Assembly (NCBI GenBank): GCA_020201155.1
Contig: JAIVHI010000167.1
Location: 5,688 to 69,687, forward strand
DNA length: 64,000 bases
Reading direction: 5' to 3'
Source of the DNA: Loktanella sp.
GTDB lineage: Bacteria > Pseudomonadota > Alphaproteobacteria > Rhodobacterales > Rhodobacteraceae
Positions 1 through 64,000 of this stretch are shown here, in pieces. Each line of letters opens with the position of its first letter. Within the stretch, counting starts at the first letter, position 1. The notes beneath the pieces were generated by a model, which was given only the letters and a program-made list of their open reading frames with translations, was not told where the DNA came from and did no database searches. Both the position numbers and the translations under genes were made by a program.

Positions 1-492
1 TTCGAACACCTGCCCCACCGCGGCGAAAACCCCGCCAAGAACCACCAGTTTCGGCCAGCGTCGCCCAGCCCGTAGCGCGCGCCACATCGCCGGAAAACCG
101 AAGACGAAGAGTGTAACAACGCTGGCAAGCACAAAGACCGCGATGGCGCCGCCAAGGATGGCGTCGAAGGTGAACCCTTCCGCCGCGTAGAAGTCCGGCT
201 GCAACAGACGTTCGTCGACAATCCAGACATCGAAAGGCGCCTCTCGAAAGGCCAGCAGCAGCGTCAGCGACACCATGTGCGGATAGAGCAGCCATGCCTG
301 TTTATCGAAAAGCCATAGGAACAGGATCGGGCAGAGCATCCAGAGCAGAAAGGATAGAACCTCGATCGCACCGCTTTCCTGATTCCAGGCAGACGGCCCA
401 CCCGTCAGCGGCGTCACGATCAGGACGGACACAAAAACCGCCCCGAACAGAACAGGCATCCGGTGATCCGAAGAAATCAGCGTTTTGTTCAT
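1..492 (-). CDS. hypothetical multi-pass membrane protein (C-terminus runs off the window start)
   Basis: Manual translation from ATG at 492 gives MNKTLISSDHRMPVLFGAVFVSVLIV... with several hydrophobic helices, and stays open to position 1. It is not in the ORF track because it has no stop in the window. No family recognised. Confidence 0.4.
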   Translation of the reverse strand, partial: MNKTLISSDHRMPVLFGAVFVSVLIVTPLTGGPSAWNQESGAIEVLSFLLWMLCPILFLWLFDKQAWLLYPHMVSLTLLLAFREAPFDVWIVDERLLQPDFYAAEGFTFDAILGGAIAVFVLASVVTLFVFGFPAMWRALRAGRRWPKLVVLGGVFAAVGQVFE

Positions 493-658
493 GGGTTCCC
501 CGCAAGACATTCCAACCGGCCTGAAATCAAGCCGGTGGTGTCAAATAATCCGGACCCTTAAATCGAAGCGGCACCTTGAGCAAGGTGAGCGAGAGAAACT
601 GCCGCGGCGTAAATACCCGTTTCACCACGTATTTTCGGCAAACAGGCCGCAGAAATGC

Positions 659-687
659 AAAAGGCCCCGCGCAACGCAGGGCCTTTC
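659..687 (-). terminator. intrinsic terminator-like hairpin downstream of cycA
   Basis: AAAGGCCC (660-667) pairs with GGGCCTTT (679-686) around an 11-nt loop. On the minus-strand transcript it is followed by UUUUGCAUUU, about 30 nt after the cycA stop. Confidence 0.5.
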
Positions 688-713
688 GAACGTCTCGTTT
701 TGATCAGTCGAAA

Positions 714-1202
714 TCAGCTGTCGCTGCCGTCTTCGCTGTCGTCCATCTCGATTTCGGGACCGACGTCTGCAAGGTAGGCATACAGATCGTATGCGTCGTC
801 CTCGGACCGGACCTGGAAGGCCATCTTGCCGCGTGCGCGACGGTCGTCCAGCGTCTCGCGCAGCCAACCGGTGGGGTCCTGCACGTAGCCCGCGAAGTTC
901 TCTTCGGTCCAGACGGTGTCTTGCTCACCCAGATCGACGATCGCGTCGCTATAGCTGAAATCCTCGACGGTGCCGAGGGTGCGCATGGCCACGCCATAAA
1001 GGTTCGGGCCGGTGCGGGCATTGCGGCCTGCAAGGGTTTCGCCATCGTCGTTCACGACGACGTGGCACGCCACGCACTGACGGTTGAACGCTTCTTCACC
1101 TGCGGATACGTCGCCCTGAAGCTCCATGTCCGAGGTATGTGCTTCGGAAAAAGCGGGGGATGCGAACAGCGCCAGGCCTGCTGCGATTGCAAAATGTTTC
1201 AT
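714..1202 (-). CDS. cycA: cytochrome c2 (soluble class I c-type cytochrome)
   Basis: 162 aa from ATG 1202, with a GGAGGA about 5 nt upstream. Signal peptide MKHFAIAAGLALFASPAFS and a single CVACH haem motif. Sits at the PGC edge. The longer 333-aa track ORF is an unlikely N-terminal extension. Confidence 0.85.
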   Translation of the reverse strand: MKHFAIAAGLALFASPAFSEAHTSDMELQGDVSAGEEAFNRQCVACHVVVNDDGETLAGRNARTGPNLYGVAMRTLGTVEDFSYSDAIVDLGEQDTVWTEENFAGYVQDPTGWLRETLDDRRARGKMAFQVRSEDDAYDLYAYLADVGPEIEMDDSEDGSDS

Positions 1203-1285
1203 AAATCCTCCTTGTGGCCCAGTGAAACTACCGAGCGTCTGCACATAAGATTTAGCCTGTATGTGTGAAAGGCAAATCAATTTTT

Positions 1286-2500
1286 TCATGCAACCGCACG
1301 CGAAAGGGCGCACTGTTGCCATAACTCGCTCAACGCCATGACCAAACGGTCGATATCGGCGTCGGAATGCAGCGGTGAGGGGGTGAAACGCAGCCGTTCC
1401 GTGCCTTTCGGCACTGTCGGATAATTGATCGGCTGCACATAGATGCCATATTCTTTCAGCAGATAATCCGACAGCATCCGGCATTTGACGGGATCCTTGA
1501 TCATCACCGGCACGATATGGCTGTCGTTCATCAGGTGCGGGATGCCTTCCGAATCGAGCCGGGCGCGCAATCGGGCGACCTGTCTGCGCTGCTTGTGGCG
1601 CTCGAACTGGCTTTCCTTCAGGTGGATGATCGAAACACGGGCCGCTGCAGCCACGGCGGGCGGGAGCGCCGTGGTAAAGATGAAGCCACTGGCGAAGGAC
1701 CGCAGGAAATCGCACAGCGCCGCAGAGCCGGTGATATAGCCACCGACAACACCGTAGGCCTTGCCAAGCGTGCCTTCGATCAGCGTGATGCGGTCGGCCA
1801 GACCTTCCTGTTCACTGATGCCACCGCCGCGCGCGCCGTAAAGGCCGACGGCGTGGACCTCGTCCAGATAAGTCATCGCCCCGTATTTCTCGGCCACTTC
1901 AACGATCTCGCGCATCGGGCAGATGTCGCCGTCCATCGAATAGACCGATTCGAAAGCGACGATCTTGGGGACATCGGCTGGCAGGGCTGCCAACTTGGCT
2001 TCCAGATCGGCCACATCGTTGTGGCGCCAGATCACCTTTTGCGCGCGGGAATGGCGTATACCTTCGATCATGCTGGCGTGGTTGCCCGCGTCCGACAGAA
2101 TCACGCAGTCCTGCAACCGCGAGCCCAGCGTCGTCAGCGCGGCCCAGTTCGACACGTAGCCGCTGGTGAACAGCAACGCGCCTTCCTTGCCGTGCAGGTC
2201 CGCCAGTTCACGCTCCAACAGCAGGTGATCGTGGTTGGTGCCCGAGATGTTGCGCGTGCCCCCTGCCCCGGTGCCGGTGCGCTGCACCGCGTCGCACATG
2301 GCGGCGATGACCTTGGGGTGCTGGCCCATCCCCAGATAGTCGTTGGAACACCAGACGGTCACATCGTTGATTTCACCGTCCTGATACTTGGCGGCACGGG
2401 GAAACTTGCCCGCCTTGCGCTCCAGCTCGGCGAAATAGCGATAGTTGCCGTCAGCCTTCAGCTGATCGAGCTGCGCGGAAAAGAGCGTGTCAAAGTCCAT
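1286..2500 (-). CDS. hemA: 5-aminolevulinate synthase
   Basis: 404 aa ([23 protein letters not shown]...). Full-length resemblance to PLP-dependent ALA synthase, and PGC-linked as in many Rhodobacterales. Confidence 0.95.
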
Positions 2501-2506
2501 GAGGGC

Positions 2507-3307
2507 TTACCTTTCGGTCGCTTCGGGCACCGGGGGCCCTTGAGTCGGTTTGGGCAGCATCCAGCGCCAAAGGGCGGCGTCGGGCAGCGGAAGAACCATC
2601 AACCAATGCTCTAGCAGGGCAAGGGCCGCGATGGCGGTGAGAAGGGAATAGGTAGCAGCGACCCCTGCGGTATCGGCCAGTGCGATCTGGAAGATGAAAC
2701 AGGCGGTCGTAAAGGTCAGAAAGGAAATCGCCAGAGGAAAGGCGATGGTCACAGGGCCTTGCCGAAAATAGCTCGCGATATGCGCCAGGGGCGTTGGCAA
2801 GAACTCGACATTGATCCGCGGCACGCCGAAGAAAAGATTAAGCTTGGCACAGATCCGGGCGAGGAAAAGCACCAGATAGGTCGCCGTGGCGACGTGGGTC
2901 ACGTCACCGTTCGTCAGCACGACGATCAGCAACAGCCCCGCAACGATCAAAAGCTCGTGCCAGTAGATCGCAGTCCAGGCGGCGGCCAGCCGTCCCATCG
3001 GAGAGGCACCTGCCGGACAGACCTTGCGGTTGGGGCCGGTGACCGCCCCGGTCAGAAACGTCAGTTCGATCGCACCCCAGATGGCAAGGGCGGCGACAAA
3101 ACCGCCGTAGGCGGCCGCGACCGGCGGCAGACCGTCCAGCAGCGCGATGCCGATCGCCCCCGCCGCAGCCATCGGCACGGCCATCCAGGCCGCACGGGTA
3201 TGGGCCGCCGCCCCACCCGCCCTGTCCGCGCGTCGCACGATCAGCAGCAGGGCGCCGGTCGAAAACCACCAGACAAAGCAGGCGAAAAGGGCGGCCATCC
3301 ACACCAT
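2507..3307 (-). CDS. puhE: photosynthetic complex assembly protein PuhE
   Basis: 266-aa polytopic membrane protein immediately after acsF (1-nt stop/start overlap). This is the conserved PGC position for puhE. Confidence 0.8.
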   Translation of the reverse strand: MVWMAALFACFVWWFSTGALLLIVRRADRAGGAAAHTRAAWMAVPMAAAGAIGIALLDGLPPVAAAYGGFVAALAIWGAIELTFLTGAVTGPNRKVCPAGASPMGRLAAAWTAIYWHELLIVAGLLLIVVLTNGDVTHVATATYLVLFLARICAKLNLFFGVPRINVEFLPTPLAHIASYFRQGPVTIAFPLAISFLTFTTACFIFQIALADTAGVAATYSLLTAIAALALLEHWLMVLPLPDAALWRWMLPKPTQGPPVPEATER

Positions 3308-4422
3308 CAGTACGCAGGCTCCATTCGGCTGGACACAGGGGTTTCATTCGGGATCGCCGGGATCGCGTAAAGCGACACGAAGGCAAGCGTCGCCTTGGTC
3401 ATGCCGCCGATCCGCGACACCATCCCGCCGACACCGCCACGCTTCTTGGCACGGGCGACCTGCACCGATGCGTCCTGCAACCGATCCAGACCCTTGCGCC
3501 AGCGCGGGTGGTCGATGTCCAGCGTCATCGGGAACACCTGCTTGGAGATTTCCGATGTCTTGCGGTAAACCTCTTGCCCGTACCATGCCGGATCGACGCC
3601 GAGCGCCTTGTGGAACTCGGGCCGCTGGTGGTCGCGCACCCACATGGTGCCGTAGACCGCCGTGAGGAAGAACTTGATCCAAAGACGATTCATCCGGCCT
3701 TGCGTCAGCTTGGGGTCGGTGCGCAGCAACAGGGCGAAGGCTTCGCCGTGGCTGAACTCGTCGTTGCACCATTCGCGGAACCATTTGAAGATCGGGTGGA
3801 ACCGCTTGTCCGGATGCTCTTCGAGGTGGCGGAAGATAGTGATGTAGCGGGCGTAGCCGATCTTTTCGCTCAGGTAGGTGGCGTAGTAGATGAACTTGGG
3901 GCGGAAGTAGGTGTATTTCTTCTGCTGCGTCAGAAAGCCAAGGTTCACGGCGATGCCCGCTTCGCGCAAAGCGTCGTTGATGAAACCGGCGTGCCGCGCC
4001 TCGTCCCGGGCCATCAGCTGGAACAGCGTCGTGATATCCGTGTTCGATCCGCGCCGCTTCATTTCCTTGTAAAGCACGCAGCCCGAAAACTCGGCGGTGC
4101 AGGACGAGATCAGGAAGTCGATGAACTCGGCCTTCAGTGCCGGGTCCATGTTCTCCCAGTCGGCGTCCCAATCTGCCGTCTTCTTGAAATGGCCCTTGTT
4201 GGGGTCGCTTTTCATCTGCGCGATCAGCGCATCCCACTCGTCCCGGACGGGTGTCACGTCGATGGCGTCCATTTCGTCGAAATCGGTGGTGTAAAAGCGC
4301 GGTGTCAGCAGGGTGTTCTGCATGGCCACGGCGGTTGCCGCATCGTTATCCAGTGGCGGCAGCGCCTCTTGTGCGGCGATGGCCTCTTCGGCGGTGGCGG
4401 CTTCGGATGAGTGCATGTTCAT
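3307..4422 (-). CDS. acsF: Mg-protoporphyrin IX monomethyl ester aerobic oxidative cyclase
   Basis: Di-iron cyclase family sequence (..FYTTDFDEMD.., ..EFSGCVLYKE.., ..ARDEARHAGF..). Start taken at ATG 4422, which forms an ATGA overlap with the upstream small ORF. The 382-aa track ORF adds 11 unlikely residues. Confidence 0.93.
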   Translation of the reverse strand: MNMHSSEAATAEEAIAAQEALPPLDNDAATAVAMQNTLLTPRFYTTDFDEMDAIDVTPVRDEWDALIAQMKSDPNKGHFKKTADWDADWENMDPALKAEFIDFLISSCTAEFSGCVLYKEMKRRGSNTDITTLFQLMARDEARHAGFINDALREAGIAVNLGFLTQQKKYTYFRPKFIYYATYLSEKIGYARYITIFRHLEEHPDKRFHPIFKWFREWCNDEFSHGEAFALLLRTDPKLTQGRMNRLWIKFFLTAVYGTMWVRDHQRPEFHKALGVDPAWYGQEVYRKTSEISKQVFPMTLDIDHPRWRKGLDRLQDASVQVARAKKRGGVGGMVSRIGGMTKATLAFVSLYAIPAIPNETPVSSRMEPAY

Positions 4423-4715
4423 GACAACACCTCTTCGGAGAACGAAAACTCGCAAAGTTCCATGAATTCAAAATCGCCCGTCCAGCGCGTCCAGATCTGT
4501 TCGAGCCCCGACGCCCGCGTGATCGTGGCAGTGCGGTCCACGCGGATCACTTCGCCGTAGGCGGCCATGATTTCGGGGCCCTGAACCTGAACGGTATCAC
4601 CGGGGTGGATCACCGCCCCGTTGTTCAGACGCACATGGGCTGAAAGCTCCTCGAAGCGGTGGCTGATTTCCACGGTGCAGGGGGCTGTTTCGCGTGTTCG
4701 TGTGAAGAATCCCAT
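4419..4715 (-). CDS. small conserved PGC protein directly upstream of acsF (BciE-like candidate)
   Basis: 98 aa (MGFFTRTRETAPCTVEISHRF...) with a GGAGGG Shine-Dalgarno upstream and translational coupling to acsF (ATGA). The position matches the small cyclase-accessory gene (bciE) reported upstream of acsF in alphaproteobacteria. I cannot confirm sequence identity. Confidence 0.5.
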   Translation of the reverse strand: MGFFTRTRETAPCTVEISHRFEELSAHVRLNNGAVIHPGDTVQVQGPEIMAAYGEVIRVDRTATITRASGLEQIWTRWTGDFEFMELCEFSFSEEVLS

Positions 4716-4734
4716 AGTTCCCTCCTTATGGGTT

Positions 4735-5193
4735 TTACGGCACCAGCTTGGCGAAAGCGGCGACGTTGTCGGGGCCATACCCAACCAGCTCGATCGCGGT
4801 CTCTGTCGCGGGGTCGAGTATGGCGATCTGGCCGTTGAGCCGGCGAACGACCTGAACAGGCGCATTCTCCGGAGCGTTTTGCAGCATCCGCTCGCGGGCC
4901 AGGACCCGCCAGATGACGCCAATGAAACCATTCATTTCGCTATTGGAGTTTGCAACAACCGACCCGTCTTCGGCAACCACCGAAACGGTTCCGTCGCGCG
5001 TTCCGTCCAAGACGTAAGTGACGCTTGAAACGATCTCGGCGGGTGAACGTGTGCCGACGTGATCGCGGTCGGTCCAGACGGCAAGGCCGACAAGGACCAG
5101 CGACGTGGCCATAAGCGCGAACATCGCCTGAACAAGGATCCGCGGGACCATCTCGCGGTCGCGGTCTCGCATCTGGTTGGTCATCTGTGTCAT
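4735..5193 (-). CDS. puhC: photosynthetic complex assembly protein PuhC
   Basis: 152 aa from ATG 5193 (MTQMTNQMRDRDREMVPRILVQAMFALMATSLVLV...). One N-terminal TM helix plus a periplasmic domain, in the puhA-puhB-puhC order. Confidence 0.8.
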   Translation of the reverse strand: MTQMTNQMRDRDREMVPRILVQAMFALMATSLVLVGLAVWTDRDHVGTRSPAEIVSSVTYVLDGTRDGTVSVVAEDGSVVANSNSEMNGFIGVIWRVLARERMLQNAPENAPVQVVRRLNGQIAILDPATETAIELVGYGPDNVAAFAKLVP

Positions 5194-5197
5194 GGGC

Positions 5198-5827
5198 TTA
5201 CTCCGCTGCGACGGCGACGGGTGTCGCGCGTTCGATACGTGGCTCCGATACGCGCGCTTCGGCGGCATCGGCAAAGATTGCGGCGACCTTCGCGGCATCG
5301 GGGATGCAGCGCAGGGCGGGCTGGCACCGCGCGGTGTGCCACGGGCGCACGTGCGGCCATGACATCAGGTAGGAAATGCGGCTTTCACCGATCAACTCGA
5401 ACGCCAGTGTGCCGGTGCCACCGCGCCGCGTCTCGAGCGAGGCATTACCGATCTGCGTGTAAGGCAGGTTCAGCGTCATGGTCAGCGCCGCACCGATCCG
5501 CATGGCGACGCGCTTGTTGGTCAGCGTATAGACCGCCGACCGGGCCTGGACCATGGCGACAACATAGACCAGCGCGCAGGCCAGAAGGCCGGCCAGCACG
5601 AACGGCACACCGTGCATCAGCGCCTCGCCCAACGGTGCTGTGTCCATCGACACGGCAACGCGCCAGACTGTCAGTACCGCAAAATATCCCGCGATCCAGC
5701 GCAGCTTCAGCGCCTCGCAGGCCAGCCGCCAGGGATCCGGGTTGCCTTGCCAAAGGATGTGTTCGCCCTTTGGCAGGGCTTCGGGCAATCCGCGAACGGG
5801 CTCGAATGCAAAATCGTCGTGGCTCAT
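5198..5827 (-). CDS. puhB: photosynthetic complex assembly protein PuhB
   Basis: Starts at MSHDDFAFEPVRGLPEALPKGEHILWQG (ATG 5827, Shine-Dalgarno GGAGGGGA upstream). Membrane protein immediately after puhA. Confidence 0.8.
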   Translation of the reverse strand: MSHDDFAFEPVRGLPEALPKGEHILWQGNPDPWRLACEALKLRWIAGYFAVLTVWRVAVSMDTAPLGEALMHGVPFVLAGLLACALVYVVAMVQARSAVYTLTNKRVAMRIGAALTMTLNLPYTQIGNASLETRRGGTGTLAFELIGESRISYLMSWPHVRPWHTARCQPALRCIPDAAKVAAIFADAAEARVSEPRIERATPVAVAAE

Positions 5828-5847
5828 GGTGTCCCCTCCTTTGAGCA

Positions 5848-6621
5848 TTAAAGCTTGGGTTCGGCGCGCTTCGGATCGGCATACATCGTGCCACCCCCGA
5901 ACCAGCCCATAATCTTGTCTTCTTCCAGCTTGGTGACCACGCTGGGCGAAGCGGTCTGCGGAATGTCATCGAACTGCCCGCTGTAGAGCGACCGGATCTT
6001 CACGCGGTCGTTCTTGATGCGGGTCATCGTGAACGGGGCCAGCCGGATCTTGCCGGTGCCTTCGGGGTTCACGTCGATAACCAGATAGCGGACCAACTGC
6101 TCGGGGACATCGACCATCATGTCGACAATCCGTCCCACGACCTCACCATCGCCTGCCACAACGGCCTTGCCGCGCGGATCACGACCTGCTGCGACATGAA
6201 AGTCGGGCATTTCAGACATCAGCTTGATCTTGGGATGGCCGTGCGCGTCCAGCTCGGGGTCGTCCTTGCGGGGGGCCCAGCTTGCCGGTCCGACGCCGCC
6301 AAGCATCGGGTCGCCGGTTGGCGCAAAGGGGGCGCCGTAGTGCGTCTCGGTCTTGACCATGGGCAGGTCCGTGCGGTCACCGCGCGCCTGGCTTGGCAGC
6401 GACAGGGGGTCTTGGCCATCGCGCAGGATAAAAGTCTTGTCCTTGGGCAACGGGAACGGTCCCTGATTGGCGGCAGCAGTTCCATCCTCGTCTTCCAGCG
6501 GGTAGCCTTCGCGCATGTTTTCAGTTTGCAGGTAGTAGACGAGCAGCGCGAAAAAGAGCCAAAAAGCCCAGATTGCGACGCTTGCAAGATCGACGTTACC
6601 AAAGAATTCGATACCAACCAT
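5848..6621 (-). CDS. puhA: photosynthetic reaction centre H subunit
   Basis: 257 aa (MVGIEFFGNVDLASVAIWAFWLFFALLVYYLQTENMREGYPLE...), a typical RC-H N-terminal TM helix and cytoplasmic domain. Confidence 0.95.
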   Translation of the reverse strand: MVGIEFFGNVDLASVAIWAFWLFFALLVYYLQTENMREGYPLEDEDGTAAANQGPFPLPKDKTFILRDGQDPLSLPSQARGDRTDLPMVKTETHYGAPFAPTGDPMLGGVGPASWAPRKDDPELDAHGHPKIKLMSEMPDFHVAAGRDPRGKAVVAGDGEVVGRIVDMMVDVPEQLVRYLVIDVNPEGTGKIRLAPFTMTRIKNDRVKIRSLYSGQFDDIPQTASPSVVTKLEEDKIMGWFGGGTMYADPKRAEPKL

Positions 6622-6639
6622 TGTGGAGTCCTCCGCGGG

Positions 6640-8067
6640 TCAGGTGGGAAAATCGGCAAGGCCGAAAGGCCGGGCCGAAGATGAGGCCGCGCGGTGCCGA
6701 ACAAGCGGACCCAAAGCGACAAGAGTGATGAAAAGCAGACCGATTTCGATGTGATAGACCACCGAATAGCCGACGGCCGGGTCGGTTAGACCGGGGCCAA
6801 GCGCGCCACTGGTGGCCGCATGTCCGACAACGTCGTGGATCGTGCCGCCGATGACGATGGACAGTCCCGCCGCCGTCGCCTGTGCCGCGCCCCACGCCCC
6901 CAGCGCAAGGCCGCGGCCTGCGAGGCTCGAGGTCTTGAGCGCCATGGCCGCCGTCAGGGTCGACACCGAAAACAGACCGCCGCCGAAACCGATCAGCCCC
7001 GCGCCAAAGAAAAACAGAGACACGGAATTAAGCGGTCCGGCAAAGATCACGGCGCAAAACGCCGCAAGCCCGAACAGAACACCGCGGGCCGCCATGCGGA
7101 ACGGAGGCATCCCCCGTGCCAGCCAACGGGCGGCAAAAGCAAATCCGATCAGTGCGCCGATGGCCCACATCGCGGTCAGCAGCGTCGTCGAAGCCACGCT
7201 GAGCCCCAGTATCTCGCCGCCGTAGGGTTCAAGCAGCACGTCCTGCATATTGAACGCCATCGTGCCAAGAAACACCACGACCAAAAGCCGCGTGACAGGT
7301 CCGCCCTTGGCGAAATCGGCCCAGGCCGTGCGGAAGGCGGGGCGCGGCGCGGCCCGTTCTTCGCGGGTCATCGGGGCCATTTTTTCCTGCTTCCACAGGG
7401 CGATCACGTTCAGAACAATGGTGGCCACCGCAGTACCCTGAATCACCTGGATCAGGCGCAGTTCGCTGAAGTCGCGAAGCAAAGTGCCGACGATCAGCGC
7501 GGAAACAAGCATGCCAAGCAGGAACATCACGTAAAGCAGGGCCACGACGCGGGGACGCGTTTCGTCATCGGCACGGTCGGCGGCAAGGGCCAGACCGGCG
7601 GTCTGCGTCATGTGCATGCCCAGACCGGTCAGCAGGAATGCCAGACCGGCACCGACCTCGGCCGCAAAGGGCATGTCGACGGCCTGATCGCCGGTGAACA
7701 GGACCAAGCCCATCGGCATGATCGCAAGGCCACCGAACTGCCAGAGGGTGCCGAACCACAGGTAAGGCACCCGCTTCCAACCGATGGCAGAGCGATAGGT
7801 GTCGGACTTGAAGCCCAGCAGCGCGCGGAAGGGCGCGATCAAAACCGGGATCGCGATGAACAGTGCGACCAGCATGGCGCCAACGCCCAGTTCCACGATC
7901 ATCACGCGGTTCAGCGTGCCCAGCAGCATGACGCCCGCCATGCCGACCGAGATCTGGAACAGCGACAGCCGCAAGAGCTGACCGAGGGGCAGCCCCTCGC
8001 TGGCCGCATCCGCGAAGGGCAGCATGCGGGCGGTCAGGCCCTTGATCGTGCGGCGGGGGATCAGCAT
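6640..8067 (-). CDS. lhaA: LH1 assembly protein LhaA (PucC/BCD-family MFS)
   Basis: 475-aa 12-TM protein between bchM and puhA, overlapping the bchM stop by 7 nt. Confidence 0.85.
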   Translation of the reverse strand: MLIPRRTIKGLTARMLPFADAASEGLPLGQLLRLSLFQISVGMAGVMLLGTLNRVMIVELGVGAMLVALFIAIPVLIAPFRALLGFKSDTYRSAIGWKRVPYLWFGTLWQFGGLAIMPMGLVLFTGDQAVDMPFAAEVGAGLAFLLTGLGMHMTQTAGLALAADRADDETRPRVVALLYVMFLLGMLVSALIVGTLLRDFSELRLIQVIQGTAVATIVLNVIALWKQEKMAPMTREERAAPRPAFRTAWADFAKGGPVTRLLVVVFLGTMAFNMQDVLLEPYGGEILGLSVASTTLLTAMWAIGALIGFAFAARWLARGMPPFRMAARGVLFGLAAFCAVIFAGPLNSVSLFFFGAGLIGFGGGLFSVSTLTAAMALKTSSLAGRGLALGAWGAAQATAAGLSIVIGGTIHDVVGHAATSGALGPGLTDPAVGYSVVYHIEIGLLFITLVALGPLVRHRAASSSARPFGLADFPT

Positions 8068-8800
8068 GGGCGGACCTCCAAAGCGGTCGAGATGTAGAAT
8101 TTCGCGTTGATGCGTTCGACTTCGCGCAACATGCCAGCGGTCAGGCGGGCCGCGACCCGTGCTGGCACCTGCGGCACCATCACGGGCGACCGGTCAGCAC
8201 GCGGGAAAAGTTTGCCCGCCCGCCACATCAGCATCAGCAGGGCCGTGCGCGGGGCAAGGGTAAAGACGACCGAACCGGTCGTGCGGCGGGCCAGCCCGTC
8301 CAGCACCTCGGCGACCGTGGCGGTGTCGTAGTAAATCAGGCTGTCCATCGCGACGACGTGGTCAAATCCGCCAAGCGCGTCGTCCAGCATGTCGCCGGCG
8401 GTAAAGGTGATCCGGTCCGCCAGATGGGCGGGGCAGCGGCGTTGCGCGATGTCAATCAGCGCAGGCGAGATGTCGGCGGCCACGACATCGGCCCCACGCT
8501 CGGCCAGAAGCACCGACAGCGCACCGGTTCCACAACCGGCATCGAGCACGCGCAGGCCGGTCAGATCGGCAGGCAGCTGGTCCAGCAGCACGGCCCGCAT
8601 CCGGTCACGCCCGGCCCGCACCGTCGCACGAATGCCCGACACGGGCGCGTCCGATGTCAGACGCTCCCACGTGCGGGTTGCGGTGCGGTCGAAGTAGTCC
8701 TCGACGCGGTCGCGCGTGTCGCGATAGCCGTCGTGGGCCGCGACAGGGCGGCCCACGGTCAGGCCCGGTGCAGGTGCGCTCTGGAAACCGCCGTCAGCCA

Positions 8801-8801
<1 letters not shown>
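8061..8801 (-). CDS. bchM: Mg-protoporphyrin IX O-methyltransferase
   Basis: SAM-methyltransferase motif VLDAGCGTG. ATG 8801 overlaps the bchL TGA (TGATG); the track start at 8804 is a TTG one codon upstream. Confidence 0.9.
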
Positions 8802-9715
<914 letters not shown>

Positions 9716-12700
9716 CTATTCGGCCGCTATTCCTTCGAGCCGGTCTTCCAGCGCGTCTGCCGCCTGTCTCAGGCCGGCAAGAGTTTCGTCGTCGGGGGTC
9801 CAGTAGGACCGGTCGCTTGCTTCCAGCAAACGGTTCGCCATGCGGGCACTGGCAGCAGGGTTCAGCTTGCCCAGTCGCTCGCGCATTTCCTCGTCCAGAA
9901 CAAACGTCTCCGAGAGTTTCTGATAAACCCAGGGCTCCACTTGTCCCGTTGTCGCGGACCAGCCCACCGTGTTGGTGATATGGGCCTCGATCTGGCGCAC
10001 GCCTTCGTGGCCATGCTGCAACAGGGGTTCGAAATACCGGGGGTTCAGGCTGCGCGACCGCGTCTCCAGCGCGACCTGATCGCGCAGGGTCCGCACCGTG
10101 CCTTCGCCGCGCGTCTGGTCCCCGATGAACACCTGTGTCTCGCTGCCGCGTGCGCGTTTCACCGCGCGGGCGATACCACCCAGCGTGTCAAAGTAGTGGT
10201 CCACCGTGGTGACACCCAGCTCGACGCTTTCCAGGTTCTGATAAGCCAGATCGACCGTCTTCAGCGTGGCCTGCAACAGGCCTGCGTTCTGCGTCGGATT
10301 GCCATCGGTGCCATAGGCGAAGGATTTCCGCGCCTCGTAGGCATCCGCCAGTTCGTCCTCGTCGCCGAAGGCCGAACTGTCGACCAGCTGGTTGACGTTC
10401 GCGCCGTAGATGCCTTCCGCGTTCGAAAAGACGCGCAGGGCCGCGGTCTCGATCGGGCAGTCCTGCTCTTTGGCGTAGGCCAGCGCATGAGCGCGAATGT
10501 AATTCTGCTCCAGCGGCTCGTCCGCCGTGGCGCATTTCAGCGCGGCCTCGGCCAGCAGCTTGGTCTGCAAGGGCAGCAGGTCGCGGAAGATGCCGGACAG
10601 CGTCATCACCACGTCGATGCGCGGGCGACCCAGGTCGGCCAGCGGGATCAGATCGGCACCGCACAGGCGGCCATAGCTGTCAAAGCGCGGTGTCGCGCCC
10701 ATCAGCGCCAGGGCCTGCCCGATCGGGCCACCGTCTGACTTGATGTTGTCGGAGCCCCAAAGCACCAGCGCCACCGTGCGCGGAAGTGTTTCTTGCGTAT
10801 CCAGCAGCCGCTGCGCCTGTGCGGCACCCGACAGCAAGGCAAAGGTCGTGGGCATCCGGAACGGATCGAACGCGTGGATGTTGCGCCCCGTCGGCAGGAT
10901 GTCGGGCTGACGGATCAGGTCGCCACCGGGCACCGGCGCCATGAAATGCCCCGACAGCGCGTTCATCAGCGCAGGCAATTCATGATCGACTGACAGCAAC
11001 AGCTCGACGCGCGCGGCAGTCTCCGCGTCGGTTTCCATCGCGGCGATGTAGCGGGCGCGGGCCTCGGGCACCATCGGCTTGCCGACGATATGCAGCCCAT
11101 CGGGGATCAGTGCCGCTTCGGTTTCCAGCAGCTTCAGCCAAAGTGCGGCGGGATCGCTGCCATCCAGATCGACAAGTGCTGCCTGATCGACGATCAGCGC
11201 CGCCAGATCATCGCGGCTGACATCGGTCGGCGCCATTTCACGCCAGCGCGTCAGGCTGTCCTTGAGATCGATCAGACCCTTGTAAAGCCCCGCCTGGGCC
11301 AGTGGCGGCGTCAGGTGCGTGACCGTGATCGCGTTCGACCGGCGTTTTGCCAGCGTGGCTTCCGACGGGTTGTTGGCGGCATAAAGATAGATGTTCGGCA
11401 GGTTCCCGATCAGCCGGTCGGGCCAGTCGTTGCCAGACGGCCCCGCCTGCTTGCCCGGCATGAATTCCAACGCGCCGTGCATCCCGAAGTGCAGCAGCAC
11501 GTTGGCTTTGAAATCGGCCCGCAGCCAACGGTAGAAAGTGCTGAACGCGTGCGTCGGGGTAAAACCGCGCTCGAACAGCAGCCGCATCGGGTCGCCTTCG
11601 TAGCCGAACGCCGGCTGCACGCCCACAAAGACGCGGCCGAACTGCGCACCAAGGATGAACACACCGCTGCCATCGGATTGCGACCGACCGGGGGCCGGGC
11701 CCCACTGGGCTTCGATCTCGTCCAACCAGGGCGTTTCGGCCACGATGCGGTCGGCGCTGACATGGGCCGCGACATTGGCCTCCTGCCCGTATTGCTGGGC
11801 GTTGCCCTTGAGGACGATCATGCGCAGATCGTCGACCGTGGCCGGGACCTCGACGTCATAGCCCTCCGACTTCATCCGGTTGAGCGTATTGAAAAGGGAC
11901 TCGAAGACGCTGAGATAGGCCGCCGTGCCGACAGCACCCGCATTCGGCGGAAAGCCGTAAAGCACCACGGCCACGTTCTTGTCAGCGTTTTCGGCGCGGC
12001 GCAGATGTGCCAGACGGCGCGTGCGTTCAGCCAGTGCATCGATCCGCTCGTGGCAGGGCGCCATCGCCTTGACGTGGCTGGCACTTTCGCAGTTATGCGA
12101 ACAGCCGTGACAGCCACCCAGTGCATGACGGCCCGCAAAGACCGTCGGGTTGGTCGCACCGTCGATTTCGGGCAGCGCCACCAGCATCGTCGTCTCGACC
12201 GGGCCAAGGCCCTGTGCCGACCCGGACCATTCCGACAGCGTCTGGAACTCCAGAGGTTGGGCCGCAATATAGGGCACGTTCAGCCCCGCCAGCGTAACAA
12301 GCGCGGCGGCGCTGTCGTTGTAGGCCGGACCACCGACAAGGCTGAAACCGGTCAGCGATACAAGCGCGTCAACATCCTGCATGTAGTTGTCGATCGCAGG
12401 ACGCCCGTCCAGCCCCCCGGCGAAACCGGGGATCACGCGCATGCCCTTGGCCTCGAACTGGCGGATGACGGCGTCGTAATGCGCGGTGTCACCGGCCAGA
12501 ACGTAGGACCGCAGCATCAAAACACCCACCTTCGGTCCCTCGCCCGCGGCGGGCAATTTGGCCGCATCCGTCACGATGTGGTGGTCCGGCAGATCCGGGT
12601 GGTATAGACCCACATCCGGATATTCGACAGGGGGTGCCGCACGGGCCACCTCCCAATCGGGGCGGTCGGCGTAACGGCCGATCAGGAACCGGATCAGGCC

Positions 12701-13252
12701 TTCGATATTATCATCGGAGCCGCCCAGCCAATATTGCATCGACAGGAACCAGGCCCGCAGGTCCTGCGCCTTGCCGGGGATCAGCTTCATCATCTTGGGC
12801 AGACGGCGCAGCATCTTCATCTGCTTGGCGCCCGACGCGCCCGACGGCTTGGCCGATCCGCGCAGCCGCTGCATCAGCTTCATCGCACCCGACTTGGGCT
12901 TCGCCATGTCGAGATTGCCCATCTTGGTCAGCCGCACCAGCGAACTGTCCGAAACCATGGCGACCAGCGCATCGCAATGGTCGCGTCGCGCGGTCAGCGC
13001 AGGCAGGATCGCCTGCACATGCTCTTCCAGGAACAAGACGCTGAGGATCAGGATATCCGCCTCACCGATCGCATTCCGTGCCGCCGTCAGGGCTGCGGGA
13101 TCGGCACCCCACTCCGCTGCGGCGTGAACCGTGACCTCGAGCCCGGGGAACTGCGCCGCAAGATCGGGCGACACACGTGCCACGGGGCCGGCGGCGTGGC
13201 GGTCCAGCGTCAGGATGGTGACGCGGTAGATCTGATCAACGTTATCTCGCAT
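9716..13252 (-). CDS. bchH: Mg-chelatase large subunit
   Basis: About 1178 aa of the CobN/Mg-chelatase H family. Start chosen at [17 protein letters not shown] (ATG 13252), overlapping the bchB stop by 11 nt. The track ORF adds 45 implausible residues. Confidence 0.93.
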
Positions 13253-14789
13253 AATGAGCCTTCGCTTCATAAAGAGTATCGACCGAAATCTCGGACACAC
13301 CCTGTCGGGCTGCGAAACTCTCGGTGTTGCGCCGGGCCTTACCGCGCACGAAAAAGGGGATCTTGCGCAGTTCGCGTTCTGCATCATCCAGCCAGATGAC
13401 CTGCGCTTCTTCCTTCATCTCGGCCGGTAAACTCCGGGGGGTCTGGGGGGCTGGCCCCCCGTCTTCGACGCGCGCCGTCGCAGCGCCACCGTGGTGGCTC
13501 GCGCCCGCGTCGTCGTGGAATTCGAAATCCGACCGGAACATGTGCAGCAGGTGCTCTTCCAGCCCCATGACCAGCGGATGCACCCAGGTGTCGAAGATGA
13601 CATTGGCACCTTCGAACCCCATCTGGGGCGAATAGCGTGCGGGAAAGTCCTGCACATGAACCGGCGCGGAGATCACGGCGCAGGGAACGCCCAGCCGCTT
13701 GCCGATGTGCCGTTCCATCTGGGTGCCGAGGATCATCTCGGGCTGCAGCTCGCGGATCGCGTCTTCGACTTCGAGGTAATCCTCGGTAATCAGGGCATCG
13801 ACGCCGAAGTCCTTGGCCAGCGCCCGGATGGGGCGGGCCATTTCCCGATTGTAGCATCCAAGGCCTGTGACCTCGAAGCCCATCTCGTCGCGGGCGATGC
13901 GGGCGGCAGCGGCCACATGGGTTCCATCACCGAAGATGAAGACCCGCTTGCCGGTCAGATAGGTGCTGTCGACCGAGGCCGAATACCACGGCAGACGCAG
14001 CCGGCTTTCGTCGGCCTTGCAGGGCAGACCGGTGATCGTGGCGATCTCGGCAAGGAAATCGCGCGTGGCGCCGACGCCGATCGGCACGACCTTGGTGAAA
14101 GGCTGGCCCAGTTCGCGTTCGCACCACCGGGCCGCCGCTTCGGCGGTTTCGGGATACATCAATACGTTGAAATGCGCGGCCCCTGTACGGGCGATATCGG
14201 CGGGCGTGCTGCCCATCGGGGCCACGACGTTGACCGAGATACCGATATCCGACAGCAGCCGCGTCAGTTCCTCGACATCGTCACGGTGCCGAAAGCCCAG
14301 TGCGGTCGGGCCGATGAGATTGCAGGTGATCTCGGGCGTCCGCTCCATCGGGAGGGCCAGGGCGCGGACGATCTGGAAGAACGTCTCATCGCAGCCGAAG
14401 TTTTCCTTGCGCTGGTAGCTTGGCAGTTCAAGCGGAATGACGGGGATCGGCAGGTTCAGCGCTTCGGTCAAACCGCCCGGGTCGTCCTGGATCAGTTCGG
14501 CGGTGCAGGAGGCGCCGACGATCATCGCCTGCGGTTGAAACCGCTCGTAGGCATCGCGGGCGGCGTCCTTGAACAGCGTCGCCGTGTCCGAGCCCAGATC
14601 GCGGGCCTGAAACGTCGTGTAGCTGACCGGCGGGCGGTGGTTGCGACGCTCGATCATGGTGAACAGCAGATCGGCGTAGGTATCGCCCTGCGGCGCGTGC
14701 AACACGTAATGCAGACCCGTCATGCCCGTAGCGACACGCATGGCACCCACATGGGGCGGGCCTTCGTATGTCCAGACGGAAAGCTTCAT
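13242..14789 (-). CDS. bchB: light-independent protochlorophyllide reductase subunit B
   Basis: 515 aa ([23 protein letters not shown]...), NifK-like. The C-terminal linker contains repeat copy A in-frame (see findings). Confidence 0.95.
13413..13460 (+). repeat. GC-rich hairpin repeat, copy A (inside the bchB coding sequence)
   Basis: CTTCATCTCGGCCGGTAAACTCCGGGGGGTCTGGGGGGCTGGCCCCCC. The first ~27 nt are nearly identical to copy C and to the reverse complement of copy B. Confidence 0.8.
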
Positions 14790-14813
14790 AGGATTGTCCC
14801 GCCTGTGGCCAGT

Positions 14814-14864
14814 GTCGGACCGGGGCTCTGCCCCGGACCCCGGAGTTTTTGGGCCGAGATGAAG
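14814..14864 (-). repeat. GC-rich hairpin repeat, copy B (bchN-bchB spacer, inverted orientation)
   Basis: The reverse complement reads CTTCATCTCGGCCCAAAAACTCCGGGGTCCGGGGCAGAGCCCCGGTCCGAC. Core stem is CCGGGGC-tct-GCCCCGG. It fills most of the 82-nt spacer. Confidence 0.8.
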
Positions 14865-14871
14865 AGGGAGA

Positions 14872-16652
<1,781 letters not shown>

Positions 16653-16704
16653 GCGGTGTTCCTTGGCTTGGTCTTGCCTGAAGATAAGGCGATTGGCGCC
16701 AAGG

Positions 16705-16722
16705 TGTCAACTTAGACTTACA
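16705..16722. promoter_or_regulatory. PpsR/CrtJ operator (TGT-N12-ACA) in the bchF/ppaA divergent region
   Basis: TGTCAACTTAGACTTACA is a perfect consensus. An imperfect partner, TGTCACGAATTTTGGACG, lies at 16729-16746. Confidence 0.8.
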
Positions 16723-16880
16723 CTTTTCTGTCACGAATTTTGGACGCCTCAGTCACACTGCCCGCATCAGAATTGACGGTTCAAACAAAAATGCGGGCCT
16801 TCGGTCAGTTTTGTGCAATGCTGAAGAAAAGGCTCGGCTCCGACTTGCGAATCAGTCTTTCTTCAGGAGATGGGGGCGCT

Positions 16881-17672
16881 ATGCCGAGAAATTACAAGAG
16901 AATCCCGCAGCAAATGCGCCAGGACGCACCCGGTGTCGTTGACGACCTGGCCTCTTTTGCCCTGTCGCGCGTGGCGACACGCAAGGTTTACACGTCACCC
17001 GCCAACCCCAAACCCGACGTGACACTTCGCCTGCTTGAGTCCGTCATGGATCGCTCGCACGAGGCACATCGTGCCGTAGTGTCGCAGATGCTGGAGACCG
17101 GAATAAGCCCCGAGGCCATTGCCGACATCTATATTCCCGAAGTCGCCCGCCAGATGGGGACCGAGTGGGAAGCCGATGTCTCGGGCTTCGCACAGGTCAC
17201 GCTGGGAAGTTACCGGTTGCAGGTCTTGCTGCGTGATCTCGACGAGATCTGGGACACCGGGTTTTCGGGCATCGGGGTCGACACCCGCAACCTTGTCCGG
17301 GTGATGACGGTGCCCGGCGCACAGCACACCCTGGGCGCCTCGGTCGTGTCGACGCAGTTGCGCCGCCTTGGATGTTCGGTCCGGCTGCAGGTCGGTCGGT
17401 CCGACGCGGACGACGACAGCCAGAACGGTCCGGACCGCTGCGACGCAATCTTCATTTCCGCATCCCGCAGCGACCCGCTGGGCGGCGTCGCCGTTCTGAT
17501 CGCGGGACTGCGCGGGGATGCGATGGACCCGCCCCCCATCGTTCTGGGCGGCACGCTTCTGGATGCCGTAGAGAATGCAAAGACGGCGACCGGCGCGGAC
17601 TTCGTTACGCTCGATCCGGTTGCAGCCCTTGAATTTTGCGGCATCATGCCGACTTTGAGGGTAGGTCAATGA
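16881..17672 (+). CDS. ppaA: cobalamin-binding antirepressor PpaA/AerR
   Basis: Immediately upstream of ppsR. B12-binding-type motif ..VPGAQHTLGASVV.. (xHxxG). Start at ATG 16881 (AGGAGA upstream) is a guess; the frame is open back to 16740, with ATGs at 16791 and 16818. Confidence 0.75.
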   Translation: MPRNYKRIPQQMRQDAPGVVDDLASFALSRVATRKVYTSPANPKPDVTLRLLESVMDRSHEAHRAVVSQMLETGISPEAIADIYIPEVARQMGTEWEADVSGFAQVTLGSYRLQVLLRDLDEIWDTGFSGIGVDTRNLVRVMTVPGAQHTLGASVVSTQLRRLGCSVRLQVGRSDADDDSQNGPDRCDAIFISASRSDPLGGVAVLIAGLRGDAMDPPPIVLGGTLLDAVENAKTATGADFVTLDPVAALEFCGIMPTLRVGQ

Positions 17673-17718
17673 CGTATTCGCGCCATGCTATCCGAAATGA
17701 AAAACAGTCCGAGGGCCC

Positions 17719-19152
17719 ATGAAATCTACTAAAGAAGCCCAATGGGACGTCGGTGCTGTCCCTCTCATCTCACCCGAGGCCCTCACGAACATCGTGGCGG
17801 CCGTGGCCGATATCGCGGTTGTCATCGACAAGGACGCCAAGATCCTGGCTGTTCTGTCGAATCCCTTTCACGGCGTCCTGACCGATCTTCCCGCATGGGA
17901 AGGACGCGATGTGCGCGGCCTGCTGACCGTCGAATCGGTTTCCAAGTTCGACCGTGCGCTTGGCGAGGCCACCGTCAAAGGCGCGCCGCCCCGCGCGACC
18001 GAGTTGAACCACAAGGACCCGACCACAGCCGCCGAATTTCCTGTCTCCTATACCCTGCACCGGCTGTCGTCGGACGGCGCCATGCTGATGATGGGGCGTG
18101 ACCTGCGCCCGATCGCGGATCTGCAGCAGCAACTCGTTAACGCCCAGATCGCCGTCGAGCGCGATTATGAAAAGCAACGCGGCTTTGACACGCGGTTCCG
18201 CGTCCTGATGCATGCCACGCATGACCCCGTCGCCTTCATCACGGTCGGCACCGGCCGGATCGACGAAGTCAACGGTGCAGCCGCATCGCTTTTCGGACGC
18301 ACGGCAGAAGAGCTGAAGGGCGCCGATTTCGCAGAGCTTTTCGATTATCAGAATCAAAGCGAACTGAACGCCGATCTGGCCGCAGCAGCGCTATCGGACG
18401 ACGGGTCGTCTACGCTTGCGCTCAATCTCAAGCGCAAAGGTCACAAGGTATCGGTCCAGCCGTCATTCTTCCGCGCCGCCGGCGTGCGGATGCTGATGTG
18501 CAGGCTGTCGGTCGCCGACCCTGTGGCGCCGACCGAGAATGCGGTCGATTCCCGGTTTGATGCGCTGTTCCGGCGCGGACCCGATGCCATTGTCTTTACG
18601 GCCGCCGACGGCACCATTCTGACCGCGAACGATTCGTTTCTTGCACTCATCGATGCCAATGAGGAGGACAGCCTGCGCGGTCAGTCCCTGTCAGATTATC
18701 TGGACCGTGGCACCATTGAACAAAAGGCCCTGCTTGAAAACGTTACGCGGTCGGGCCGGATCAGTACCTATTCCACCCGTCTCAAGGGCAAATTCGACTC
18801 CCGCAATCCGGTTGAGCTGTCCGCGACACGGCTGGCCGGCGCAGGCAACTCTGCCGTCGCATTTGTGATCCGCGACACGGCAAGATCTGAATCGACCCGT
18901 AGCAGGACCGAAGCCTCGAACGAAAACACGCCAGAGGACCGGACATCGGTCATCGATCTGGTCGGCTCGACCTCGCTTAAGGAAATCGTGGCCGATACGA
19001 CGGACGTGATTGAAAAGATGTGTATCGAAACAGCACTCGAATTGACCGGGAACAACCGCGCCGCAGCCGCCGAGATGCTTGGGCTCTCACGGCAATCTCT
19101 CTACGTGAAGCTGCGAAAATTCGATCTGCTGGGCAGACCCGACGCCAATTGA
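17719..19152 (+). CDS. ppsR: photosynthesis gene repressor PpsR/CrtJ
   Basis: 477 aa with PAS-type repeats and a C-terminal Fis-type HTH (..AAAAEMLGLSRQSLYVKLRKFDLL..). Confidence 0.9.
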   Translation: MKSTKEAQWDVGAVPLISPEALTNIVAAVADIAVVIDKDAKILAVLSNPFHGVLTDLPAWEGRDVRGLLTVESVSKFDRALGEATVKGAPPRATELNHKDPTTAAEFPVSYTLHRLSSDGAMLMMGRDLRPIADLQQQLVNAQIAVERDYEKQRGFDTRFRVLMHATHDPVAFITVGTGRIDEVNGAAASLFGRTAEELKGADFAELFDYQNQSELNADLAAAALSDDGSSTLALNLKRKGHKVSVQPSFFRAAGVRMLMCRLSVADPVAPTENAVDSRFDALFRRGPDAIVFTAADGTILTANDSFLALIDANEEDSLRGQSLSDYLDRGTIEQKALLENVTRSGRISTYSTRLKGKFDSRNPVELSATRLAGAGNSAVAFVIRDTARSESTRSRTEASNENTPEDRTSVIDLVGSTSLKEIVADTTDVIEKMCIETALELTGNNRAAAAEMLGLSRQSLYVKLRKFDLLGRPDAN

Positions 19153-19167
19153 CCAAAAAACCAGCAG

Positions 19168-19185
19168 TGTCTACTTAGATTTACA
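19168..19185. promoter_or_regulatory. PpsR/CrtJ operator upstream of bchG (distal)
   Basis: TGTCTACTTAGATTTACA is a perfect TGT-N12-ACA and is 16/18 identical to the box at 16705. Confidence 0.8.
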
Positions 19186-19201
19186 CTTGCTGGATTAAGT
19201 C

Positions 19202-19219
19202 TGTCAGTTTAAGTTGACA
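19202..19219. promoter_or_regulatory. PpsR/CrtJ operator upstream of bchG (proximal)
   Basis: TGTCAGTTTAAGTTGACA is a perfect TGT-N12-ACA ending 3 nt before the bchG ATG. Confidence 0.8.
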
Positions 19220-19222
19220 GCC

Positions 19223-20128
19223 ATGCATAGCACGGTTGCCATCCCCCATCGACGCTGGCCAGATCCTCTGGCCCTGTTGCGGCTTATCAAGCCCATCACC
19301 TGGTTTCCGCCCATGTGGGCGTATCTCTGCGGCGTCGTGTCGATCGGCGTGTCCCCTGCCGGTCAAGGCGGGCTGATCCTGTTGGGCCTGATTCTTGCCG
19401 GGCCCTTGGTCTGTGGCATGTCGCAAGCCGCGAACGACTGGTGCGACCGCCACGTGGACGCCATCAATGAACCCGACCGCCCGATCCCTTCGGGCCGCGT
19501 GCCGGGCCGTTGGGGTCTATGGGTCGCGCTTGCCATGTCGGCATTGTCACTTCTTGTCGGGTTGGCGCTGGGGCCGTGGGGCTTTGGCGCGACGGTCGTC
19601 GCCGTTCTTGCCGCTTGGGCCTATTCCGCCGAGCCCGTTCGCCTGAAGCGGTCGGGCTGGTGGGGGCCGGGGCTTGTCGGGCTTTGCTACGAAGGCCTGC
19701 CGTGGTTCACCGGCGCGGCAGTGCTGGCCGCAGGCGCACCACCTTTGCCCGTGGTCATCGTGGCATTGCTTTACGCCATCGGCGCGCATGGCATCATGAC
19801 CCTCAACGATTTCAAGGCCCTCGAAGGCGACACGCAGATGGGCGTCAATTCGCTGCCGGTCACGCTTGGCCCGGAAAAGGCCGCGCGTCTGGCCTGCTGG
19901 ATCATGGCGGTGCCGCAAACGGTCGTCATCGCACTCCTCTTTCTTTGGGACCGTCCGGTTCACGCGCTGATCGTCACGGCCCTTTTGGCCGCGCAATTCG
20001 CCGCGATGCGGGTGCTGCTGACCGACCCCAAGGGCCGCGCGCCTTGGTATAACGGCACCGGCGTTCTGGCCTATATCTCCGGCATGATGGTGTCCGCCAT
20101 CGCCCTGCGCGCCGTGGGGGCATTATGA
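19223..20128 (+). CDS. bchG: bacteriochlorophyll a synthase
   Basis: UbiA-type prenyltransferase (..NDWCDRHVDAINEPDRPIPSG..). ATG 19223 preferred over the TTG at 19214 in the track. Confidence 0.9.
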   Translation: MHSTVAIPHRRWPDPLALLRLIKPITWFPPMWAYLCGVVSIGVSPAGQGGLILLGLILAGPLVCGMSQAANDWCDRHVDAINEPDRPIPSGRVPGRWGLWVALAMSALSLLVGLALGPWGFGATVVAVLAAWAYSAEPVRLKRSGWWGPGLVGLCYEGLPWFTGAAVLAAGAPPLPVVIVALLYAIGAHGIMTLNDFKALEGDTQMGVNSLPVTLGPEKAARLACWIMAVPQTVVIALLFLWDRPVHALIVTALLAAQFAAMRVLLTDPKGRAPWYNGTGVLAYISGMMVSAIALRAVGAL

Positions 20129-21405
20129 AGCTATCGTGGATCCAGATCGTCCGCCTTGGCCTCGTGCAGATGGCGCTGGGGGCGATCGTCGTCCTGACCA
20201 CATCGACCCTGAACCGGCTGATGGTGGTCGAGCTTTCGCTTCCCGCCATTCTGCCCGGGCTGCTGGTGGGTCTGCACTACGGCATCCAGATCACCCGGCC
20301 CAACTGGGGCTTCAAATCCGACAGCGGCGGCAATCGCACCCGCTGGATCATCGGAGGTATGGTGATTCTCGCCCTAGGGGCAAATCTGGCCACGCTTGGC
20401 ATATTGCTGCTGGCCGGATCGTTCTGGATCGGCATGGCCGTGTCGGTTGCGGCCTATGCGCTGATCGGTATCGGCGTCGGCGCATCGGGCACATCCCTGC
20501 TGGCGCTTCTGGCGACAACGACCGAACCACGCCGCCGCCCTGCTGCCGCCACCATTACATGGCTGATGATGATCCTCGGAATCGCCGCCACGGCAGGCAT
20601 CGTCGGCGCCGCCCTCGACCCCTACACCCCTGCCCTGCTGATCCGTATCGTCCTGCTCGTCACCGGCATCGCCTGCGTCGCGACAGCCCTGGCGGTTCAC
20701 GGCATCGAAACCCGCGTGACAGCCGAGGCCGCATCCGACCCCACCCCGTTCCGCAAAGGACTGGCCGAGGTCTGGGACGAGCCGCGCACGCGGAACTTCA
20801 CCATCTTCGTCTTCCTGTCGATGACCGCCTATTTCATGCAGGAACTGATCCTCGAGCCCTACGCGGGCCTGGTCTTTGCCTTCACACCCGGCGAATCGAC
20901 AACGCTCTCGGGTGCACAGAACGGCGGCGTCTTCATCGGGATGCTGCTGGTCGGCATCGCCGCCACCGGCCTCAAGATCGGGTCGCTTCGATCCTGGGTC
21001 ATCGCGGGATGCACAGGCTCTGCCCTTGCCCTTGTCGTCATCGCGCTCATTGGCGCGCAGGGGCCGGGCGCACCGCTTTTGCCCGCGACCGTCGCACTCG
21101 GGTTCTTCAACGGCATGTTCGCCGTCGCCGCCATCGGATCGATGATGGCCCTCGCCGGAGAAGGCCGTGGCCGCCGCGAAGGCACCCGCATGGGGCTTTG
21201 GGGTGCGGCTCAGGCCATGGCCGCCGGCTTTGGCGGCCTCGTCGGGGCCGGCATCGTCGATTTGCTGCGTCTGGTCAGCCCGGACGCCACCGCTTTCGCC
21301 ACCGTCTTCCTGATCGAAGCCGGAATCTTTGTCGCAGCAGCCCTCATGGCCGCCGCCATCATGGACAGGGGGCGCATACAGCCCTTGCTGGTCCCGGGAG
21401 AATAA
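20125..21405 (+). CDS. PucC/BCD-family MFS protein (Rhodobacter 'orf428' position)
   Basis: 426-aa 12-TM protein between bchG and bchP, with an ATGA overlap with bchG. Confidence 0.8.
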   Translation: MKLSWIQIVRLGLVQMALGAIVVLTTSTLNRLMVVELSLPAILPGLLVGLHYGIQITRPNWGFKSDSGGNRTRWIIGGMVILALGANLATLGILLLAGSFWIGMAVSVAAYALIGIGVGASGTSLLALLATTTEPRRRPAAATITWLMMILGIAATAGIVGAALDPYTPALLIRIVLLVTGIACVATALAVHGIETRVTAEAASDPTPFRKGLAEVWDEPRTRNFTIFVFLSMTAYFMQELILEPYAGLVFAFTPGESTTLSGAQNGGVFIGMLLVGIAATGLKIGSLRSWVIAGCTGSALALVVIALIGAQGPGAPLLPATVALGFFNGMFAVAAIGSMMALAGEGRGRREGTRMGLWGAAQAMAAGFGGLVGAGIVDLLRLVSPDATAFATVFLIEAGIFVAAALMAAAIMDRGRIQPLLVPGE

Positions 21406-21407
21406 AC

Positions 21408-22583
21408 ATGTTCGATGTCGTTGTTGTCGGGGGCGGACCTTCGGGTGCAATCGCCGCAGAGGACCTTGTCAGGTCCGGTCATTCCGTCGCCCTGCTGGAC
21501 CGCGCGGGCCGGATCAAACCCTGCGGCGGGGCCATCCCTCCACGCCTTATTGCGGATTTCGCTATTCCCGACAGCCAGATCGTCGCCAAGGTGAACACCG
21601 CGCGGATGATCTCGCCCACCGGCAGGCAGGTCGATATCCCCATCGAGAACGGCTATGTCGGGATGGTGGATCGCGAACATTTCGACGAATACCTGCGCAC
21701 CCGCGCCACCGACGCAGGTGCGACCCGTATCACCGGCACCTATTTGCGCATCGACCGCAGCGACGGCACCGCCGTGATCTACCGCGACAAGGACACAGGC
21801 GAGGAACGCAGGCTTCCCACCACGCTGATTATTGGCGCGGACGGGGCCCGGTCGAACGTGGCGCGCACGGAAGTGCCCGGCGGCGATACCATTCCCTACG
21901 TCATCGCCTACCACGAGATCATCGAAGCGCCCGCCGCGACCCTTGCCTACGACCCCAAGCGCTGCGACGTCATCTACGACGGTGCGATTTCGCCCGACTT
22001 CTACGGCTGGGTCTTCCCCCACGGGGCGCAGGCCAGCGTCGGCATGGGCACGCAGGTCGCCGGCGTCGACCTCAAGGCGGCAACGGCTGCATTGCGCGCC
22101 GCGTCCGGCCTGACCGACTGCAAGACGATCCGCCGCGAAGGCGCGCCGATCCCGCTCAAGCCGCTGGATCGCTGGGACAACGGACGCGATGTGGTGCTGG
22201 CCGGAGATGCCGCAGGCGTCGTCGCGCCCTCCTCCGGTGAAGGCATCTATTATGCAATGGTCGGGGGCCGCGTCGCCGCCACCGCCGCTGCCGCCTGTCT
22301 CAAAACGGGCCGCGTGTCCGACCTGAAACTCGCGCGCAGCCTGTTCATGCGCGAGCACAAGCAGGTGTTTCGCGTATTGGCCGCGATGCAGAAGGCCTAT
22401 TACCGGTCCGATGACCGCCGCGAGCGCTTCGTGTCGCTCTGCCATGATGTCGACGTGCAGCGTCTGACCTTCGAGGCCTATATGAACAAGAAACTTGTAA
22501 AAGCGCGGCCCATGGCGCACGTCAAGATCGGGCTGAAGAACCTCGCCCATCTGCTGCGTCTGGTGCCTGCCCGCCGCGTATGA
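21408..22583 (+). CDS. bchP: geranylgeranyl diphosphate/bacteriochlorophyllide reductase
   Basis: MFDVVVVGGGPSGAIAAEDL... FAD Rossmann motif, 391 aa. The track merges it into a longer spurious ORF beginning at 20136. Confidence 0.9.
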   Translation: MFDVVVVGGGPSGAIAAEDLVRSGHSVALLDRAGRIKPCGGAIPPRLIADFAIPDSQIVAKVNTARMISPTGRQVDIPIENGYVGMVDREHFDEYLRTRATDAGATRITGTYLRIDRSDGTAVIYRDKDTGEERRLPTTLIIGADGARSNVARTEVPGGDTIPYVIAYHEIIEAPAATLAYDPKRCDVIYDGAISPDFYGWVFPHGAQASVGMGTQVAGVDLKAATAALRAASGLTDCKTIRREGAPIPLKPLDRWDNGRDVVLAGDAAGVVAPSSGEGIYYAMVGGRVAATAAAACLKTGRVSDLKLARSLFMREHKQVFRVLAAMQKAYYRSDDRRERFVSLCHDVDVQRLTFEAYMNKKLVKARPMAHVKIGLKNLAHLLRLVPARRV

Positions 22584-23107
22584 AGGTGATGATCCCCGCT
22601 TGGGTCGGGGACACGCTCGAACCGGTCGAAAAGCTCGAAGTCCACCAGCGCGGCCTTCGACACAAGGCCATTTCCGTCTTCATCATGGCGGGTCGCGACG
22701 TGCTTTTGCAGCAGCGGGCATTGGGAAAATACCATACGCCCGGCCTGTGGACGAACAGCTGCTGCACCCATCCCCATTGGGACGAAGCCCCCCTGACCTG
22801 CGCCCTGCGCCGGATGGAGGAAGAGATGGGGATCACCGGCATCGACCTGTCCTATCGGGGACGGGTCGAATACCGTGCCACGGTCGGAAACGGCCTGATC
22901 GAGCATGAAGTCGTCGATATCTACGTGGGCGAGGCCAGCCATGATCTCGACTTCACCCTCAACCCCGATGAGGTGAAAGACGCGATCTGGATGGACATCG
23001 ATGCGCTGCAGCGCGAGGCGATGCGCCGGCCAGAGCGGTTCACGCCCTGGCTGCACATCTATCTTGAAAATCACCGCGACAAGATCTTCGGGCGCGACGA
23101 CAGCTAA
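22580..23107 (+). CDS. idi: isopentenyl-diphosphate delta-isomerase, type 1 (Nudix)
   Basis: 175 aa (..HQRGLRHKAISVFI.. ..LWTNSCCTHP..). ATGA overlap with bchP. Confidence 0.9.
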   Translation: MKVMIPAWVGDTLEPVEKLEVHQRGLRHKAISVFIMAGRDVLLQQRALGKYHTPGLWTNSCCTHPHWDEAPLTCALRRMEEEMGITGIDLSYRGRVEYRATVGNGLIEHEVVDIYVGEASHDLDFTLNPDEVKDAIWMDIDALQREAMRRPERFTPWLHIYLENHRDKIFGRDDS

Positions 23108-23110
23108 GGC

Positions 23111-25000
23111 TCAGGCCTTGGCGAAGGCGCCCGTCGTCACACCGGCGGCCTGCATGGCGGTGGCGGCGATATCTTCCGCCGTCAGCCCTGCATCCGCATA
23201 CATCGCCGCGGGCGACGCCTGATCGATAAAGCGGTCGGGCAAGGTCATCGTGCGGACGGCCACACCGCCATCCAGCAAACCTTCGTTCGCAAGCATGTGC
23301 AGCACCATCGCGCCAAAGCCACCTTCGGCCCCCGTCTCGACCGTGATCAGCGCTGTGTGCGTCTGCACCAGCTTGCGGATCATCGCCTTGTCCAGCGGCT
23401 TGGCAAAACGGGCGTCGGCCACGGTCGGGGTGATCCCCTGCTCGGCCATCAGATCAGCAGCCGTCAGACATTCGTGCAGGTGCGCCCCTAAAGACAGCAG
23501 GGCCACGCCCTGTCCCTCGCGGATCATGCGGCCCTTGCCGATCTCCAGCACTGTCCCTTTCGTCGGCATTTCGGCGCCAACGCCCTCGCCCCGCGGATAG
23601 CGAAACGCGATGGGGCCGCTATCGTGCGCAGCGGCGGTGGCCACCATATGCACCAGCTCGGCCTCATCGGCCGCGGCCATGACGGTCATGTTCGGCAGGG
23701 CGCACAGATAACCGATATCGAAGGCCCCCGCATGGGTCGCTCCATCAGCGCCCACCAGACCGGCGCGGTCGATCGCAAAGCGCACGGGCAAGTTCTGGAT
23801 CGCCACGTCATGCACGATCTGGTCGTAGCCGCGTTGGAGGAAGGTCGAATAGATCGCGCAGAAGGGTTTAAGCCCGCTGGCCGCCATCCCGGCGGCAAAG
23901 GTCACGCCATGCTGTTCCGCGATGCCCACATCAAACACCCGCTTGGGGTGACGTTTCGCCACGATGTCCAGTCCGGTGCCACCCGGCATCGCCGCGGTGA
24001 CGGCCACGATATCGGGGTCATGATCCGCAAGGTCGGCCAGCGCGTTGCCGAAGACCTTGGTATAGGCGGGCGCATTGGGCAGTGATTTCGCCTGAACGCC
24101 GCTTTCCACATCGAATTTCGACACACCGTGATATTTATCCGCCGCCGCTTCGGCAAAGGAATAGCCCTTGCCCTTTTGCGTGCAGCAATGGATCAGCACC
24201 GGCCCCGTCGCGCGGGTGCGCGCATTGCGCAACGCCGCCAGCAACTGGCCCATGTCGTGCCCGTCGATGGGCCCGTAATACTGGAACCCCATCTGTTCGA
24301 ACAGCGTGCCCTGCCCGCCCGTCACCTGCCCCTTGACCAGCTGGCGTGCGCGGCGCGCATGTTCGCGGATCGGTCCGGGCAGTGCCGCTTCGAAACCTTC
24401 GGCCATCTGCCCCAGACCGGACAGATAACCCGACATCGCACCGACCGGCGGTGCGATCGACATCTCGTTGTCGTTGAGAATGACGAACAACCGGCGGCCT
24501 TCGGCGCCTGCGTTGTTCAGCGCCTCGTAGGCCATGCCCGCGCTGATCGACCCGTCACCGATGACGGCAATCGCGTCGCCTGTCGGCCGGCCCAGATCGT
24601 GACCGACCCGGAACCCCAAAGCCGCCGAGATCGAGGTGCTCGAATGGGCCGCACCGAAGGGGTCATAGGAACTTTCGGCGCGCTTGGTGAACCCGGAAAG
24701 GCCACCCTCTTGCCGCAGTGTCCGCATGCGGTCGCGACGACCCGTCAGGATCTTGTGTGGATAGCACTGGTGGCCCACGTCCCAGATCAGCTTGTCATGA
24801 GGCGTGTCGAAAACCGCATGCAAGGCCACCGTCAATTCCACCACGCCCAGGGACGACCCCAGATGCCCGCCGGTTTCGGAGACGACCGAGATCACTTCCG
24901 CGCGGACCTCGCGGGCCAGCGCGGTCAAGGCCGTGTCGGTCAACTGCCGCACGTCGGCGGGGTCAGTGATCTTGTCCAGAAGGGGTGTGGCAGGGCGCAT
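23111..25000 (-). CDS. dxs: 1-deoxy-D-xylulose-5-phosphate synthase
   Basis: Starts [20 protein letters not shown] (ATG 25000, AAGGAGG upstream). TPP-binding ..[18 protein letters not shown].., 629 aa. Downstream of pufX as in Rhodobacter. Confidence 0.95.
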
Positions 25001-25028
25001 GGGCGGCCTCCTTGGGTTGAATGCAATA

Positions 25029-25057
25029 GCGCCGCGTGAGTGGGTCCCACGCGGCGC
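25029..25057 (-). terminator. strong stem-loop in the puf 3' region / dxs leader
   Basis: GCGCCGCGTG (25029-38) pairs with CACGCGGCGC (25048-57), a perfect 10-bp stem. Further hairpins: TTCCTGT/ACAGGAA at 25061-25079 and GGGGCC-acc-GGCCCC at 25087-25101. Confidence 0.45.
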
Positions 25058-25179
25058 CAGTTCCTGTCGCCAACAGGAAGGGAACTGGGGCCACCGGCCC
25101 CAAGGATCAGTCAGCTCGAGGGGACCCGAAGCCGACCGATAGGGTCGAGGCATGCGAGGGAAATAGCCCCCCGCAGGCC

Positions 25180-25422
25180 TCAGATCAAGCGAGCCTGTTC
25201 CGGCTCGGTCAAAAGCTGCGACAGCGCCGGGTTGGGATCCGGCTGTTCTTTCGATTCCGGCGGCAAGAGCGCGGAAATCCCGATCAGCACCGCATAGGTT
25301 GCCCCAAGGATGACGCAGAGGCCCAGGGCGTACCCGGCCCCCTTTGTCATCAGCGCCAGTGTATCGGCGAATAGCTGGGACTTGGTGTTGCCCGACCGCA
25401 GGAAGTCGTGGTTATTGCTCAT
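25180..25422 (-). CDS. pufX: PufX-like RC-LH1 core complex protein
   Basis: 80 aa directly after pufM, with an AAGGAGAG Shine-Dalgarno. One TM helix. ..[31 protein letters not shown].. parallels R. sphaeroides PufX ..QMMKGAGWAGGVFFG..MLPIQENQAPAPN... Confidence 0.75.
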
Positions 25423-25433
25423 CTTCACTCTCC

Positions 25434-26357
25434 TTACATCGGCGCGTAGCCGTGGTCCTGCGCCCAGAAATACCAGTTGTCGACCACGGTGCCGGACAGC
25501 AGGATCCCGATACCACCCGTCAGGGTCGTCAGCACGGCGAACCACCAGGCCCAGCGGTGAATCCCTTCCATCGTGGCATTGAAGCCCATCGTCCAGCGCC
25601 AGAACAGGCCGGCGCGTTCGGATGCGGTCCCCCGGTCGACGATCTGTTCGATCTCGCGGTCGCCGCCGTAGCGGCCGACGGCCAGAATGGTCGCCCCGTG
25701 CATCGCGAACAGAACAGCCGACCCGTAGAGGAAGACGATCGAAAGCGCGTGGAACGGATTGTAGAACAGGTTGCCGTGGATGATCGAAAAGAGGTTCGTC
25801 CAGTCAAGGTGCGGGAAGATACCGTAAGGCACCGCCTCGGACCACGACCCCATCAGGATCGGACGGAACAGACCCAGCACGAGGAACAGCCAGATCGCAG
25901 AGGCGAACGCCCATGCCACGTGCTTGCCCATTCCCAGTGCGTCGGCCCGCAGGTAGGTGCGGACCCACCAGCAGATGACGCTGACCAACAGGAAGAAACT
26001 GGCAATCAGAAACCAGCCACCTTCCATCAGCGGTGGGATGCTCAGCCCATAAGAGGGCGCAGGCGGTTCAAGTGCCAGCCAGAACAGTTCGCGCATGAAC
26101 AGCGCGGGGCTGTAATCGACCTGATGCCAGAAGTTCATCCCGACGATGAAGAACCATAGAAAGCCCGTGGCCAGGGAAATGACGCCGAAGGTGCCCAGAT
26201 AGATGGGCCCCAGCTGCGCGTTGCCAAACCAGCCCAGAAGCGTGGACTGTGTGGCCCGGTCGCCCCGGTCCTGCGTTCGCGAGGCATCTTCGACGATGCC
26301 CAACTCCGGCGGTCCCTGAACCTGGACCTGGGTAAAAATGTTTTGATACTCAGCCAT
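25434..26357 (-). CDS. pufM: photosynthetic reaction centre M subunit
   Basis: 307 aa ([20 protein letters not shown]...). Confidence 0.97.
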
Positions 26358-26371
26358 GTCTCATGTCCTCC

Positions 26372-27202
26372 TTAAAGGTCCGCCCACCAGGGCAGTTCCA
26401 GCCACCAGTCCCACCAGACGATCCATTCTTCGAACCAGATGGTACCCGAGATGACGATGCAGATTGCGCTGAAGAAGCCCGCACTCAATGCCAGGAACAG
26501 TCCCAGACGGTGAATGCCGAGCGGCCCGATCGAGTAGCCGATCAAATCGCGGAAATAGGTATCCTCGTGATCGGCGGTCTTGATTATCTGCCCTTTCGGC
26601 GGGTTCACCGTGGACAGGATCAGCGACCCGTGCAGCGCAAGCGCGAAGGCGTTCGTAAAGAAGAACGTGATCGCGATCATGTGGACGGGGTTGTAGTGAA
26701 AGTTCCCGTAGGCATAGCCCACGTTGTTGACCCAATCGAGGTGGCTGAAGATACCGTAGGGAAAGCCGTGCCCCCAGGCGCCCATCAGGACCGGTCGGAT
26801 GATAACGAGCGTGACATAGGCAAAGACCGCGACACTGAAGGCCACGGGCACATGCAGGCCCATGCCCAGCTTGCGGGCGATTTCGACCTGGCGCAGTGTC
26901 CAGCTGACGAAAGCGCCGGTGGCGCAGATCGTGATCAGCTGCCACAACCCGCCTTCGGCGAGCGGCGCAAAGCCAAGTCCCACGTCGAGCGAGGGAGGGT
27001 TGATCGAAATCAACCAGGGGTTCCACGTGTCGCCCAGTGCCGCTCCGTAGAAGATCAGAAGCGTGCCGAGGGCGGCAAAAAAGATCGTGGTGACGCCGAA
27101 AAAGCCGACGAAGAAGGGCCCGACCCAAAAGTCGAAAAGGTCTCCCCCCACCAATGTCCCACCACGGACGCGGTATTTCTTTTCAAAGGTCAGCAGTGCC
27201 AT
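26372..27202 (-). CDS. pufL: photosynthetic reaction centre L subunit
   Basis: Starts [36 protein letters not shown] (ATG 27202, AGGAGG upstream), 276 aa. Confidence 0.97.
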
Positions 27203-27262
27203 GGCAGGCCTCCTTGACAGGCGAAGCAACGTGCCGGGATGACACGGGCATTAAATTGTTTT

Positions 27263-27299
27263 GCTGCGGCCGAAAAACGAAACGCTCGTCGCCCGCAGC
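27263..27299 (-). other. pufA-pufL intercistronic stem-loop
   Basis: GCTGCGG (27263-69) pairs with CCGCAGC (27293-99), with a further inner CGA/TCG pairing. This is the position of the mRNA-stabilising hairpins described for Rhodobacter puf transcripts. Confidence 0.4.
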
Positions 27300-27326
27300 T
27301 ATCTTCAGAACCATCCCTCGGGACGA

Positions 27327-27494
27327 TTATTCGGCGACCACTTCGGCACCGAATGCACGTTCGAACCAGTTCGTCTGTGGATTGCTGAGCAGGACGAGGT
27401 GAATCATCACAGCCAGCAGAAACAGAAAGACGCCCTGAGCCACGAACACGCGACGCGGGTCGAAGATGAGCCAGATTTTGTAGAATTGTGCCAT
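27327..27494 (-). CDS. pufA: light-harvesting 1 alpha polypeptide
   Basis: Manual translation: [55 protein letters not shown] (55 aa, below the track cutoff). Conserved His in ..AVMIHLVLL... Confidence 0.9.
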
Positions 27495-27509
27495 TTTTAT
27501 GTGCCCTTC

Positions 27510-27665
27510 TTACCAAGCAAACCAGGGTAACCTGATATAGGTTAAGACGTGCGCAACGACGGCAACCGCCGTAAAAATAGCAAATCCGCTCATGTATACT
27601 GAATGCAGCTCTTGAGCTTGCTCATCAGTGAGACCTGTGAATGACAGGTCGGTCTTGTCAGCCAT
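27510..27665 (-). CDS. pufB: light-harvesting 1 beta polypeptide
   Basis: Manual translation: [51 protein letters not shown] (51 aa), with a GGAGGA Shine-Dalgarno upstream. Confidence 0.9.
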
Positions 27666-27782
27666 GTTTTTCCTCCGGAAAAAATGACGAGCCGTGGGTG
27701 AAACCCGCGGCCGGGTAAGGACAGGGGCTCATCCCCTGCCCCGATCCACCGCGCGATGGCGGCGAATGAGGTGTCCGGGCTG

Positions 27783-28010
27783 TCATGCCCAGAAAATCTT
27801 TGGCGTCACGATATTGGCCTGTTCCCAGGCCAGGGCCAGAGGCCCCCGATCGGTCGCACGGGTGATCCGCAGCGCGCCCAGCAGCCACATCGCAAGAGCG
27901 ATGGGAACGGCGCAGGCCAGGATCAACGAAAAGTAGAAAAGGTATTCTCCGCTTTTGGCGGCAGTATCGCGCCGCGTTGTCACGGGTGTGTTCAAGGTCA
28001 TGTCGCTCAT
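27783..28010 (-). CDS. pufQ: PufQ
   Basis: 75 aa between bchZ and pufB, one TM helix. ..EYLFYFSLILACAVPIAL.. and the C-terminal ..IVTPKIFWA resemble R. capsulatus PufQ. Confidence 0.8.
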   Translation of the reverse strand: MSDMTLNTPVTTRRDTAAKSGEYLFYFSLILACAVPIALAMWLLGALRITRATDRGPLALAWEQANIVTPKIFWA

Positions 28011-28013
28011 GCG

Positions 28014-29480
28014 TCATCCTTTCTGGGGTTCAGCCCGCGCGTCGAGCGCACGGACGGTTTCACGCGCAACGCGGTCGCAGCCTGCCTCGAGGGCAGAGCG
28101 TTCGGCAGCATCGCGCAGTGTTTTGGCAGCCGAGATCCGGGTCAGAACCGGATGAGTGGCCACGATGTCGTCAAGCAGGCGTTGGGCATCGACATCCCAC
28201 GGCAGATCCCGGCGCAACGGCGTCGGTGTCGCGGGGGTCTCGTCCATCACCGTGCCAAGGGGCAGGATGTGGAACAGCGCATCGAAAAGGCCGTTGCAGA
28301 CCTCCTGCAAAAGATAGGTCGCACCGGCGTAACCCATAAAGGGCGTGCCCGTCGCGCGCCGGATCGCGGCACCCGGAAAGCTCGCCGGGATGAACGTAGG
28401 CGCGGGACCGTGACCGGATTTCAGCTCGGCCAGATACATCTTCTCATTGATCGACCCCATCAGCACCAGCGGCCGCTTTTCGGCCAGCATGCGCCGCACG
28501 GCGTCGTTGTCGGTCTTCTTGCCGGCACAGCGGGCGACGGCAAAGGCGCAGGGCAGACCAAGATCGTCTTCCAGGAACCGGCGGATGCCGCGGGTATAGG
28601 TTTCGTTCGCCACGATGGCGAAAGACGCGGTCGCAAAGAAATCCTGCGTCACCGACCGCCACAGGTCCCAGACGGGCTTGAGCGTCGAATGCTTCTCTTG
28701 CTCGATGAAGGGCTCGGGGTCCAGATCCAGCATCTCGCCCAGCGTGCGCAGGAACTTCGTCGTGGATTCCACACCGATCGGTGCCTGCAGGTAAGGCTTG
28801 GCCAGAACTTCGCACAATCCGCGCCCGAACTCGCGATACATGCAGATGTTCACATCGGCATTTACCAGATCGCGCATCTCGGCCACATGGGCACCCAGCG
28901 GCATCACCATGTTGACTTGCGCCCCGATGCCTTCGACCAGACGCCGGATCTCGGCCAGGTCGGACGGCATGTTGAAGGTGCCGTACATCGGACCCAGGAT
29001 ATTGACGCGGGGGGCGGCCCCCTCTTCGCGCTTGGTCTCCTTGGGCATCCGGCCCTTGGTCATTCCGAACTCGGTAAAGATCCAGGTCATCGCCCGGTCG
29101 GCGGCTTCCCATTGATCCTCGTCGATGGTGCGCGGCAGGAACCGTTGCAGGTTCGTGCCCATCGGCGTCACACCACCACCGATCATCTCGGCGATGGATC
29201 CCGTGACGACAACGGCGGGCAAAGCGGGGTCCAGAACCTTCCAGGCCCGCTTCATCGCACCCTCGGTGCCGTCGCGTCCCAGCTCTTCCTCGCCCAGCCC
29301 GGTCACCACGATCGGCAACTCGTGCGGCGGCAGCGCATCGGTATAGTGGAGCACACTTGTCACCGGCAGGTTCTCGCAGCCCACGGGACCGTCGATCACC
29401 ACCTGCAATCCCTTGACGGCACAGAAGGCATAGACCGCCCCCCAGTATCCGCCCGCGCGGTCATGATCCTGAATCAGCAT
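28014..29480 (-). CDS. bchZ: chlorophyllide a reductase subunit Z
   Basis: 488 aa ([40 protein letters not shown]...). Confidence 0.95.
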
Positions 29481-29494
29481 GAAAGGCTCCCCTG

Positions 29495-29538
29495 CTTCAT
29501 CTCGGCCCGTAAACTCCGGGGTCCGGGGCAGAGCCCCG
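29495..29538 (+). repeat. GC-rich hairpin repeat, copy C (bchY-bchZ spacer)
   Basis: CTTCATCTCGGCCCGTAAACTCCGGGGTCCGGGGCAGAGCCCCG. Same orientation as copy A. Lies within the 103-nt spacer. Confidence 0.8.
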
Positions 29539-29583
29539 AAAGGGGTGGTTGGGCGGGCCCGACCACTGGGATCAAGGCCAGCA

Positions 29584-31173
29584 TCATATCATCTCGGCCG
29601 CTTTTGCGGCCCTCGCCTGTTTTTCCAGCTTCTTGACGTTCAACGCCCGGAACTGCGGCTTGAGGTTCGGAGCACCTTCCCAGACGCCAGCGGTATCTCC
29701 GTGGCCGACACCTTCGAAAAAGGCTTTCATCTTGCCCATCCGTGCGCCGTTGCCGATGGCGGCATTGACGACCTCGGCCAGCGATCCGGCCCCGGCGGGG
29801 CCCATCAGGGGGCGCGCGGAAATCAGGTTGGTGAAGTAAAGCGCCGGAATGCCCATTTCCTTGGACTTCTGGACAATGGGCGTGGTGCCGATCGCCAGAT
29901 CGGGGCGGATCGCCTCGACCACGGCCATGTCATCCTCGAGGCTCGCACGGTATTTCACCCGCACGCCCTTGGCTTCCAGCCAGTCGGCATCGTCCTTGGA
30001 CCAGGGCGTCTTGGGCAGCGCCGTGCCGACATAGGGCACATCCGCGCCGCTTTCGATCAACAGACGCGCAACCAGCAATTCCGAGCCTTCGTAACCCGAT
30101 ACCGTGACGGTCCCGTTGACACGCGCCCCCGCCAGCGCCGCTTCCACGGCGGGCACAAAGGCGTTTTGCGCGGCTGCGATCTGGTCGGACGAGACATTGA
30201 AAACATCGCCGATCGCGGCCAACCAGCTGGCGGTGCCATCGCGACCCACGGGGGCCGATCCGACGACGGGACGGCCTGCGTCCTGAAATTCGCGCACGGC
30301 GGCGGTGTAGAAGGGGTGGATCGCGGCCACGGCACCGCAATCGAGTGCGGCGTAAAGCTCGCGCCATTCACGGGCGGGGACCACCGGTCCGGCGGCAAGG
30401 CCCATCGGGGCCAGCATCGCGCCGATCATCATTGGATCGGCCGGGAACATCTCGCCCAGTAGCGCCACGGACGGACGGTCGGCCTTGCCACCTTCCGGCT
30501 TGGGCACGGGGCCTGCTTCTGCCTCCTTGCGGGCGTAATTCAGCATCGCACCGGCCAGAACGTCCTTGGCCTCGGCGTGGGTCGGAATACCGAAGCCCGG
30601 CACGTCGATGCCCACGACCCGCACGCCGTTGATCTGCTTGGGCAGAAGACGCAGCGGCACACCGGATGCGGTCGGAACACACAGGTTCGTCACGACGATG
30701 GCGTCCAGCTTGTCGGGGTCGGCCATATCATGGACGCTCTCGCGGATGTCCTCGAACAGTTTGCCGGTGACCAGCGATTCAGAGTCGAAGGGAACGTATC
30801 CCACCGATCGGCGCGCGCCGTAGAAATGGCTCACGAAGGTCAGGCCGTAGACGCAACAGGCCGAACCGGACAGAACCGTCGCCACGCGCCGCATCCGCAG
30901 ACCCACACGCAGTGATCCAAAGGCCGGACACATGCTTTGCGGCCGGTCATGCGGACCCACCGGATAATCGGCGGCGAACTTGTCAAGCATCTCGGACTGG
31001 CCCGCCTTGCGGGCCGCGTCCTTCATCGTATCGGTCGACGTGCAACCACCTGAAAGGGCCGTCGCGTCACCGCCTTGCGCCGGGACCTCCGTCGCTGCCG
31101 GTCCCTGCGCAGATTTCACCTGCACCGCACCGTCCGCATCGAAGCCGACTTCATATCCCTCAAGATCAGACAT
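29584..31173 (-). CDS. bchY: chlorophyllide a reductase subunit Y
   Basis: Starts [15 protein letters not shown] (ATG 31173), overlapping the bchX stop by 8 nt; 529 aa. The track ORF adds 150 implausible residues that overlap bchX. Confidence 0.93.
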
Positions 31174-32167
31174 CGTCGTAGACAACCTCCAGGCTTTCCT
31201 TCGGGGCCGCGTTCTTGCCGCGCATGTCGAGATCGGTGGCAGGTTCCAGCGTGACACCGGCCCCCGTGTCGGCGCCGTCGAACAGGGCCAGTAGCCCGTC
31301 CTGATCGAGCGCGGTCGGATGCACCGGCGGTGCGGTCGAGACGTTGTCGCCCAGTTCGGCGAACAGCGCGCCCCACTGGCTCTCGGCGGTGCCGACGATC
31401 TGGTAGTTGGCGGATTTCTTGCGCAGGTCATCGTCCTGCGGGATCGAAGCCAGAACCGGAATACCGACCGTTTCGGCAAAGGCCTGCGCCTCGCCCGAAT
31501 GGTCGTCCTTGTTGATGACCAATCCCGCGACACCGACATTGCCGCCCATCTTGCGGAAGTATTCCACCGCAGAGCAGACGTTGTTGGCCACATAAAGCGA
31601 CTGCAGGTCGTTCGACGCGACAAGGATCACCTTTTGCGCCATGTCCCGTGCAATGGGCAGACCGAAGCCGCCGCAGACCACGTCGCCGAGGAAATCCAGC
31701 AGGACATAATCGAAATCCCAGTCGTGAAAGCCCAGCTTTTCAAGCAGCTCGAAGCCGTGAATGATACCGCGTCCACCGCAGCCGCGGCCCACTTCCGGCC
31801 CGCCCAGCTCCATGGCGAAGACGCCGCCGCGCTTGAAGCAGACATCGCCGATCGCGACCTCTTCACCCGCGAGCTTCTTCTTCGACGAGGTTTCGATGAT
31901 CGTCGGGCAGGCCTTACCGCCGAACAACAGCGAGGTCGTGTCGGACTTCGGATCGCAGCCGATCAGCAGCACGCGCTTGCCCTGCTCGGCCATCATGTGG
32001 CTGAGGTTGGCCAGTGTGAACGACTTGCCGATGCCGCCCTTGCCGTAGATCGCGATGATCTGCGTCTTTTTCGTCGGCTCGCCTTGCGGCACTTCCAGCG
32101 TCGGCGCGTTGGCCTCGTCCTTCAGGTTCGCGTCGTAGTCGCGCAGGTTCGGTACATCGAGGCTCAT
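31166..32167 (-). CDS. bchX: chlorophyllide a reductase Fe protein
   Basis: 333 aa with the NifH-like P-loop [17 protein letters not shown]. Confidence 0.95.
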
Positions 32168-33105
32168 GCGGAGCCCTCCCAGTTCAAGATCATTTTCAGA
32201 CAGGTCGGATCGGTAAAGGCGGTGTCATAGGCCGCCGTTGCATCCTTGGCCTTGGCGTGATGCGTAATCAGCCCGCCAAGGCTCAGGGACCCGCTTTCGA
32301 TCAGGTCGCGCGTGGCAACCAGATCGTCAGGCGTCCATTCGGCGGCGATGCGCAGGCGCACCTCGCGCATGAAGGCCGGCGGGAAAGAGAATTTCAGGTC
32401 TTCGGCGTAAAAGCCGGCCAGAACGACTTCGCCGCCCTTGGCGCAGCGGGCGATCAGGTCGTTCAACAGACCGGCACTGCCCGAAGCATCGAAGATGGTG
32501 CAATAGTCGCGACGGTCATCCGTATCGGGGTGGATCACATCGTAACCTTCGGACCCGCCCTGACGGTCGGCGTCGATTTCCCAGACGGTCGGCGGCTTGC
32601 CACCGGCGGCAATGGTCAGACGCGCCAGCAGGCGGCCCAGGACGCCGTGGCCGACGATCAGTTCCGGCAACGCATGTTCCGGCCCGGCCAGTGCGTGACG
32701 CGCCGTGGCGGCCAATGCCAGCAAGGCCCCCTCGGCACCCGTTGCGGGATCGATCCGCGTCACGCGGTCGGCATTGGTAATCAGCGTGCGAGAGGCACCA
32801 CCGAACAATCCATGCGCGCCGTCATAGCAATTGGCACCCGGCACGAAGACCCTGTCGCCGGGGCGGTAACCCGTGGCGGGGGCGGCTTCCATGACTTCGC
32901 CCGCAGCCTCGTAGCCGGGAACAAGCGGGTAGCCCATGCCGGGGAACGGGGGCATCAGGCCGCTCCAGAACAGTTTTTCCGTTCCGGTGGAAATGCCCGA
33001 ATGCGAAACCTGCACCACAAGATCGGTCGCGCCCGGATCGACAAGGCGTAGGGCGCCTGTGCTCAGCTTGCGCGGGCCTTCCAATATGACTGCAGTTGTT
33101 TCCAC
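32164..33105 (-). CDS. bchC: 3-hydroxyethyl bacteriochlorophyllide a dehydrogenase
   Basis: 313-aa zinc-type alcohol dehydrogenase family protein. GTG start at 33105 with GAGGA upstream. Confidence 0.9.
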
Positions 33106-33161
33106 GTTTCGTCCTCATGTTCGGTCGTCTCGCCTCCTGCGGTCCGACCTGTAATTCGTCC

Positions 33162-33179
33162 TGTCAGTTTAACCTTACA
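33162..33179. promoter_or_regulatory. PpsR/CrtJ operator, bchC promoter (site 1)
   Basis: TGTCAGTTTAACCTTACA is a perfect TGT-N12-ACA. Confidence 0.85.
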
Positions 33180-33187
33180 GTTCAATC

Positions 33188-33205
33188 TGTCAATCCAGCC
33201 TGACA
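33188..33205. promoter_or_regulatory. PpsR/CrtJ operator, bchC promoter (site 2)
   Basis: TGTCAATCCAGCCTGACA is perfect and lies 8 bp from site 1, the classic tandem arrangement of the Rhodobacter bchC promoter. Confidence 0.85.
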
Positions 33206-33211
33206 CTTTTC

Positions 33212-34345
33212 TCAGGAAGATTTTTGGGCGATCACGACACGGGTGACGAAAGCGCGCTGCACGCGCGGCGCCGCGACCTGCTTGAAACCGGCCTCGGCCA
33301 GCAGTGCGCCCACCTCTTCCACCGTGCGTGTGCGCCCCGTCCCCATCGCCAGCGTGTAAAGGGCGAAATAGGCATCGGCCGGACGGGCGGCCTTGGCGTC
33401 CCGGCCCATCGGCTCGGCCACGATCACACGACCGCCCGCAGGCAGGGCCGCATGCACACGCGCCAGCAAGGCCCGCACCGTATCGTCGGAATGATCGAAA
33501 AGAATTCGCACAAGGCTGACGGCATCCGCCCCCTCGGGCAGCGGATCATCGCGAAACGACCCCGCAGCCAGCGTCACGTCACCGTCAGAGAATCGCCGCT
33601 GTGCCGCCGCGATGACGGGCGGCAGATCGAACAGCGTCCGCTTCAGATCAGGATAGGCCGCGCCGACCGCGTCCAGAAAAACGCCTGTGCCGCCACCCAC
33701 ATCCATCAGGTGCCGCACGCCCGAGAGTGACACAGCCGACAGCACCTCGTCCGCGACAAGGGTCTGGCTTTCGGCCATGACCTGCGAATAACGCTCTGCG
33801 GTTTCAGGGTCAGCCGCAGCACCGGCGCCGAAGACATAGGGCCAGAAGCCCGCCATCTCGGTTTCGCCCTCGCCCCGGAAAAACGCCGCAGGATCGGCAA
33901 GATCGCGATACAGGATCGCGTTGTGACGAATCATGCCGGCAAGCCCCGGAACGCCGGTCAGCGCCGCACCCCGCGCCGTCAGGCGATAGCACCCGCGCGA
34001 CAGGCGCAGCAGGCCGATGGCATCGCCCGCGCGCAAAAGAATCCGCATCCTGTCAGGGGGCACGCGACAGCAGCGCGACAGACCCTCGACGGTCGCAGGT
34101 GCCTCTGCCAGATAACTCAGAACGTCCAGTTCGATCAGCGCGGTCAGCGCCTGCGTATGGCAAAACCCCGCCAGCAGATCGAACAACGCCTCACCCTCAC
34201 GCCGCGCAAAACGCCGCACAATCGGCGTTCGTGCCGCCCAACGCTGAAAGCGGGGCGACGCGACCAGCCGTGCCAGACGGCCATTGCTTCGGGGTTTGGG
34301 TGGGGTGCCCTGCGGCATGGTCAGGGACGGGTCAGGAAACGCCAT
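33212..34345 (-). CDS. crtF: demethylspheroidene O-methyltransferase
   Basis: 377-aa class I SAM O-methyltransferase (..LMDVGGGTGVFL..) between crtE and bchC. Confidence 0.9.
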   Translation of the reverse strand: MAFPDPSLTMPQGTPPKPRSNGRLARLVASPRFQRWAARTPIVRRFARREGEALFDLLAGFCHTQALTALIELDVLSYLAEAPATVEGLSRCCRVPPDRMRILLRAGDAIGLLRLSRGCYRLTARGAALTGVPGLAGMIRHNAILYRDLADPAAFFRGEGETEMAGFWPYVFGAGAAADPETAERYSQVMAESQTLVADEVLSAVSLSGVRHLMDVGGGTGVFLDAVGAAYPDLKRTLFDLPPVIAAAQRRFSDGDVTLAAGSFRDDPLPEGADAVSLVRILFDHSDDTVRALLARVHAALPAGGRVIVAEPMGRDAKAARPADAYFALYTLAMGTGRTRTVEEVGALLAEAGFKQVAAPRVQRAFVTRVVIAQKSS

Positions 34346-34351
34346 GCGTCC

Positions 34352-35230
34352 TTATTCGCCCGGAACCCGCGACGCACTCATATCGAGGGGCGCGAACTGT
34401 CGGGCCTGCGCCTGCACAAGATGCGCAAGCGCCGCCTCACCGGGGCAGGACGGGATCGACGCAATCGCACCGGACAGGATATCTTTCAACCGCGCCTTCG
34501 CGCCATCGACACCGAGCTGCGTCACCGCACTGGGCCGACCGTGCAGATCGTCCTGACCGGCAGGTTTGCCCAGCTCGCTTTCGCCACACAGGGCATCGCG
34601 CAGATCGTCGGCCACCTGAAAGGCTTCGCCGATTCGCAGGCCAAGCTCTTCCCACGGCTCCGGGTCCTGGCCGGCTGCCACGGCCCCCATGGTCGTGGCG
34701 GCCATGAAAAGGGCGGCTGTCTTCGCGCGATGGTAGGCGGACAGGTCGATCTTCGCTTCGCTTTCCCATCCCTGCCCCGCGCAAATCCCGTCGGGCATGC
34801 CGCTGCGCTGCGCCAGAAGGCCGATCAGCGTCGCGGCCCTTGCAGGATCGCTGCCCGCCGCGCGGGCCAATGTCTCGAACGCCATGATGATCAGACTGTC
34901 GCCGGTCAGCACCGCGATCGACTCTGACGTGGCGCGATGAACGGACGGCTTGCCGCGCCGCAGATCGGCATCGTCGAAACAGGGCAGATCGTCGTGAACA
35001 AGGGACGCGCAGTGCAAAAGCTCCAGCGCCGCACCCGCCGCGTCGGCCAGCGCGGGGTTCCTGTCACCGCAGGCCTTGGCCACGCTCAACAGAATAACCG
35101 GCCTGATTCGCGCACCCCCCGGGTTCACCGCATAGTCCAGCGCCCCGGCCAGCCGCTGCGGCGCAACGCCGCTTTGTCCCCGTACAATCGCAGCCGCTAC
35201 AGCTGTCTCAATACGTGTCTTGATATCCAT
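34352..35230 (-). CDS. crtE: geranylgeranyl diphosphate synthase
   Basis: Polyprenyl synthase motifs LVHDDLPCFDDADLRRG and FQVADDLRD. ATG 35230 preferred over the GTG at 35239. Confidence 0.9.
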   Translation of the reverse strand: MDIKTRIETAVAAAIVRGQSGVAPQRLAGALDYAVNPGGARIRPVILLSVAKACGDRNPALADAAGAALELLHCASLVHDDLPCFDDADLRRGKPSVHRATSESIAVLTGDSLIIMAFETLARAAGSDPARAATLIGLLAQRSGMPDGICAGQGWESEAKIDLSAYHRAKTAALFMAATTMGAVAAGQDPEPWEELGLRIGEAFQVADDLRDALCGESELGKPAGQDDLHGRPSAVTQLGVDGAKARLKDILSGAIASIPSCPGEAALAHLVQAQARQFAPLDMSASRVPGE

Positions 35231-35253
35231 GCGCGTCACTCCAACGGCCTACC

Positions 35254-35271
35254 TGTCGCAAATCACTGACA
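35254..35271. promoter_or_regulatory. PpsR/CrtJ operator, crtE/crtD divergent region (site 1)
   Basis: TGTCGCAAATCACTGACA is a perfect TGT-N12-ACA. Confidence 0.8.
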
Positions 35272-35277
35272 GTCATG

Positions 35278-35295
35278 TGTCAATTAAACTGGACA
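35278..35295. promoter_or_regulatory. PpsR/CrtJ operator, crtE/crtD divergent region (site 2)
   Basis: TGTCAATTAAACTGGACA is a perfect TGT-N12-ACA. Confidence 0.8.
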
Positions 35296-35298
35296 CTT

Positions 35299-35316
35299 TG
35301 TCTCTCAAAGTCAACA
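35299..35316. promoter_or_regulatory. PpsR/CrtJ operator, crtE/crtD divergent region (site 3)
   Basis: TGTCTCTCAAAGTCAACA is a perfect TGT-N12-ACA. Confidence 0.75.
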
Positions 35317-35324
35317 ATCCCCTT

Positions 35325-36893
35325 ATGCGTGATGAACTGCCTTCCAATTCCGCGACCGCGCCGATCATCGTCATCGGTGCCGGTATCGGTGGCTTGGCGG
35401 CGGCTTTGCAGCTGTCACACGCAGGCGTCGCCGTGACCGTGCTGGAAAGCGCCGGCGCCCCCGGCGGCAAGATCCGCACGGTGCCCACGTCCGCCGGCCC
35501 CAGCGACGCAGGCCCGACGGTTCTGACCATGCGCGGCGTCTTCGAGACTCTGTTCGCTGACGCCGGTGAACGGCTACCGGATCACGTGACCCTGCACCCC
35601 CTGCCCGTTCTGGCGCGGCATTTCTGGCCGGACGGCACAACGCTCGACCTGCACGACGACCCGGACCGGACCGCCGCAGAGATCACCCGCACCTTCGGTC
35701 CCGACACAGCCCGCGACTACTCCCGCCACGGCGACCGTGCAGCGCGCCTGTTCGACGCCTTCGACGCACCGATGATGCAAACCGCAAAACCCTCGTTGCT
35801 ATCCATCATTGCAACAGTCGCGGCGCAGCCTGCGCTTGTGCGGGACATGGCCCCGCACCAAAGCCTTGCCACGCAACTGGACCGCACCTTCACCGACGCC
35901 CGCATGGCGCAGCTTTACGCCCGCTACGCCACCTACGTCGGCGGCACACCTGACCAGGCCCCTGCCCTGCTCAACCTCGTCAGCCACGCCGAGGCCAGCG
36001 GCGTCTGGCGGGTCGAGGGCGGCATGCAGGCCCTGCCCCACGCCATCGCCGATCTGGCCCGCGCGCGGGGCGCGACCTTCCACTACAACACGCCCGTGAC
36101 CGCCCTTCAGCGCGACACACACGGCTGGACCGTCAAGACGGCGAATGGCCCGCACCACGCATCCGGCGTCATCTTCAACGGCGACCCCCGCGCCCTGAAC
36201 GATGGCAGGCTCGGGCCACAGGTCACAAAGGCCGTGCCGGACAGCGCGACCACACCGCGCAGCCTGTCTGCCGTGGTGCTCAGCTTTGCGGCTACGGCCC
36301 AGGGGACCGATCTGTCGCACCACAACGTTTTCTTTTCCGACACCCCCAACGCCGAATTCACGCCAATCCGCGCAGGGCGCTTGCCCGACGACTTCAGCCT
36401 CTATCTTTGCGCACAGGACGCCCACAAAGGCGGGCTTGGCCGGTTCGAGGTCATCCTGAACGCGCCCCCCGGCCTGACCCTGACGCCAGAGGACAAACAC
36501 CGATGTCTCACCCAGATTCTGACACGCTTCGCCCGCTTCCGTCTGACGTTTCATCCAGCACCGACGGTGGCGGACATGACGACACCGCAGGACTGGGACA
36601 CCCTGTTTCCGGCATCATTGGGGGCGCTCTACGGGCGCAGTCCGGACGGGATGATGGCAGCCTTCAAACGACCGACAGCACGAACGAAGCTCAGGGGGCT
36701 CTATCTGGCGGGGGGCGGGGCGCATCCGGGGGCGGGCGTTCCGATGGCGGCACTCTCGGGCCGGCACGCGGCCGCGGCGATCATGCAGGACCACGCTTTG
36801 ACGTTGCGGTCGGCCCCGACGGCTATGCCTGGTGGTATGTCGACGGGATCAGCGCCGACGAGCACCGCGCCGTTTCGGTCATCGGGTTCATAG
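35325..36893 (+). CDS. crtD: methoxyneurosporene/hydroxyneurosporene desaturase
   Basis: Starts MRDELPSNSATAPIIVIGAGIGGLAAAL (FAD motif), 522 aa, CrtI-family. The tail overlaps the conserved 5' part of crtC. Confidence 0.9.
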   Translation: MRDELPSNSATAPIIVIGAGIGGLAAALQLSHAGVAVTVLESAGAPGGKIRTVPTSAGPSDAGPTVLTMRGVFETLFADAGERLPDHVTLHPLPVLARHFWPDGTTLDLHDDPDRTAAEITRTFGPDTARDYSRHGDRAARLFDAFDAPMMQTAKPSLLSIIATVAAQPALVRDMAPHQSLATQLDRTFTDARMAQLYARYATYVGGTPDQAPALLNLVSHAEASGVWRVEGGMQALPHAIADLARARGATFHYNTPVTALQRDTHGWTVKTANGPHHASGVIFNGDPRALNDGRLGPQVTKAVPDSATTPRSLSAVVLSFAATAQGTDLSHHNVFFSDTPNAEFTPIRAGRLPDDFSLYLCAQDAHKGGLGRFEVILNAPPGLTLTPEDKHRCLTQILTRFARFRLTFHPAPTVADMTTPQDWDTLFPASLGALYGRSPDGMMAAFKRPTARTKLRGLYLAGGGAHPGAGVPMAALSGRHAAAAIMQDHALTLRSAPTAMPGGMSTGSAPTSTAPFRSSGS

Positions 36894-37723
36894 GCTCGGT
36901 CTTTTCGCCCTGGTATGCCTGGAGCGGCAGACGCGACCCGCAGAACCACTGCTGCATCAACGTGGCGACCTACGGGCCAGGCGGGCGGTTTTGCATGACG
37001 GACCGGGGCCGGTCCGCCCTGCGGCAAAGCGCCGACCAGCTGACCATCGGACCGTCAACGATGCACTGGACCGGCAGCGCATTGGTCATCACGCTGAATG
37101 AATGGGCCGCCCCCCCGATCCCCGGAGCGGTCCGCGGCACCATCACCCTGATCCCCACGGGCGTCACGGACGTCGAACTTCCCCTGACGACCGACCGCGC
37201 GCACATCTGGCGACCCTTCGCACCCACCGCCACCATCACCGTCGATCTGGAAGCAAAAGGCTGGCAGTGGGACGGGCACGGCTACTTTGATTCGAACTTC
37301 GGCACCCGCGCGCTGGAAGCCGATTTCGACACATGGACATGGGCCCGCTATCCGCGCGCAAATGGCGGCTCGGCCTGTTTTTACGACGCGGATCGCTGCG
37401 ACGGATCAAGGCTTGCCGCCGCCATGGCCTTTGACGCGGATGGTGCGGCCCGCATGATCGACGCACCCCCCCTGACACCGTTCAAACCCACCGGATGGCG
37501 CATGGACCGCGCCACGCGCGCCGACCCCGGAACGACACCGCGACAGGTCAAACCGATGCTGGATGCACCCTTTTACAGCCGCGCGGCAGTGGAAACGACA
37601 ATCGAGGGCGAAACGGTTCAGGGCGTGCACGAGGCGCTTGATCTGCGTCGCTACCGGTCACCGCTTCTCAAGCCGATGCTGGCCTGCCGCGTGCCGCGCC
37701 GGGCCAAATGGTCGTTCGATTAG
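36503..37723 (+). CDS. crtC: acyclic carotenoid 1,2-hydratase (hydroxyneurosporene synthase); start unresolved
   Basis: The conserved region begins about 36788 (GPRFDVAVGPDGYAWWYVDG..IGFIGSVFSPWYAW..). The only canonical in-frame start upstream is ATG 36503, and the N-terminal extension it gives looks like non-protein sequence. See finding. Confidence 0.75.
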   Translation: MSHPDSDTLRPLPSDVSSSTDGGGHDDTAGLGHPVSGIIGGALRAQSGRDDGSLQTTDSTNEAQGALSGGGRGASGGGRSDGGTLGPARGRGDHAGPRFDVAVGPDGYAWWYVDGISADEHRAVSVIGFIGSVFSPWYAWSGRRDPQNHCCINVATYGPGGRFCMTDRGRSALRQSADQLTIGPSTMHWTGSALVITLNEWAAPPIPGAVRGTITLIPTGVTDVELPLTTDRAHIWRPFAPTATITVDLEAKGWQWDGHGYFDSNFGTRALEADFDTWTWARYPRANGGSACFYDADRCDGSRLAAAMAFDADGAARMIDAPPLTPFKPTGWRMDRATRADPGTTPRQVKPMLDAPFYSRAAVETTIEGETVQGVHEALDLRRYRSPLLKPMLACRVPRRAKWSFD

Positions 37724-38199
37724 GCTTCGTTGATCTTCAACGGCTGCACCTGCGGGTTCAGCTGCGCCACTTTCCAGTTCAGCGCCGTGGCGATGGTCGT
37801 CCAGACCAGATAGGGCACAAAGGCCAGACCGGCCCACATATCGACCTGCCAATGGGTGATGGTCGCACCCAGCACGGCCAACCACAGCATCCCGATAACC
37901 GGCAGCGCGCCGCGCAGGCGGCGCAACCCGAAAAAGACCGGTGTCCAAAGCGTGGCGAACGCGCCCTGTAGCGCCCAGAAGGCCAGCGCAACGCTGCTGC
38001 CTTCCATCATCGCCACACGCGCACCCGCGAAAGAGATCAGCAGGTAGATCGAGGTCCAAACCACCGGAAACACCCAGTTGGGCGGCGTCCAGCTTGGCTT
38101 TTCAAGCTTCACATACCATGCGCCGGGCGGAAAAACCGCGCCGGTCGTACCTGCGCCCATACAGGCCAGCAGGAACACGAAAAACAGCCAGAAGCTCAT
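37720..38199 (-). CDS. tspO: tryptophan-rich sensory protein TspO (CrtK)
   Basis: 159 aa, 5 TM helices, Trp-rich (..WYVKLEKPSWTPPNWVFPVVWTSIY..). Its stop overlaps the crtC stop convergently. Confidence 0.9.
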   Translation of the reverse strand: MSFWLFFVFLLACMGAGTTGAVFPPGAWYVKLEKPSWTPPNWVFPVVWTSIYLLISFAGARVAMMEGSSVALAFWALQGAFATLWTPVFFGLRRLRGALPVIGMLWLAVLGATITHWQVDMWAGLAFVPYLVWTTIATALNWKVAQLNPQVQPLKINEA

Positions 38200-38223
38200 A
38201 GAAATGCCCTTTCACGGCAGTGG

Positions 38224-39249
38224 CTACCCCTGAGGAGATGCACCCTGTTCGCGCCGTTTCAAGTCCGCAAGAACCGAAAGCACAGCACTCGTGCGGCCTT
38301 CGGGCACGGCCGCGCGGGGTGCGGTGCGCGCCGCGGCGTCCACGAGGAACCGCACTTCATCCAGAGGCCGCGCATAAAGAATGGGGGACCGGGGCATCAT
38401 CAGCGTCCCCCCGGCCCGCGCCGCCGACAGGCCGATCAGGCTCAGTTTGCGCGCCTTCGTCGTGCGGGCCCGCTGGCTCACGCTGTCATATCCGCCCTTG
38501 GCGATCGCCCCGCCAATCGCCGCGTAAATGTGTCGTGCCGCAAAGATGCCGGGCCGTGCGCCGCTGGGAAGACCCTTGATGCCCGCCTCGGACCGCAGGT
38601 AAAGCCGCCGCGCCTCGGCCAGAAGCCGCCGCGTCATCGCGCGCACGCGAGGGTCGGCGGCGGTGGCGGACAAAAGCGCGTCCTCGCTCAGGCCCGCCTC
38701 GTCCAGCCAGTCCAGCGGCAGATAGATCCGCCCCATCCGCGCGTCTTCCCCGATATCGCGGGCGATGTTGGTCAGCTGCATGGCCACGCCCAGATCACAG
38801 GCGCGCGACAGCACGTCGGCATCGCGCACGCGCATCAGCACGCACATCATTGCGCCCACGGCTGCCGCCACGCGGGCGGAATAGGCGCGCACATCGGACA
38901 GCGTGCGATACTGCCGTTCTTGCGCGTCCCATGCCAAGCCTTCGAGCAAAGCATCGGGCAAGGCGCGGGGCATCTCGAACGTCTCGATGATGGCGGTAAA
39001 GGCACGATCCTCGGGCGCGTTCAACGGGCGCCCCGCATAGGCGCGATCCAGCCGGTCCTGCAATCGCAGCACGGCGCGCGCCTTGTGGTCGCCCTCATCC
39101 ACCTCATCATCGGCCAGCCGGCAGAACGCATAAAGCGCCAGTGCCGGATCACGGACCGATTGCGGCAGCAGCTTGGACGCGGCGTGAAACGACAGCGATC
39201 CCGTGCGGATCGCTTCGCGGCAATGGGCAAGATCGGACGCATCAATCAT
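38224..39249 (-). CDS. crtB: phytoene synthase
   Basis: 341 aa (..YAFCRLADDEVD.. ..ARDIGEDARMGRIYLP..). Confidence 0.95.
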   Translation of the reverse strand: MIDASDLAHCREAIRTGSLSFHAASKLLPQSVRDPALALYAFCRLADDEVDEGDHKARAVLRLQDRLDRAYAGRPLNAPEDRAFTAIIETFEMPRALPDALLEGLAWDAQERQYRTLSDVRAYSARVAAAVGAMMCVLMRVRDADVLSRACDLGVAMQLTNIARDIGEDARMGRIYLPLDWLDEAGLSEDALLSATAADPRVRAMTRRLLAEARRLYLRSEAGIKGLPSGARPGIFAARHIYAAIGGAIAKGGYDSVSQRARTTKARKLSLIGLSAARAGGTLMMPRSPILYARPLDEVRFLVDAAARTAPRAAVPEGRTSAVLSVLADLKRREQGASPQG

Positions 39250-40793
39250 TCGGCAGCCATCCTTTGCGGCACGGAAGGGGCCTGCGGGACCAGTTTGCCC
39301 AGAACCTCGGCGCTTGAAATCACACCCGGAAGCCCGGCACCGGGATGTGTGCCGGCCCCGACCAGATAAAGGCCCTCGGCCTCCTCGCTGATGTTGTGCG
39401 GGCGGAAATAGGCGCTTTGCAGGATGCGCGGTTCGATGGAAAAGCCCGACCCGTGCGGCGACAGGTAGCGGTCGCGGAAGGTCTCGGGCGTAAAGATCCG
39501 CTCCGGCCCCAGACGGTCCTGAAAGCCGGGGATGACCTTTTCCAGCTCTGCCGCCACAAGTGCGCGGTAGCTTTGCGTCCGCTCCTGCCAGTCCACCGCA
39601 TTGGCGTGGCCCAGATGCGGCACGGGCGACAGCGCGTAGAAGGTATCGTCACCCTTCGGTGCCACCGACGGGTCCGTGACCGAGGGGCGGTGCAGATAAA
39701 GGCTCATGTCGTCGGCCAGATGCCCCTTGCGGAACACGTCCTTGAGCAGCGCCTGAAAGCGGGGACCGTTCAGGATCGTGTGGTGTCCCACATCGCTCCA
39801 CTGGCCGGCGGTGCCCTTGGTGCCGAAGTACCAGACGAACAGGCCCATGGACCAGCGGCGGCTGTTCAGCTTGGCCGGGGTCCAGCGGCGTTTGTGATGA
39901 TTGCGCATCAGATGGGCGTAGGTGTGCCCCGGATCGGCGTTGCTGACGGTGACAGCGGCGGGCAGAACCTCGCCCCCTGTCAAACGCACGCCCTTGGCGC
40001 GTCCCCCCTCGATCAGGATCTCGTCGACCTCGGCGCCCTGCCGCACCATCCCGCCTTGCGACCGGATGACCTTGACCATCGCGTCGGCCATCGCCTGCAC
40101 GCCGCCCATGGCGTAGTGGACGCCAAAGGATTTCTCCAGATGGTTCACCAGCGTGTAGATCGAGGTCACGCGGGTCGGGTCGCCACCGATGAAAAGCGGG
40201 TGAAACGACAGTGCCATGCGCAGGCGCGGATCGCGCACCCGGCGCTTGACGTGGGCATAGACGGACCGGTCGGCCCGCAGTTTCACGAATTTCGGAAGCA
40301 CCTTGATCAGGTCGACCAGACGGTGCATCGGCGTCCGGCCCAGCTGCTCGAAACCAAAGGCATAGCGGTCCTCGCTTTCGCGCAGGAAGGTGCGGTAGCC
40401 GTCCACGTCGCCTGGGCTGATCCCGCGGACCTGCTCGACCATCGCGTCAGTGTCGCCCCGCGCTTCAAAGCGCGTCCCATCCGGCCAGCGGATCTCGTAA
40501 AATGAGTCGAGCGACTTCAGATCGACATCCTGATGGAAATCCCGCCCGCAGGCGGCCCAAAGCTCTTCGAACAGTTGCGGCACGGTCACGATCGTCGGAC
40601 CCAGATCGAATCGGTGGCCCCCGTCGCTGATGGATGATCCCCGCCCGCCGGCCCGATCGAGCCGGTCCAGCACGGTGACCTGATATCCCTTGGCGCCCAA
40701 CCGCATGGCCGAGGCGAGACCGCCCAGACCAGCGCCGATCACGAGGGCGGTTTCGGGGGCGGGTGCAAGATATTCAATGTTCGTCATGGACAC
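39246..40793 (-). CDS. crtI: phytoene desaturase
   Basis: 515 aa with FAD motif ALVIGAGLGGLASAMRL. ATGA overlap with crtB. Confidence 0.95.
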   Translation of the reverse strand: MSMTNIEYLAPAPETALVIGAGLGGLASAMRLGAKGYQVTVLDRLDRAGGRGSSISDGGHRFDLGPTIVTVPQLFEELWAACGRDFHQDVDLKSLDSFYEIRWPDGTRFEARGDTDAMVEQVRGISPGDVDGYRTFLRESEDRYAFGFEQLGRTPMHRLVDLIKVLPKFVKLRADRSVYAHVKRRVRDPRLRMALSFHPLFIGGDPTRVTSIYTLVNHLEKSFGVHYAMGGVQAMADAMVKVIRSQGGMVRQGAEVDEILIEGGRAKGVRLTGGEVLPAAVTVSNADPGHTYAHLMRNHHKRRWTPAKLNSRRWSMGLFVWYFGTKGTAGQWSDVGHHTILNGPRFQALLKDVFRKGHLADDMSLYLHRPSVTDPSVAPKGDDTFYALSPVPHLGHANAVDWQERTQSYRALVAAELEKVIPGFQDRLGPERIFTPETFRDRYLSPHGSGFSIEPRILQSAYFRPHNISEEAEGLYLVGAGTHPGAGLPGVISSAEVLGKLVPQAPSVPQRMAAE

Positions 40794-40803
40794 ACCCTAG
40801 ATG

Positions 40804-40821
40804 TGTAAACTAAAGTTGACA
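40804..40821. promoter_or_regulatory. PpsR/CrtJ operator, crtI/crtA divergent region
   Basis: TGTAAACTAAAGTTGACA is a perfect TGT-N12-ACA. Confidence 0.8.
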
Positions 40822-40867
40822 ATATGTCTTACGCGCTCTTTCTTGGGCCCGTAGATCTGGAGACTCC

Positions 40868-41572
40868 ATGCCACAGGCCGTCACATTGACGTTTTACCGC
40901 TTTGACCGCTGGCGCGACCGTGCCTGGGCCTTTGCCATGATGGGTCTCGCGCGCCCTGCCCTGTCCCGCCTGCCCGAGATCGGGTTCTGGAAGCTTCTGG
41001 GCTCCGGCGTGGGCGAAGGCTTCACGCCCCTGCCGAACACCGGCGTCTACGCGATCCTTGCCACATGGCCAGACCACGCCACCGCGCGACGGATGATCGA
41101 AACCGCACCGATCTTTCGCCGCTATTCCGCGCGCGCCGCCGAGTCGTGGACGGTGCTTTTGACCCCGCAAAGCGCTATCGGCGCATGGTCGAGACAGACA
41201 CCCTTTACCCCCGCCCCCGACGGCCAACGCCACATCCTTGCAGCACTGACACGTGCCACAATCAAGCCACGCATCCTGCTGCGGTTCTGGAAACGTGTGC
41301 CGCGGATTTCCAAGGTCATCGGCATGAACACGGACGTGGCCTTCAAGATCGGCGTGGGCGAAGTGCCGTGGCTGCATCAGGTCACCTTTTCGATCTGGCC
41401 CGACGCCGAAGCCATGGCCCGCTTTGCCCGTCAGGGCCCCCATGCCGAAGCCATCGAACGCGTCCGCGCCGAAGGCTGGTTTCGCGAAGAACTCTACGCC
41501 CGCTTTTCGGTTCACTCCGAGATGGGCACATGGAACGGCGGGTCACCCCTCGCCGCATTGGAGACGACATGA
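40868..41572 (+). CDS. crtA: spheroidene monooxygenase
   Basis: 234 aa (MPQAVTLTFYRFDRWRDRAWAFAMMG...), upstream of bchI with an ATGA overlap. Confidence 0.88.
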   Translation: MPQAVTLTFYRFDRWRDRAWAFAMMGLARPALSRLPEIGFWKLLGSGVGEGFTPLPNTGVYAILATWPDHATARRMIETAPIFRRYSARAAESWTVLLTPQSAIGAWSRQTPFTPAPDGQRHILAALTRATIKPRILLRFWKRVPRISKVIGMNTDVAFKIGVGEVPWLHQVTFSIWPDAEAMARFARQGPHAEAIERVRAEGWFREELYARFSVHSEMGTWNGGSPLAALETT

Positions 41573-42573
41573 CAGACCCCTTCCCCTTTTCCGCCATCGT
41601 CGGTCAGGACGAGATGAAACTCGCCATGATGCTGACCGCCGTGGACCCGTCCATCGGCGGCGTGCTGGTCTTCGGTGACCGCGGGACAGGCAAGTCCACC
41701 GCCGTTCGCGCCCTGCCCGCCCTATTGCCACAGCTGACTGCGGTCACAGGCTGCCCCGTCAACTCCGAACGGGTGACGGATGTGCCGGACTGGGCCAAGG
41801 GGGCGGGCACGACGACCCACCGGATCGGCACACCCGTGGTCGACCTGCCACTGGGCGCAAGCGAAGACCGCGTCACCGGCGCGCTGGACATCGAAGCGGC
41901 TCTGACACGGGGCGAAAAGGCGTTTCAGCCGGGTCTGCTGGCCCGCGCCAATCGGGGTTACCTTTACATCGACGAGGTGAACCTGCTCGAAGATCACATC
42001 GTCGATCTGCTGCTCGACGTGGCGCAATCGGGCGAAAACGTCGTCGAACGCGACGGTCTGTCGATCCGCCACCCTGCCCGCTTCGTCCTTGTCGGCTCTG
42101 GCAACCCCGAAGAGGGTGAATTGCGCCCGCAGCTTCTCGACCGTTTCGGCCTTTCGGTCGAAGTCGCCAGCCCCAAGACGGTGGACGACCGCGTCGAGGT
42201 GATGAAACGCCGCCACGCCTACGAATCCGATCACGCCGCCTTCATGCTGCGCTGGCAGGCTGAAGACGCCGCCGTCCGCGAACGGATCGTCACCGCCCGC
42301 GAGACGCTGAAGACCCTCGATGCCACCGACGAAGTCCTGCAGGACATCGCGGAGCTTTGCCTGAAACTGGGCGCCGACGGTCTGCGGGGCGAGCTGACGC
42401 TGCTCAAGGCCGCCCGCGCCTATGCCGCCTACCGCAACGACACGGCCATCGGGCGGACGCATATCCGCGAAACCGCGACGCTGGCCCTGCGCCACCGGTT
42501 GCGCCGCGATCCACTGGACGAGGCTGGCTCTGGCGCACGCGTTGCACGTGTCCTCTCGGATACACTCGCCTAG
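41569..42573 (+). CDS. bchI: Mg-chelatase ATPase subunit I
   Basis: Starts MTDPFPFSAIVGQDEMKLAMML. AAA+ Walker A GDRGTGKST. 334 aa. Confidence 0.95.
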   Translation: MTDPFPFSAIVGQDEMKLAMMLTAVDPSIGGVLVFGDRGTGKSTAVRALPALLPQLTAVTGCPVNSERVTDVPDWAKGAGTTTHRIGTPVVDLPLGASEDRVTGALDIEAALTRGEKAFQPGLLARANRGYLYIDEVNLLEDHIVDLLLDVAQSGENVVERDGLSIRHPARFVLVGSGNPEEGELRPQLLDRFGLSVEVASPKTVDDRVEVMKRRHAYESDHAAFMLRWQAEDAAVRERIVTARETLKTLDATDEVLQDIAELCLKLGADGLRGELTLLKAARAYAAYRNDTAIGRTHIRETATLALRHRLRRDPLDEAGSGARVARVLSDTLA

Positions 42574-44225
42574 TGGACAATCCCGCGCTCTCCCGTTGCC
42601 GTCTCGCACTGACGCTGCTGGCCATCGCACCCTTTGCGCTTGGCGGGGCCTGCCTGCGCGGACGTGCCGGGGGTGCACGGGACATCGTCCTGCGCGATCT
42701 CGGCGCCTTTCCCGCGCCACAGCATCGCTTGCCGCCCGACGCCAGTGACGCCCGTCTCTTCGGCGGGCTCGACCTTGCCGCGACGCTGTCTTCGGGCCAG
42801 GTCGCCCACAGCGCCGGTGTGCTGGCGACTGCACGGACGCTGATCCTGCCGATGGCGGAACGGATCACGCCGGGCCTGGCGGGGCGGCTGTCGGGCGCGC
42901 TTGATGATGGCACCTTCTGCGTTCTCGCCCTTGACGAAGGGGTCGATGAAGAGGCGCTGCATCCCGCCCTTGCCGACCGGCTGGCCTTCTCCCTTGACCT
43001 TGACGAAATTCGGGCGACCGAGGCGCAGGCGCTATCGTTTGATTTAGACTCTGTTGCAGCCGCACAGACCCTGTTTTCCCGCGTCACCGTCCAGCCGGAC
43101 CAGATTCTCGAACTGGCGACACTCACTTTGACGCTGGGCATCTCGAGCCTGCGTGCGCCGCACTTCGCCCTGACCTGCGCCCGTGCTCACGCGGCGTTTC
43201 TCGGACGTGACCACGTCACCCAAGACGACCTGATCGCCGCCGCCGAACTCACGCTGGCCCATCGCGCGACGCAACTGCCAGAGACTGATCCACCGCCGCC
43301 GCCGCCACCCGAAGGCGACGACGAAGAGACACCGCCGGATGAAACGCCGGAAAACGAAGACCTGGACCTGCCCGATGACATGCTGCTCGACGCCGTGAAG
43401 GCCGCCCTGCCCGCGGGTCTGCTGGAACGGCTGGCCAGTGGGGCTGCCCGCAGCGCCACCGGCAGCGGTAGTGGCGCACGCACCAAAAGCAACCGGCGCG
43501 GACGCCCCCTGCCCGCCCGCCCGGGCCGCCCCGACCAAGGCAAGCGCATCGACGTCGTCTCGACCCTGCGCGCCGCGGCACCCTGGCAAAAGCTGCGCGA
43601 AAAGGGCGACGGTCCGGTCCGCGTCTGGCCATCGGACATTCACATCAAGCACTACGAACAGACCTCTGACCGCTTGCTGATCTTCACGGTCGATGCCTCG
43701 GGCTCTGCCGCGATCGCACGGTTGGCCGAAGCCAAGGGCGCGATTGAATTGCTGTTGTCGGAAGCCTATGCAAGACGGGATCACGTGGCGCTGATCGCCT
43801 TTCGCGGCACGGATGCGGATGTTCTGTTGCCTCCCACACGGTCGCTGGTTCAAACCAAGCGCCGCTTGGCGGCACTTCCGGGCGGTGGGGGAACACCCCT
43901 GGCGCATGGATTGGAGGCCGCATTGACGCTGTCGCTGACAGCGCGGGGGCGCGGCCTGACACCCACGCTGGTCCTGCTGACAGACGGTCGGGCCAACATC
44001 GACCGGCAAGGTCAGGTGGATCGCCCGCAAGCCGCGACAGACGCCCAGACCATCGCCCGCGCGATCAGGGGACAAGGGATCGACGCGCTTGTGATCGACA
44101 CGGGAAACAGACCCGAACCCGCCTTGTCGAGCCTGTCACAGACCCTGAACGCCACCTATCTTCCCCTGCCCCGCGCAGATGCCCGCCGATTGTCAGCCGC
44201 CGTCTCTGACGCGTTGGACCAATAA
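42573..44225 (+). CDS. bchD: Mg-chelatase subunit D
   Basis: GTG 42573 overlaps the bchI TAG by 1 nt. Degenerate AAA+ N-domain, Pro/acidic linker (DPPPPPPPEGDDEETPPDETPENEDLDLPDD) and a C-terminal vWA domain. About 550 aa. Confidence 0.88.
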   Translation: MDNPALSRCRLALTLLAIAPFALGGACLRGRAGGARDIVLRDLGAFPAPQHRLPPDASDARLFGGLDLAATLSSGQVAHSAGVLATARTLILPMAERITPGLAGRLSGALDDGTFCVLALDEGVDEEALHPALADRLAFSLDLDEIRATEAQALSFDLDSVAAAQTLFSRVTVQPDQILELATLTLTLGISSLRAPHFALTCARAHAAFLGRDHVTQDDLIAAAELTLAHRATQLPETDPPPPPPPEGDDEETPPDETPENEDLDLPDDMLLDAVKAALPAGLLERLASGAARSATGSGSGARTKSNRRGRPLPARPGRPDQGKRIDVVSTLRAAAPWQKLREKGDGPVRVWPSDIHIKHYEQTSDRLLIFTVDASGSAAIARLAEAKGAIELLLSEAYARRDHVALIAFRGTDADVLLPPTRSLVQTKRRLAALPGGGGTPLAHGLEAALTLSLTARGRGLTPTLVLLTDGRANIDRQGQVDRPQAATDAQTIARAIRGQGIDALVIDTGNRPEPALSSLSQTLNATYLPLPRADARRLSAAVSDALDQ

Positions 44226-44228
44226 GGG

Positions 44229-45086
44229 ATGCGCTGGCCCGAAAACGCGCAAGGCTGGCCACTGGCCGAGCATTCGCGCTTTGTCCTGTCACGTCCGCAC
44301 CGCTGGCATGTGCAGGAGGCCGGTGAAGGCCCGACCCTGCTGCTGATCCACGGCGCGGGCGGCGCCACGCAAAGCTGGCGCGGGCTGTTTCCCCTTCTGG
44401 CGCAGGATCACCACGTGATCGCCGTCGACCTGCCCGGCCAAGGCTTTACCCAGATGGGCGCACGGATGCGCTGTGGTCTCGACTACATGGCCGAGGACCT
44501 TCTGTCACTGACCACGTCCCAAGGCTGGAAACCCGATGTCTTGATCGGTCATTCCGCCGGAGCGGCAATCGCGCTGCGCATGGCGGAACAGATGGATGCG
44601 CCCCCGGTGATCGGGCTCAATGCAGCACTCGACCGTTTCGAGGGCATGGCGGGCTGGTTGTTTCCGCTGATGGCAAAGGCCCTGTCGCTGACGCCCTTCA
44701 CGGCTGACATTTTCACACGTACCGCCGCTTCGCCCGGAACGGTCAAGCGCCTGCTTGCCAGCACAGGGTCGGCGCTGGATGCAGAAGGCATCGCCCTTTA
44801 CCGGCGCCTGATCACCGATCGGACGCATGTGGACGCCACGCTGGCGATGATGTCGCAATGGTCCGTCGATACCCTTGTCAGCCGGTTGGCAAGCCATGGC
44901 TCCAAGACGCTTCTGATGGCCGGGGCCGCCGATGGGGCCGTGCCCCCGCAGGTATCGCGGCGCGTTGCCAGCGTGATGCCGAATGCGTCCTTCATTCAAC
45001 TTGAGGGGTTGGGGCATTTGATGCACGAGGAAGATCCTGCAGCTTTGGCGGGGCTGATCACAACATTCGTGACAGACAGCCTGTGA
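44229..45086 (+). CDS. bchO: alpha/beta-hydrolase BchO
   Basis: 285 aa (..LLLIHGAGGATQSW.. GHSAGAA nucleophile elbow), after bchD as in Rhodobacter. Confidence 0.8.
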   Translation: MRWPENAQGWPLAEHSRFVLSRPHRWHVQEAGEGPTLLLIHGAGGATQSWRGLFPLLAQDHHVIAVDLPGQGFTQMGARMRCGLDYMAEDLLSLTTSQGWKPDVLIGHSAGAAIALRMAEQMDAPPVIGLNAALDRFEGMAGWLFPLMAKALSLTPFTADIFTRTAASPGTVKRLLASTGSALDAEGIALYRRLITDRTHVDATLAMMSQWSVDTLVSRLASHGSKTLLMAGAADGAVPPQVSRRVASVMPNASFIQLEGLGHLMHEEDPAALAGLITTFVTDSL

Positions 45087-45132
45087 TTGGCGTTTGTCAG
45101 CTGTTTGCATGGCAGCAATCAGACTAAGCAAC

Positions 45133-45436
45133 TGAGCTGCCCCGAAATTTGGACACTGACGCAAGCTGCGATTTGTTGTCTGCTGATCTTCAATACAAAT
45201 GAGATCAGACATGTCGAAACGGAAGCAACATCACCCAGAGTTCAAGGCCAAGGTCGCGTTAGAGGCGCTGAAAGGGCGAAGAGACGGTCAGCGAGTTGGC
45301 CAGTCGATTTGGGGTTCACCCAACGATGATCCATCAATGGACGCGTGCCTTGCTTGAAGGCGCGTCAGGCGTATTTGAGCGTGACGGCCGGAAGGCACCG
45401 GAAGTCGATGAGGAACAGGTCAAAGACCTGCACGCC
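45133..45436 (+). mobile_element. IS3-family left-end remnant with truncated, frameshifted orfA
   Basis: A TGAGCTGCCCC.. terminus candidate at 45133. ATG 45211 encodes MSKRKQHHPEFKAKVALEALKG. A 1-nt insertion breaks the frame; in the shifted frame it continues ..EETVSELASRFGVHPTMIHQW.RALLEGASGVFER..EEQVKDLHA. Homology stops about 45436. Confidence 0.8.
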
Positions 45437-45732
45437 ACCTTGGCACACACCTGCCGTCGGGGAGCGGTTACATAATCAAAGCCCTTCGTCATTGCAACGA
45501 AGTCAACTAGGTCAGACTTCCCTTGGGTATTGAAGCTTTCCAGCAAATGCCGTTAGTTAATCGTCGCGCGTTTCCGTTTGGAAGAGTAATATTCTGACTA
45601 AATCGATGGTGAGAGCAAAGGCCCTATGAGACACTGAAGGCGGATATCGCTGAGGTAGGCGACGCTCTTTTCGATGTAGAAATTAATGAATTTAGGGTGA
45701 CTGAAAATGGTCAATAAACTGAGTATTTTGAT

Positions 45733-47037
45733 ATGAAAATTGCAATGATTGGAACGGGATATGTCGGACTTGTTTCGGGGGTTTGCTTTTCGGATTTTGG
45801 TCATGACGTCGTATGCGTCGATACCTCATCTGAGAAAATAGCCAAGCTGAACGCCGGAGAGGTTCCGATCTATGAGCCCGGTCTCGATACTGTCATGGCG
45901 CGCAATTTTGCGGCGGGGCGCCTTCGGTTTTCCACTGATACCGCTGCTGCTGTGGACGGAGCCGACGCAGTGTTCATCGCAGTTGGCACGCCGACGCGGC
46001 GTGGGGATGGGCATGCTGATTTGACCTACTTGATGGCCGCCGCAGAGGATGTCGCTCGCGCTCTGACCGGATATGCGGTGGTTGTTACCAAATCAACGGT
46101 TCCGGTCGGCACCAATCGGCGGGTTGCGGATTTACTCCAGCTAACGCGTCCAGACGCAGATTTTGATGTGGCCTCCAACCCCGAGTTCTTGCGCGAAGGT
46201 GCGGCAATTGAGGACTTCATGAAGCCAGACCGCGTGGTTATTGGTGTTGAAACCGATCGTGCCAAAAAGGTCATGGGAGAGATCTACCGACCGCTGTTCC
46301 TGCGCGATTTCCCAATCACCTACACCGACTTGGAAAGTGCGGAATTGATAAAATACGCGGCCAACGCTTTCCTGGCGACAAAGATTAGTTTCATCAACGA
46401 GATTGCCGCGCTTTGCGAACGTGTAGGCGCCAACGTGAAGTCTGTTGCCAAAGGCATGGGGATGGACGGACGCATCGGAAACAAATTTCTGCATGCAGGC
46501 CCGGGTTACGGAGGTTCGTGCTTTCCAAAAGACACGTCCGCTCTTGCGCGTATCGGTCAAGAGCACGGGATTCCAATGCGCATCACGGAGGCGGTCATTT
46601 TGGTGAATGATGCCGTCAAGCGGCGCATGCTCGATAAGGTGATGGACCTCTGTGATGGTGCCGTGAATGGAAAGCAGATCCTTGTTCTCGGTGTGACATT
46701 TAAGCCAAACACAGACGACATGCGTGAGGCACCAGCGCTGACAATCGTCCCCGCGCTTGTCGGCGCAGGCGCAAAGGTTCGCATCGTTGATCCGCAAGGC
46801 AAACGCGAAGGTGAAGCTTTGCTGCCAGGCGCATCCTGGCATGAAGACCCTTACGAGGCAGCAGCCGACGCCGAGGCGATCATCATTCTGACCGAGTGGA
46901 ATGAATTCCGGGCCCTGGATCTCAGCCGCTTGGCAGGCGCAATGGCGTCCCCAAAAATGGCGGATTTGCGCAACATCTACGATGAAGCGGAAGCAGTAGC
47001 GGCCGGTTTCACTGCCTATGTGAGTGTCGGGCGATGA
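45733..47037 (+). CDS. ugd: UDP-glucose 6-dehydrogenase
   Basis: 434 aa (MKIAMIGTGYVGLVSGVCFSDFGHDV.. ..GGSCFPKDT..). Visibly lower GC than the PGC. Confidence 0.93.
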   Translation: MKIAMIGTGYVGLVSGVCFSDFGHDVVCVDTSSEKIAKLNAGEVPIYEPGLDTVMARNFAAGRLRFSTDTAAAVDGADAVFIAVGTPTRRGDGHADLTYLMAAAEDVARALTGYAVVVTKSTVPVGTNRRVADLLQLTRPDADFDVASNPEFLREGAAIEDFMKPDRVVIGVETDRAKKVMGEIYRPLFLRDFPITYTDLESAELIKYAANAFLATKISFINEIAALCERVGANVKSVAKGMGMDGRIGNKFLHAGPGYGGSCFPKDTSALARIGQEHGIPMRITEAVILVNDAVKRRMLDKVMDLCDGAVNGKQILVLGVTFKPNTDDMREAPALTIVPALVGAGAKVRIVDPQGKREGEALLPGASWHEDPYEAAADAEAIIILTEWNEFRALDLSRLAGAMASPKMADLRNIYDEAEAVAAGFTAYVSVGR

Positions 47038-48062
47038 AAAAGAGCGACACTTTGCAGCGCGTCCTCATCACCGGCACCGCCGGCTTTATCGGTTTTCATC
47101 TGGCTAAGCTGCTGCTTGCCGAAGGGTTCGTCGTCCAAGGATATGACGGGATGACGGATTACTACGATGTGGCGTTGAAGCAGCGGCGTCACCAGATGCT
47201 TTTACAAAACCCGAACTTCGCTGCAACCGAAGGTATGCTTGAGGACCAGACGCTGTTCGACCGCGTTGCGGATGACTTCGCTCCGGATGTAATCGTCCAC
47301 CTTGCCGCCCAGGCGGGCGTCCGCTACAGCCTTGATAACCCGCGTGCTTATCTCGAAAGCAATGTCATCGGAACATTTAATGTGATGGACGCTGCGCGGC
47401 GTCTCGAAGTTAAGCACTTGCTGATGGCTTCGACGTCGTCAGTCTACGGCGCAAATACCGAAATGCCATTCATCGAGACTGAAAAGGCCGACACGCAACT
47501 GACGATCTACGCTGCAACGAAGAAAGCCAATGAGAGCATGGCGCATGCCTATGCCAATCTTTACGGCTTGCCGACCACGATGTTCCGGTTCTTCACCGTC
47601 TATGGTCCTTGGGGTCGTCCGGATCTCGCACTCTATAAATTCGTCGATGCGATCTTGGATGGACGCCCGATCGACATCTACAATCACGGCGACATGTATC
47701 GCGACTTTACTTATGTAGATGATCTGGTCCGCGCGATCAGGCTTCTGATGGACGCCGTTCCTGAGCGTTCCGTAGATCACAATGTGCGCGAAGGTGACAG
47801 CTTATCACCCGTTGCACCCTACCGTGTGGTCAACATCGGGAACTCCGACAAGGTGCGCTTGCTTGATTTTGTGGATGCGATCGAAGATTGCCTTGGGCAA
47901 AAGGCTGATCGGAATTACCTGAGCATGCAGACTGGTGATATGCCAGCGACCTGGGCCAATGCAGAACTGCTGAAAACGCTGACTGGCTATCGTCCCCAGA
48001 CTAGTTTTCGGGAAGGCATCACGCGGTTTATAGACTGGTACCGAGAATATTCGGGGAAATGA
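47034..48062 (+). CDS. NAD-dependent epimerase (UDP-glucuronate 4-epimerase-like)
   Basis: 342 aa (ITGTAGFIGFHL.. YAATKKANE ..), extended SDR family. ATGA overlap with ugd. Confidence 0.85.
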   Translation: MKKSDTLQRVLITGTAGFIGFHLAKLLLAEGFVVQGYDGMTDYYDVALKQRRHQMLLQNPNFAATEGMLEDQTLFDRVADDFAPDVIVHLAAQAGVRYSLDNPRAYLESNVIGTFNVMDAARRLEVKHLLMASTSSVYGANTEMPFIETEKADTQLTIYAATKKANESMAHAYANLYGLPTTMFRFFTVYGPWGRPDLALYKFVDAILDGRPIDIYNHGDMYRDFTYVDDLVRAIRLLMDAVPERSVDHNVREGDSLSPVAPYRVVNIGNSDKVRLLDFVDAIEDCLGQKADRNYLSMQTGDMPATWANAELLKTLTGYRPQTSFREGITRFIDWYREYSGK

Positions 48063-49195
48063 CATCTGAAATGACGACCAAATCTATTCTCGGTTGTGGC
48101 CACGCCCGAATGTCTTTGGCTATGGAGTTGGGCAAGCAGCGGTTTGTCATCGGCCTAGATTCTTTCTCTAGTCGTGCCAGAAGCCGTGCGCGAAGAGAGG
48201 CTCATCTCTTAGCATTCAACTCAATCCTCGCATTACTGGTATTCTTACTGGCCTTCGGTGTCATCACGATGGCGCGGCTAATTGGCCGACTGCTGGGGGT
48301 GTTCATTATGGTTTTCTGTGAAGGGCTGTCACTAGAACTGGCGCGGGTCAAACGGAGGGCCGTAATTGTGGGGATTGCGTTGAGTGGCTGCCTTTCCGCA
48401 GTGGGTGTTACCGCAGAGGAGTCACCATCTTGTGCCGATCAAGAAGCAGAGGCGTGGCTGACGGAAAAATTCGGTCCGGCACCGCCTGAGGCCGGGACGC
48501 TGACGGGCCGACAGCGGCTCGAGACTCCCATATGGTTCCGCGGTGCCGAAATCCGCGAAGCGAAATATGCCGTATCACTGCGCCGCGGCCCAGGCGGTGG
48601 AGAAGCAGCGCTGAGCAACCTGCGGATCGGACCTCTTGTCTCCACCGATGCCTACGGGGCGGGAGTTCGCGTCGAGGTTCCGAAAAGTCATGTAGATTCA
48701 AGTGATTCGGAAGTGCGACTGTTTCTTCATGATGTCCAAATATCCCCAAATTGGCCGGATTGGCTCACTTACGGAAAGACGAATTACGATGGCGTGGATT
48801 TCAGTTCGCCCGGAGAACTCTACGGTCATGCCGTGCGGATCCATAACTGGAATGCCGATGCCGCGCTCGACATCAAGGCGGACCGGTCGCAGTTTGTGGA
48901 TCTCGAGGTCAGTGGCCCGGGAAACCGACCGCTGCGTTACTGGCGGGCAGGACCCCATGATCTCATTGCGTCGAGCATCAGTCGCCCTGACGAAGGGCCG
49001 CTGGTGTGGTTCGCCGATTGCGATGCCGCTACGCTGAGGATCCATGGAACGTTATTCAATGGCGACGAGCACCTGCCGCTACACAAAATCTCGTGCGAAA
49101 GGGGCGAGGAGCCTGAAATCATTCACCTTTCTGATGACCCGAGGGTCACGGGGGACGTCCACCCGATGCTACGCGGCTGTCCGAACGGCGGATGA
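48059..49195 (+). CDS. hypothetical membrane-anchored/lipoprotein-like protein
   Basis: 378-aa ORF coupled (ATGA) to the epimerase gene. The internal ATG 48308 gives a lipoprotein-type signal (..RVKRRAVIVGIALSGC). No family recognised. Confidence 0.5.
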   Translation: MTSEMTTKSILGCGHARMSLAMELGKQRFVIGLDSFSSRARSRARREAHLLAFNSILALLVFLLAFGVITMARLIGRLLGVFIMVFCEGLSLELARVKRRAVIVGIALSGCLSAVGVTAEESPSCADQEAEAWLTEKFGPAPPEAGTLTGRQRLETPIWFRGAEIREAKYAVSLRRGPGGGEAALSNLRIGPLVSTDAYGAGVRVEVPKSHVDSSDSEVRLFLHDVQISPNWPDWLTYGKTNYDGVDFSSPGELYGHAVRIHNWNADAALDIKADRSQFVDLEVSGPGNRPLRYWRAGPHDLIASSISRPDEGPLVWFADCDAATLRIHGTLFNGDEHLPLHKISCERGEEPEIIHLSDDPRVTGDVHPMLRGCPNGG

Positions 49196-49535
49196 CGCGG
49201 AGGGTCCGGAGCGGAGCCAGCAGGGCCCAAAGCAGCAAGCGCGGGTTACAATTGGGTTGGCAGCCTGCTGGAGGGCGCAGATCCGTCGGCTTCACGATCG
49301 ACGGATATCCGACTGCGCAGTCAGAGCCTGAAGTGTGATTTACTGCGCCAAGACTAAGCGGCCATTCCGGGCGCAGCAATGCAAGTTTTCGGGGAACGTT
49401 TGTGCATTTCCTTTCCAAGTCGGAAACCTTTTTTAAGGTGCATCAAGGTAGTGCGAAGGCGACGAGAGAGGTATAGTCGAGGCTGTCACCGCAATCTCTG
49501 CTCGATCGCGGCGTCGCTATGATGGGGTAGAACGT

Positions 49536-51701
49536 ATGACAGACGGTTGGGACATGTCGGCAGGTACCAGCGCGAAGGGTGCGGTCCGAGCGGGGGGCGA
49601 TGGCGAGCCGTCGATCCTGTCGCTCGCTTGGTCGAACAAGGTGGCTATCAGCCTGTGCGGCCTCGCGGCTGCCCTTACGGCCTATATCGCCCTGTCTACC
49701 GTCACGCCCACCTACACCGCCCGCACACAGGTGCTGCTTGAGCAAAACGCGACCTCAGTCATGGACCAGTCGGCCGGAGCAGCCGGGCAACGGATAACCC
49801 CCGCGGAGGCCCAAAGCACCATTATCGTGATGGAATCGACGGATGTTCTGCGCAGCGTGGCTGAGGAACTCGAACTTACCAACCGCGCGGAGTTCAATTC
49901 AGAGCTGCGTGAATCGGGCTTGCTCGACACGGTGAAGTCCGAGCTGCGCGATTTGGTCTCGGGCGTTGTTCCCGCGGGCGAGCCGGAGGAGGGTGCCCTC
50001 AGGATCGCGCCTGACGACCCTCTTGCAGGGGTGATCCGGGAACTGCGCAAGGCGGTCGAGATCCGCGTGATGGGCGAAAGCGCTATCGTCGAGGTGCGAG
50101 CCATGACGCAAAACCCTTCGCTCGCCGCGGCGATCACCGACGCAGTCGCGGAAAACTATATTGCGCAGCAGTTGGTGCAGAAATACGAATCCGCCGTCCG
50201 GGCGACCGAATGGCTCGAGGACCGCACGGAACAGCTCCGCATAGTACTTCAGGACGCAGACGCGCGAGTGACAGATTTTCGCAGCGAGCAGCTTTCCGCA
50301 GGGGCGCAGACGGTCGCGGATATTGAGCCTCGGCTGGAGGAGCTCACTCGGCAGATTGCGCGGGTTGGAGCGGAGCTTTCGGATACGAGGGCGCAGCGCG
50401 ACGAGCTTCTTCAACTTTATGAGGAAGACAATTTCATGTCGCTCGTACCTTTGTTCGGCATCGCCTCGATCACGGCGCTACATCAAGAACTTCTGGTGGC
50501 CGAGACCGAACTCGTGGACCGCACAGCGCGGTTCGGCGACGACCCTTCGGTGACCGCGCAGCGGCAGGTGCGCGACGGGGTAAGGACTCGCCTCGAGGCC
50601 GAGGTGAGGAACGCCCTTGCGGGGCTCGACGTTCGGGTGGACGTACTTTCGAAGCGGCTGATCAATGCTGAAGAGGATCTGCAGGCCATGCGCCGCGAAC
50701 TTGTGGATCGGCAGCAGACTGAGCTTCGGCTCACCGAACTGGAACGCGAGTCCGAGGCGTCGCAACAAGTGTATAACCGCTTTCTGGTCGAGGTGAAGGA
50801 GGTGCGTGAGCGCAGCCAGTTCCAGACGCCCGCCGCCCGTATCATCACATGGGCTGACGTGCCGGTGGCGCCCACAGCACCGCAGAAAGCGAAGATGGCC
50901 GTCGTGGCGGGCCTTGGAGGCGGCGCACTGGCGTTGCTGTTGATCGCTCTTTTGCGCGACAACCGTCCGCGCGTCCGCAACGCCGAAGAACTGGCGGAGA
51001 TGACTGGGGTAGACGCTATCGAACAGATTCCCGCGCCAGGGGCAGCCGGCGCACCGCTTGCGCTGCTGGAACGAATGCGCGCCGAACCAGAGTCACCCGG
51101 GGCCCAGAGCCTGCGCTGGCTGCGCTACCGGCTGCGTGCCCGAAGGAAAGGCCAGACCAACGTTATCCTGGTCACCTCTGCCCGCGCTGAGACTGGCAAA
51201 TCTGGCATCAGCGTGGCGCTCGCCGAGACTTTTGCATCGGATGGGGTCTCGACTGTGCTCGTTAATATCGACGGGCAGGCCACCGATCTACTGTCCATCG
51301 ACAGCGTTGGCGCCCTGCGCGACATGCCGTTCCGTTATCTTGACTATACCGAACACACGATGCGCGCGCTCAACGAATGCGCGGGGGAGGCCGCAGGCGA
51401 TCTTGCCGACCGGCTTCGAATTCTCAAGAGCACCGATGTCATCATCATCAACGGCCCTTCCGTGCTGAGATCGGCAGACGCGCTGGAGATGAGCGAGATG
51501 GCCAGCCGGGTGCTTTTGGTCTGCAACTGGAACGAGACGCCTTCCGCGTTGGTACAGCAAAGTGTGAACGTGCTGCGCGACGCCGGTTCCCGCGTCGACG
51601 CTATCGCGATGAACAACGTTCCGCGCCGGTCGCTTAAGCCCGTCACCTATATGCCCCGCTCACCGCAACCGCCTAAGGCGATTGCGGCACCGCAGGGCTG
51701 A
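49536..51701 (+). CDS. polysaccharide co-polymerase (ExoP/GumC/Wzc-like) with degenerate P-loop domain
   Basis: 721 aa. N-terminal TM helix plus a long coiled-coil periplasmic region, a second TM helix, then a cytoplasmic domain with Walker A ..SARAETGKSG.. and ..DVIIINGPS... Confidence 0.8.
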   Translation: MTDGWDMSAGTSAKGAVRAGGDGEPSILSLAWSNKVAISLCGLAAALTAYIALSTVTPTYTARTQVLLEQNATSVMDQSAGAAGQRITPAEAQSTIIVMESTDVLRSVAEELELTNRAEFNSELRESGLLDTVKSELRDLVSGVVPAGEPEEGALRIAPDDPLAGVIRELRKAVEIRVMGESAIVEVRAMTQNPSLAAAITDAVAENYIAQQLVQKYESAVRATEWLEDRTEQLRIVLQDADARVTDFRSEQLSAGAQTVADIEPRLEELTRQIARVGAELSDTRAQRDELLQLYEEDNFMSLVPLFGIASITALHQELLVAETELVDRTARFGDDPSVTAQRQVRDGVRTRLEAEVRNALAGLDVRVDVLSKRLINAEEDLQAMRRELVDRQQTELRLTELERESEASQQVYNRFLVEVKEVRERSQFQTPAARIITWADVPVAPTAPQKAKMAVVAGLGGGALALLLIALLRDNRPRVRNAEELAEMTGVDAIEQIPAPGAAGAPLALLERMRAEPESPGAQSLRWLRYRLRARRKGQTNVILVTSARAETGKSGISVALAETFASDGVSTVLVNIDGQATDLLSIDSVGALRDMPFRYLDYTEHTMRALNECAGEAAGDLADRLRILKSTDVIIINGPSVLRSADALEMSEMASRVLLVCNWNETPSALVQQSVNVLRDAGSRVDAIAMNNVPRRSLKPVTYMPRSPQPPKAIAAPQG

Positions 51702-51716
51702 GCGGGACCGCGGGCG

Positions 51717-53006
51717 ATGTTGCAAGCTGGCACTACGGCAGTTCTGGCGGCAAGTCTCTGGCTTTTGTGGCGTCAGCTTCGTCCGATGCGCGGCGACTTA
51801 CTCACGCTTGTAGCCTTCGGGCTTATCTGGAGCCGGTTCGCGCTTGCAGCGCTTGGTCCGTCCGCCGTTCAGACGCAGTTGGCGGGCCAGTCGCTGATTG
51901 CGCTCGGAACGCTTATCACGGTCAGCTTCGTGGCCGTCGTCATCCCGCTCAGCCTATACCGTGCCGATCAGGCCGCGCCGATCTATGGCATCGCGTCGCT
52001 GGGAGCAGCCGGCACTATCCTGTCGGGGTCGGTCGGAGCTCTACCGAGCTATGTCACGCTCTGGGTCCTGTTCGCGTCGCTTGCGCTGCTGCTCGACCGG
52101 GCTTACACGCTGCACGGGCCAGCGATGGTGCTGCGCGCGCTACTTGCCGTATTCGCGCTGCCGCTCGGGATGCAAGTGGTCTCGTTTGGCGCAGGCCTGC
52201 CCAAGGTCGGGCCGGACGGTTCCCTGAGCTATATAGGCGGCTATGCCCATGAGGCGGTTTTTGCAATCGTGGCGCTCGGGGCGCTGTGGACGGCAACAAT
52301 TTCGTCTTGGCCGAACCGGCGGCTTGCCTGGCTCGCTGTAGCGGTGTGTCTCGCCGCGCTTGTACTCGCGAATTACCGGACTATGCTGATCGCCGCGCTT
52401 CCACTCATCGCTGCTTTCGCGATTTTCGACGGAGTGGGCCAAGGCGGCCGGATTTTGCCCCGTGTTCTAGCAATCTGCGCGGTCGGCTTGATCTTGCTGC
52501 CCGCAGCAATGCCGCCTGCGCTGATCGAGCGCTTTGCCGATCTGGGGACGCTGGCCAGCGACTGGGAGCAGCTCCTGAAGCCGCCCGAAACCTTTACTGC
52601 GGCGGAAAAGGATGTGCTATCCGCGCGGGTCTATATTTGGGCGCGTTACGCTGCGGCGGTGGCGCAGGCAGATCTTCCGCAACTGTTACTGGGTCACGGA
52701 GCCGAGGCGCTGGCGCCTGGTATGGGGACGCATCCGCACAACGAATACTTGCGGGTGGCCTATCAGCACGGGATCCTCGGCGTCGTCGGGCTGTTCGGCT
52801 TGCTGATCGCCCTGACCGTGGTGTCGGCGCGGGCGAAGCCGCGCAGGGCGGGGGTCCTGACAGCGTCGGGATTTGCGGCGTTCCTAATCGCGGCCACGGG
52901 CACCTCACTTTTCGACCGGCCTGAGGGGATGATCGTGTTGGCTATCCTGACCGCCACTGCGTGGAACCTTAGCGTCGGGCGTCAGCCAGTCAGCGCCGCT
53001 GCCTGA
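51717..53006 (+). CDS. O-antigen ligase/polymerase-like (Wzy-type) membrane protein
   Basis: 429-aa polytopic protein. The periplasmic loop ..GTHPHNEYLRVAYQHGILG.. is typical of the Wzy_C/O-antigen ligase family. Confidence 0.75.
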   Translation: MLQAGTTAVLAASLWLLWRQLRPMRGDLLTLVAFGLIWSRFALAALGPSAVQTQLAGQSLIALGTLITVSFVAVVIPLSLYRADQAAPIYGIASLGAAGTILSGSVGALPSYVTLWVLFASLALLLDRAYTLHGPAMVLRALLAVFALPLGMQVVSFGAGLPKVGPDGSLSYIGGYAHEAVFAIVALGALWTATISSWPNRRLAWLAVAVCLAALVLANYRTMLIAALPLIAAFAIFDGVGQGGRILPRVLAICAVGLILLPAAMPPALIERFADLGTLASDWEQLLKPPETFTAAEKDVLSARVYIWARYAAAVAQADLPQLLLGHGAEALAPGMGTHPHNEYLRVAYQHGILGVVGLFGLLIALTVVSARAKPRRAGVLTASGFAAFLIAATGTSLFDRPEGMIVLAILTATAWNLSVGRQPVSAAA

Positions 53007-53823
53007 TTTTGGACGTGACCTCGCTCAGCATCGCGCGCAACCCGGCGTGGCGCAGGGTCGCGGCGATGAATCGCACCTTACCACGCCGCCTTGGCAGGTA
53101 GGCGAGTAGCAGGCGCGCCAAGCGCCTACGGTAGGCATTTTCCCCGAGCCAGGCGCGGTGCTTGTGAAGCGCTGCGGCCTGTTCGAGCAGATCCTCGGGG
53201 CTCAGTTTCAGCGTCGCGTTTGTGATCCTGCCGTGCCCTTTGCGCCGGGTATAGAGCGGCTCGGACACAATCGCGACGCGCCCGCGTTGTACGAGGCGGA
53301 CGAAGAGGTCCCAATCCTGTGCGCGGGGCAAAGTTGGGTCGAACCGCACTCCGGCCACCACGTCCCGCCGGATCAGCAGACCTGAGGTGCCGCAGGGCGT
53401 GCCGTGGCGCAGCCAGTCCGCGTCCACTTCGGAGACGGCCTGCGGTGTGCGGCGGGCCGTGCTGCCGAGCGTCCGGCAGAGGCAGGCAGCGTAGTCGCCC
53501 TTTGCCATTGCGGCGAGTTGGGTTTCGGTCTTGTGGGGCAACCAGACGTCGTCGTCGTCGAGAAAGCCAACCACATTGCCCCGGGCGAGGTCGATCCCCC
53601 GGTTGCGCGCTACGTTCGCGCCGGACCTCTGTGGCAAACGCTCGAGGCGGACACGGTCGGCGAAAATGGCGAGGACTGGGGCGGGATCATTGGTCGATGC
53701 GTCGTCGATGACAATAACCTCGAGCATCTCCACCGTCTGGGACAGCGCGCTGCGCACTGCATCGACAAGCAATTCCGAGCGGTTGCAGGTGGGAATGATG
53801 ACGCTGACGCGGGGCGCAGTCAT
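52990..53823 (-). CDS. family 2 glycosyltransferase
   Basis: 277 aa (VSVIIPTCNRSELL.. VIVIDDAS.. FLDDDD..). Confidence 0.85.
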   Translation of the reverse strand: MTAPRVSVIIPTCNRSELLVDAVRSALSQTVEMLEVIVIDDASTNDPAPVLAIFADRVRLERLPQRSGANVARNRGIDLARGNVVGFLDDDDVWLPHKTETQLAAMAKGDYAACLCRTLGSTARRTPQAVSEVDADWLRHGTPCGTSGLLIRRDVVAGVRFDPTLPRAQDWDLFVRLVQRGRVAIVSEPLYTRRKGHGRITNATLKLSPEDLLEQAAALHKHRAWLGENAYRRRLARLLLAYLPRRRGKVRFIAATLRHAGLRAMLSEVTSKIRQRR

Positions 53824-53912
53824 CGGAATCTATCCTCGATGGTGCCACAGGCTTGGCGATAAAAAACGTATATTTCCTCAATACTTTAAAACATTGCGCA
53901 GGGCGAACGCGG

Positions 53913-53934
53913 AAAGTTTCAAAATTGAAACTTT
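53913..53934. promoter_or_regulatory. perfect 22-bp palindrome in a divergent glycosyltransferase promoter (candidate operator)
   Basis: AAAGTTTCAA-AA-TTGAAACTTT: 10-bp perfect arms and a 2-bp spacer, in the AT-rich 220-bp region between the divergent genes at 53823 (-) and 54044 (+). Confidence 0.5.
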
Positions 53935-54043
53935 ATCACTTTTCCCAACATGGGTAATGTTGCATTCAAAGCTCACCGGGCGCAAGCTTCAACGTTGGGC
54001 ATAATCAGCCAGTTACGATGGAAGTCCCCGGAGAGCACCTACT

Positions 54044-55201
54044 ATGCGACATGTTGCGATCATTGGTCTTCGCGGTATCCCTGACGTTATGGGGGGGATC
54101 GAGACCCATTGCGCCGAGTTACTGCCGCGCATGGCCAAGAAATCGGAGGATCTGAAGCTCACGGTCCTCGCCCGACGCCGTTATGCGACCGTCGCGGATC
54201 CCGTGCCTGGAGTAAAGCAGATCGCCCTATACGCGCCAAGCGGCAGGGGGACAGAGGCCTTGGTTCATTCCCATTGGTCGGTGCTATATGCGCGTCTCTT
54301 TCTCAAGGCGGATGCGGTGCATATTCATGGTATCGGACCCGGGCTTTCGGTGCCGCTTGCGCGGTTGCTGGGCATGGGGGTGCTTTTTACCCATCATGGC
54401 GAGGATTTTGCGCGCGCGAAATGGAATTGGCTGGCACGGTTTGTTTTGCGGGTGGGGGAATTCCTGGCACTTCGCTTTGCGCAATGCATCATCACCGTTT
54501 CGGCCGGCACCGCCACACGGCTCAAAAAGCGCGCGCCTGCGCGTGCCAACCGGATCATTCATGTTCCCAACGGAGTCTCCGCCCCGGCAACCGGTGGGGC
54601 TGCCGAAGTCGTTATGGAGCGCCACCACCTCGAACCCGGACGCTTCGTGATCCATGTCGGCCGGATCGAACCGGAAAAAGGGCAGGATATGCTGATCGAG
54701 GCTTACCGCGCCGCAGGGCTTGCACTGGCAAAGTCTCCGGTGAAACTGCTGCTCGTGGGTGCAGCGGACCACGAGAGCGCTTATTCGCGCAAGATCGCGA
54801 CGATGAAGGGAGACGGCGTCGAACTGGCAGGCCGCCTCGACCGCGACACAGTTTTCGCGCTGAATGCGCAGGCGGCGCTGTTCGTGCTACCATCTCTGCA
54901 CGAGGGACTGTCCATTGCGGCTCTCGAGGCTTTGAAGGCGGACGCACCGGTGCTGCTGAGCGACATCGAGCCGAACCGGAATATCGGCCTCGAGGATCGC
55001 CACTACCTGGCGCCGGATTCGGTCGAAGCTTGGGCCGAGGGGCTCCGCGGTGATCTGTCGCGGCACGCGGTACGCGAAGGGTTTGACGCGTCAGCTTACG
55101 ATTGGGACGTCATCGCGGACCGCACGCTGGAGGCACTTGATGAGGTGACACAGAATTCCGGCTGTATCTCCAAAAACCCAAGGGCGGCGGGTGATGCCTA
55201 A
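54044..55201 (+). CDS. family 4 glycosyltransferase
   Basis: 385 aa. GT-B/GT4 C-terminal signature ..VGRIEPEKGQDML.. ..PSLHEGLSIAALEAL... Confidence 0.85.
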   Translation: MRHVAIIGLRGIPDVMGGIETHCAELLPRMAKKSEDLKLTVLARRRYATVADPVPGVKQIALYAPSGRGTEALVHSHWSVLYARLFLKADAVHIHGIGPGLSVPLARLLGMGVLFTHHGEDFARAKWNWLARFVLRVGEFLALRFAQCIITVSAGTATRLKKRAPARANRIIHVPNGVSAPATGGAAEVVMERHHLEPGRFVIHVGRIEPEKGQDMLIEAYRAAGLALAKSPVKLLLVGAADHESAYSRKIATMKGDGVELAGRLDRDTVFALNAQAALFVLPSLHEGLSIAALEALKADAPVLLSDIEPNRNIGLEDRHYLAPDSVEAWAEGLRGDLSRHAVREGFDASAYDWDVIADRTLEALDEVTQNSGCISKNPRAAGDA

Positions 55202-56095
55202 GGCTCGCAGGCGGCGAATCCTGTTGCTGATCAATTCGCTCGAAGGCGGCGGGGCAGAAAACGTCATGGTGCGGCTCGCTTCGGGCCTTTCGGAAACTGT
55301 GCCGGGTGCAGATATTCGTCTCGTTCTGCTCGACGATTTGCCTGCGGCTTACCCGGTGCCCGCAGACAGGGCGTGGCTGATGAGCTGCGCGTTGGCTATG
55401 GCGTCCCCGCGGGACGACTCCGGGTCATCCACAATCCAGTTGAAATCGGCGATCTTCAGGCGTCGGGTGCCGAGACCCCCGCGATCGCGCTACCTGACCG
55501 CTTTTTTGTCAGCGTTGGGCGTCTGGTGAAGAATAAGGGCGGAGACGTTCTGATGCGAGCGTTTGCAGCGCATGCCGAACCTCGGCGCCATCTCGTGATG
55601 CTTGGAGAAGGATCGGAGCGCGGTCGCCTCACCGCACTGGCGGAGGAGATCGGTATTGGCGATCGGGTACACCTGCCGGGACATCTTGAAAATCCTCATG
55701 CAGTGGTGGCGCGCGCCGATGGCTACATTTCCGCCTCGCGCAGCGAAGGGTTTCCCAACGCGATGATTGAGGCCATGGCGCTCGGGCGGCCCGTCATCGC
55801 GACCGACTGCCGCTCCGGTCCGCGTGAGATCCTAGCGCCGCAGGACGGCAAACCCGAGGCGGGGCTTCTTGTGCCTGTAAACGACATCGCGGCGCTAACG
55901 GCGGCCATGGACCTGTTCGACGATGAGGGCAGTCGGGCTGATCTGTCGCGCCGCGCGGCCCGTCGCGTGGAAGTTTTCCGGTCCGCTTGCGTGGTGGCGG
56001 ATTATGCTGAGATACTTGGGTGCGGGTCGTCCCGAGCAGCAAGGATGTCCGCCAAATGGTCCGTGTCGAGTGCAGGAGGGCCTGATGCCGGATAG
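55191..56095 (+). pseudogene. family 4 glycosyltransferase with internal deletion and frameshift
   Basis: N-terminal fragment (MMPKARRRRILLLINSLEGGGAENVMVRLA..DIRLVLLDD..) in one frame. The C-terminal half (..ADELRVGYGVPAGRLRVIHNPV..VGRLVKNKG..SRSEGFPNAMIEAMALGRPVIATD..) is in another frame. About 100+ residues of the N-domain are missing. Confidence 0.7.
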
Positions 56096-56984
56096 AAGGA
56101 GACTTGCAACCGCTGAGGTCGGCGATCTCGTCCGGTTGGGCGAAATCGACGCTCTGGTGCTCTGCGCGTTACGCGGCAAAGAAGTCAGCCGGCTAGCGCT
56201 TATGGTCGAGGCGCGGGACGCCCTGCCTGTTCGGAAACTTCTCCGTGCCGTGCAGGGAGTAGAGGCCACGGTCTACACGACAAACGGCTCCAAGAGTGGG
56301 TCTTTCCGACTGGACGAGGCGGAGTTCAGTGCGATCAGCCTCGCTTTTATGCCGATGGATCTTGCAGAGACGCTGCTGGCGCGAGCCCGGAGCGCAATTG
56401 GCCTGCCCAGAGAGGATCGGGTCCGGCTTGCGGCCTATGTGAGCGCCTATTTCCGCGCGCCGTCGCGGTTGGCGGGCGGCGCGGAGAAGGATCCGGCCGC
56501 AGACACCCATCGGAGCGAGCTCGACCGCGATCTTCTGACTGCCGGGTGGCGCCCACCGCAGGACATGCTCGAACGTCTGGCCCTTGCCGACCCCTGGATC
56601 CGCAAGTCTTTGCTACCAACCAAAGGACCGGGGCTCCCGCCGGGCCTGACGGCCTTTTTCGTGCGCGAACGGGCTGTGGCGGAGTGCTTTCTGCCCCGGA
56701 TCCGCGAGGTCATCGCAGAAATTGGATTTGAGATATTGACCGAAGTTGAGCTGGTCGGGGACACAGCGGAGGAGATGCGCAAGTCGACCCGGGGCGGGAA
56801 CTGGGGGTCTGGGCCGTTTTCGGTCAGCGGCGGGCCGCCGCGGCACATACTCTTATTCGTCGGACCATTCGAGCGAGGCCTACCGTGTCATCGAAACGCT
56901 GCTGTCCGCAGCGGAGTTCGACGCGCTGAAGGCCGGTGTTGCGGCGCGCCGTTTGGCCCTGCGCGAAACGACGGGTCAGGCTGA
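56085..56984 (+). CDS. degenerate nucleotidyltransferase (NTase)-like protein fused to a small alpha/beta domain (paralog of 58603-59346 + 58376-58606)
   Basis: ATG 56085 with AGGAGG upstream. ..RLALMVEARD.. aligns to ..DVDILVSDD.. of the minus-strand paralog, and ..GWRPPQDMLERL.. aligns to ..GWRPRPAHLEAL... It then continues ..FFVRERAVAECFLPRIREVIAEIGFEIL... Confidence 0.5.
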   Translation: MPDRRRLATAEVGDLVRLGEIDALVLCALRGKEVSRLALMVEARDALPVRKLLRAVQGVEATVYTTNGSKSGSFRLDEAEFSAISLAFMPMDLAETLLARARSAIGLPREDRVRLAAYVSAYFRAPSRLAGGAEKDPAADTHRSELDRDLLTAGWRPPQDMLERLALADPWIRKSLLPTKGPGLPPGLTAFFVRERAVAECFLPRIREVIAEIGFEILTEVELVGDTAEEMRKSTRGGNWGSGPFSVSGGPPRHILLFVGPFERGLPCHRNAAVRSGVRRAEGRCCGAPFGPARNDGSG

Positions 56985-57597
56985 GCCCGAGGAAGGACGA
57001 AACGTGACTGCGGTCACTCTGCGCCGGGGCGGCGTCGTGCGACGCGTGTTTCGGCCACATCTTGTTAGTCATGTCCCCGCAGTGGTGCAGGCGCAGGAGC
57101 TGCTACGTCCTGATTGGCCCGAGGTCTGCGAGTGTCTGAAGACGGGCGAGGGCATCGTGGATTTCACCGACCCGGGGCCGGAATTCACGCCTGCTGGAAC
57201 ACTTGGCGGCCCCCTCCCCTTTGCGCTGGCCCTGCGCCTGCGCGCGCTCTTGGTGGAGGCCGCGAAGGCGGGGATCGTGCTGGATCACTGGGACCCGGCG
57301 CAAAACGTGCTCGTCAACCACAAGCGAACCGAGCTGCGGCTGCTGGGCTTCGACCGGCCTCGGTGCCTCGATGGGCCGCAACTCCTGTCCGCCACACTGG
57401 AGCACAACGTAACGCGCGCCGAACTGGCCCGGCTGACCGGAATTTCCACTTCCGTGTTCTTGGGTGGTTCGGCACCATTGATGCGGTTGTCGCGCGAGAT
57501 CTTTCGGCCTGCCGCAGCGCTCTTCTGGCGCGGCGAGACCGGGATCTCACGGGCTGTCTCCGCCCTGCTGCACATCCACCTGCGGCGGCGTGGCTAG
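56746..57597 (+). CDS. degenerate Kdo/WaaP-type kinase-like protein (start unresolved; possibly frameshifted continuation of 56085-56984)
   Basis: ..GGVVRRVFRPH.. ..IVLDHWDPAQNVLVNHKRTELRLLGFD.. parallels the minus-strand kinase-like ORF. A GTG at 57004 with GAGGAAGGA upstream is the nearest plausible independent start. Confidence 0.4.
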   Translation: MSWSGTQRRRCASRPGAGTGGLGRFRSAAGRRGTYSYSSDHSSEAYRVIETLLSAAEFDALKAGVAARRLALRETTGQAEPEEGRNVTAVTLRRGGVVRRVFRPHLVSHVPAVVQAQELLRPDWPEVCECLKTGEGIVDFTDPGPEFTPAGTLGGPLPFALALRLRALLVEAAKAGIVLDHWDPAQNVLVNHKRTELRLLGFDRPRCLDGPQLLSATLEHNVTRAELARLTGISTSVFLGGSAPLMRLSREIFRPAAALFWRGETGISRAVSALLHIHLRRRG

Positions 57598-58337
57598 CGC
57601 TCGACAGCCGGGCGCCAGGCCACGCGTGCCAGACTGCCGGACCGTTGACGGGTATGCCTGCGTCGGCGCAGGGCGGCGCCCGCCGCAAAGCCAATAATCC
57701 AGAACGGATGAAGCGTTGCTCGCTTGAGATGCTGCAGCCAAGGCGGGTCATGAAGAAAACTGTGTTTTGACAGGCCAGTGTAGGGGCGCCATTTCGCCGG
57801 GTATGGGTCTTCGTTCATCGCGTTGAGAAGCGGGCGCGCGACGGGAGCCTCCTCGGGCACGCCGGACAGAAAGTAGCTCTGCTCGGGTGCCACGGGGGCG
57901 GCGCGCCGGGTGGCAAACTCGAAGTCGATGGCCCGCATGCGCCCAGTCCGTGCATCGATCAGGATATTGTCGCGTGGGGTGAGATCGATCGCATCGAACC
58001 CGTGAGCGCAGCACAGTCGGACGAACGCCGCAAGCTCGTGTACACGGGCGAGCGGCAGCGGCAGCGGCAAGCGGAACCCCAAGATCCGACGTGTGCGCAG
58101 GGCATTCGGAATGTCCTCGAAGAGAAGGGAACGTTCGTCACGGGCGAGAAGGCGTGGGGGTATCTCACTCAGTCTTCCCATCACCTCGAAGAATGCCAGT
58201 TCGCGAGTCAGCGCGTCACGGGCGGTGTGTCGGAAGGTCTTGAGCACAGCCGTGCCGTCGCCGTGGGCCACGCGCTCGACCTTGGCGCGATACTTGAAAC
58301 GGCTGAGATCAGCGAGAACGGGACGGTCGGTGTGCAT
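57594..58337 (-). CDS. protein-kinase-like fold enzyme (Kdo/WaaP/RIO-like), C-terminal TM anchor
   Basis: 247 aa. ..GTAVLKTF.. (beta3 Lys), ..RELAFFE.., ..FDAIDLTPRDNILIDARTGRMRAIDFEFA.. (catalytic-loop-like and DFx-like), then the hydrophobic ..LHPFWIIGFAAGAAL... Confidence 0.55.
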   Translation of the reverse strand: MHTDRPVLADLSRFKYRAKVERVAHGDGTAVLKTFRHTARDALTRELAFFEVMGRLSEIPPRLLARDERSLLFEDIPNALRTRRILGFRLPLPLPLARVHELAAFVRLCCAHGFDAIDLTPRDNILIDARTGRMRAIDFEFATRRAAPVAPEQSYFLSGVPEEAPVARPLLNAMNEDPYPAKWRPYTGLSKHSFLHDPPWLQHLKRATLHPFWIIGFAAGAALRRRRHTRQRSGSLARVAWRPAVER

Positions 58338-58375
58338 AGCGGCGCGGCGGGCGGCGATGGCGGTGTCGAGTTCGT

Positions 58376-58606
58376 TCAGGTCTTCGGGAGATAGAAGACG
58401 CCGGGCGGCATGCTCGGCTTCGGCTTCGCATTGAACGCTATGATCGCCTGTCCGCTCGAAAAGCAGGACTCTTCAAGGAGCTCCGCGAGGGGGGCGGCCG
58501 CGCAGGTTCGGAAGACTTCGAATCCCCGCGCCTCGAGCGCAGTCACCACACGAGGGCTGAGCGCTTCTGCCTCGAGGGCGAGAGCGACGACGCAGAGGCC
58601 CCTCAT
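58376..58606 (-). CDS. small ORF homologous to the middle domain of 56085-56984 (possibly a fragment)
   Basis: 76 aa. MRGLCVVALALEAEALSPRVVTALEARGFEVF.. aligns with ..GLTAFFVRERAVAECFLPRIREVIAEIGFEIL... ATGA overlap with the upstream gene. Confidence 0.4.
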   Translation of the reverse strand: MRGLCVVALALEAEALSPRVVTALEARGFEVFRTCAAAPLAELLEESCFSSGQAIIAFNAKPKPSMPPGVFYLPKT

Positions 58607-59346
58607 CTGTGCTCTGCCAGCCAGCGGTTGAAGGGCTTCAGCGCCTCCAGGTGCGCAGGCCTGGGGCGCCAGCCTTGGTCCGCAAGAAAATGGTCAAGGC
58701 TGTCGAGGGTGATGTCTTTGGGTAACTCGAGACTCGCGGCAGGGGCGAGCCGCCGCAGTACAGCTGGGTAATCGCGGGAGCCCTTCTGGCGCGGCGGCGT
58801 GGCGGCATCGGGTGGAAGCCCCGACTGATAGCCTTTCAGGTAGACAGCGTGATAGGCGAGTCCTAGGACATGCAGGCGCGGGGCGGGCACGGACCACGGG
58901 CCATGGCCGCGACGGCGGGTCTCGATAATCTCGGCGCCAATGGCCGGAGGAAAGCCGGGCAGGCCGTCCTCTAGGAGATCGGGCCGGAAACCGCCGCCAT
59001 GGGCTCCCGTCACCGAGAAGACGTCGATCTTTTTTCCACGCGGCCATTTTGAAAGCAGATTGCCTACAAAAGCCATGCTGTCGTCGGACACCAGTATGTC
59101 GACGTCATGACCGCGGCCGACGCGGGGCAGATCCTCGAACCAGCGCAGTACGACATGGGGCGTGCCCGCCTCGTGAAGCGCGCGAAAGAAGCCCTCGATT
59201 GCCAGTGCAGGTGGGATGTAGCGGTTGCCCCGCGGGTTGACCTGTCTCTCGGCCCATTGGCGCGTGTCCGGCCCGAGAACGGGCAGTACCGGCTCCAATA
59301 TCAGGCGAAGCGCCTGTCTCCAGCGACGTTTCAGGAGCTGTTTCAT
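58603..59346 (-). CDS. nucleotidyltransferase (NTase)-fold protein (uncharacterised NTase family-like)
   Basis: 247 aa. ..HVVLRWFEDLPRVGRGHDVDILVSDD.. resembles the hG..DhDhLV NTase motif. It starts 5 nt after the flippase stop. Confidence 0.5.
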   Translation of the reverse strand: MKQLLKRRWRQALRLILEPVLPVLGPDTRQWAERQVNPRGNRYIPPALAIEGFFRALHEAGTPHVVLRWFEDLPRVGRGHDVDILVSDDSMAFVGNLLSKWPRGKKIDVFSVTGAHGGGFRPDLLEDGLPGFPPAIGAEIIETRRRGHGPWSVPAPRLHVLGLAYHAVYLKGYQSGLPPDAATPPRQKGSRDYPAVLRRLAPAASLELPKDITLDSLDHFLADQGWRPRPAHLEALKPFNRWLAEHR

Positions 59347-59350
59347 TGGG

Positions 59351-60688
59351 TCACTCCCTTACCGACGGCACGCTTTGGCATGCCCAGAGGTCGGCGAACC
59401 GGCGTGGCCAGGCGATGGCCTTGAGTTGCATAATCGCGGGCTTTCTCAGCGACGGGACAAGTGGTGCGAGCAGGATCGGCGCAAGTGTGTAGGAGATGAC
59501 CGTTGCAATCGCAGCGCCCTCCGCCCCGTAGCGCGGGATGAGCAGGAGGTTCAGGAGTACGTTCGTCACGGCCCCCGTCGCATGGATCATCGCCGAAGCC
59601 CAAAAGATGCCCTCCACGAGCAACCACTTGTGGACGAGGGCGCGCGTAGCGAAAACGATTCCCACCCAAGCGTAGATCTGCAGCACACCCGCTGCGGGTG
59701 AGTATTCCGCGCCGAAGAGCAGCATCACCAGTGGCGCGGACCAGAAGGGCGAGGTCGCCGCAATCAGTGTGCCGAAGGCGGCGAAACTGTCCATGGCGTC
59801 CTGCACGCGAGCGGCGTAGTGGCTGGGCGAGCTCGCGCGCAGCTCCACCATGCGCGGAAAGAGGGCCATAGCGAGGGCGGTAGGCAGGACATACCACGCC
59901 TCCGACAGGCGCGCGGCCACGGCGTAGATACCCGTCGTCTCCTGCCCGACCATGTAGGAGAGCATCAGGATGTCGGACTTGAGGTAGATCACCGCCGAAA
60001 GCGCGCCCAACATCAGCGGGAACCCCTGGACGAGATAGCGCCTGACCCGCGACGCTTCGATCCGCAGGCCGGGCAAACCGCTGGTTCGGCGGCGGTAGGC
60101 CAAGAGTGCGCCGAGACCCGACACCGCACCCTGCGCAGCTTGGGCCAAAATGAAGGCATCGACGCCCATGTTTGCAAAGATCAACAAGATCTTCACGCCG
60201 GCAAAAACTGCCATGACGGCCACGGAGAAGATCACGAAGGGCTTCGGGTCCTGTTCCGCGATGAAATACTCTTGGATCGTGTCGATGGATTTTACCAGCG
60301 CGGCACTGGCGAGGATCGCGCAGAGGACCGCGATATTTTCGTGGGAGATCGGGTAGATCCACGCCACGGCGAAGACAATACAGACGGAGAAGATCGCGCC
60401 GGCGAAGCGGATCGCTGTGACGGTGCCGAGGATTGAGTTGGCCTCTTCCGGGTACATCTTGTATTCGCGTAAAGACAGGTTGCGCATCCCCAGCGTGTTT
60501 AACGGGGCTACTATAGCGACGAGCGAGACGGCATAGCTCAGCACCCCATAACCTTCGGGGCCAAGGTGGCGCGCGACGAAGATGGCTATGAGTAGCCCGT
60601 TGGCGAGCTTCGCGAGCTGTTTGGCAATGAGCCAGCCTCCGGACCGAAGAATCAGTCGACGCGGTGCGGAGAGAAACGACTGGTTCAT
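59351..60688 (-). CDS. polysaccharide flippase (Wzx/MOP family)
   Basis: About 445-aa, 12+ TM protein. ATG 60688 (MNQSFL..) or GTG 60712. Confidence 0.8.
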   Translation of the reverse strand: MNQSFLSAPRRLILRSGGWLIAKQLAKLANGLLIAIFVARHLGPEGYGVLSYAVSLVAIVAPLNTLGMRNLSLREYKMYPEEANSILGTVTAIRFAGAIFSVCIVFAVAWIYPISHENIAVLCAILASAALVKSIDTIQEYFIAEQDPKPFVIFSVAVMAVFAGVKILLIFANMGVDAFILAQAAQGAVSGLGALLAYRRRTSGLPGLRIEASRVRRYLVQGFPLMLGALSAVIYLKSDILMLSYMVGQETTGIYAVAARLSEAWYVLPTALAMALFPRMVELRASSPSHYAARVQDAMDSFAAFGTLIAATSPFWSAPLVMLLFGAEYSPAAGVLQIYAWVGIVFATRALVHKWLLVEGIFWASAMIHATGAVTNVLLNLLLIPRYGAEGAAIATVISYTLAPILLAPLVPSLRKPAIMQLKAIAWPRRFADLWACQSVPSVRE

Positions 60689-60909
60689 GAGGACGTGCTC
60701 GTCAGAGCGCACGAGGGCGCCATTTTACGACGAAGTTCGGGGTTCTCCTGTCTTGGGCGTATGCCCGGCCAGTTCAAGACAGGATTGGTCTTATTGCCAT
60801 TGCCTGAGGACATACGATCGTTTCTCTGGCTTAGTTGGCAGCAGTCCGGCATGGTGCCTCTGATGGTTCGGTGAGACGTGCTGCCGGAAGCAAGTGAAGG
60901 CGGAGGACT

Positions 60910-62028
60910 TTGCGCAAAATTGGGTTCTTCACGCTGACGCCGTCCCCACCCGCACCGCAGGCCAACGCACGCACGCTGGCCGCCTTGCGCAGAGCGCTTC
61001 CGGACAGCGAGATTGAAGTGATCGAGATCATTCCGCGACTGAGGCAAGCGCCAGTCTCCTTCGGAACGGCCGCAGTCGTTGCCACCGTCACTTATGCTCC
61101 GGACCTTCTCTACGGGCGCAAGTCGCTGAAACATGCCGCTATCCGCACACCCTATCTGTTTCGCTGGATTAAGCGGATGGCGGCCCGGGTTGCCCATGAG
61201 CGGGGTTTCGATGCCACCTTCCAGATGCAGTCTCTCTTCGATGCAAGTGTGACCGGCATTCCGCACTACGTCTATACGGATCATACTCATCTTGAGAACC
61301 GTAGATACGGCGCGGCCGACGAGGCTGCACTCTACTCGGCGGCATGGATGGCCTGCGAGCGGGAGATCTATACTAGGGCCGAAACTGTCTTTGTGCGCAG
61401 CAGTAATGTCGCGCGATCTCTGATCGACGAGTATTCTTGCCCACCGGATAGGGTGCTTTGCGTTTACGCGGGCAGCAACGCGCAGGTTCCCGCGGCGCCG
61501 GCGAAAGTGACCGCTCCGGGCCAATGCAAGACCATCCTGTTTGCCGGAATCGACTGGGAGAGAAAGGGCGGACCCGTTCTGCTCGAAGCCTTCGAAAGGG
61601 TTCTTGAGCGCCATCCCGAGGCTCGGCTGAGGATTGTTGGCTGCAACCCAGAGACCAAGCACATCGCCAATTGCGACATCGTGGGGCGGGTGCCGCTGGA
61701 CGAGATGCCGCGTCACTTTGCAGAATCTGGCATTTTCTGCCTTCCGACCCATCGCGAGCCCTTCGGCGTGGTTTTCGTCGAGGCGATGTGGCACGGACTT
61801 CCGGTAGTCGCCACGAGGGTAGGCGCTATTCCCGACATGGTCGTAGAGGAGGTGAACGGCGCTCTCATCACACCAGGCGATGTAACTGCGCTGGCCGATC
61901 GGTTGTGCGCGATCCTCGATAATCCGGCACTGGCGGCACGGTATGGTGCCGCTAGTCGTTTGATCGCAGAGGACCGCTATGATTGGGATCAGGTTGCCCG
62001 TCGGATGGTGGAGAGGTTGGTTCCCTGA
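60910..62028 (+). CDS. family 4 glycosyltransferase
   Basis: 372 aa, TTG start with GGCGGAGGA upstream. ..FAGIDWERKGGPVLLEAF.. ..PTHREPFGVVFVEAMWHGLPVVAT... Confidence 0.8.
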   Translation: MRKIGFFTLTPSPPAPQANARTLAALRRALPDSEIEVIEIIPRLRQAPVSFGTAAVVATVTYAPDLLYGRKSLKHAAIRTPYLFRWIKRMAARVAHERGFDATFQMQSLFDASVTGIPHYVYTDHTHLENRRYGAADEAALYSAAWMACEREIYTRAETVFVRSSNVARSLIDEYSCPPDRVLCVYAGSNAQVPAAPAKVTAPGQCKTILFAGIDWERKGGPVLLEAFERVLERHPEARLRIVGCNPETKHIANCDIVGRVPLDEMPRHFAESGIFCLPTHREPFGVVFVEAMWHGLPVVATRVGAIPDMVVEEVNGALITPGDVTALADRLCAILDNPALAARYGAASRLIAEDRYDWDQVARRMVERLVP

Positions 62029-62171
62029 GGCGTGCTTTGATGCGGTTTGACTGCCGGATTCTTTACAGTTGTCATTTTTCTGACGTGATGATGCTGCATA
62101 CTGAATATAGGTGATATCTTCTGATCGTCGGTTGTCGCTAAAAAGCGTCTTTGCCCGAAAGGTGACTTCAA

Positions 62172-62363
62172 ATGAAAACAACTTGGTCCATCGCGGCGGG
62201 GCTGGTCTTTGCCATTTGCGGGTCAATCGTCGGATGGATTGCATTCGGGTTCCTTGCGGCGGTCCTGCTCTACGTAATATGCGGTATGCTCGGCGTAATA
62301 GCATGGGTCCTAGTCGCGTTGATTCTGCAGCCCAGTCGCATGTATGTCGCGTTCGGTCAGTAA
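62172..62363 (+). CDS. small hydrophobic protein (2 TM)
   Basis: 63 aa (MKTTWSIAAGLVFAICGSIVGWIAFGFLAAVLLYVICGMLGVIAWVLVALIL..). Weak Shine-Dalgarno. No family recognised. Confidence 0.35.
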   Translation: MKTTWSIAAGLVFAICGSIVGWIAFGFLAAVLLYVICGMLGVIAWVLVALILQPSRMYVAFGQ

Positions 62364-62397
62364 AAACTTGTCTACAAAGCCAAAGCTACCTGAAGTG

Positions 62398-63081
62398 TTA
62401 TCGTCCGGAACCACGAAGAATGCTGACAACAGTCATTGCGATCAGACGAAGGTCGAACGCAAGCGACAGGTTGGACGCATAGAAGTCATCGAAAAACTTA
62501 CGGTCGATAAAGCTGGAAGTGTGTCTTTGGGAGACTTGCCAAGGTCCGGTGAGACCGGGCCGAAGGCCAAAATACAGCATCCCACCGGCCGCCTTGTAGG
62601 CGGGCTCCTGCGCCGTAGTGAAAGGACGCGGACCGACCACGCTCATGTCCCCACGCAGGACATTTATAAATTGTGGAAACTCGTCAAGGCTGGTGCGCCG
62701 CAGGATCCGTCCGATGGTCGTGATGCGGGGATCATCCGAGAGCTTCTGAAACCGAGCCCATTCCGCAGCGGCGCTTGGGTTCTTGGAAAGATGAAGGGTG
62801 AGCCGCTCCTCGGCGTTGGGAACCATAGTGCGGAGCTTCAGCATCGGGAAGCGGCAACCACCGCGCCCAACCCTTTCCTGCACATAAAAGGCTGGGCCGC
62901 CATCAAGTCGGACGAGGAGCGCCAGTAGGCCGACGAGTGGCAAGACGAAGGGCGCCACAAGAAGTACGAACGCGAGATCAAATATCCGTTTTGGCAGGCT
63001 TGTGTAAGCGTGAAGCCGCCGACCGCTTTTGGCGCCCGCCCGTGCAGAGGCCACCCTCTGTGTAAGGTCAGTCGTGTTCAT
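62398..63081 (-). CDS. undecaprenyl-phosphate sugar phosphotransferase (ExoY/WbaP C-terminal type priming enzyme)
   Basis: ..[19 protein letters not shown].. ..[17 protein letters not shown].. ..[21 protein letters not shown].. is the bacterial sugar transferase signature. ATG 63081 preferred over the track start at 63141. Confidence 0.88.
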
Positions 63082-63457
63082 TGTCTTCCCCCATAATCCA
63101 GAGCCGCTCAATGCGCCAAATGCTTGTAAACGATTAAGCAAGGCGACTTATCTTAAAGCAAGCTTTGCACGATTTTGACATTTTGTCGCCCAATTTCGGC
63201 CTATTAAATTCTGGGTGAGATAACTTTCTGAAAACAACCCATGGGAGAGTAAACTGCTTATTTCACAACAATCCGTCGTTATGTTCGGAACTGTTCGTCA
63301 AATGGAGACAATAAAGGTACTGACGACACTGCTTTTGTATTCAAGCCCTTTAGAACTTTCGTTAGGCGACACAATCCGACTAGCCATTTCTAAGTCGCTG
63401 ATTCGCTTGCGCGTCTGCCCTTGGTTCCGATGGGATAGAGAAGTGGTTCGGTTTGTC

Positions 63458-64000
63458 TGAACAGGTTCCGGGCGTTTTCTAAGTGGATTTCTGCCTTGTC
63501 TATGCCGCTACCGCTTCGGGCATCGGCTGGTTGAAGTACGCTTGATCCGGCGTTTTGCCGTCAAGCGATGAATGAGGGCGGCGGCTGTTCTAAAAGGTCA
63601 GATAGCGACCGATCCCTGCGCGGGTTCCCGAGACGCTTGTGTAGGCCCGCAGGTAGATCTCTTCGTATTTGATCGTCCTCCAGAGACGCTCCACGAAAAC
63701 ATTGTCGCGCCAAGCTCCTTTGCCATCCATGCTGATCTTGATCCTACGTGCGGCCAGCACCTTGATAAAGTCGGTCGATGTGAACTGGCTACCCTATCCG
63801 TGTTGAAGATCTCAGGGGCACCATGGCGCGCAAGCGCCTCCTCCACTGCTTCAATGCAAAAATCCGCTTCCAGCGTGATCGATACTCGCCAGGCCAAGAC
63901 ACGGCGGGTAAACCAGTCCGGCACAGCGGCAAGGTAGATGAACCCGCGGGCCATGGGTCTGTAGGTGATGTCCATAGCCCAGACCTGGTTGGGCCGGGTG
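63458..64000 (-). mobile_element. IS3-family element right end with decayed orfB (rve integrase); continues past the window end
   Basis: ..DITYRPMARGFIYLAAVPDWFTRRVLAWRVSITLEADFCIEAVEEALARHGAPEIFNTD then a 1-nt deletion. The other frame reads GSQFTSTDFIKVLAARRIKISMDGKGAWRDNVFVERLWRTIKYEEIYLRAY..RYLTF*NSRRPHSSLDGKTPDQAYF (in-frame TAG). The coding part ends at 63500. The terminus near 63458 (TGAACAGG..) is tentative. Confidence 0.8.

Follow-up and report, generated by a model that had tools for sequence, protein, structure and literature searches.

An in-frame copy of a dispersed GC-rich hairpin repeat in the BchB linker of a Loktanella sp. and its occurrence in related Rhodobacteraceae

We found that the bchB gene of a Loktanella sp. 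(assembly GCA_020201155.1, in the following G000), coding for subunit B of DPOR, carries within its reading frame a copy of a short palindromic repeat that is dispersed over the genome. The copy is located in the linker in front of the C-terminal domain and is present at the same place in many related taxa; in five taxa its hairpin block is identical at the nucleotide level. It belongs to a modular, non-autonomous family of hairpin repeats that extends across the bacterial family of the host. We consider it probable that the copy is tolerated, inherited and translated as part of a disordered linker, and that it is kept by a constraint on the nucleic acid. In the following, the window refers to the whole stretch of 64,000 nt that was analysed (contig JAIVHI010000167.1, positions 5,688 to 69,687).

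Results

The copy inside bchB

The following features of the window describe the gene and its repeat copy:

13242..14789, minus strand: bchB (DPOR subunit B, 515 aa), with the Pfam domains Oxidored_nitro (residues 12-406) and PCP_red (residues 466-510)
13411..13460, minus strand: copy A of the hairpin repeat, in-frame, bchB nt 1330-1379, residues G444-K459 (16 residues)
13434..13460, minus strand: 27-nt block GGGGGGCCAGCCCCCCAGACCCCCCGG, consisting of the hairpin GGGGGG-CCAG-CCCCCC, AGA and a C-run

On the coding strand, copy A reads GGGGGGCCAGCCCCCCAGACCCCCCGGAGTTTACCGGCCGAGATGAAGGA. It is a short form of the repeat, in which hairpin 1 is followed by AGA in place of hairpin 2, a C-run and the 3' module GGAGTTTACCGGCCGAGATGAAGGA. 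The 27-mer, with up to three mismatches, has 3 matches in the window and none in 100 shuffles. Reading frame, Pfam domains and window matches thus agree with the sequence-only reading, which had described a GC-rich palindromic repeat in-frame in the linker before the C-terminal domain. The same reading had proposed an mRNA hairpin at this position. The hairpin GGGGGG-CCAG-CCCCCC can indeed form (-12 kcal/mol), and the conservation of its DNA would fit a relevance of the structure. The 76-nt regions fold no more stably than GC-matched shuffles (z = -0.99), so that with such a high GC content the folding energy is not informative by itself.

The protein matches the solved DPOR B subunits (PDB 8vqi, 3aek) with an E-value of ~1e-270 and comprises a catalytic core up to residue ~417, a linker (~418-464) and the PCP_red domain (466-510). 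In an AlphaFold2 model based on 119 homologues, the pLDDT is below 50 at residues 399-461 and only 31-34 over residues 411-460; no secondary structure is predicted for residues 418-464, and the PCP_red domain is modelled confidently (pLDDT 81-89). Low pLDDT and coil across the linker suggest that the 16 element-encoded residues are part of a flexible tether. In the crystal structure of the R. capsulatus NB-protein this region is reportedly poorly ordered. The PDB chain 9efu_B corresponds to BchB(1-419), without linker and C-terminal domain.

Among BchB proteins the linker (HHGG to W466) is hypervariable throughout, ranging from 23 to ~40 residues, and neither the Loktanella BchB with its 515 aa nor its linker is longer than in relatives. 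The element contains an in-frame ATG (M458), which was considered as an internal translation start and rejected, since it is missing from the orthologous copies of two related taxa (P0005, P0007).

A modular repeat family

A second round of nhmmer on the whole G000 assembly (3.69 Mb, 342 contigs, 62.5% GC, 91% complete) yielded 81 copies with E<1e-3, or 89 if the cut-off is relaxed to E<0.01, most of them intergenic. Earlier passes had recovered 20 copies with a regular expression and 42 in nhmmer round one (E<1e-3).

The repeat is 35-75 nt long and is built from modules. It is usually led by a 5' flank (C/T)GCA, followed by hairpin 1 (G5-6-NNN(N)-C5-6), an optional hairpin 2 (GTCC-TGC-GGAC in 23 copies of G000), a C-run and GG. 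The 3' module consists of GGAGTTT or GGGATATTT, a spacing of N6-7, and AGATGA(A/T)G. It occurs in three flavours in G000, namely GGAGTTT(T/A)CGGGCCGAGATGAAGGAG, GGGATATTTGGGGCAAGATGATGAG and GGCATATTTTCACTCGGATGAAG, and many short copies consist solely of GCCTCCGGCGGG and the 3' module. Copy A is identical to an intergenic copy on contig C41 over 46 of 46 positions, except for a middle part that is 9 nt shorter in copy A.

Pairing is perfect in hairpin 1 and, in the copies that possess it, in hairpin 2. The latter is hypervariable in its sequence, with TGC or TTC as the usual loop, and among the bchB copies of various taxa and the generic copies of three other genomes (G001, 107 copies; G005, 35; G019, 32) we found at least ten distinct stems, every one of them perfectly paired.

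The genes next to the repeat copies are ordinary ones, for example hrpB or bchZ. In about 40 of the 89 copies a long GC3-rich ORF begins no more than 60 nt away from the 3' end, and a gene starts at the 5' end in only 22; this bias of 40 versus 22 is mild and, as the local ORF and GC3 tests are noisy, only indicative. The purine-rich 3' end of the repeat often constitutes the Shine-Dalgarno sequence.

Copies in two bch spacers

Two further copies are present in the window, both in spacers between bch genes:

14820..14866, plus strand: copy B, short form, in the bchN-bchB spacer (82 nt), antisense to the operon
14872..16158, minus strand: bchN, an ORF, upstream neighbour of copy B
29493..29566 (also given as 29493-29537), minus strand: copy C, short form, in the bchY-bchZ spacer (103 nt), sense to the operon
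28014..29480, minus strand: bchZ (Oxidored_nitro and PCP_red), downstream neighbour of copy C

Copy B fills the spacer directly after the bchN TGA (14872-14874) and has ATGA on both flanks. The syntenic gene of a close relative with 95% identity carries Oxidored_nitro. Copy C possesses an additional 5' module, GGGCCCGCCCAACCACCCCTTT, and its 3' end lies 15 nt before the bchZ ATG; this spacer is bracketed by ATGCTG on both sides. Both direct repeats, ATGA and ATGCTG, could be target-site duplications or could merely result from the need for a stop and a start codon.

Comparison of the bchN-bchB junction in 73 taxa revealed an ATGA stop/start overlap in ~45 and a spacer element in ~20, the latter from many genera. 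These spacer elements are always antisense and positioned right behind the bchN stop, and some have decayed to the 3' module only. At the bchY-bchZ junction, a long-form copy in sense orientation was found in G006, and a TGATG overlap in G010 and G013. In 21.5 kb of the 95% relative, the repeat is present only as two orthologous copies.

Copies in other coding genes

The sequence-only reading had called the other copies strictly intergenic, which is correct inside the window and does not apply genome-wide, where two more in-frame copies were identified:

C25:2119-2181, sense, same frame as in bchB: in-frame copy in xdhB (919-codon open frame, 803 aa from ATG)
C183:10150-10198, antisense orientation: in-frame copy in cobN, encoding DPFISAKKLPPEG

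XdhB contains the domains Ald_Xan_dh_C, MoCoBD_1 and MoCoBD_2, and the copy encodes ..DVAGGPAPRPADSPRSFPTEMKEGD.. between MoCoBD_1 and MoCoBD_2, with a GDVA/GDIA repeat on its flanks. In an alignment of ten relatives, L020-L024 are without an insert at this site, and G005, G001, G010, G019 and G006 have inserts there; the xdhB DNA of G005, G001 and G019 contains the element in their own flavours, e.g. GGGGGGCTCTGCCCCCC..CCCCCGAGGTATTTCC. The antisense element in the cobN loop is also found in G005 (CEISPPEASK) and G006 (EKIPPPEASD), and order-level relatives are without it. The ORFs of bchB, xdhB and cobN are all intact, with Pfam domains on either side of each copy. Each copy is placed in a loop or linker, and its orientation matches that at the same site in other genera. 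Seven other in-frame candidates (C148, C172, C47, C102, C201, C245, C274) were discarded as shadow ORFs or 5'-UTR, for instance just before the hrpB start.

Sharing of the bchB copy among relatives

To the nearest BchB belong 119 clusters with 81-95% identity (Roseobacter, Pseudooctadecabacter, Thalassococcus, Sulfitobacter and others). We found the element peptide at the same place of the linker in 39 of them, in short and long forms, with the pattern GGPAPQ(-/AALS/PAAS)(T/S)PR(D/G/S)(I/L/F)S... Both the peptide and the 27 nt recur unchanged in the 95% relative and in taxa with 82-83% identity. The insertion is thus not specific to this lineage, a possibility that the sequence-only reading had raised for checking. 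Octadecabacter and others have a BchB without the element, and the BchB linkers of R. denitrificans and R. litoralis resemble decayed copies. As two thirds of the close BchB relatives do without it, the element must be dispensable for DPOR.

On a BchB tree made without the linker columns, the presence of the element requires 13 changes, compared with a mean of ~33 for shuffled labels (none of 500 shuffles came down to 13); at least four of the 13 changes are forced by well-supported branches. One supported clade comprises five rows, i.e. G000, the 95% relative, P0021, P0037 and P0108, four of which have the element: P0021 carries it, P0037 has lost the hairpin by deletion and kept the 3' module, and P0108 has none.

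Out of 72 further named Rhodobacteraceae loci, 10 fit the strict element pattern and ~20 are recognisable by eye, including Tateyamaria, Aestuariicoccus, Litoreibacter, Roseicyclus, Rhodophyticola, Sulfitobacter and Tabrizicola. The element is also held by the BchB linkers of Tateyamaria sp. syn59, Aestuariicoccus sp. MJ-SS9 and Roseobacter cerasinus. In the Rhodobacter / Cereibacter / Cypionkella group, this linker contains a hairpin of another sequence, GGGGGGCTCGATGCCCCCC.

At least seven taxa share the short-form join CCCCCC-AGA-CCCCCC in their bchB copy. Among the generic short forms of G000, the GGA join is the commonest (four copies), and AGA occurs in only one other copy. A shared join that is rare in G000 speaks for the orthology of these bchB copies.

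Conservation at the nucleotide level

The 27-nt block (bchB nt 1330-1356) is identical in five taxa (G000, P0002, P0021, P0007 and P0005). We aligned the full bchB gene of four taxa, i.e. G000, the 95% relative L028 (P0002), and L032 and L033 (P0007, P0005; 82-83% protein identity), which differ pairwise by 10.5-24.6% overall and by 25-48% at third positions. In this alignment the block is the only invariant run of at least 12 nt, and across the five taxa all nine of its nine synonymous sites are identical. That the block is identical despite the divergence of bchB indicates that the DNA or RNA, and not the peptide, is kept. Between G000 and L028 there are 0 differences in 50 positions of the element, compared with 11 in 45 of the linker just upstream and 5 in ~55 of the intergenic copy B.

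The 3' half of the bchB copy varies by lineage, with GGAGTTTACCGGCCGAGATGAAGGA in G000 and GGGATATTTC.. in P0005, P0007 and P0021. In G000, the 3' halves of the bchB, xdhB and cobN copies fit the type-1 consensus of the genome itself. Judging from these comparisons, the hairpin architecture is constrained, and inherited sites tend to show the flavour of the resident genome. Such a pattern calls for structure-dependent selection, for copy-to-copy correction or for targeted re-insertion.

Distribution and search for machinery

Of the 151 genera sampled from the family, 48 contain the strict 3'-module pattern GGRRTWTT-N7-AGATGAWG, and the reversed control gave 0 matches everywhere. The highest count was obtained in G000 (57), and the flavour is specific to each genome. 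Since looser flavours such as those of G001 and G006 escape the strict pattern, the true spread is wider. Many of the 48 element-positive genera lack bchB altogether.

As a possible source of mobility we considered RAYT/Y1 transposases. A search for Y1_Tnp/RAYT (PF01797) gave 0 matches in G000 at E<=0.01 (91% complete assembly), and no Y1_Tnp was found in the top-copy genomes G089, G136, G109 and G103. Among eleven other highest-copy genomes there was only one, partial match (G081). Overall, Y1_Tnp is present in 4 of 48 element-positive genomes versus 14 of 103 element-negative genomes. The link to a RAYT/Y1 transposase was rejected, because G000 has none and its presence across the 151 genomes is unrelated to copy number. 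The heptamer CGTCGCA precedes a few copies (C25, C159) and is not general, and neither GTAG nor CGTC appears to be a regular head of the repeat.

Terminal inverted repeats were not found; the two ends of the repeat are unrelated (hairpin versus GATGA(A/T)G), and no related full-length IS was found. No Rfam family reached its gathering score anywhere in the window, with only chance-level matches at E<=10 around copy B. No intrinsic terminator-like site (GC hairpin and T-run) was detected at the copies between positions 13000 and 15100 of the window. A description of this repeat in Rhodobacteraceae was not found in the literature searched.

Discussion

Overall, our data are best explained by a repeat copy that would have entered the BchB linker, which is naturally variable and without structure, in a common ancestor of this genome and several lineages of the Roseobacter group. 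The bchB copy would have been inherited since then and would be translated as 16 harmless linker residues. The identity of the hairpin block, together with a 3' half of resident flavour, implies that a process on DNA or RNA must maintain the copy; this might be selection on the hairpin, or gene conversion or re-templating from other copies. In part, the pattern could also be due to repeated insertion instead of descent, given that hairpin-2 stems and 3' flavours differ at one and the same site and that there are at least four gains or losses.

Several other explanations address what maintains the copy. A somewhat unlikely one is that of a structure-constrained module acting family-wide, whose copies at orthologous sites, codons of essential enzymes included, are refreshed by re-templating or site-specific re-insertion, so that inherited sites would take on the flavour of each genome; this would be an RPE-like system with concerted evolution, independent of RAYT, and with a possible role in the processing of operon mRNAs. 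We regard it as rather doubtful that the hairpin is a domesticated cis-element which, together with its two siblings in the spacers, acts on the mRNAs of the photosynthesis operon, either in processing and stability or as a ribosome pause between the catalytic core and the C-terminal domain. Such a function would fit a nucleotide invariance above that of any catalytic segment of bchB, and the stronger conservation of the in-frame copy A relative to the intergenic copy B. It would also fit the position of all three window copies at bch junctions or linkers that are occupied in many genera with constant orientation, as well as one compensatory stem change, GAGGGG..CCCCTC, in L073. However, the same pattern of conservation recurs in xdhB and cobN, two genes without relation to photosynthesis, the element is missing from about two thirds of BchB relatives, it has plainly decayed in P0037, L073 and linkers of the R. 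denitrificans type, and no terminator signature was found at the copies tested. No greater probability is given to the shared sites in bchB, xdhB and cobN and at the bchN-bchB and bchY-bchZ junctions acting as insertion hot spots, each struck independently and fairly recently by the active variant of the respective genome. At a given site, 3' module and hairpin 2 do differ by genus and resemble the resident flavour: the three coding copies of G000 have the GGAGTTT..CCGAGATGAAG flavour, compared with GATATTT in relatives, and the 46/46 match of the bchB copy to the copy on C41 as well as the short direct repeats ATGA and ATGCTG around the spacer copies would be in line with recent insertion. 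Against it speak the AGA join, common to at least seven taxa and rare in G000, the strong clustering of presence on the BchB tree and the fixed orientation at each site.

It is very improbable that selection acts on the peptide rather than on the DNA, with GGPAPQTPR as a functional motif of the BchB linker. Although GGPAPQ..TPR recurs in many BchB clusters, the synonymous sites are identical despite third-position divergence elsewhere, the same DNA encodes the xdhB linker and sits in non-coding spacers, and the motif is absent from most BchB proteins, including the solved enzymes of R. capsulatus and Prochlorococcus. A linker native to bchB, from which the intergenic copies derive, is already contradicted and has a negligible probability. 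The sequence-only reading had reserved this direction for the case that the same residues and nucleotides occur in BchB of distant relatives lacking the intergenic repeat. The nucleotides do recur in bchB of other genera, but these lineages are members of a family with a wide spread of the repeat (48 of 151 genera), and many of the genera that carry it have no bchB. Moreover, the at least 81 copies in G000 differ in their modular composition and never include bchB flanks, and the form seen in bchB is short and derived, so that the direction from repeat to bchB stands as it had been assumed.

The translation of selfish palindromic DNA within essential genes is known from textbooks as a peculiarity of Rickettsia. 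The Rickettsia palindromic element (RPE) is the nearest known analogue of the repeat described here. According to the summary of Ogata et al. (2000) given in PMC10969869, RPEs are palindromic repeats found between genes and in-frame in unrelated housekeeping genes. They are described there as about 100-150 bp long, with nearly half of the copies coding in some families. As in the RPEs of that summary, the ORF is kept open, the added peptide lies at positions compatible with the fold, and some insertions are shared between species; our repeat likewise forms a palindromic dispersed family with open frames and sites in loops or linkers.

The comparison, which is by description only, also reveals differences. 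With 35-75 nt, our repeat is extremely GC-rich and modular, and its stem is variable yet paired. Only three of ~85 copies are coding, the host is a free-living marine alphaproteobacterium and not an obligate intracellular one, and the coding copies are conserved more strongly in their DNA than the gene that hosts them. With REP/BIME/REPIN elements (PMC3733652) it has in common short GC-rich hairpins, tens to ~100 mostly extragenic copies, a composite structure and a species-specific consensus. In contrast to REP/REPIN-RAYT systems, there is no Y1_Tnp in G000, a consistent GTAG/CGTC head appears to be missing, and a long non-palindromic 3' module is present. MITEs and ERIC/BOX-type repeats (PMC10969869) are similarly small and non-autonomous, with in-frame fusion to host ORFs and possible direct-repeat flanks. 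Unlike MITEs, our repeat has an asymmetric build, as one end is formed by the hairpins and the other by a conserved linear module, and neither TIRs nor a related full-length IS were found.

A similar, much smaller and far more GC-rich element than in Rickettsia thus exists in free-living marine bacteria of the Roseobacter group, where it is found in at least BchB, XdhB and CobN and at two bch junctions. The longest perfectly conserved stretch of bchB encodes an unstructured segment, by which constraint on the nucleic acid and constraint on the protein are cleanly separated. The family may serve as a system to study the spread of short repeats for which no transposase can be recognised, and to ask whether they are kept uniform via ectopic gene conversion. 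Furthermore, variable linkers in alignments of these enzymes can be derived from repeats, apparently including that of the R. sphaeroides BchB studied by cryo-EM.

Repeat copies and spacers in the bch operons

Window 14790-14871 and 29481-29583: long spacers in the bch operons (bchN/bchB and bchY/bchZ, respectively)
Window 29540-29566, minus strand: additional 5' module of copy C, GGGCCCGCCC(A/G)(A/C)CCACCCCTTT
Window 9716-13387, minus strand: longest open reading frame of bchH

We found that the additional 5' module of copy C is common to four other copies in the Loktanella genome (C78:19433, C78:13982, C94:14362 and C41:37174), and the repeat elements are therefore composite, as are BIMEs. 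In the whole genomes G001, G005 and G019, dozens of distinct hairpin-2 stems occur per genome, each of them perfectly paired, and their loops are mostly TGC or TTC. In contrast, a single hairpin-2 stem is common to 23 copies in Loktanella, which suggests a recent burst of the repeat in this genome.

Most relatives have a stop/start overlap where Loktanella carries the long spacers, namely ATGA at bchN/bchB and TGATG at bchY/bchZ. Short direct repeats were found at both ends of each spacer (ATGA and ATGCTG, respectively). ATGCTG lies immediately 3' of the bchY stop and is probably a remnant of the old bchZ start. The longest bchH frame overlaps bchB by 146 nt. Since the overlap is only 11 nt as called in the relative with a 95%-identical BchB (L028 11538), the true bchH start is probably near window 13252.

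In-frame copies outside the window

Contig C25:2119-2181 (locus L012 2119-2181): long-form copy in frame in xdhB, encoding ..GGPAPRPADSPRSFPTEMKEG.. between MoCoBD_1 and MoCoBD_2
Contig C183:10150-10198 (locus L114), antisense: copy in frame in cobN, encoding DPFISAKKLPPEG in a loop

The xdhB copy has an imperfect direct repeat of 11-12 nt on both sides, GGGGACGTCGC / GGGAGACATCGC, which is translated into GDVA / GDIA and may represent a target-site duplication. The antisense in-frame copy in cobN is also present in G005 and G006, each with its own sequence variant, and cobN of order-level relatives does not contain it.

BchB linkers in other genera

A different GC hairpin, GGGGGGCTCGATGCCCCCC, translated into ..EGGSMPPE.., was identified in BchB linkers of the Rhodobacter, Cereibacter, Cypionkella and Roseinatronobacter types (L049, L054, L057, L063, L068, L071, L084, L085, L087 and L098). 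At this position the solved R. sphaeroides-type BchB (PDB 8vqi_B) reads ..EGGSIPPE... The BchB protein of the cryo-EM work therefore probably has a repeat-derived linker as well.

Protein P0003, from a 2991-nt ENA metagenome contig, is a BchB of 618 aa in which about 103 residues, the linker among them, are duplicated exactly; this duplication probably represents an assembly artefact on a short contig. The BchB chain of PDB 9efu_B comprises 419 residues and ends ahead of the linker and the C-terminal domain. This structure could be a guide to the dispensability of the BchB linker region.

Follow-up and report, generated by a model that had tools for sequence, protein, structure and literature searches.

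The junction of crtD and crtC in the window (the whole stretch of 64,000 nucleotides analysed here) raised a question: where does crtC start, given that its conserved sequence sets in while crtD is still open in another frame? The window holds part of a photosynthesis gene cluster, and the carotenoid gene context expected for CrtC is present (crtE, crtD, tspO and crtB); the Pfam calls at a near-identical locus, L136, match this context. The genes concerned are listed here, with crtE, tspO and crtB taken from the list of open reading frames (ORFs).

34352-35239, minus strand: crtE
35325-36893, plus strand: crtD (1-hydroxycarotenoid 3,4-desaturase), 522 aa, stop TAG at 36891-36893; NCBIfam NF045637
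36503-37723, plus strand: crtC (carotenoid 1,2-hydratase), proposed full gene, 406 aa and stop, with a conserved ATG
37720-38199, minus strand: tspO
38224-39249, minus strand: crtB

In a profile search, crtD scored 655.7 bits against NF045637 (cutoff 580). The same 522-residue crtD is called in the near-identical deposited record (L136); its frame is open already from TTG 35220, giving an ORF of 557 residues, and the NF045637 model ends at residue 524 of this ORF, at about 36791. It can be seen in the sequence and in the ORF list, as an earlier note on this DNA had stated, that CrtC-like sequence (GPRFDVAVGPDGYAWWY...) begins at 36788 while crtD runs on to its TAG. The same note was also right that the CrtD tail, ..TAMPGGMSTGSAPTS.., is the other-frame reading of the nucleotides that encode GYAWWYVDGISADE in CrtC. 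The crtC frame is the crtD frame +2, such that the first position of a crtC codon is the third (wobble) position of a crtD codon, and it is open from 36407 to 37723. Upstream of the core, the only canonical in-frame starts are ATG 36503 and TTG 36407. A scan of the frame from 36506 to 36961 for ATG, GTG and TTG found none, bearing out the observation that no such codon occurs from 36506 to well past 36893; the next in-frame starts, GTG 36962 and ATG 36995, both lie deep in the conserved core. ATG 36503 had been described as the only canonical start. It is the sole conserved one, but TTG 36407 is also in frame further upstream; we rejected this TTG as the crtC start, as it is not conserved and stops separate it from the ATG in most relatives.

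Our answer to the question is that crtC very probably starts at ATG 36503, inside crtD, in which case 391 nucleotides would be dual-coding and the product would be a long-form CrtC of 406 residues. This reading draws on a comparison of junctions among genomes and on structure prediction, and its elements are as follows.

36489-36493, plus strand: Shine-Dalgarno-like GAGGA within the crtD gene, 9 nt upstream of the crtC ATG
36503-36893, plus strand: putative crtD/crtC dual-coding overlap, 391 nt, two frames on the same strand
36503-36787, plus strand: predicted CrtC N-terminal extension, 95 aa, G/S/D/R-rich, in the +2 frame of the crtD C-terminal domain
36788-37720, plus strand: CrtC catalytic core, 311 aa, predicted AttH/Diels-Alderase-like double beta-barrel (AF2, Foldseek)
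36792-36893, plus strand: CrtD tail, past the end of the CrtD model, apparently unconstrained and running into the crtC core to a chance stop

Junctions were compared among 11 relatives of the window genome, 80 named Rhodobacterales genomes (the best 80 of at least 599 matches; the matches listed were all Rhodobacterales) and class- and phylum-level genome samples, from which the distant lineages were taken. The G of GY.WWY, at 36821 in the window, served as the anchor for each junction. The loci are phylogenetically related; the counts given below therefore overstate the number of independent events and are not to be read as independent trials. In the Rhodobacterales loci, the start codon lies at -318 from the anchor (-312 to -330 with small indels), and it is ATG in 87 of 88 and GTG in one. 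The junction alignment proposed in the earlier note, run across Rhodobacterales and more widely, thus singled out the equivalent of ATG 36503 as the conserved start. The crtD codon that supplies the A of this ATG ends in A in 87/88 loci, where 11 NNA codons specifying 10 amino acids are found; A accounts for only 11.9% of crtD third positions. What is conserved at the ATG site is the base, not the CrtD residue. A Shine-Dalgarno-like 4-mer (GGAG, GAGG or AGGA) precedes it, at -17 to -5, in 82 of the 88 loci, compared with 6.3% in the same-phase crtD background, and such a 4-mer is also present in 15 of 20 loci of other alphaproteobacterial families. The RNA around the ATG folds less stably than shuffled sequences (z = +1.3), which argues that the ribosome-binding site is not sequestered.

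The same arrangement was found in more distant lineages. The class-level sample yielded 22 further loci (20 other alphaproteobacterial families), 21 of which have crtD upstream in the same frame relation and carry the ATG at -312 to -354. Another 7 Rhodobacterales loci, 9 alphaproteobacterial loci of other families and 2 loci of another class were added by the phylum-level sample, and the layout is the same in all. This ATG is present at -312 to -354 in all 30 other-family alphaproteobacterial loci with crtD upstream, and both loci of another class with crtD upstream share it. Because the layout recurs at every crtD-crtC junction examined, in more than 120 genomes that include complete chromosomes, it is not due to chance. 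No other in-frame crtC start is conserved across the loci; GTG occurs at -114 in 7 of 77 and at -12 in 8 of 77. Starts at these two positions and at 36878 (the position used by short models) were rejected, since each occurs in roughly 10-20% of loci. One divergent variant in the same family, L011 (genome G008), has its crtD stop about 100 nt before the CrtC anchor, with an extra 25-30 codons between overlap and core and with candidate ATGs at -417 and -384.

The +2 frame is often open in GC-rich genes, so its openness alone means little; we thus compared it with controls. Between the ATG and the anchor, the crtC frame contains no stops in 9,325 codons (88 loci), where about 191 would be expected from the rate in the same frame further upstream in crtD (672 stops in 32,781 codons, 2.05%). 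The nearest stop upstream of the ATG is a median of 23 codons away, and it lies within 5 codons in 16 of 89 loci. The paralogue crtI, which has the same C-terminal GxGxHPGxG motif and no overlapping gene, was used as a second control: when read in the equivalent frame, its corresponding stretch in these genomes contains 136 stops among 6,042 codons (2.25%) and is stop-free in only 12 of 57 loci. The contrast between the frame from the ATG onward and the frame upstream of it is absolute despite the relatedness of the loci, and these counts show that the crtC frame is kept stop-free exactly from the ATG onward.

Synonymous variation in crtD points the same way. Diversity at its 4-fold sites is 0.60 outside the overlap and 0.46 inside (p = 9e-7), and it reaches its minimum of 0.33 over the 30 codons that adjoin the CrtC core. 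The criteria for dual coding are thus represented here by a frame that is open beyond the control, by conserved initiation signals and by reduced synonymous variation in the first gene. The overlap measures 298-457 nt across the 88 loci, with 391 nt the commonest length (25 loci); the crtD stop in relatives falls at -17, -11, +28, +52, +58, +61, +70 or +136 from the anchor. Taken at the level of sequence, this comparison argues that the crtD/crtC overlap is real and ancient.

What sort of polypeptide would the overlap encode? The earlier note had set ATG 36503 aside with the remark that the extension "does not look like real protein". That judgement does not sit well with an ATG conserved in 87/88 loci, and residues 1-80 of the extension have an AF2 pLDDT of about 31 and are predicted to be disordered; by this model, the odd composition is to be expected of a disordered segment that is overprinted on the conserved C-terminus of CrtD. 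The extension appears to be under weak sequence constraint, as 13 of the 23 substitutions that distinguish it from a 96%-identical relative (L136) fall on crtC codon position 1; the substitutions seem to follow the crtD pattern. Only two loci have a crtC that is not preceded by crtD (L111 and L135). At both, stops occur shortly upstream, the start lies 15-31 codons before the anchor and there is no extension, which suggests that the extension goes with the overlap and not with the enzyme. The extension may be no more than a by-product of where the start lies, or it may serve as a tether to the membrane or to a partner and later be clipped. A shorter CrtC may be produced from the same open frame, a possibility for which the weak constraint on the extension, its dispensability in vitro and its absence from CrtCs without an upstream crtD leave room.

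The crtC product scored 488.9 bits against NF045922 (cutoff 400), matching profile positions 1-278 of 278. The AF2 model, calculated from a 46-sequence alignment, has a mean pLDDT of 79, with values of 74-83 for residues 81-100 and above 90 from about residue 100. The first predicted core strands comprise residues 108-117 (YAWWYVDGIS) and 123-130, and G107-Y112 is invariant in the 46-sequence alignment; the GYAWWY strand is accordingly modeled as a confident part of the fold. Foldseek matched this model to AttH (2ich), to the fungal Diels-Alderases Phm7, Fsa2 and CghA, to kievitone hydratase and to a 25-phosphosteroid lyase, all with chains of 320-375 aa; the alignments span 327-360 columns. 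A core of about 311 residues would fit this fold, while a CrtC of 278-281 residues would be left without one and a half core strands. With the GYAWWY strand part of the fold, the 278-281-residue "Rhodobacter" model would be truncated, and a functional CrtC shortened at its 5' end, one of the options raised in the earlier note, would lose invariant core strands. Among 27 aligned sequences, with identities as low as 33%, the columns of W236 and D263 do not vary, and those of H234 and Y261 show conservation of 90% or more. The H-x-W and Y-x-D pairs have the spacing of the catalytic residues His239, Trp241, Tyr266 and Asp268 in Rg numbering (PMC4717167). One locus, L130 (G566:C1:12605-13534), has a single in-frame TGA in its CrtC match; it may be a pseudogene or reflect a sequencing error.

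How does a CrtC of this size compare with those studied biochemically? The long-form, 44-kDa CrtCs of Rubrivivax gelatinosus (RgCrtC) and Thiocapsa roseopersicina (TrCrtC) are active, and they keep full activity when residues 1-45 or 1-57 are removed; TrCrtC is clipped between S57 and S58 (PMC3145076, PMC4717167). The published 44-kDa bands are of recombinant protein (PMC3145076). The papers on these enzymes regard the N-terminus as a membrane anchor, variable and rich in proline, and do not link it to crtD (PMC3145076, PMC4717167). At 406 residues, the protein described here is close to their length of about 405, and it resembles them in having a non-conserved N-terminal part before the same core and the same catalytic H-x-W and Y-x-D columns. 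It fits the long-form pattern of 400-410 residues, with an extension of about 95-125 residues before the conserved core. Unlike the proline-rich N-termini of RgCrtC and TrCrtC, its predicted extension is rich in G, S, D and R. Distant homologues of 400 aa carry an other-frame imprint of the CrtD GGG.HPG.G motif. By these likenesses, the crtC of the window appears to be a further member of the known 44-kDa long-form group.

The steps that we propose are these. The overlap and the crtDC operon of Rhodobacter suggest that crtD and crtC would be read from one mRNA. Ribosomes would start crtC at the internal GAGGA-N9-ATG (36489-36505), 391 nt before the crtD stop, in a frame in which the first codon base is the crtD wobble base. 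About 95 codons would then be translated across the DNA for the conserved C-terminal FAD-binding part of CrtD, giving the disordered G/S/D/R-rich extension, and translation would go on into the CrtC core from 36788 to complete the 406-residue long form. CrtD, for its part, would end at the first stop that its frame meets inside the crtC core sequence. From the conservation described above, we infer that initiation at ATG 36503 takes place in vivo.

It is a separate matter whether the overlap is just a frozen accident. It seems to us rather doubtful that it has been retained as a functional device over hundreds of millions of years; if it has, few long dual-coding regions between two bacterial enzymes would be as well supported. 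Because ribosomes translating crtD would cover or expose a crtC start that lies within it, CrtC synthesis could be coupled to crtD translation or rationed by it. Another possibility is that the disordered extension holds CrtC at the membrane or on CrtD, with the consequence that 1-hydroxy intermediates would pass directly from hydratase to desaturase.

Of the competing explanations for the crtC start, the most durable places it at a non-canonical codon (ATC, ATT, CTG or similar) near the core and leaves the upstream open frame untranslated. Two codons in the window are relevant to it.

36848-36850, plus strand: ATC, at the position of a non-canonical crtC start in a 96%-identical genome (GCA_046497235.1), 291-aa model
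36878-36880, plus strand: GTC, where the 278-aa "Rhodobacter-type" model begins by NF045922 alignment; not a start codon here

NCBI-style models of 291-308 aa with assorted starts speak for such an origin. They include that of GCA_046497235.1, in which the protein P0001 begins with MSADGH at the ATC AGC GCC of L136 (L136:2501), equivalent to 36848 in the window. The weak constraint on the extension and its dispensability in vitro (PMC4717167) are also in keeping with it. However, the annotated starts vary from genome to genome, and no start near the core is conserved across the loci, so this option of the earlier note found no conserved candidate. With a start at ATC 36848, the protein would lack the invariant GYAWWY strand, a confident part of the AF2 fold. 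A near-core start would also leave unexplained both the invariant ATG with its Shine-Dalgarno sequence 318 nt upstream and the frame that is stop-free from that ATG. We thus regard a non-canonical start as improbable. The possibility that orthologs normally begin at the equivalent of about 36880 fared no better: at the start position of the short models (+57, window 36878), only about 20 of 92 loci have GTG, and the window has GTC.

The way in which crtC has been annotated bears on the same point. Homologues from metagenome gene callers are mostly 402-410 aa long and cover 100% of the ORF from ATG 36503. By contrast, NCBI-named CrtC entries have 291-308 aa and differing N-termini, and those of relatives (302-308 aa) start at non-homologous positions. 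NF045922 aligns to residues 126-404 of the 406-residue ORF (beginning at residue 158 of the frame from 36407), starting with V-I-G-F-I-G. The short "Rhodobacter-type" CrtCs (NF045922, with its 278 positions, and the 32-kDa Fos06 and Fos13 proteins) belong to the same family and have the same core as the CrtC of the window; the difference is that a start at GTC 36878 would remove strand 108-117 and half of strand 123-130. The start-site problem is systematic and tied to the 278-position NF045922 model. On our reading, the public gene models of 278-308 aa are calls cut short to avoid the overlap, and the "missing start" is an artefact of gene calling, behind which lies an overlap that is conserved and ancient. 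The curated "Rhodobacter-type" model and many deposited gene models thus begin about 125 residues late or at invented non-canonical codons. Late-start models lose an invariant beta-strand, and enzymes cloned from them may be inactive, as was one of the 32-kDa constructs of PMC4717167: of Fos06 and Fos13, one could not be expressed and the other had no activity, and two long forms were inactive too.

P0098, a 624-aa protein from a 433-kb ENA contig, follows the CrtD frame to ..FEIIENAPP, enters the crtC frame a little ahead of the conserved MSDT start and continues through all of CrtC. Its switch of frame implies that crtD carries, in that assembly, a frameshift ahead of the internal ATG; this is either an error or the mark of a crtD pseudogene with an intact crtC.

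A second explanation invokes a programmed -1 frameshift from crtD into the crtC frame, which would yield a CrtD-CrtC fusion protein. Programmed -1 ribosomal frameshifting is known from dnaX and from IS element transposases, and the junction has some of its attributes: the crtC frame is the -1 frame of crtD, and a formal X_XXY_YYZ slippery heptamer, rich in G, lies within the overlap.

36710-36716, plus strand: G_GGG_GGC run in the LAGGG codons of crtD, found in 20/77 loci and not a conserved shift site

The G6 run that the earlier note had pointed to is thus present, although its coordinates are 36710-36715 and not about 36709-36715. Very long open frames of 799-803 aa in some relatives could be taken as further support. 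Against these stand several observations. The G_GGG_GGN heptamer occurs in only 20 of 77 loci, and every other heptamer in at most 8. The 84 nt after the G run fold no better than shuffles (z = +1.0), which argues against a frameshift stimulator there, and a search of 35000-38300 with Rfam for frameshift or regulatory RNA elements gave no match at E<=1. Stops are absent already from the ATG, which lies 208 nt before the G run, and a shift at the run would not require this. Unlike known programmed frameshift sites, this junction has no conserved slippery site, stimulatory structure or Rfam match, and it has an independent ATG and Shine-Dalgarno sequence that are conserved. We also rejected in-frame CrtD-CrtC fusions as an account of the frames of about 800 aa, which exist because this frame is commonly open in GC-rich DNA; crtD in those loci is still in the other frame with its own stop, and most loci have stops upstream.

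Genetic data from Rhodobacter sphaeroides weigh against the frameshift as well. The crtD nonsense mutant Ga, with a stop at nt 259, retains CrtC activity and still makes hydroxy- and methoxyneurosporene, implying that CrtC is made without full translation of crtD (PMC4331045). All told, a frameshift origin of CrtC is very improbable. Complete deletion of crtD in this organism gave an unstable phenotype (PMC4331045). We infer from the order-wide conservation that R. sphaeroides has the same crtD-crtC layout; instability would be expected if the deletion removes the crtC start, which may explain it.

We give almost no credence to the idea that an assembly indel, or decay or 5' truncation of crtC, destroyed a real start in the source genome, a fragmented metagenome-assembled genome (342 contigs, 91% complete): an independent, 96%-identical assembly (L136) differs by 29 substitutions but by no indel in 520 aligned nt of the junction, more than 120 genomes, complete chromosomes included, share the layout, and the crtC frame has no internal stops and retains its catalytic columns. 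The ATG that an indel had been supposed to restore does exist in the crtD frame, at 36783-36785 and not at 36782.

With ATG 36503 preferred as the start, the junction can be set beside other overlapping genes. Long same-strand, out-of-frame overlaps that arise by overprinting are common in viruses; in bacteria they are rare and usually doubted. The crtD-crtC pair resembles them in its two frames, in the predicted disorder and odd composition of the newer peptide and in the reduced synonymous diversity of the older frame. It differs from typical overprinting in that only the N-terminal extension of an existing enzyme, and no whole new gene, would be overprinted, and from other overprinted overlaps in its conservation, which extends over two or more classes of proteobacteria. 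When bacterial genes overlap on the same strand by hundreds of bases, the overlap is usually dismissed as an artefact; the comparative support for this one is unusually clean, and it could serve as a test case for the evolution of overprinted segments. A literature search found no mention of a crtD/crtC overlap; the original sequence papers lay outside that search, and an earlier description is possible. In practical terms, editing or deleting the 3' quarter of crtD also affects crtC.

Two features of the flanking DNA were also recorded. At its 3' end, crtC (plus strand, stop at 37721-37723) converges with tspO (minus strand, 37720-38199), and the two genes share 4 nt tail to tail, which leaves no room for a terminator between them. 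At the other side of the locus, 35240-35324 is a short divergent intergenic region between crtE on the minus strand and crtD on the plus strand; it is the expected place of shared regulatory sites for the crtEF and crtDC operons.

What the first reader, a model, noticed from the sequence alone, without database searches (positions are those of the whole stretch)
56085..59346. Two convergent, paralogous NTase-like + kinase-like modules embedded in the polysaccharide island
The minus-strand set runs 59346 to 57594 and is coupled to the Wzx flippase. It encodes three ORFs:
- an NTase-like protein (..RGHDVDILVSDD.., C-terminal ..GWRPRPAHLEAL..);
- a 76-aa ORF (..LCVVALALEAEALSPRVVTALEARGFEVF..);
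- a membrane-anchored protein-kinase-like enzyme (..AVLKTF.., ..DAIDLTPRDNILID.., ..AIDFEFA..).

The plus-strand set runs 56085 to 57597 and has the same domain order. Its NTase Asp pair is replaced (..RLALMVEARD..), the middle domain is fused, and the kinase motifs are weakened (..LDHWDPAQNVLV.., ..LLGFD..). That pattern fits an active enzyme set beside a pseudo-enzyme or decaying copy.

I know of no characterised polysaccharide-modification system with this NTase + small domain + Kdo-type kinase architecture. It may add a phospho- or nucleotidyl-linked substituent to the polymer or its lipid carrier.
Basis: partly seen in the sequence, partly recalled or inferred. Interest (0 to 1): 0.7.

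Follow-up and report, generated by a model that had tools for sequence, protein, structure and literature searches.

The report
Split NTase–NDK–kinase polysaccharide module, damaged here
The two convergent gene sets are real, distantly related copies of a widespread but unstudied three-part enzyme (nucleotidyltransferase + nucleoside-diphosphate-kinase-like + protein-kinase-like) found in sugar-polymer gene clusters, but in this genome two of its three genes are broken by deletions.

Summary
The 76-aa ORF and the overlap of the two plus-strand ORFs are not natural gene boundaries. Relatives carry three intact genes next to wzx: A (about 247 aa), B (about 380 aa) and a convergent C (about 560 aa). 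In this window B lacks 124 nt, C lacks 149 nt, and the neighbouring GT4 glycosyltransferase lacks about 280 nt; all three deletions shift the frame.

Fold assignments:
- A has a Pol-beta-type nucleotidyltransferase fold with an invariant Asp triad. The fold match is weak but consistent.
- The C-terminal half of B has a protein-kinase-like fold. It does not match the Pfam Kdo/WaaP family.

Paralogy holds at profile level: A versus C N-terminus E 2.5e-14, and B versus the rest of C E 5e-14.

C is not a decaying copy. A keeps the NTase residues, B the kinase residues, and C the NDK-like His motif. The ancestor is a single-chain three-domain protein: 1216 clusters, and 224 loci in a scan of species-representative genomes, across many phyla, in polysaccharide loci. 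No characterised member was found.

The most likely role is a heteromeric enzyme that decorates the lipid-linked repeat unit. That function is inferred, not shown.

The parts
59351..60712 (-). Wzx-type flippase, intact, immediately upstream of gene A
   Evidence: Pfam Polysacc_synt E 1.8e-21 and Polysacc_synt_3 E 4.7e-18. The same position is occupied by a Wzx gene in L001, L002, L003, L005 and L091.
58603..59346 (-). Gene A (247 aa, intact): a stand-alone Pol-beta-type nucleotidyltransferase-fold protein. It has invariant D81, D83, D88 and D108 and a C-terminal helical part carrying GWRP...L..L...N.W.
   Evidence: It is 100% identical to a Loktanella sp. MAG protein. Family alignments are A1 and A9. 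The AF2 model has pLDDT 92.4, with the DxD on strand 82-86 and D108 on strand 105-111. Foldseek top hits are MenT1, ANT(2'')-Ia, poly(A) polymerase, CCA-adding enzyme, TUTase and Pol beta; the best E is 0.038.
58376..58606 (-). Remnant of the 5' end of gene B. It holds 59 codons of the degenerate NDK-like domain, then 17 out-of-frame codons and a stop.
   Evidence: tblastn of intact B proteins: residues 1-59/60 match 58606-58430 in frame -1.
58429..58430 (-). Junction of a 124-nt frameshifting deletion in gene B. It removes residues 60-99 of the L005 protein.
   Evidence: DNA alignments to L005.
57594..58436 (-). Rest of gene B in frame -3: the linker helix, a protein-kinase-like domain (AVLKTF; DLTPRDN; IDFEFA) and a C-terminal helix. 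The annotated 247-aa ORF starts at an internal conserved Met (ATG at 58337) that has no SD-like motif upstream.
   Evidence: tblastn of intact B residues 100-377. AF2 model of the B homologue P0032 has pLDDT 85.4. Foldseek matches kinases: Pho85 at 1.2e-5, plus RIOK2, Ark1, CK2 and Bud32. The B profile against PDB hits CK2alpha at E 0.005. Upstream sequence read.
56085..56870 (+). 5' part of gene C (frame 3): a degenerate NTase-like domain with the Asp triad lost (..RLALMVEARD..), plus the first half of the NDK-like domain (FFVRERA..GFEIL..RGGNWGSGPFSVSGGPPRH). The ORF then runs on out of frame to 56984.
   Evidence: tblastn of intact C residues 1-264/269. hhalign of the A family against the C N-terminus gives prob 98.3, E 2.5e-14.
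56854..56855 (+). Junction of a 149-nt frameshifting deletion in gene C. It removes about residues 265-308, including D.FP..HP.LDN.R..K..R..FN.LH, which contains the catalytic-His position of the NDK-like domain.
   Evidence: DNA alignments to L005. Invariant columns are listed in A5 and A6.
56854..57597 (+). 3' part of gene C (frame 1): the end of the NDK-like domain (SSDHSSEAY), then a degenerate kinase-like domain (..VRRVFRP.., ..HWDPAQNVLV.., ..LLGFDRP..) and a basic C-terminal tail. It converges on gene B, and the two stop codons overlap by 4 nt.
   Evidence: tblastn of intact C residues 309-546. hhalign of the B family against the C family gives prob 98.2, E 5e-14 over B 23-353 / C 224-553.
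55191..56095 (+). GT4 glycosyltransferase gene adjacent to C, broken by a frameshifting deletion of about 280 nt near 55362-55366. It is about 367 aa in relatives.
   Evidence: blastn to L001, L002 and L003. tblastn places residues 1-56 in frame 3 and residues 151-367 in frame 2. Pfam finds only the C-terminal Glycos_transf_1 half, in ORF 55373-56095.

Best explanation
The region holds a conserved three-gene module, A-B-C, wedged between wzx and two GT4 genes of a Wzx/Wzy exopolysaccharide locus.

Origin (shown). The module descends from a widespread single-chain enzyme with three nucleotide-handling domains in a fixed order: a Pol-beta-type nucleotidyltransferase fold, a nucleoside-diphosphate-kinase-like domain with its phospho-His motif, and a protein-kinase-like domain. 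In this Rhodobacterales lineage the gene was duplicated. One copy was split.

Division of catalytic residues (shown):
- A keeps the NTase Asp triad.
- B has a dead NDK-like domain and a kinase domain with all its catalytic residues.
- C has a dead NTase-like domain, an intact NDK-like domain and a dead kinase-like domain.

Mechanism (inferred):
- The three proteins assemble into one heteromer. The dead domains serve as docking surfaces, recreating one active site of each kind.
- The complex acts at the cytoplasmic membrane face on the undecaprenyl-PP-linked repeat unit before Wzx flips it.
- The kinase domain phosphorylates a sugar hydroxyl.
- The NTase-fold domain transfers a nucleotidyl or phospho-linked group to that site.
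- The NDK-like domain re-charges the nucleotide on site through a phospho-histidine.

State in this window (shown, if the sequence is accurate). B, C and the neighbouring GT4 each carry a frameshifting deletion. C has lost its catalytic-His segment. The module is therefore probably non-functional in this organism.
For: Gene structure and deletions:
- Relatives have intact A (242-247 aa), B (376-385 aa) and C (551-589 aa) in the order Wzx-A-B><C-GT4-GT4.
- The window differs by clean deletions of 124, 149 and about 280 nt.

Domain identities:
- A: AF2 pLDDT 92.4, and nearly all Foldseek top hits are NTases. D81, D83, D88 and D108 are invariant in A1/A9.
- Middle domain: in a profile search of PDB, all 14 hits are NDKs or NDK domains. 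The best E is 0.0022, and N..HGSD aligns with FNPLHSSD.
- B: Foldseek gives 131 hits at E <= 1e-3, and all 50 listed are kinases. CK2alpha aligns across the Lys, HRD-Asp, Asn and DFG-Asp positions.
- The N-terminal part of the B model is beta-alpha-beta-beta-alpha-beta.

Paralogy:
- A vs C N-terminus E 2.5e-14.
- B vs C E 5e-14.

Complementary conservation: invariant columns of A1, A4, A5 and A6.

Single-chain ancestor form:
- The A-domain profile finds 1216 representative proteins at E <= 1e-3. Many are 600-800 aa.
- The consensus of 60 of them shows all three motif sets in one chain.
- Sub-threshold Pfam hits to NTP_transf_5, NDK and Pkinase fall in that order.
- 224 loci were confirmed in a scan of species-representative genomes, spanning many phyla.

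Link to polysaccharide synthesis:
- One relative is fused to Wzx and one to a GT2.
- Among 117 flanking ORFs from 25 loci, GT2, GT1/GT4, epimerases, GDP-mannose dehydratase and Wzx dominate.
- In L010 the order is Wzx, then A+NDK, then a small Pkinase, then an acetyltransferase, Wzy and GTs.
- In L007/L009 the order is a Kdo-family kinase, LicD, then A+NDK.
Against: - No biochemical or genetic data exist for any member, so the substrate and the chemistry are inference only.
- The NTase assignment rests on weak structural scores: best Foldseek E 0.038, TM 0.29-0.45. The window protein has no Pfam hit.
- The closest structural relatives of the kinase domain are protein and RNA kinases (RIO2, CK2, CDK, Ark1, Bud32), not known sugar kinases.
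- Heteromer formation was not tested.
- B has no clear transmembrane segment.
- Pol-beta-fold enzymes are not known to act together with an NDK in glycan modification.
- The deletions could be MAG assembly artefacts. No independent contig carries the broken versions.
Confidence: 0.5

Rival explanations
1. Precursor-activation module. The kinase domain phosphorylates a free sugar or alcohol. The NTase-fold domain converts that phosphate ester plus NTP into an NDP-activated donor. The NDK-like domain regenerates NTP from the NDP released by the glycosyl- or phospho-transferase. Together they would form a self-contained salvage-type pathway feeding one of the cluster's transferases.
For: - The normal job of an NDK is NDP-to-NTP conversion, and the catalytic His motif is conserved.
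- Neighbourhoods contain cytidylyltransferases, TagF-like and LicD-type transferases that use CDP-activated donors.
- From established knowledge (not tested here): protein-kinase-like-fold anomeric sugar kinases exist, such as the APH-family N-acetylhexosamine 1-kinase.
Against: - From established knowledge: known NDP-sugar and CDP-alcohol pyrophosphorylases use a different, Rossmann-like fold, not the Pol-beta fold.
- Fusion of the A domain to a Wzx flippase, and N-terminal TM anchors in many relatives, point to action at the membrane rather than on soluble precursors.
Confidence: 0.2
2. Regulatory module. The kinase-like and NTase-fold domains modify a protein of the export or polymerisation machinery by phosphorylation or nucleotidylylation, with the NDK-like domain acting as a phospho-His donor. 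The module would control EPS output rather than its chemistry.
For: - The closest structural matches of B are protein kinases: Pho85/CDK, CK2, RIOK2, IRAK4 and Lck.
- UniRef labels the O. granulosus B protein 'Protein kinase domain-containing'.
- The locus also encodes a PCP/BY-kinase-type protein.
Against: - The module is embedded among glycosyltransferases and translationally coupled to wzx. No regulator genes are nearby.
- A relative in L007/L009 is paired with a Kdo/WaaP-family (sugar) kinase and with LicD.
- The kinase domain is minimal: the B profile aligns with CK2alpha only from the N-lobe through the DFG-equivalent motif, B positions 138-276.
Confidence: 0.15
3. One reading: a functional minus-strand set (NTase, small protein, kinase) beside a decaying, non-functional plus-strand duplicate.
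For: - In C the NTase Asp triad and the kinase catalytic residues are lost.
- In this window C is frameshifted.
Against: - C is present and full-length in every intact relative examined, across genera: Oceanicola, Histidinibacterium, Shimia and metagenomic relatives.
- C carries 20 invariant columns in its NDK-like domain, including the His motif, which is exactly the domain that is degenerate in B.
- The minus-strand set is itself broken in this window. The '76-aa ORF' is a frameshift product.
Confidence: 0.05
4. The three deletions are artefacts of the metagenome-assembled genome, and the module is intact in the living organism.
For: - The window matches a MAG contig.
- Three clean deletions within 3.1 kb is unusual.
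- No independent assembly carries the broken products.
Against: - The junctions are clean and flanked by 88-92% identity to L005.
- The deleted segments share no detectable DNA similarity with each other (best match 7 nt), and no long repeat was seen at the junctions, so nothing was found that would mislead an assembler.
- The rest of the locus is collinear with relatives, without gaps.
Confidence: 0.3

Closest known systems
Pol-beta-type nucleotidyltransferase superfamily (MenT/AbiEii toxins, ANT(2'')-Ia, Pfam NTP_transf_5 PF14907; LicD-type transferases as a functional analogy)
   Same: The A model has a small alpha/beta core with DxD on one strand and a third Asp on the neighbouring strand. 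The Foldseek top hits are nearly all from this superfamily. Five of 60 wide relatives give weak NTP_transf_5 hits.
   Different: No match is significant: Foldseek E >= 0.038, the window protein has no Pfam hit, and the family profile finds nothing in PDB by sequence. The conserved C-terminal helical part (AYHAVY.KG, GWRP) has no known counterpart. No member of this superfamily is known to be fused to an NDK-like domain and a kinase domain.
Nucleoside diphosphate kinase (Pfam NDK PF00334)
   Same: The secondary-structure order is ferredoxin-like. The N-terminal 'F.vR..A......i......GFeI' matches the start of NDK. 'N-x-x-H-S-S-D' aligns with the catalytic 'N-x-x-H-G-S-D'. All PDB profile hits are NDKs, and 5 of 60 relatives hit Pfam NDK, best E 7e-6.
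   Different: The match is very distant: PDB E 0.002, and hhalign against E. coli Ndk aligns only the N-terminal 32 residues. The domain contains a family-specific RGGNWG.GP...GG.P insert or motif. It is always embedded between two other domains. The copy in B has lost the His and the RGGNW motifs.
Atypical protein-kinase-like kinases (RIO2, Bud32, archaeal Ark1 RNA kinase, CK2; LPS kinases of the Kdo/WaaP family; WbdD as a functional analogy)
   Same: Kinase fold with the beta3 Lys, alphaC Glu, catalytic-loop Asp/Asn and a DFG-like 'DFE'. The domain is small, like RIO, Bud32 and Ark1. It sits in a glycan locus, as KdkA, WaaP and WbdD do (the last point is from established knowledge).
   Different: The window protein has no hit to Pfam Pkinase, Kdo, RIO1 or APH. 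The catalytic loop reads DLTPRDN. It carries an N-terminal pseudo-NDK domain and a long linker helix. Its substrate is unknown.
Glycan phospho-decoration pathways that pair a kinase with an NTase-fold transferase (Lic pathway LicA/LicC/LicD; mammalian POMK with FKTN/FKRP)
   Same: A kinase-fold enzyme and an NTase-fold enzyme cooperate on a glycan. The distant relative P0028 lies next to a LicD gene and a Kdo-family kinase gene.
   Different: The resemblance is of logic only. No sequence relationship to LicA, LicD, POMK or FKTN was tested or found. None of those pathways contains an NDK-like domain.

Membership tests
Pol-beta-type nucleotidyltransferase superfamily | Minimal alpha/beta NTase fold | tested here: inconclusive
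   AF2 model pLDDT 92.4. The Foldseek top 19 hits are all NTases, but the best E is 0.038, probability 0.75, and TM 0.29-0.45.
Pol-beta-type nucleotidyltransferase superfamily | Catalytic carboxylate triad: [DE]x[DE] on one strand plus a third acidic residue on the adjacent strand | tested here: met
   D81, D83 and D108 are invariant in 21 sequences. They lie on strands 82-86 and 105-111 of the model. The same positions are conserved in 60 wide relatives: D59 in at least 90%, and D61 and D86 invariant. The triad is lost in the N-terminal domain of C.
Pol-beta-type nucleotidyltransferase superfamily | hG[GS] motif ahead of the DxD | tested here: inconclusive
   Only a conserved Gly (G79), two residues before D81 in 'RGHD', is present. 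No canonical G[GS]-helix element was seen in the model.
Pfam NTP_transf_5 (PF14907) | Score above the Pfam gathering threshold | tested here: not met
   The window protein has no hit at E <= 1. Five of 60 relatives give sub-threshold hits, best E 2.8e-4.
Nucleoside diphosphate kinase | Catalytic His in the N-x-x-H-G-S-D context | tested here: met
   N121 is conserved in at least 90% of sequences, and H124, S125 and D127 are invariant, in C-family and fused proteins. These align with the NDK motif in PDB hits. The feature is not met in the B family. The segment is physically deleted from the window's copy of C.
Nucleoside diphosphate kinase | Sequence-profile similarity to NDK | tested here: inconclusive
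   All 14 PDB hits at E < 10 are NDKs, best E 0.0022. Pfam NDK hits are below threshold in 5 of 60 relatives, best E 7e-6. hhalign against E. coli Ndk gives probability 4% over the N-terminal 32 residues only.
Nucleoside diphosphate kinase | NDP-to-NTP phosphotransfer activity and oligomeric state | not testable with these tools
   This needs biochemistry.
Protein-kinase-like superfamily | Bilobal kinase fold | tested here: met
   Foldseek of the B model finds 131 PDB hits at E <= 1e-3, probability 1.00 for the 50 listed, all of them kinases.
Protein-kinase-like superfamily | beta3 Lys, catalytic-loop Asp and Asn, and metal-binding Asp of DFG | tested here: met
   K157, D242, N248 and D262 (P0032 numbering) are invariant in 19 B proteins and align with the CK2alpha VAIK, HRD, N and DWG positions. 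The window's mC retains AVLKTF, DLTPRDN and IDFEFA. These residues are not conserved in the C-terminal domain of C.
Lipopolysaccharide kinase (Kdo/WaaP) family, PF06293 | Match to the family profile | tested here: not met
   mC and pB have no hit at E <= 1. A separate PF06293 protein does sit beside the distant relative P0028.
Wzx/Wzy-dependent polysaccharide locus (context) | Flippase, polymerase, initiating transferase and glycosyltransferases in one cluster | tested here: met
   The window contains Wzy_C, GT2, GT4 x3, Polysacc_synt and Bac_transf. The order is syntenic with L001, L002, L003, L005 and L091.

The most novel reading that the evidence does not exclude
An uncharacterised, phylum-spanning family of three-domain enzymes (NTase fold, then NDK-like, then kinase-like) installs a new kind of phosphate- or nucleotide-linked decoration on lipid-linked polysaccharide repeat units. 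It would use on-site NTP regeneration through a phospho-histidine. In roseobacters it has evolved into an obligate A-B-C heteromer by duplication, fission and complementary inactivation of domains.
Probability: 0.25. Interest if true: 0.8.

Novelty: new variant of a known kind. Interest (0 to 1): 0.6.

Why it matters
If the inferred role is right, this family is an unrecognised enzymatic step in bacterial surface-polysaccharide synthesis.
- It occurs in Planctomycetota, Cyanobacteria, Actinomycetota, Bacillota, Gemmatimonadota and Proteobacteria: at least 1216 sequence clusters, and 224 loci in a scan of species-representative genomes.
- Phosphate-linked substituents change the charge, the immunogenicity and the phage-receptor properties of capsules and EPS. 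A dedicated NDK-like domain inside such an enzyme would be a new use of that fold.
- The roseobacter A/B/C arrangement is a clean natural example of subfunctionalisation. Each paralogue keeps a different active site and the dead domains are retained. This makes a heteromer hypothesis directly testable.
- For this particular window the practical message is different. The module, along with a neighbouring glycosyltransferase, looks inactivated. The '76-aa ORF' is therefore a frameshift product, not a gene, and the other three ORFs called in B and C are fragments of broken genes.

Tried and rejected
- Pfam and NCBIfam scans of the five window ORFs gave no usable hit. The only result was a weak BPTD_3102 hit for pB, E 0.003, far below its cut-off.
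- Single-sequence and A-family profile searches of PDB found nothing significant for A. For mC alone the only hit was CDK2 at E 0.79.
- Pairwise BLAST between the window's two sets is marginal, so I moved to family profiles.
The HMM search of PDB was more informative.
- I tested whether the two deleted segments form an inverted repeat that could explain an assembly or recombination artefact. They share no similarity beyond 7-mers.
- I looked for independent contigs carrying the broken 76-aa or 247-aa products. None is on record. The Salipiger mucosus B protein could not be located either.
- The word-index homologue searches suggested tiny families of 30, 21 and 8 proteins. This was misleading: the exhaustive profile search found 1216 representatives.
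- cluster-member look-up of ten wide relatives returned no informative names.
- The PADLOC defence-system library gave no hits, so a defence-system reading was dropped.
- Five literature searches found no description of this architecture. 'NTP_transf_5' occurs in no held paper.

Full report
**What is in the sequence.**
- The minus-strand set follows a Wzx flippase (59351-60712; Polysacc_synt E 1.8e-21) after a 4-nt gap.
- The locus is a Wzx/Wzy polysaccharide cluster. It contains Wzy_C (51717-53006), GT2 (52990-53823), GT4 (54044-55201), a second GT4 (55191-56095), another GT4 (60910-62028) and a Bac_transf initiating transferase (62398-63141).
- None of the five ORFs hits Pfam or NCBIfam in any usable way.
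- Gene A is 100% identical to a hypothetical protein of a Loktanella sp. MAG.

**Gene structure: three genes, two of them broken here.**
- The same locus occurs in Oceanicola granulosus HTCC2516 (L001), Histidinibacterium lentulum (L002), two metagenome contigs (L003, L004), a close metagenomic relative (L005, 88-92% DNA identity) and Shimia sediminis (L091).
- In those loci the order is Wzx, A (242-247 aa), B (376-385 aa), convergent C (551-589 aa), GT4, GT4, GT2.
- Intact B and C proteins each map onto the window in two pieces in different frames.
- DNA alignment to L005 shows clean deletions of 124 nt in B (junction 58430|58429) and 149 nt in C (junction 56855|56854).
- The '76-aa ORF' is therefore 59 genuine codons of B plus 17 out-of-frame codons.
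- The 247-aa 'kinase' ORF starts at an internal conserved Met with no SD-like sequence upstream.
- The two overlapping plus-strand ORFs are one frameshifted gene.
- The GT4 next to C has also lost about 280 nt, with a frameshift near 55362-55366.
- A, Wzx and the other genes are collinear and intact.

**Domain identities.**

A (nucleotidyltransferase fold):
- The AF2 model is confident (pLDDT 92.4).
- Foldseek against PDB gives no hit at E <= 0.001. The top 19 are all Pol-beta-type nucleotidyltransferases, including MenT1 (E 0.038), ANT(2'')-Ia, viral poly(A) polymerases, CCA-adding enzymes, TUTase, Pol beta and TM1012.
- D81 and D83 sit on strand 82-86 and D108 on strand 105-111. All three are invariant.

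Middle domain (NDK-like):
- Distant homologues P0028-P0030 fuse an A domain to a C-terminal domain carrying RGGNWG...GG.P...N..HSSD. The same motifs occur in C.
- A 149-column profile of this domain (A6) was searched against PDB. All 14 hits are nucleoside diphosphate kinases or NDK domains. The best is 5x00_A at E 0.0022, and the NDK domain of TXNDC6 aligns full-length at E 0.007.
- The catalytic N..HGSD aligns with FNPLHSSD.

B (protein-kinase-like fold):
- The AF2 model of P0032 has pLDDT 85.4. It shows an N-terminal beta-alpha-beta-beta-alpha-beta domain, a long helix and then a kinase domain.
- Foldseek gives 131 PDB hits at E <= 1e-3. Every one of the 50 listed is a kinase: Pho85 at 1.2e-5, plus RIOK2, Rio2, Ark1, CK2, Bud32 and IRAK4.
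- The B profile hits CK2alpha (E 0.005) with the beta3 Lys, HRD Asp, Asn and DFG Asp aligned.
- It does not match the Kdo/WaaP Pfam family.
- No 19-residue hydrophobic segment supports a transmembrane anchor.

**Paralogy.**
- Between the window's own proteins BLAST is marginal (E about 0.008 and 0.5).
- With family profiles it is clear. The A family (fused rows removed) against the C N-terminus gives probability 98.3%, E 2.5e-14 over 175 columns.
- The B family against C gives probability 98.2%, E 5e-14, over B 23-353 and C 224-553.
- So C equals an A-like part plus a B-like part in one chain.

**Complementary degeneration, not decay.** The invariant columns tell a consistent story.

| Protein | NTase-like domain | NDK-like domain | Kinase-like domain |
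|---|---|---|---|
| A | Asp triad kept | none | none |
| B | none | RGGNW and His motifs lost | Lys, Asp, Asn, Asp kept |
| C | triad lost (..LALLV..) | 20 invariant columns, including His | catalytic positions not conserved |

- C is full-length in every intact relative examined.
- The pattern fits subfunctionalisation with retained pseudo-domains. I infer, but have not shown, that A, B and C form one complex.

**The ancestral form is widespread.**
- The word-index searches suggested tiny families of 30, 21 and 8 proteins.
- An exhaustive profile search with the A domain found 1216 representatives at E <= 1e-3, of which 428 are at <= 1e-30. Many are 600-800 aa.
- The consensus of 60 of them carries all three motif sets in one chain.
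- Individual members give sub-threshold Pfam hits to NTP_transf_5, NDK and Pkinase in that order. In P0090 the hits fall at 222-246, 402-438 and 639-685.
- A scan of species-representative genomes confirmed 224 loci. They fall in Planctomycetota, Cyanobacteria, Gemmatimonadota, Actinomycetota (Georgenia, Cellulosimicrobium, Janibacter), Bacillota (Planococcus, Lentibacillus), Halomonas, Hyphomicrobiaceae, the Rhodobacterales member Limibaculum, and others.
- One relative is fused to a Wzx flippase (P0068: Polysacc_synt_3 at 44-335, A domain at 497-735) and one to a GT2.
- Several of the 500-820 aa forms in which roughly 140-155 residues precede the A domain have one hydrophobic segment in that N-terminal extension.
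- Among 117 flanking ORFs from 25 diverse loci, the commonest Pfam families are GT2 (22), GT1 (8), NAD-epimerases (6), GDP-mannose dehydratase (5) and Wzx (4). Two ORFs each match TagF-like glycerophosphotransferases and each of two cytidylyltransferase families.
- In L010 the order is Wzx, A+NDK, a 226-aa Pkinase, an acetyltransferase, Wzy and GTs. In L007/L009 it is a Kdo-family kinase, LicD, then A+NDK.
- No PADLOC defence model matches.

**Mechanism.**
- Shown: the three folds, the conserved catalytic residues, the fixed domain order, the paralogy, and the association with polysaccharide loci and flippases.
- Inferred: a membrane-proximal enzyme acts on the lipid-linked repeat unit before flipping. 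The kinase domain phosphorylates a hydroxyl. The NTase-fold domain adds a nucleotidyl or phospho-linked group. The NDK-like domain re-charges the nucleotide through phospho-His.
- Rivals: a soluble precursor-activation pathway (kinase, then NTase, then NDK recycling), and a protein-modifying regulatory module. Neither is excluded. The nearest structural neighbours of the kinase domain are protein and RNA kinases, which favours neither sugar-based model.
- In this window the module is probably dead. C lacks the His segment, B is split, and the GT4 is truncated. The exception would be if the deletions are MAG artefacts. That cannot be checked here, because no independent contig carries the broken products.

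**Unexplained.**
- The deletions in B and C fall at homologous positions of the two NDK-like domains.
- Mapped through the B-versus-C profile alignment, the starts agree within 3 residues and the ends within 1.
- The deleted DNA segments share no similarity, and both deletions shift the frame.
- I have no explanation for this coincidence.

**Novelty.**
- Five literature searches found no description of this architecture.
- One possible lead is WpsI, a kinase-like protein needed in an Actinoplanes Wzx/Wzy cluster (PMC13390465). Its relationship to B was not tested.
- Each domain belongs to a known superfamily and polysaccharide-decorating enzymes are a known kind, so I rate this a new variant of a known kind.
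- It is of above-average interest because of the unprecedented NDK-like insert, the breadth of the family, and the tidy pseudo-domain split.

Noticed in passing
window 55191-56095 (+), junction about 55362-55366: The GT4 glycosyltransferase next to gene C is also broken. About 280 nt (residues ~57-150 of a ~367-aa protein) are missing and the frame shifts. That makes three adjacent genes (GT4, C, B) with deletions, while the rest of the locus is intact.
   Followed up: partly
window 58429/58430 and 56854/56855: The 124-nt and 149-nt deletions in the paralogous genes B and C remove homologous segments of their NDK-like domains. The boundaries agree within 1-3 residues, although the deleted DNA shares no similarity and both deletions shift the frame. 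Chance, selection or artefact cannot be told apart.
   Followed up: partly
window 63598-63975 (-), and 62000-63500: An integrase-core (rve) fragment (E 4e-9) lies at the edge of the polysaccharide locus. GC drops to 0.47-0.50 around 62000-62500 and 63000-63500, against about 0.64 in the locus. This may mark an IS element or an island boundary.
   Followed up: no
window 60685-62304 (-): A 539-aa ORF lies antisense to the GT4 gene at 60910-62028. It is most likely a spurious high-GC shadow ORF, because the plus-strand GT4 has strong Pfam support.
   Followed up: no
P0068 (1182 aa, metagenomic): This is a natural fusion of a Wzx flippase (Polysacc_synt_3 at residues 44-335, about a dozen hydrophobic segments) to the A domain (497-735) and downstream domains. 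It physically links this enzyme family to repeat-unit flipping.
   Followed up: partly
L007/L009 (metagenome contigs), genes upstream of P0028: A two-domain A+NDK protein is preceded by a LicD-family gene, a Kdo/WaaP-family kinase gene and a weak GT2-like gene. This hints at phospho-substituent transfer chemistry.
   Followed up: partly
PMC13390465 (Actinoplanes missouriensis wps-1 cluster): WpsI is a protein with a kinase-like domain at residues 175-329 in a Wzx/Wzy cluster, and it is required for normal sporangium formation.
   Followed up: no
The word-index homologue search returned only 30, 21 and 8 relatives. The exhaustive profile search found 1216. Family size from the indexed search alone would have been badly underestimated.
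   Followed up: yes
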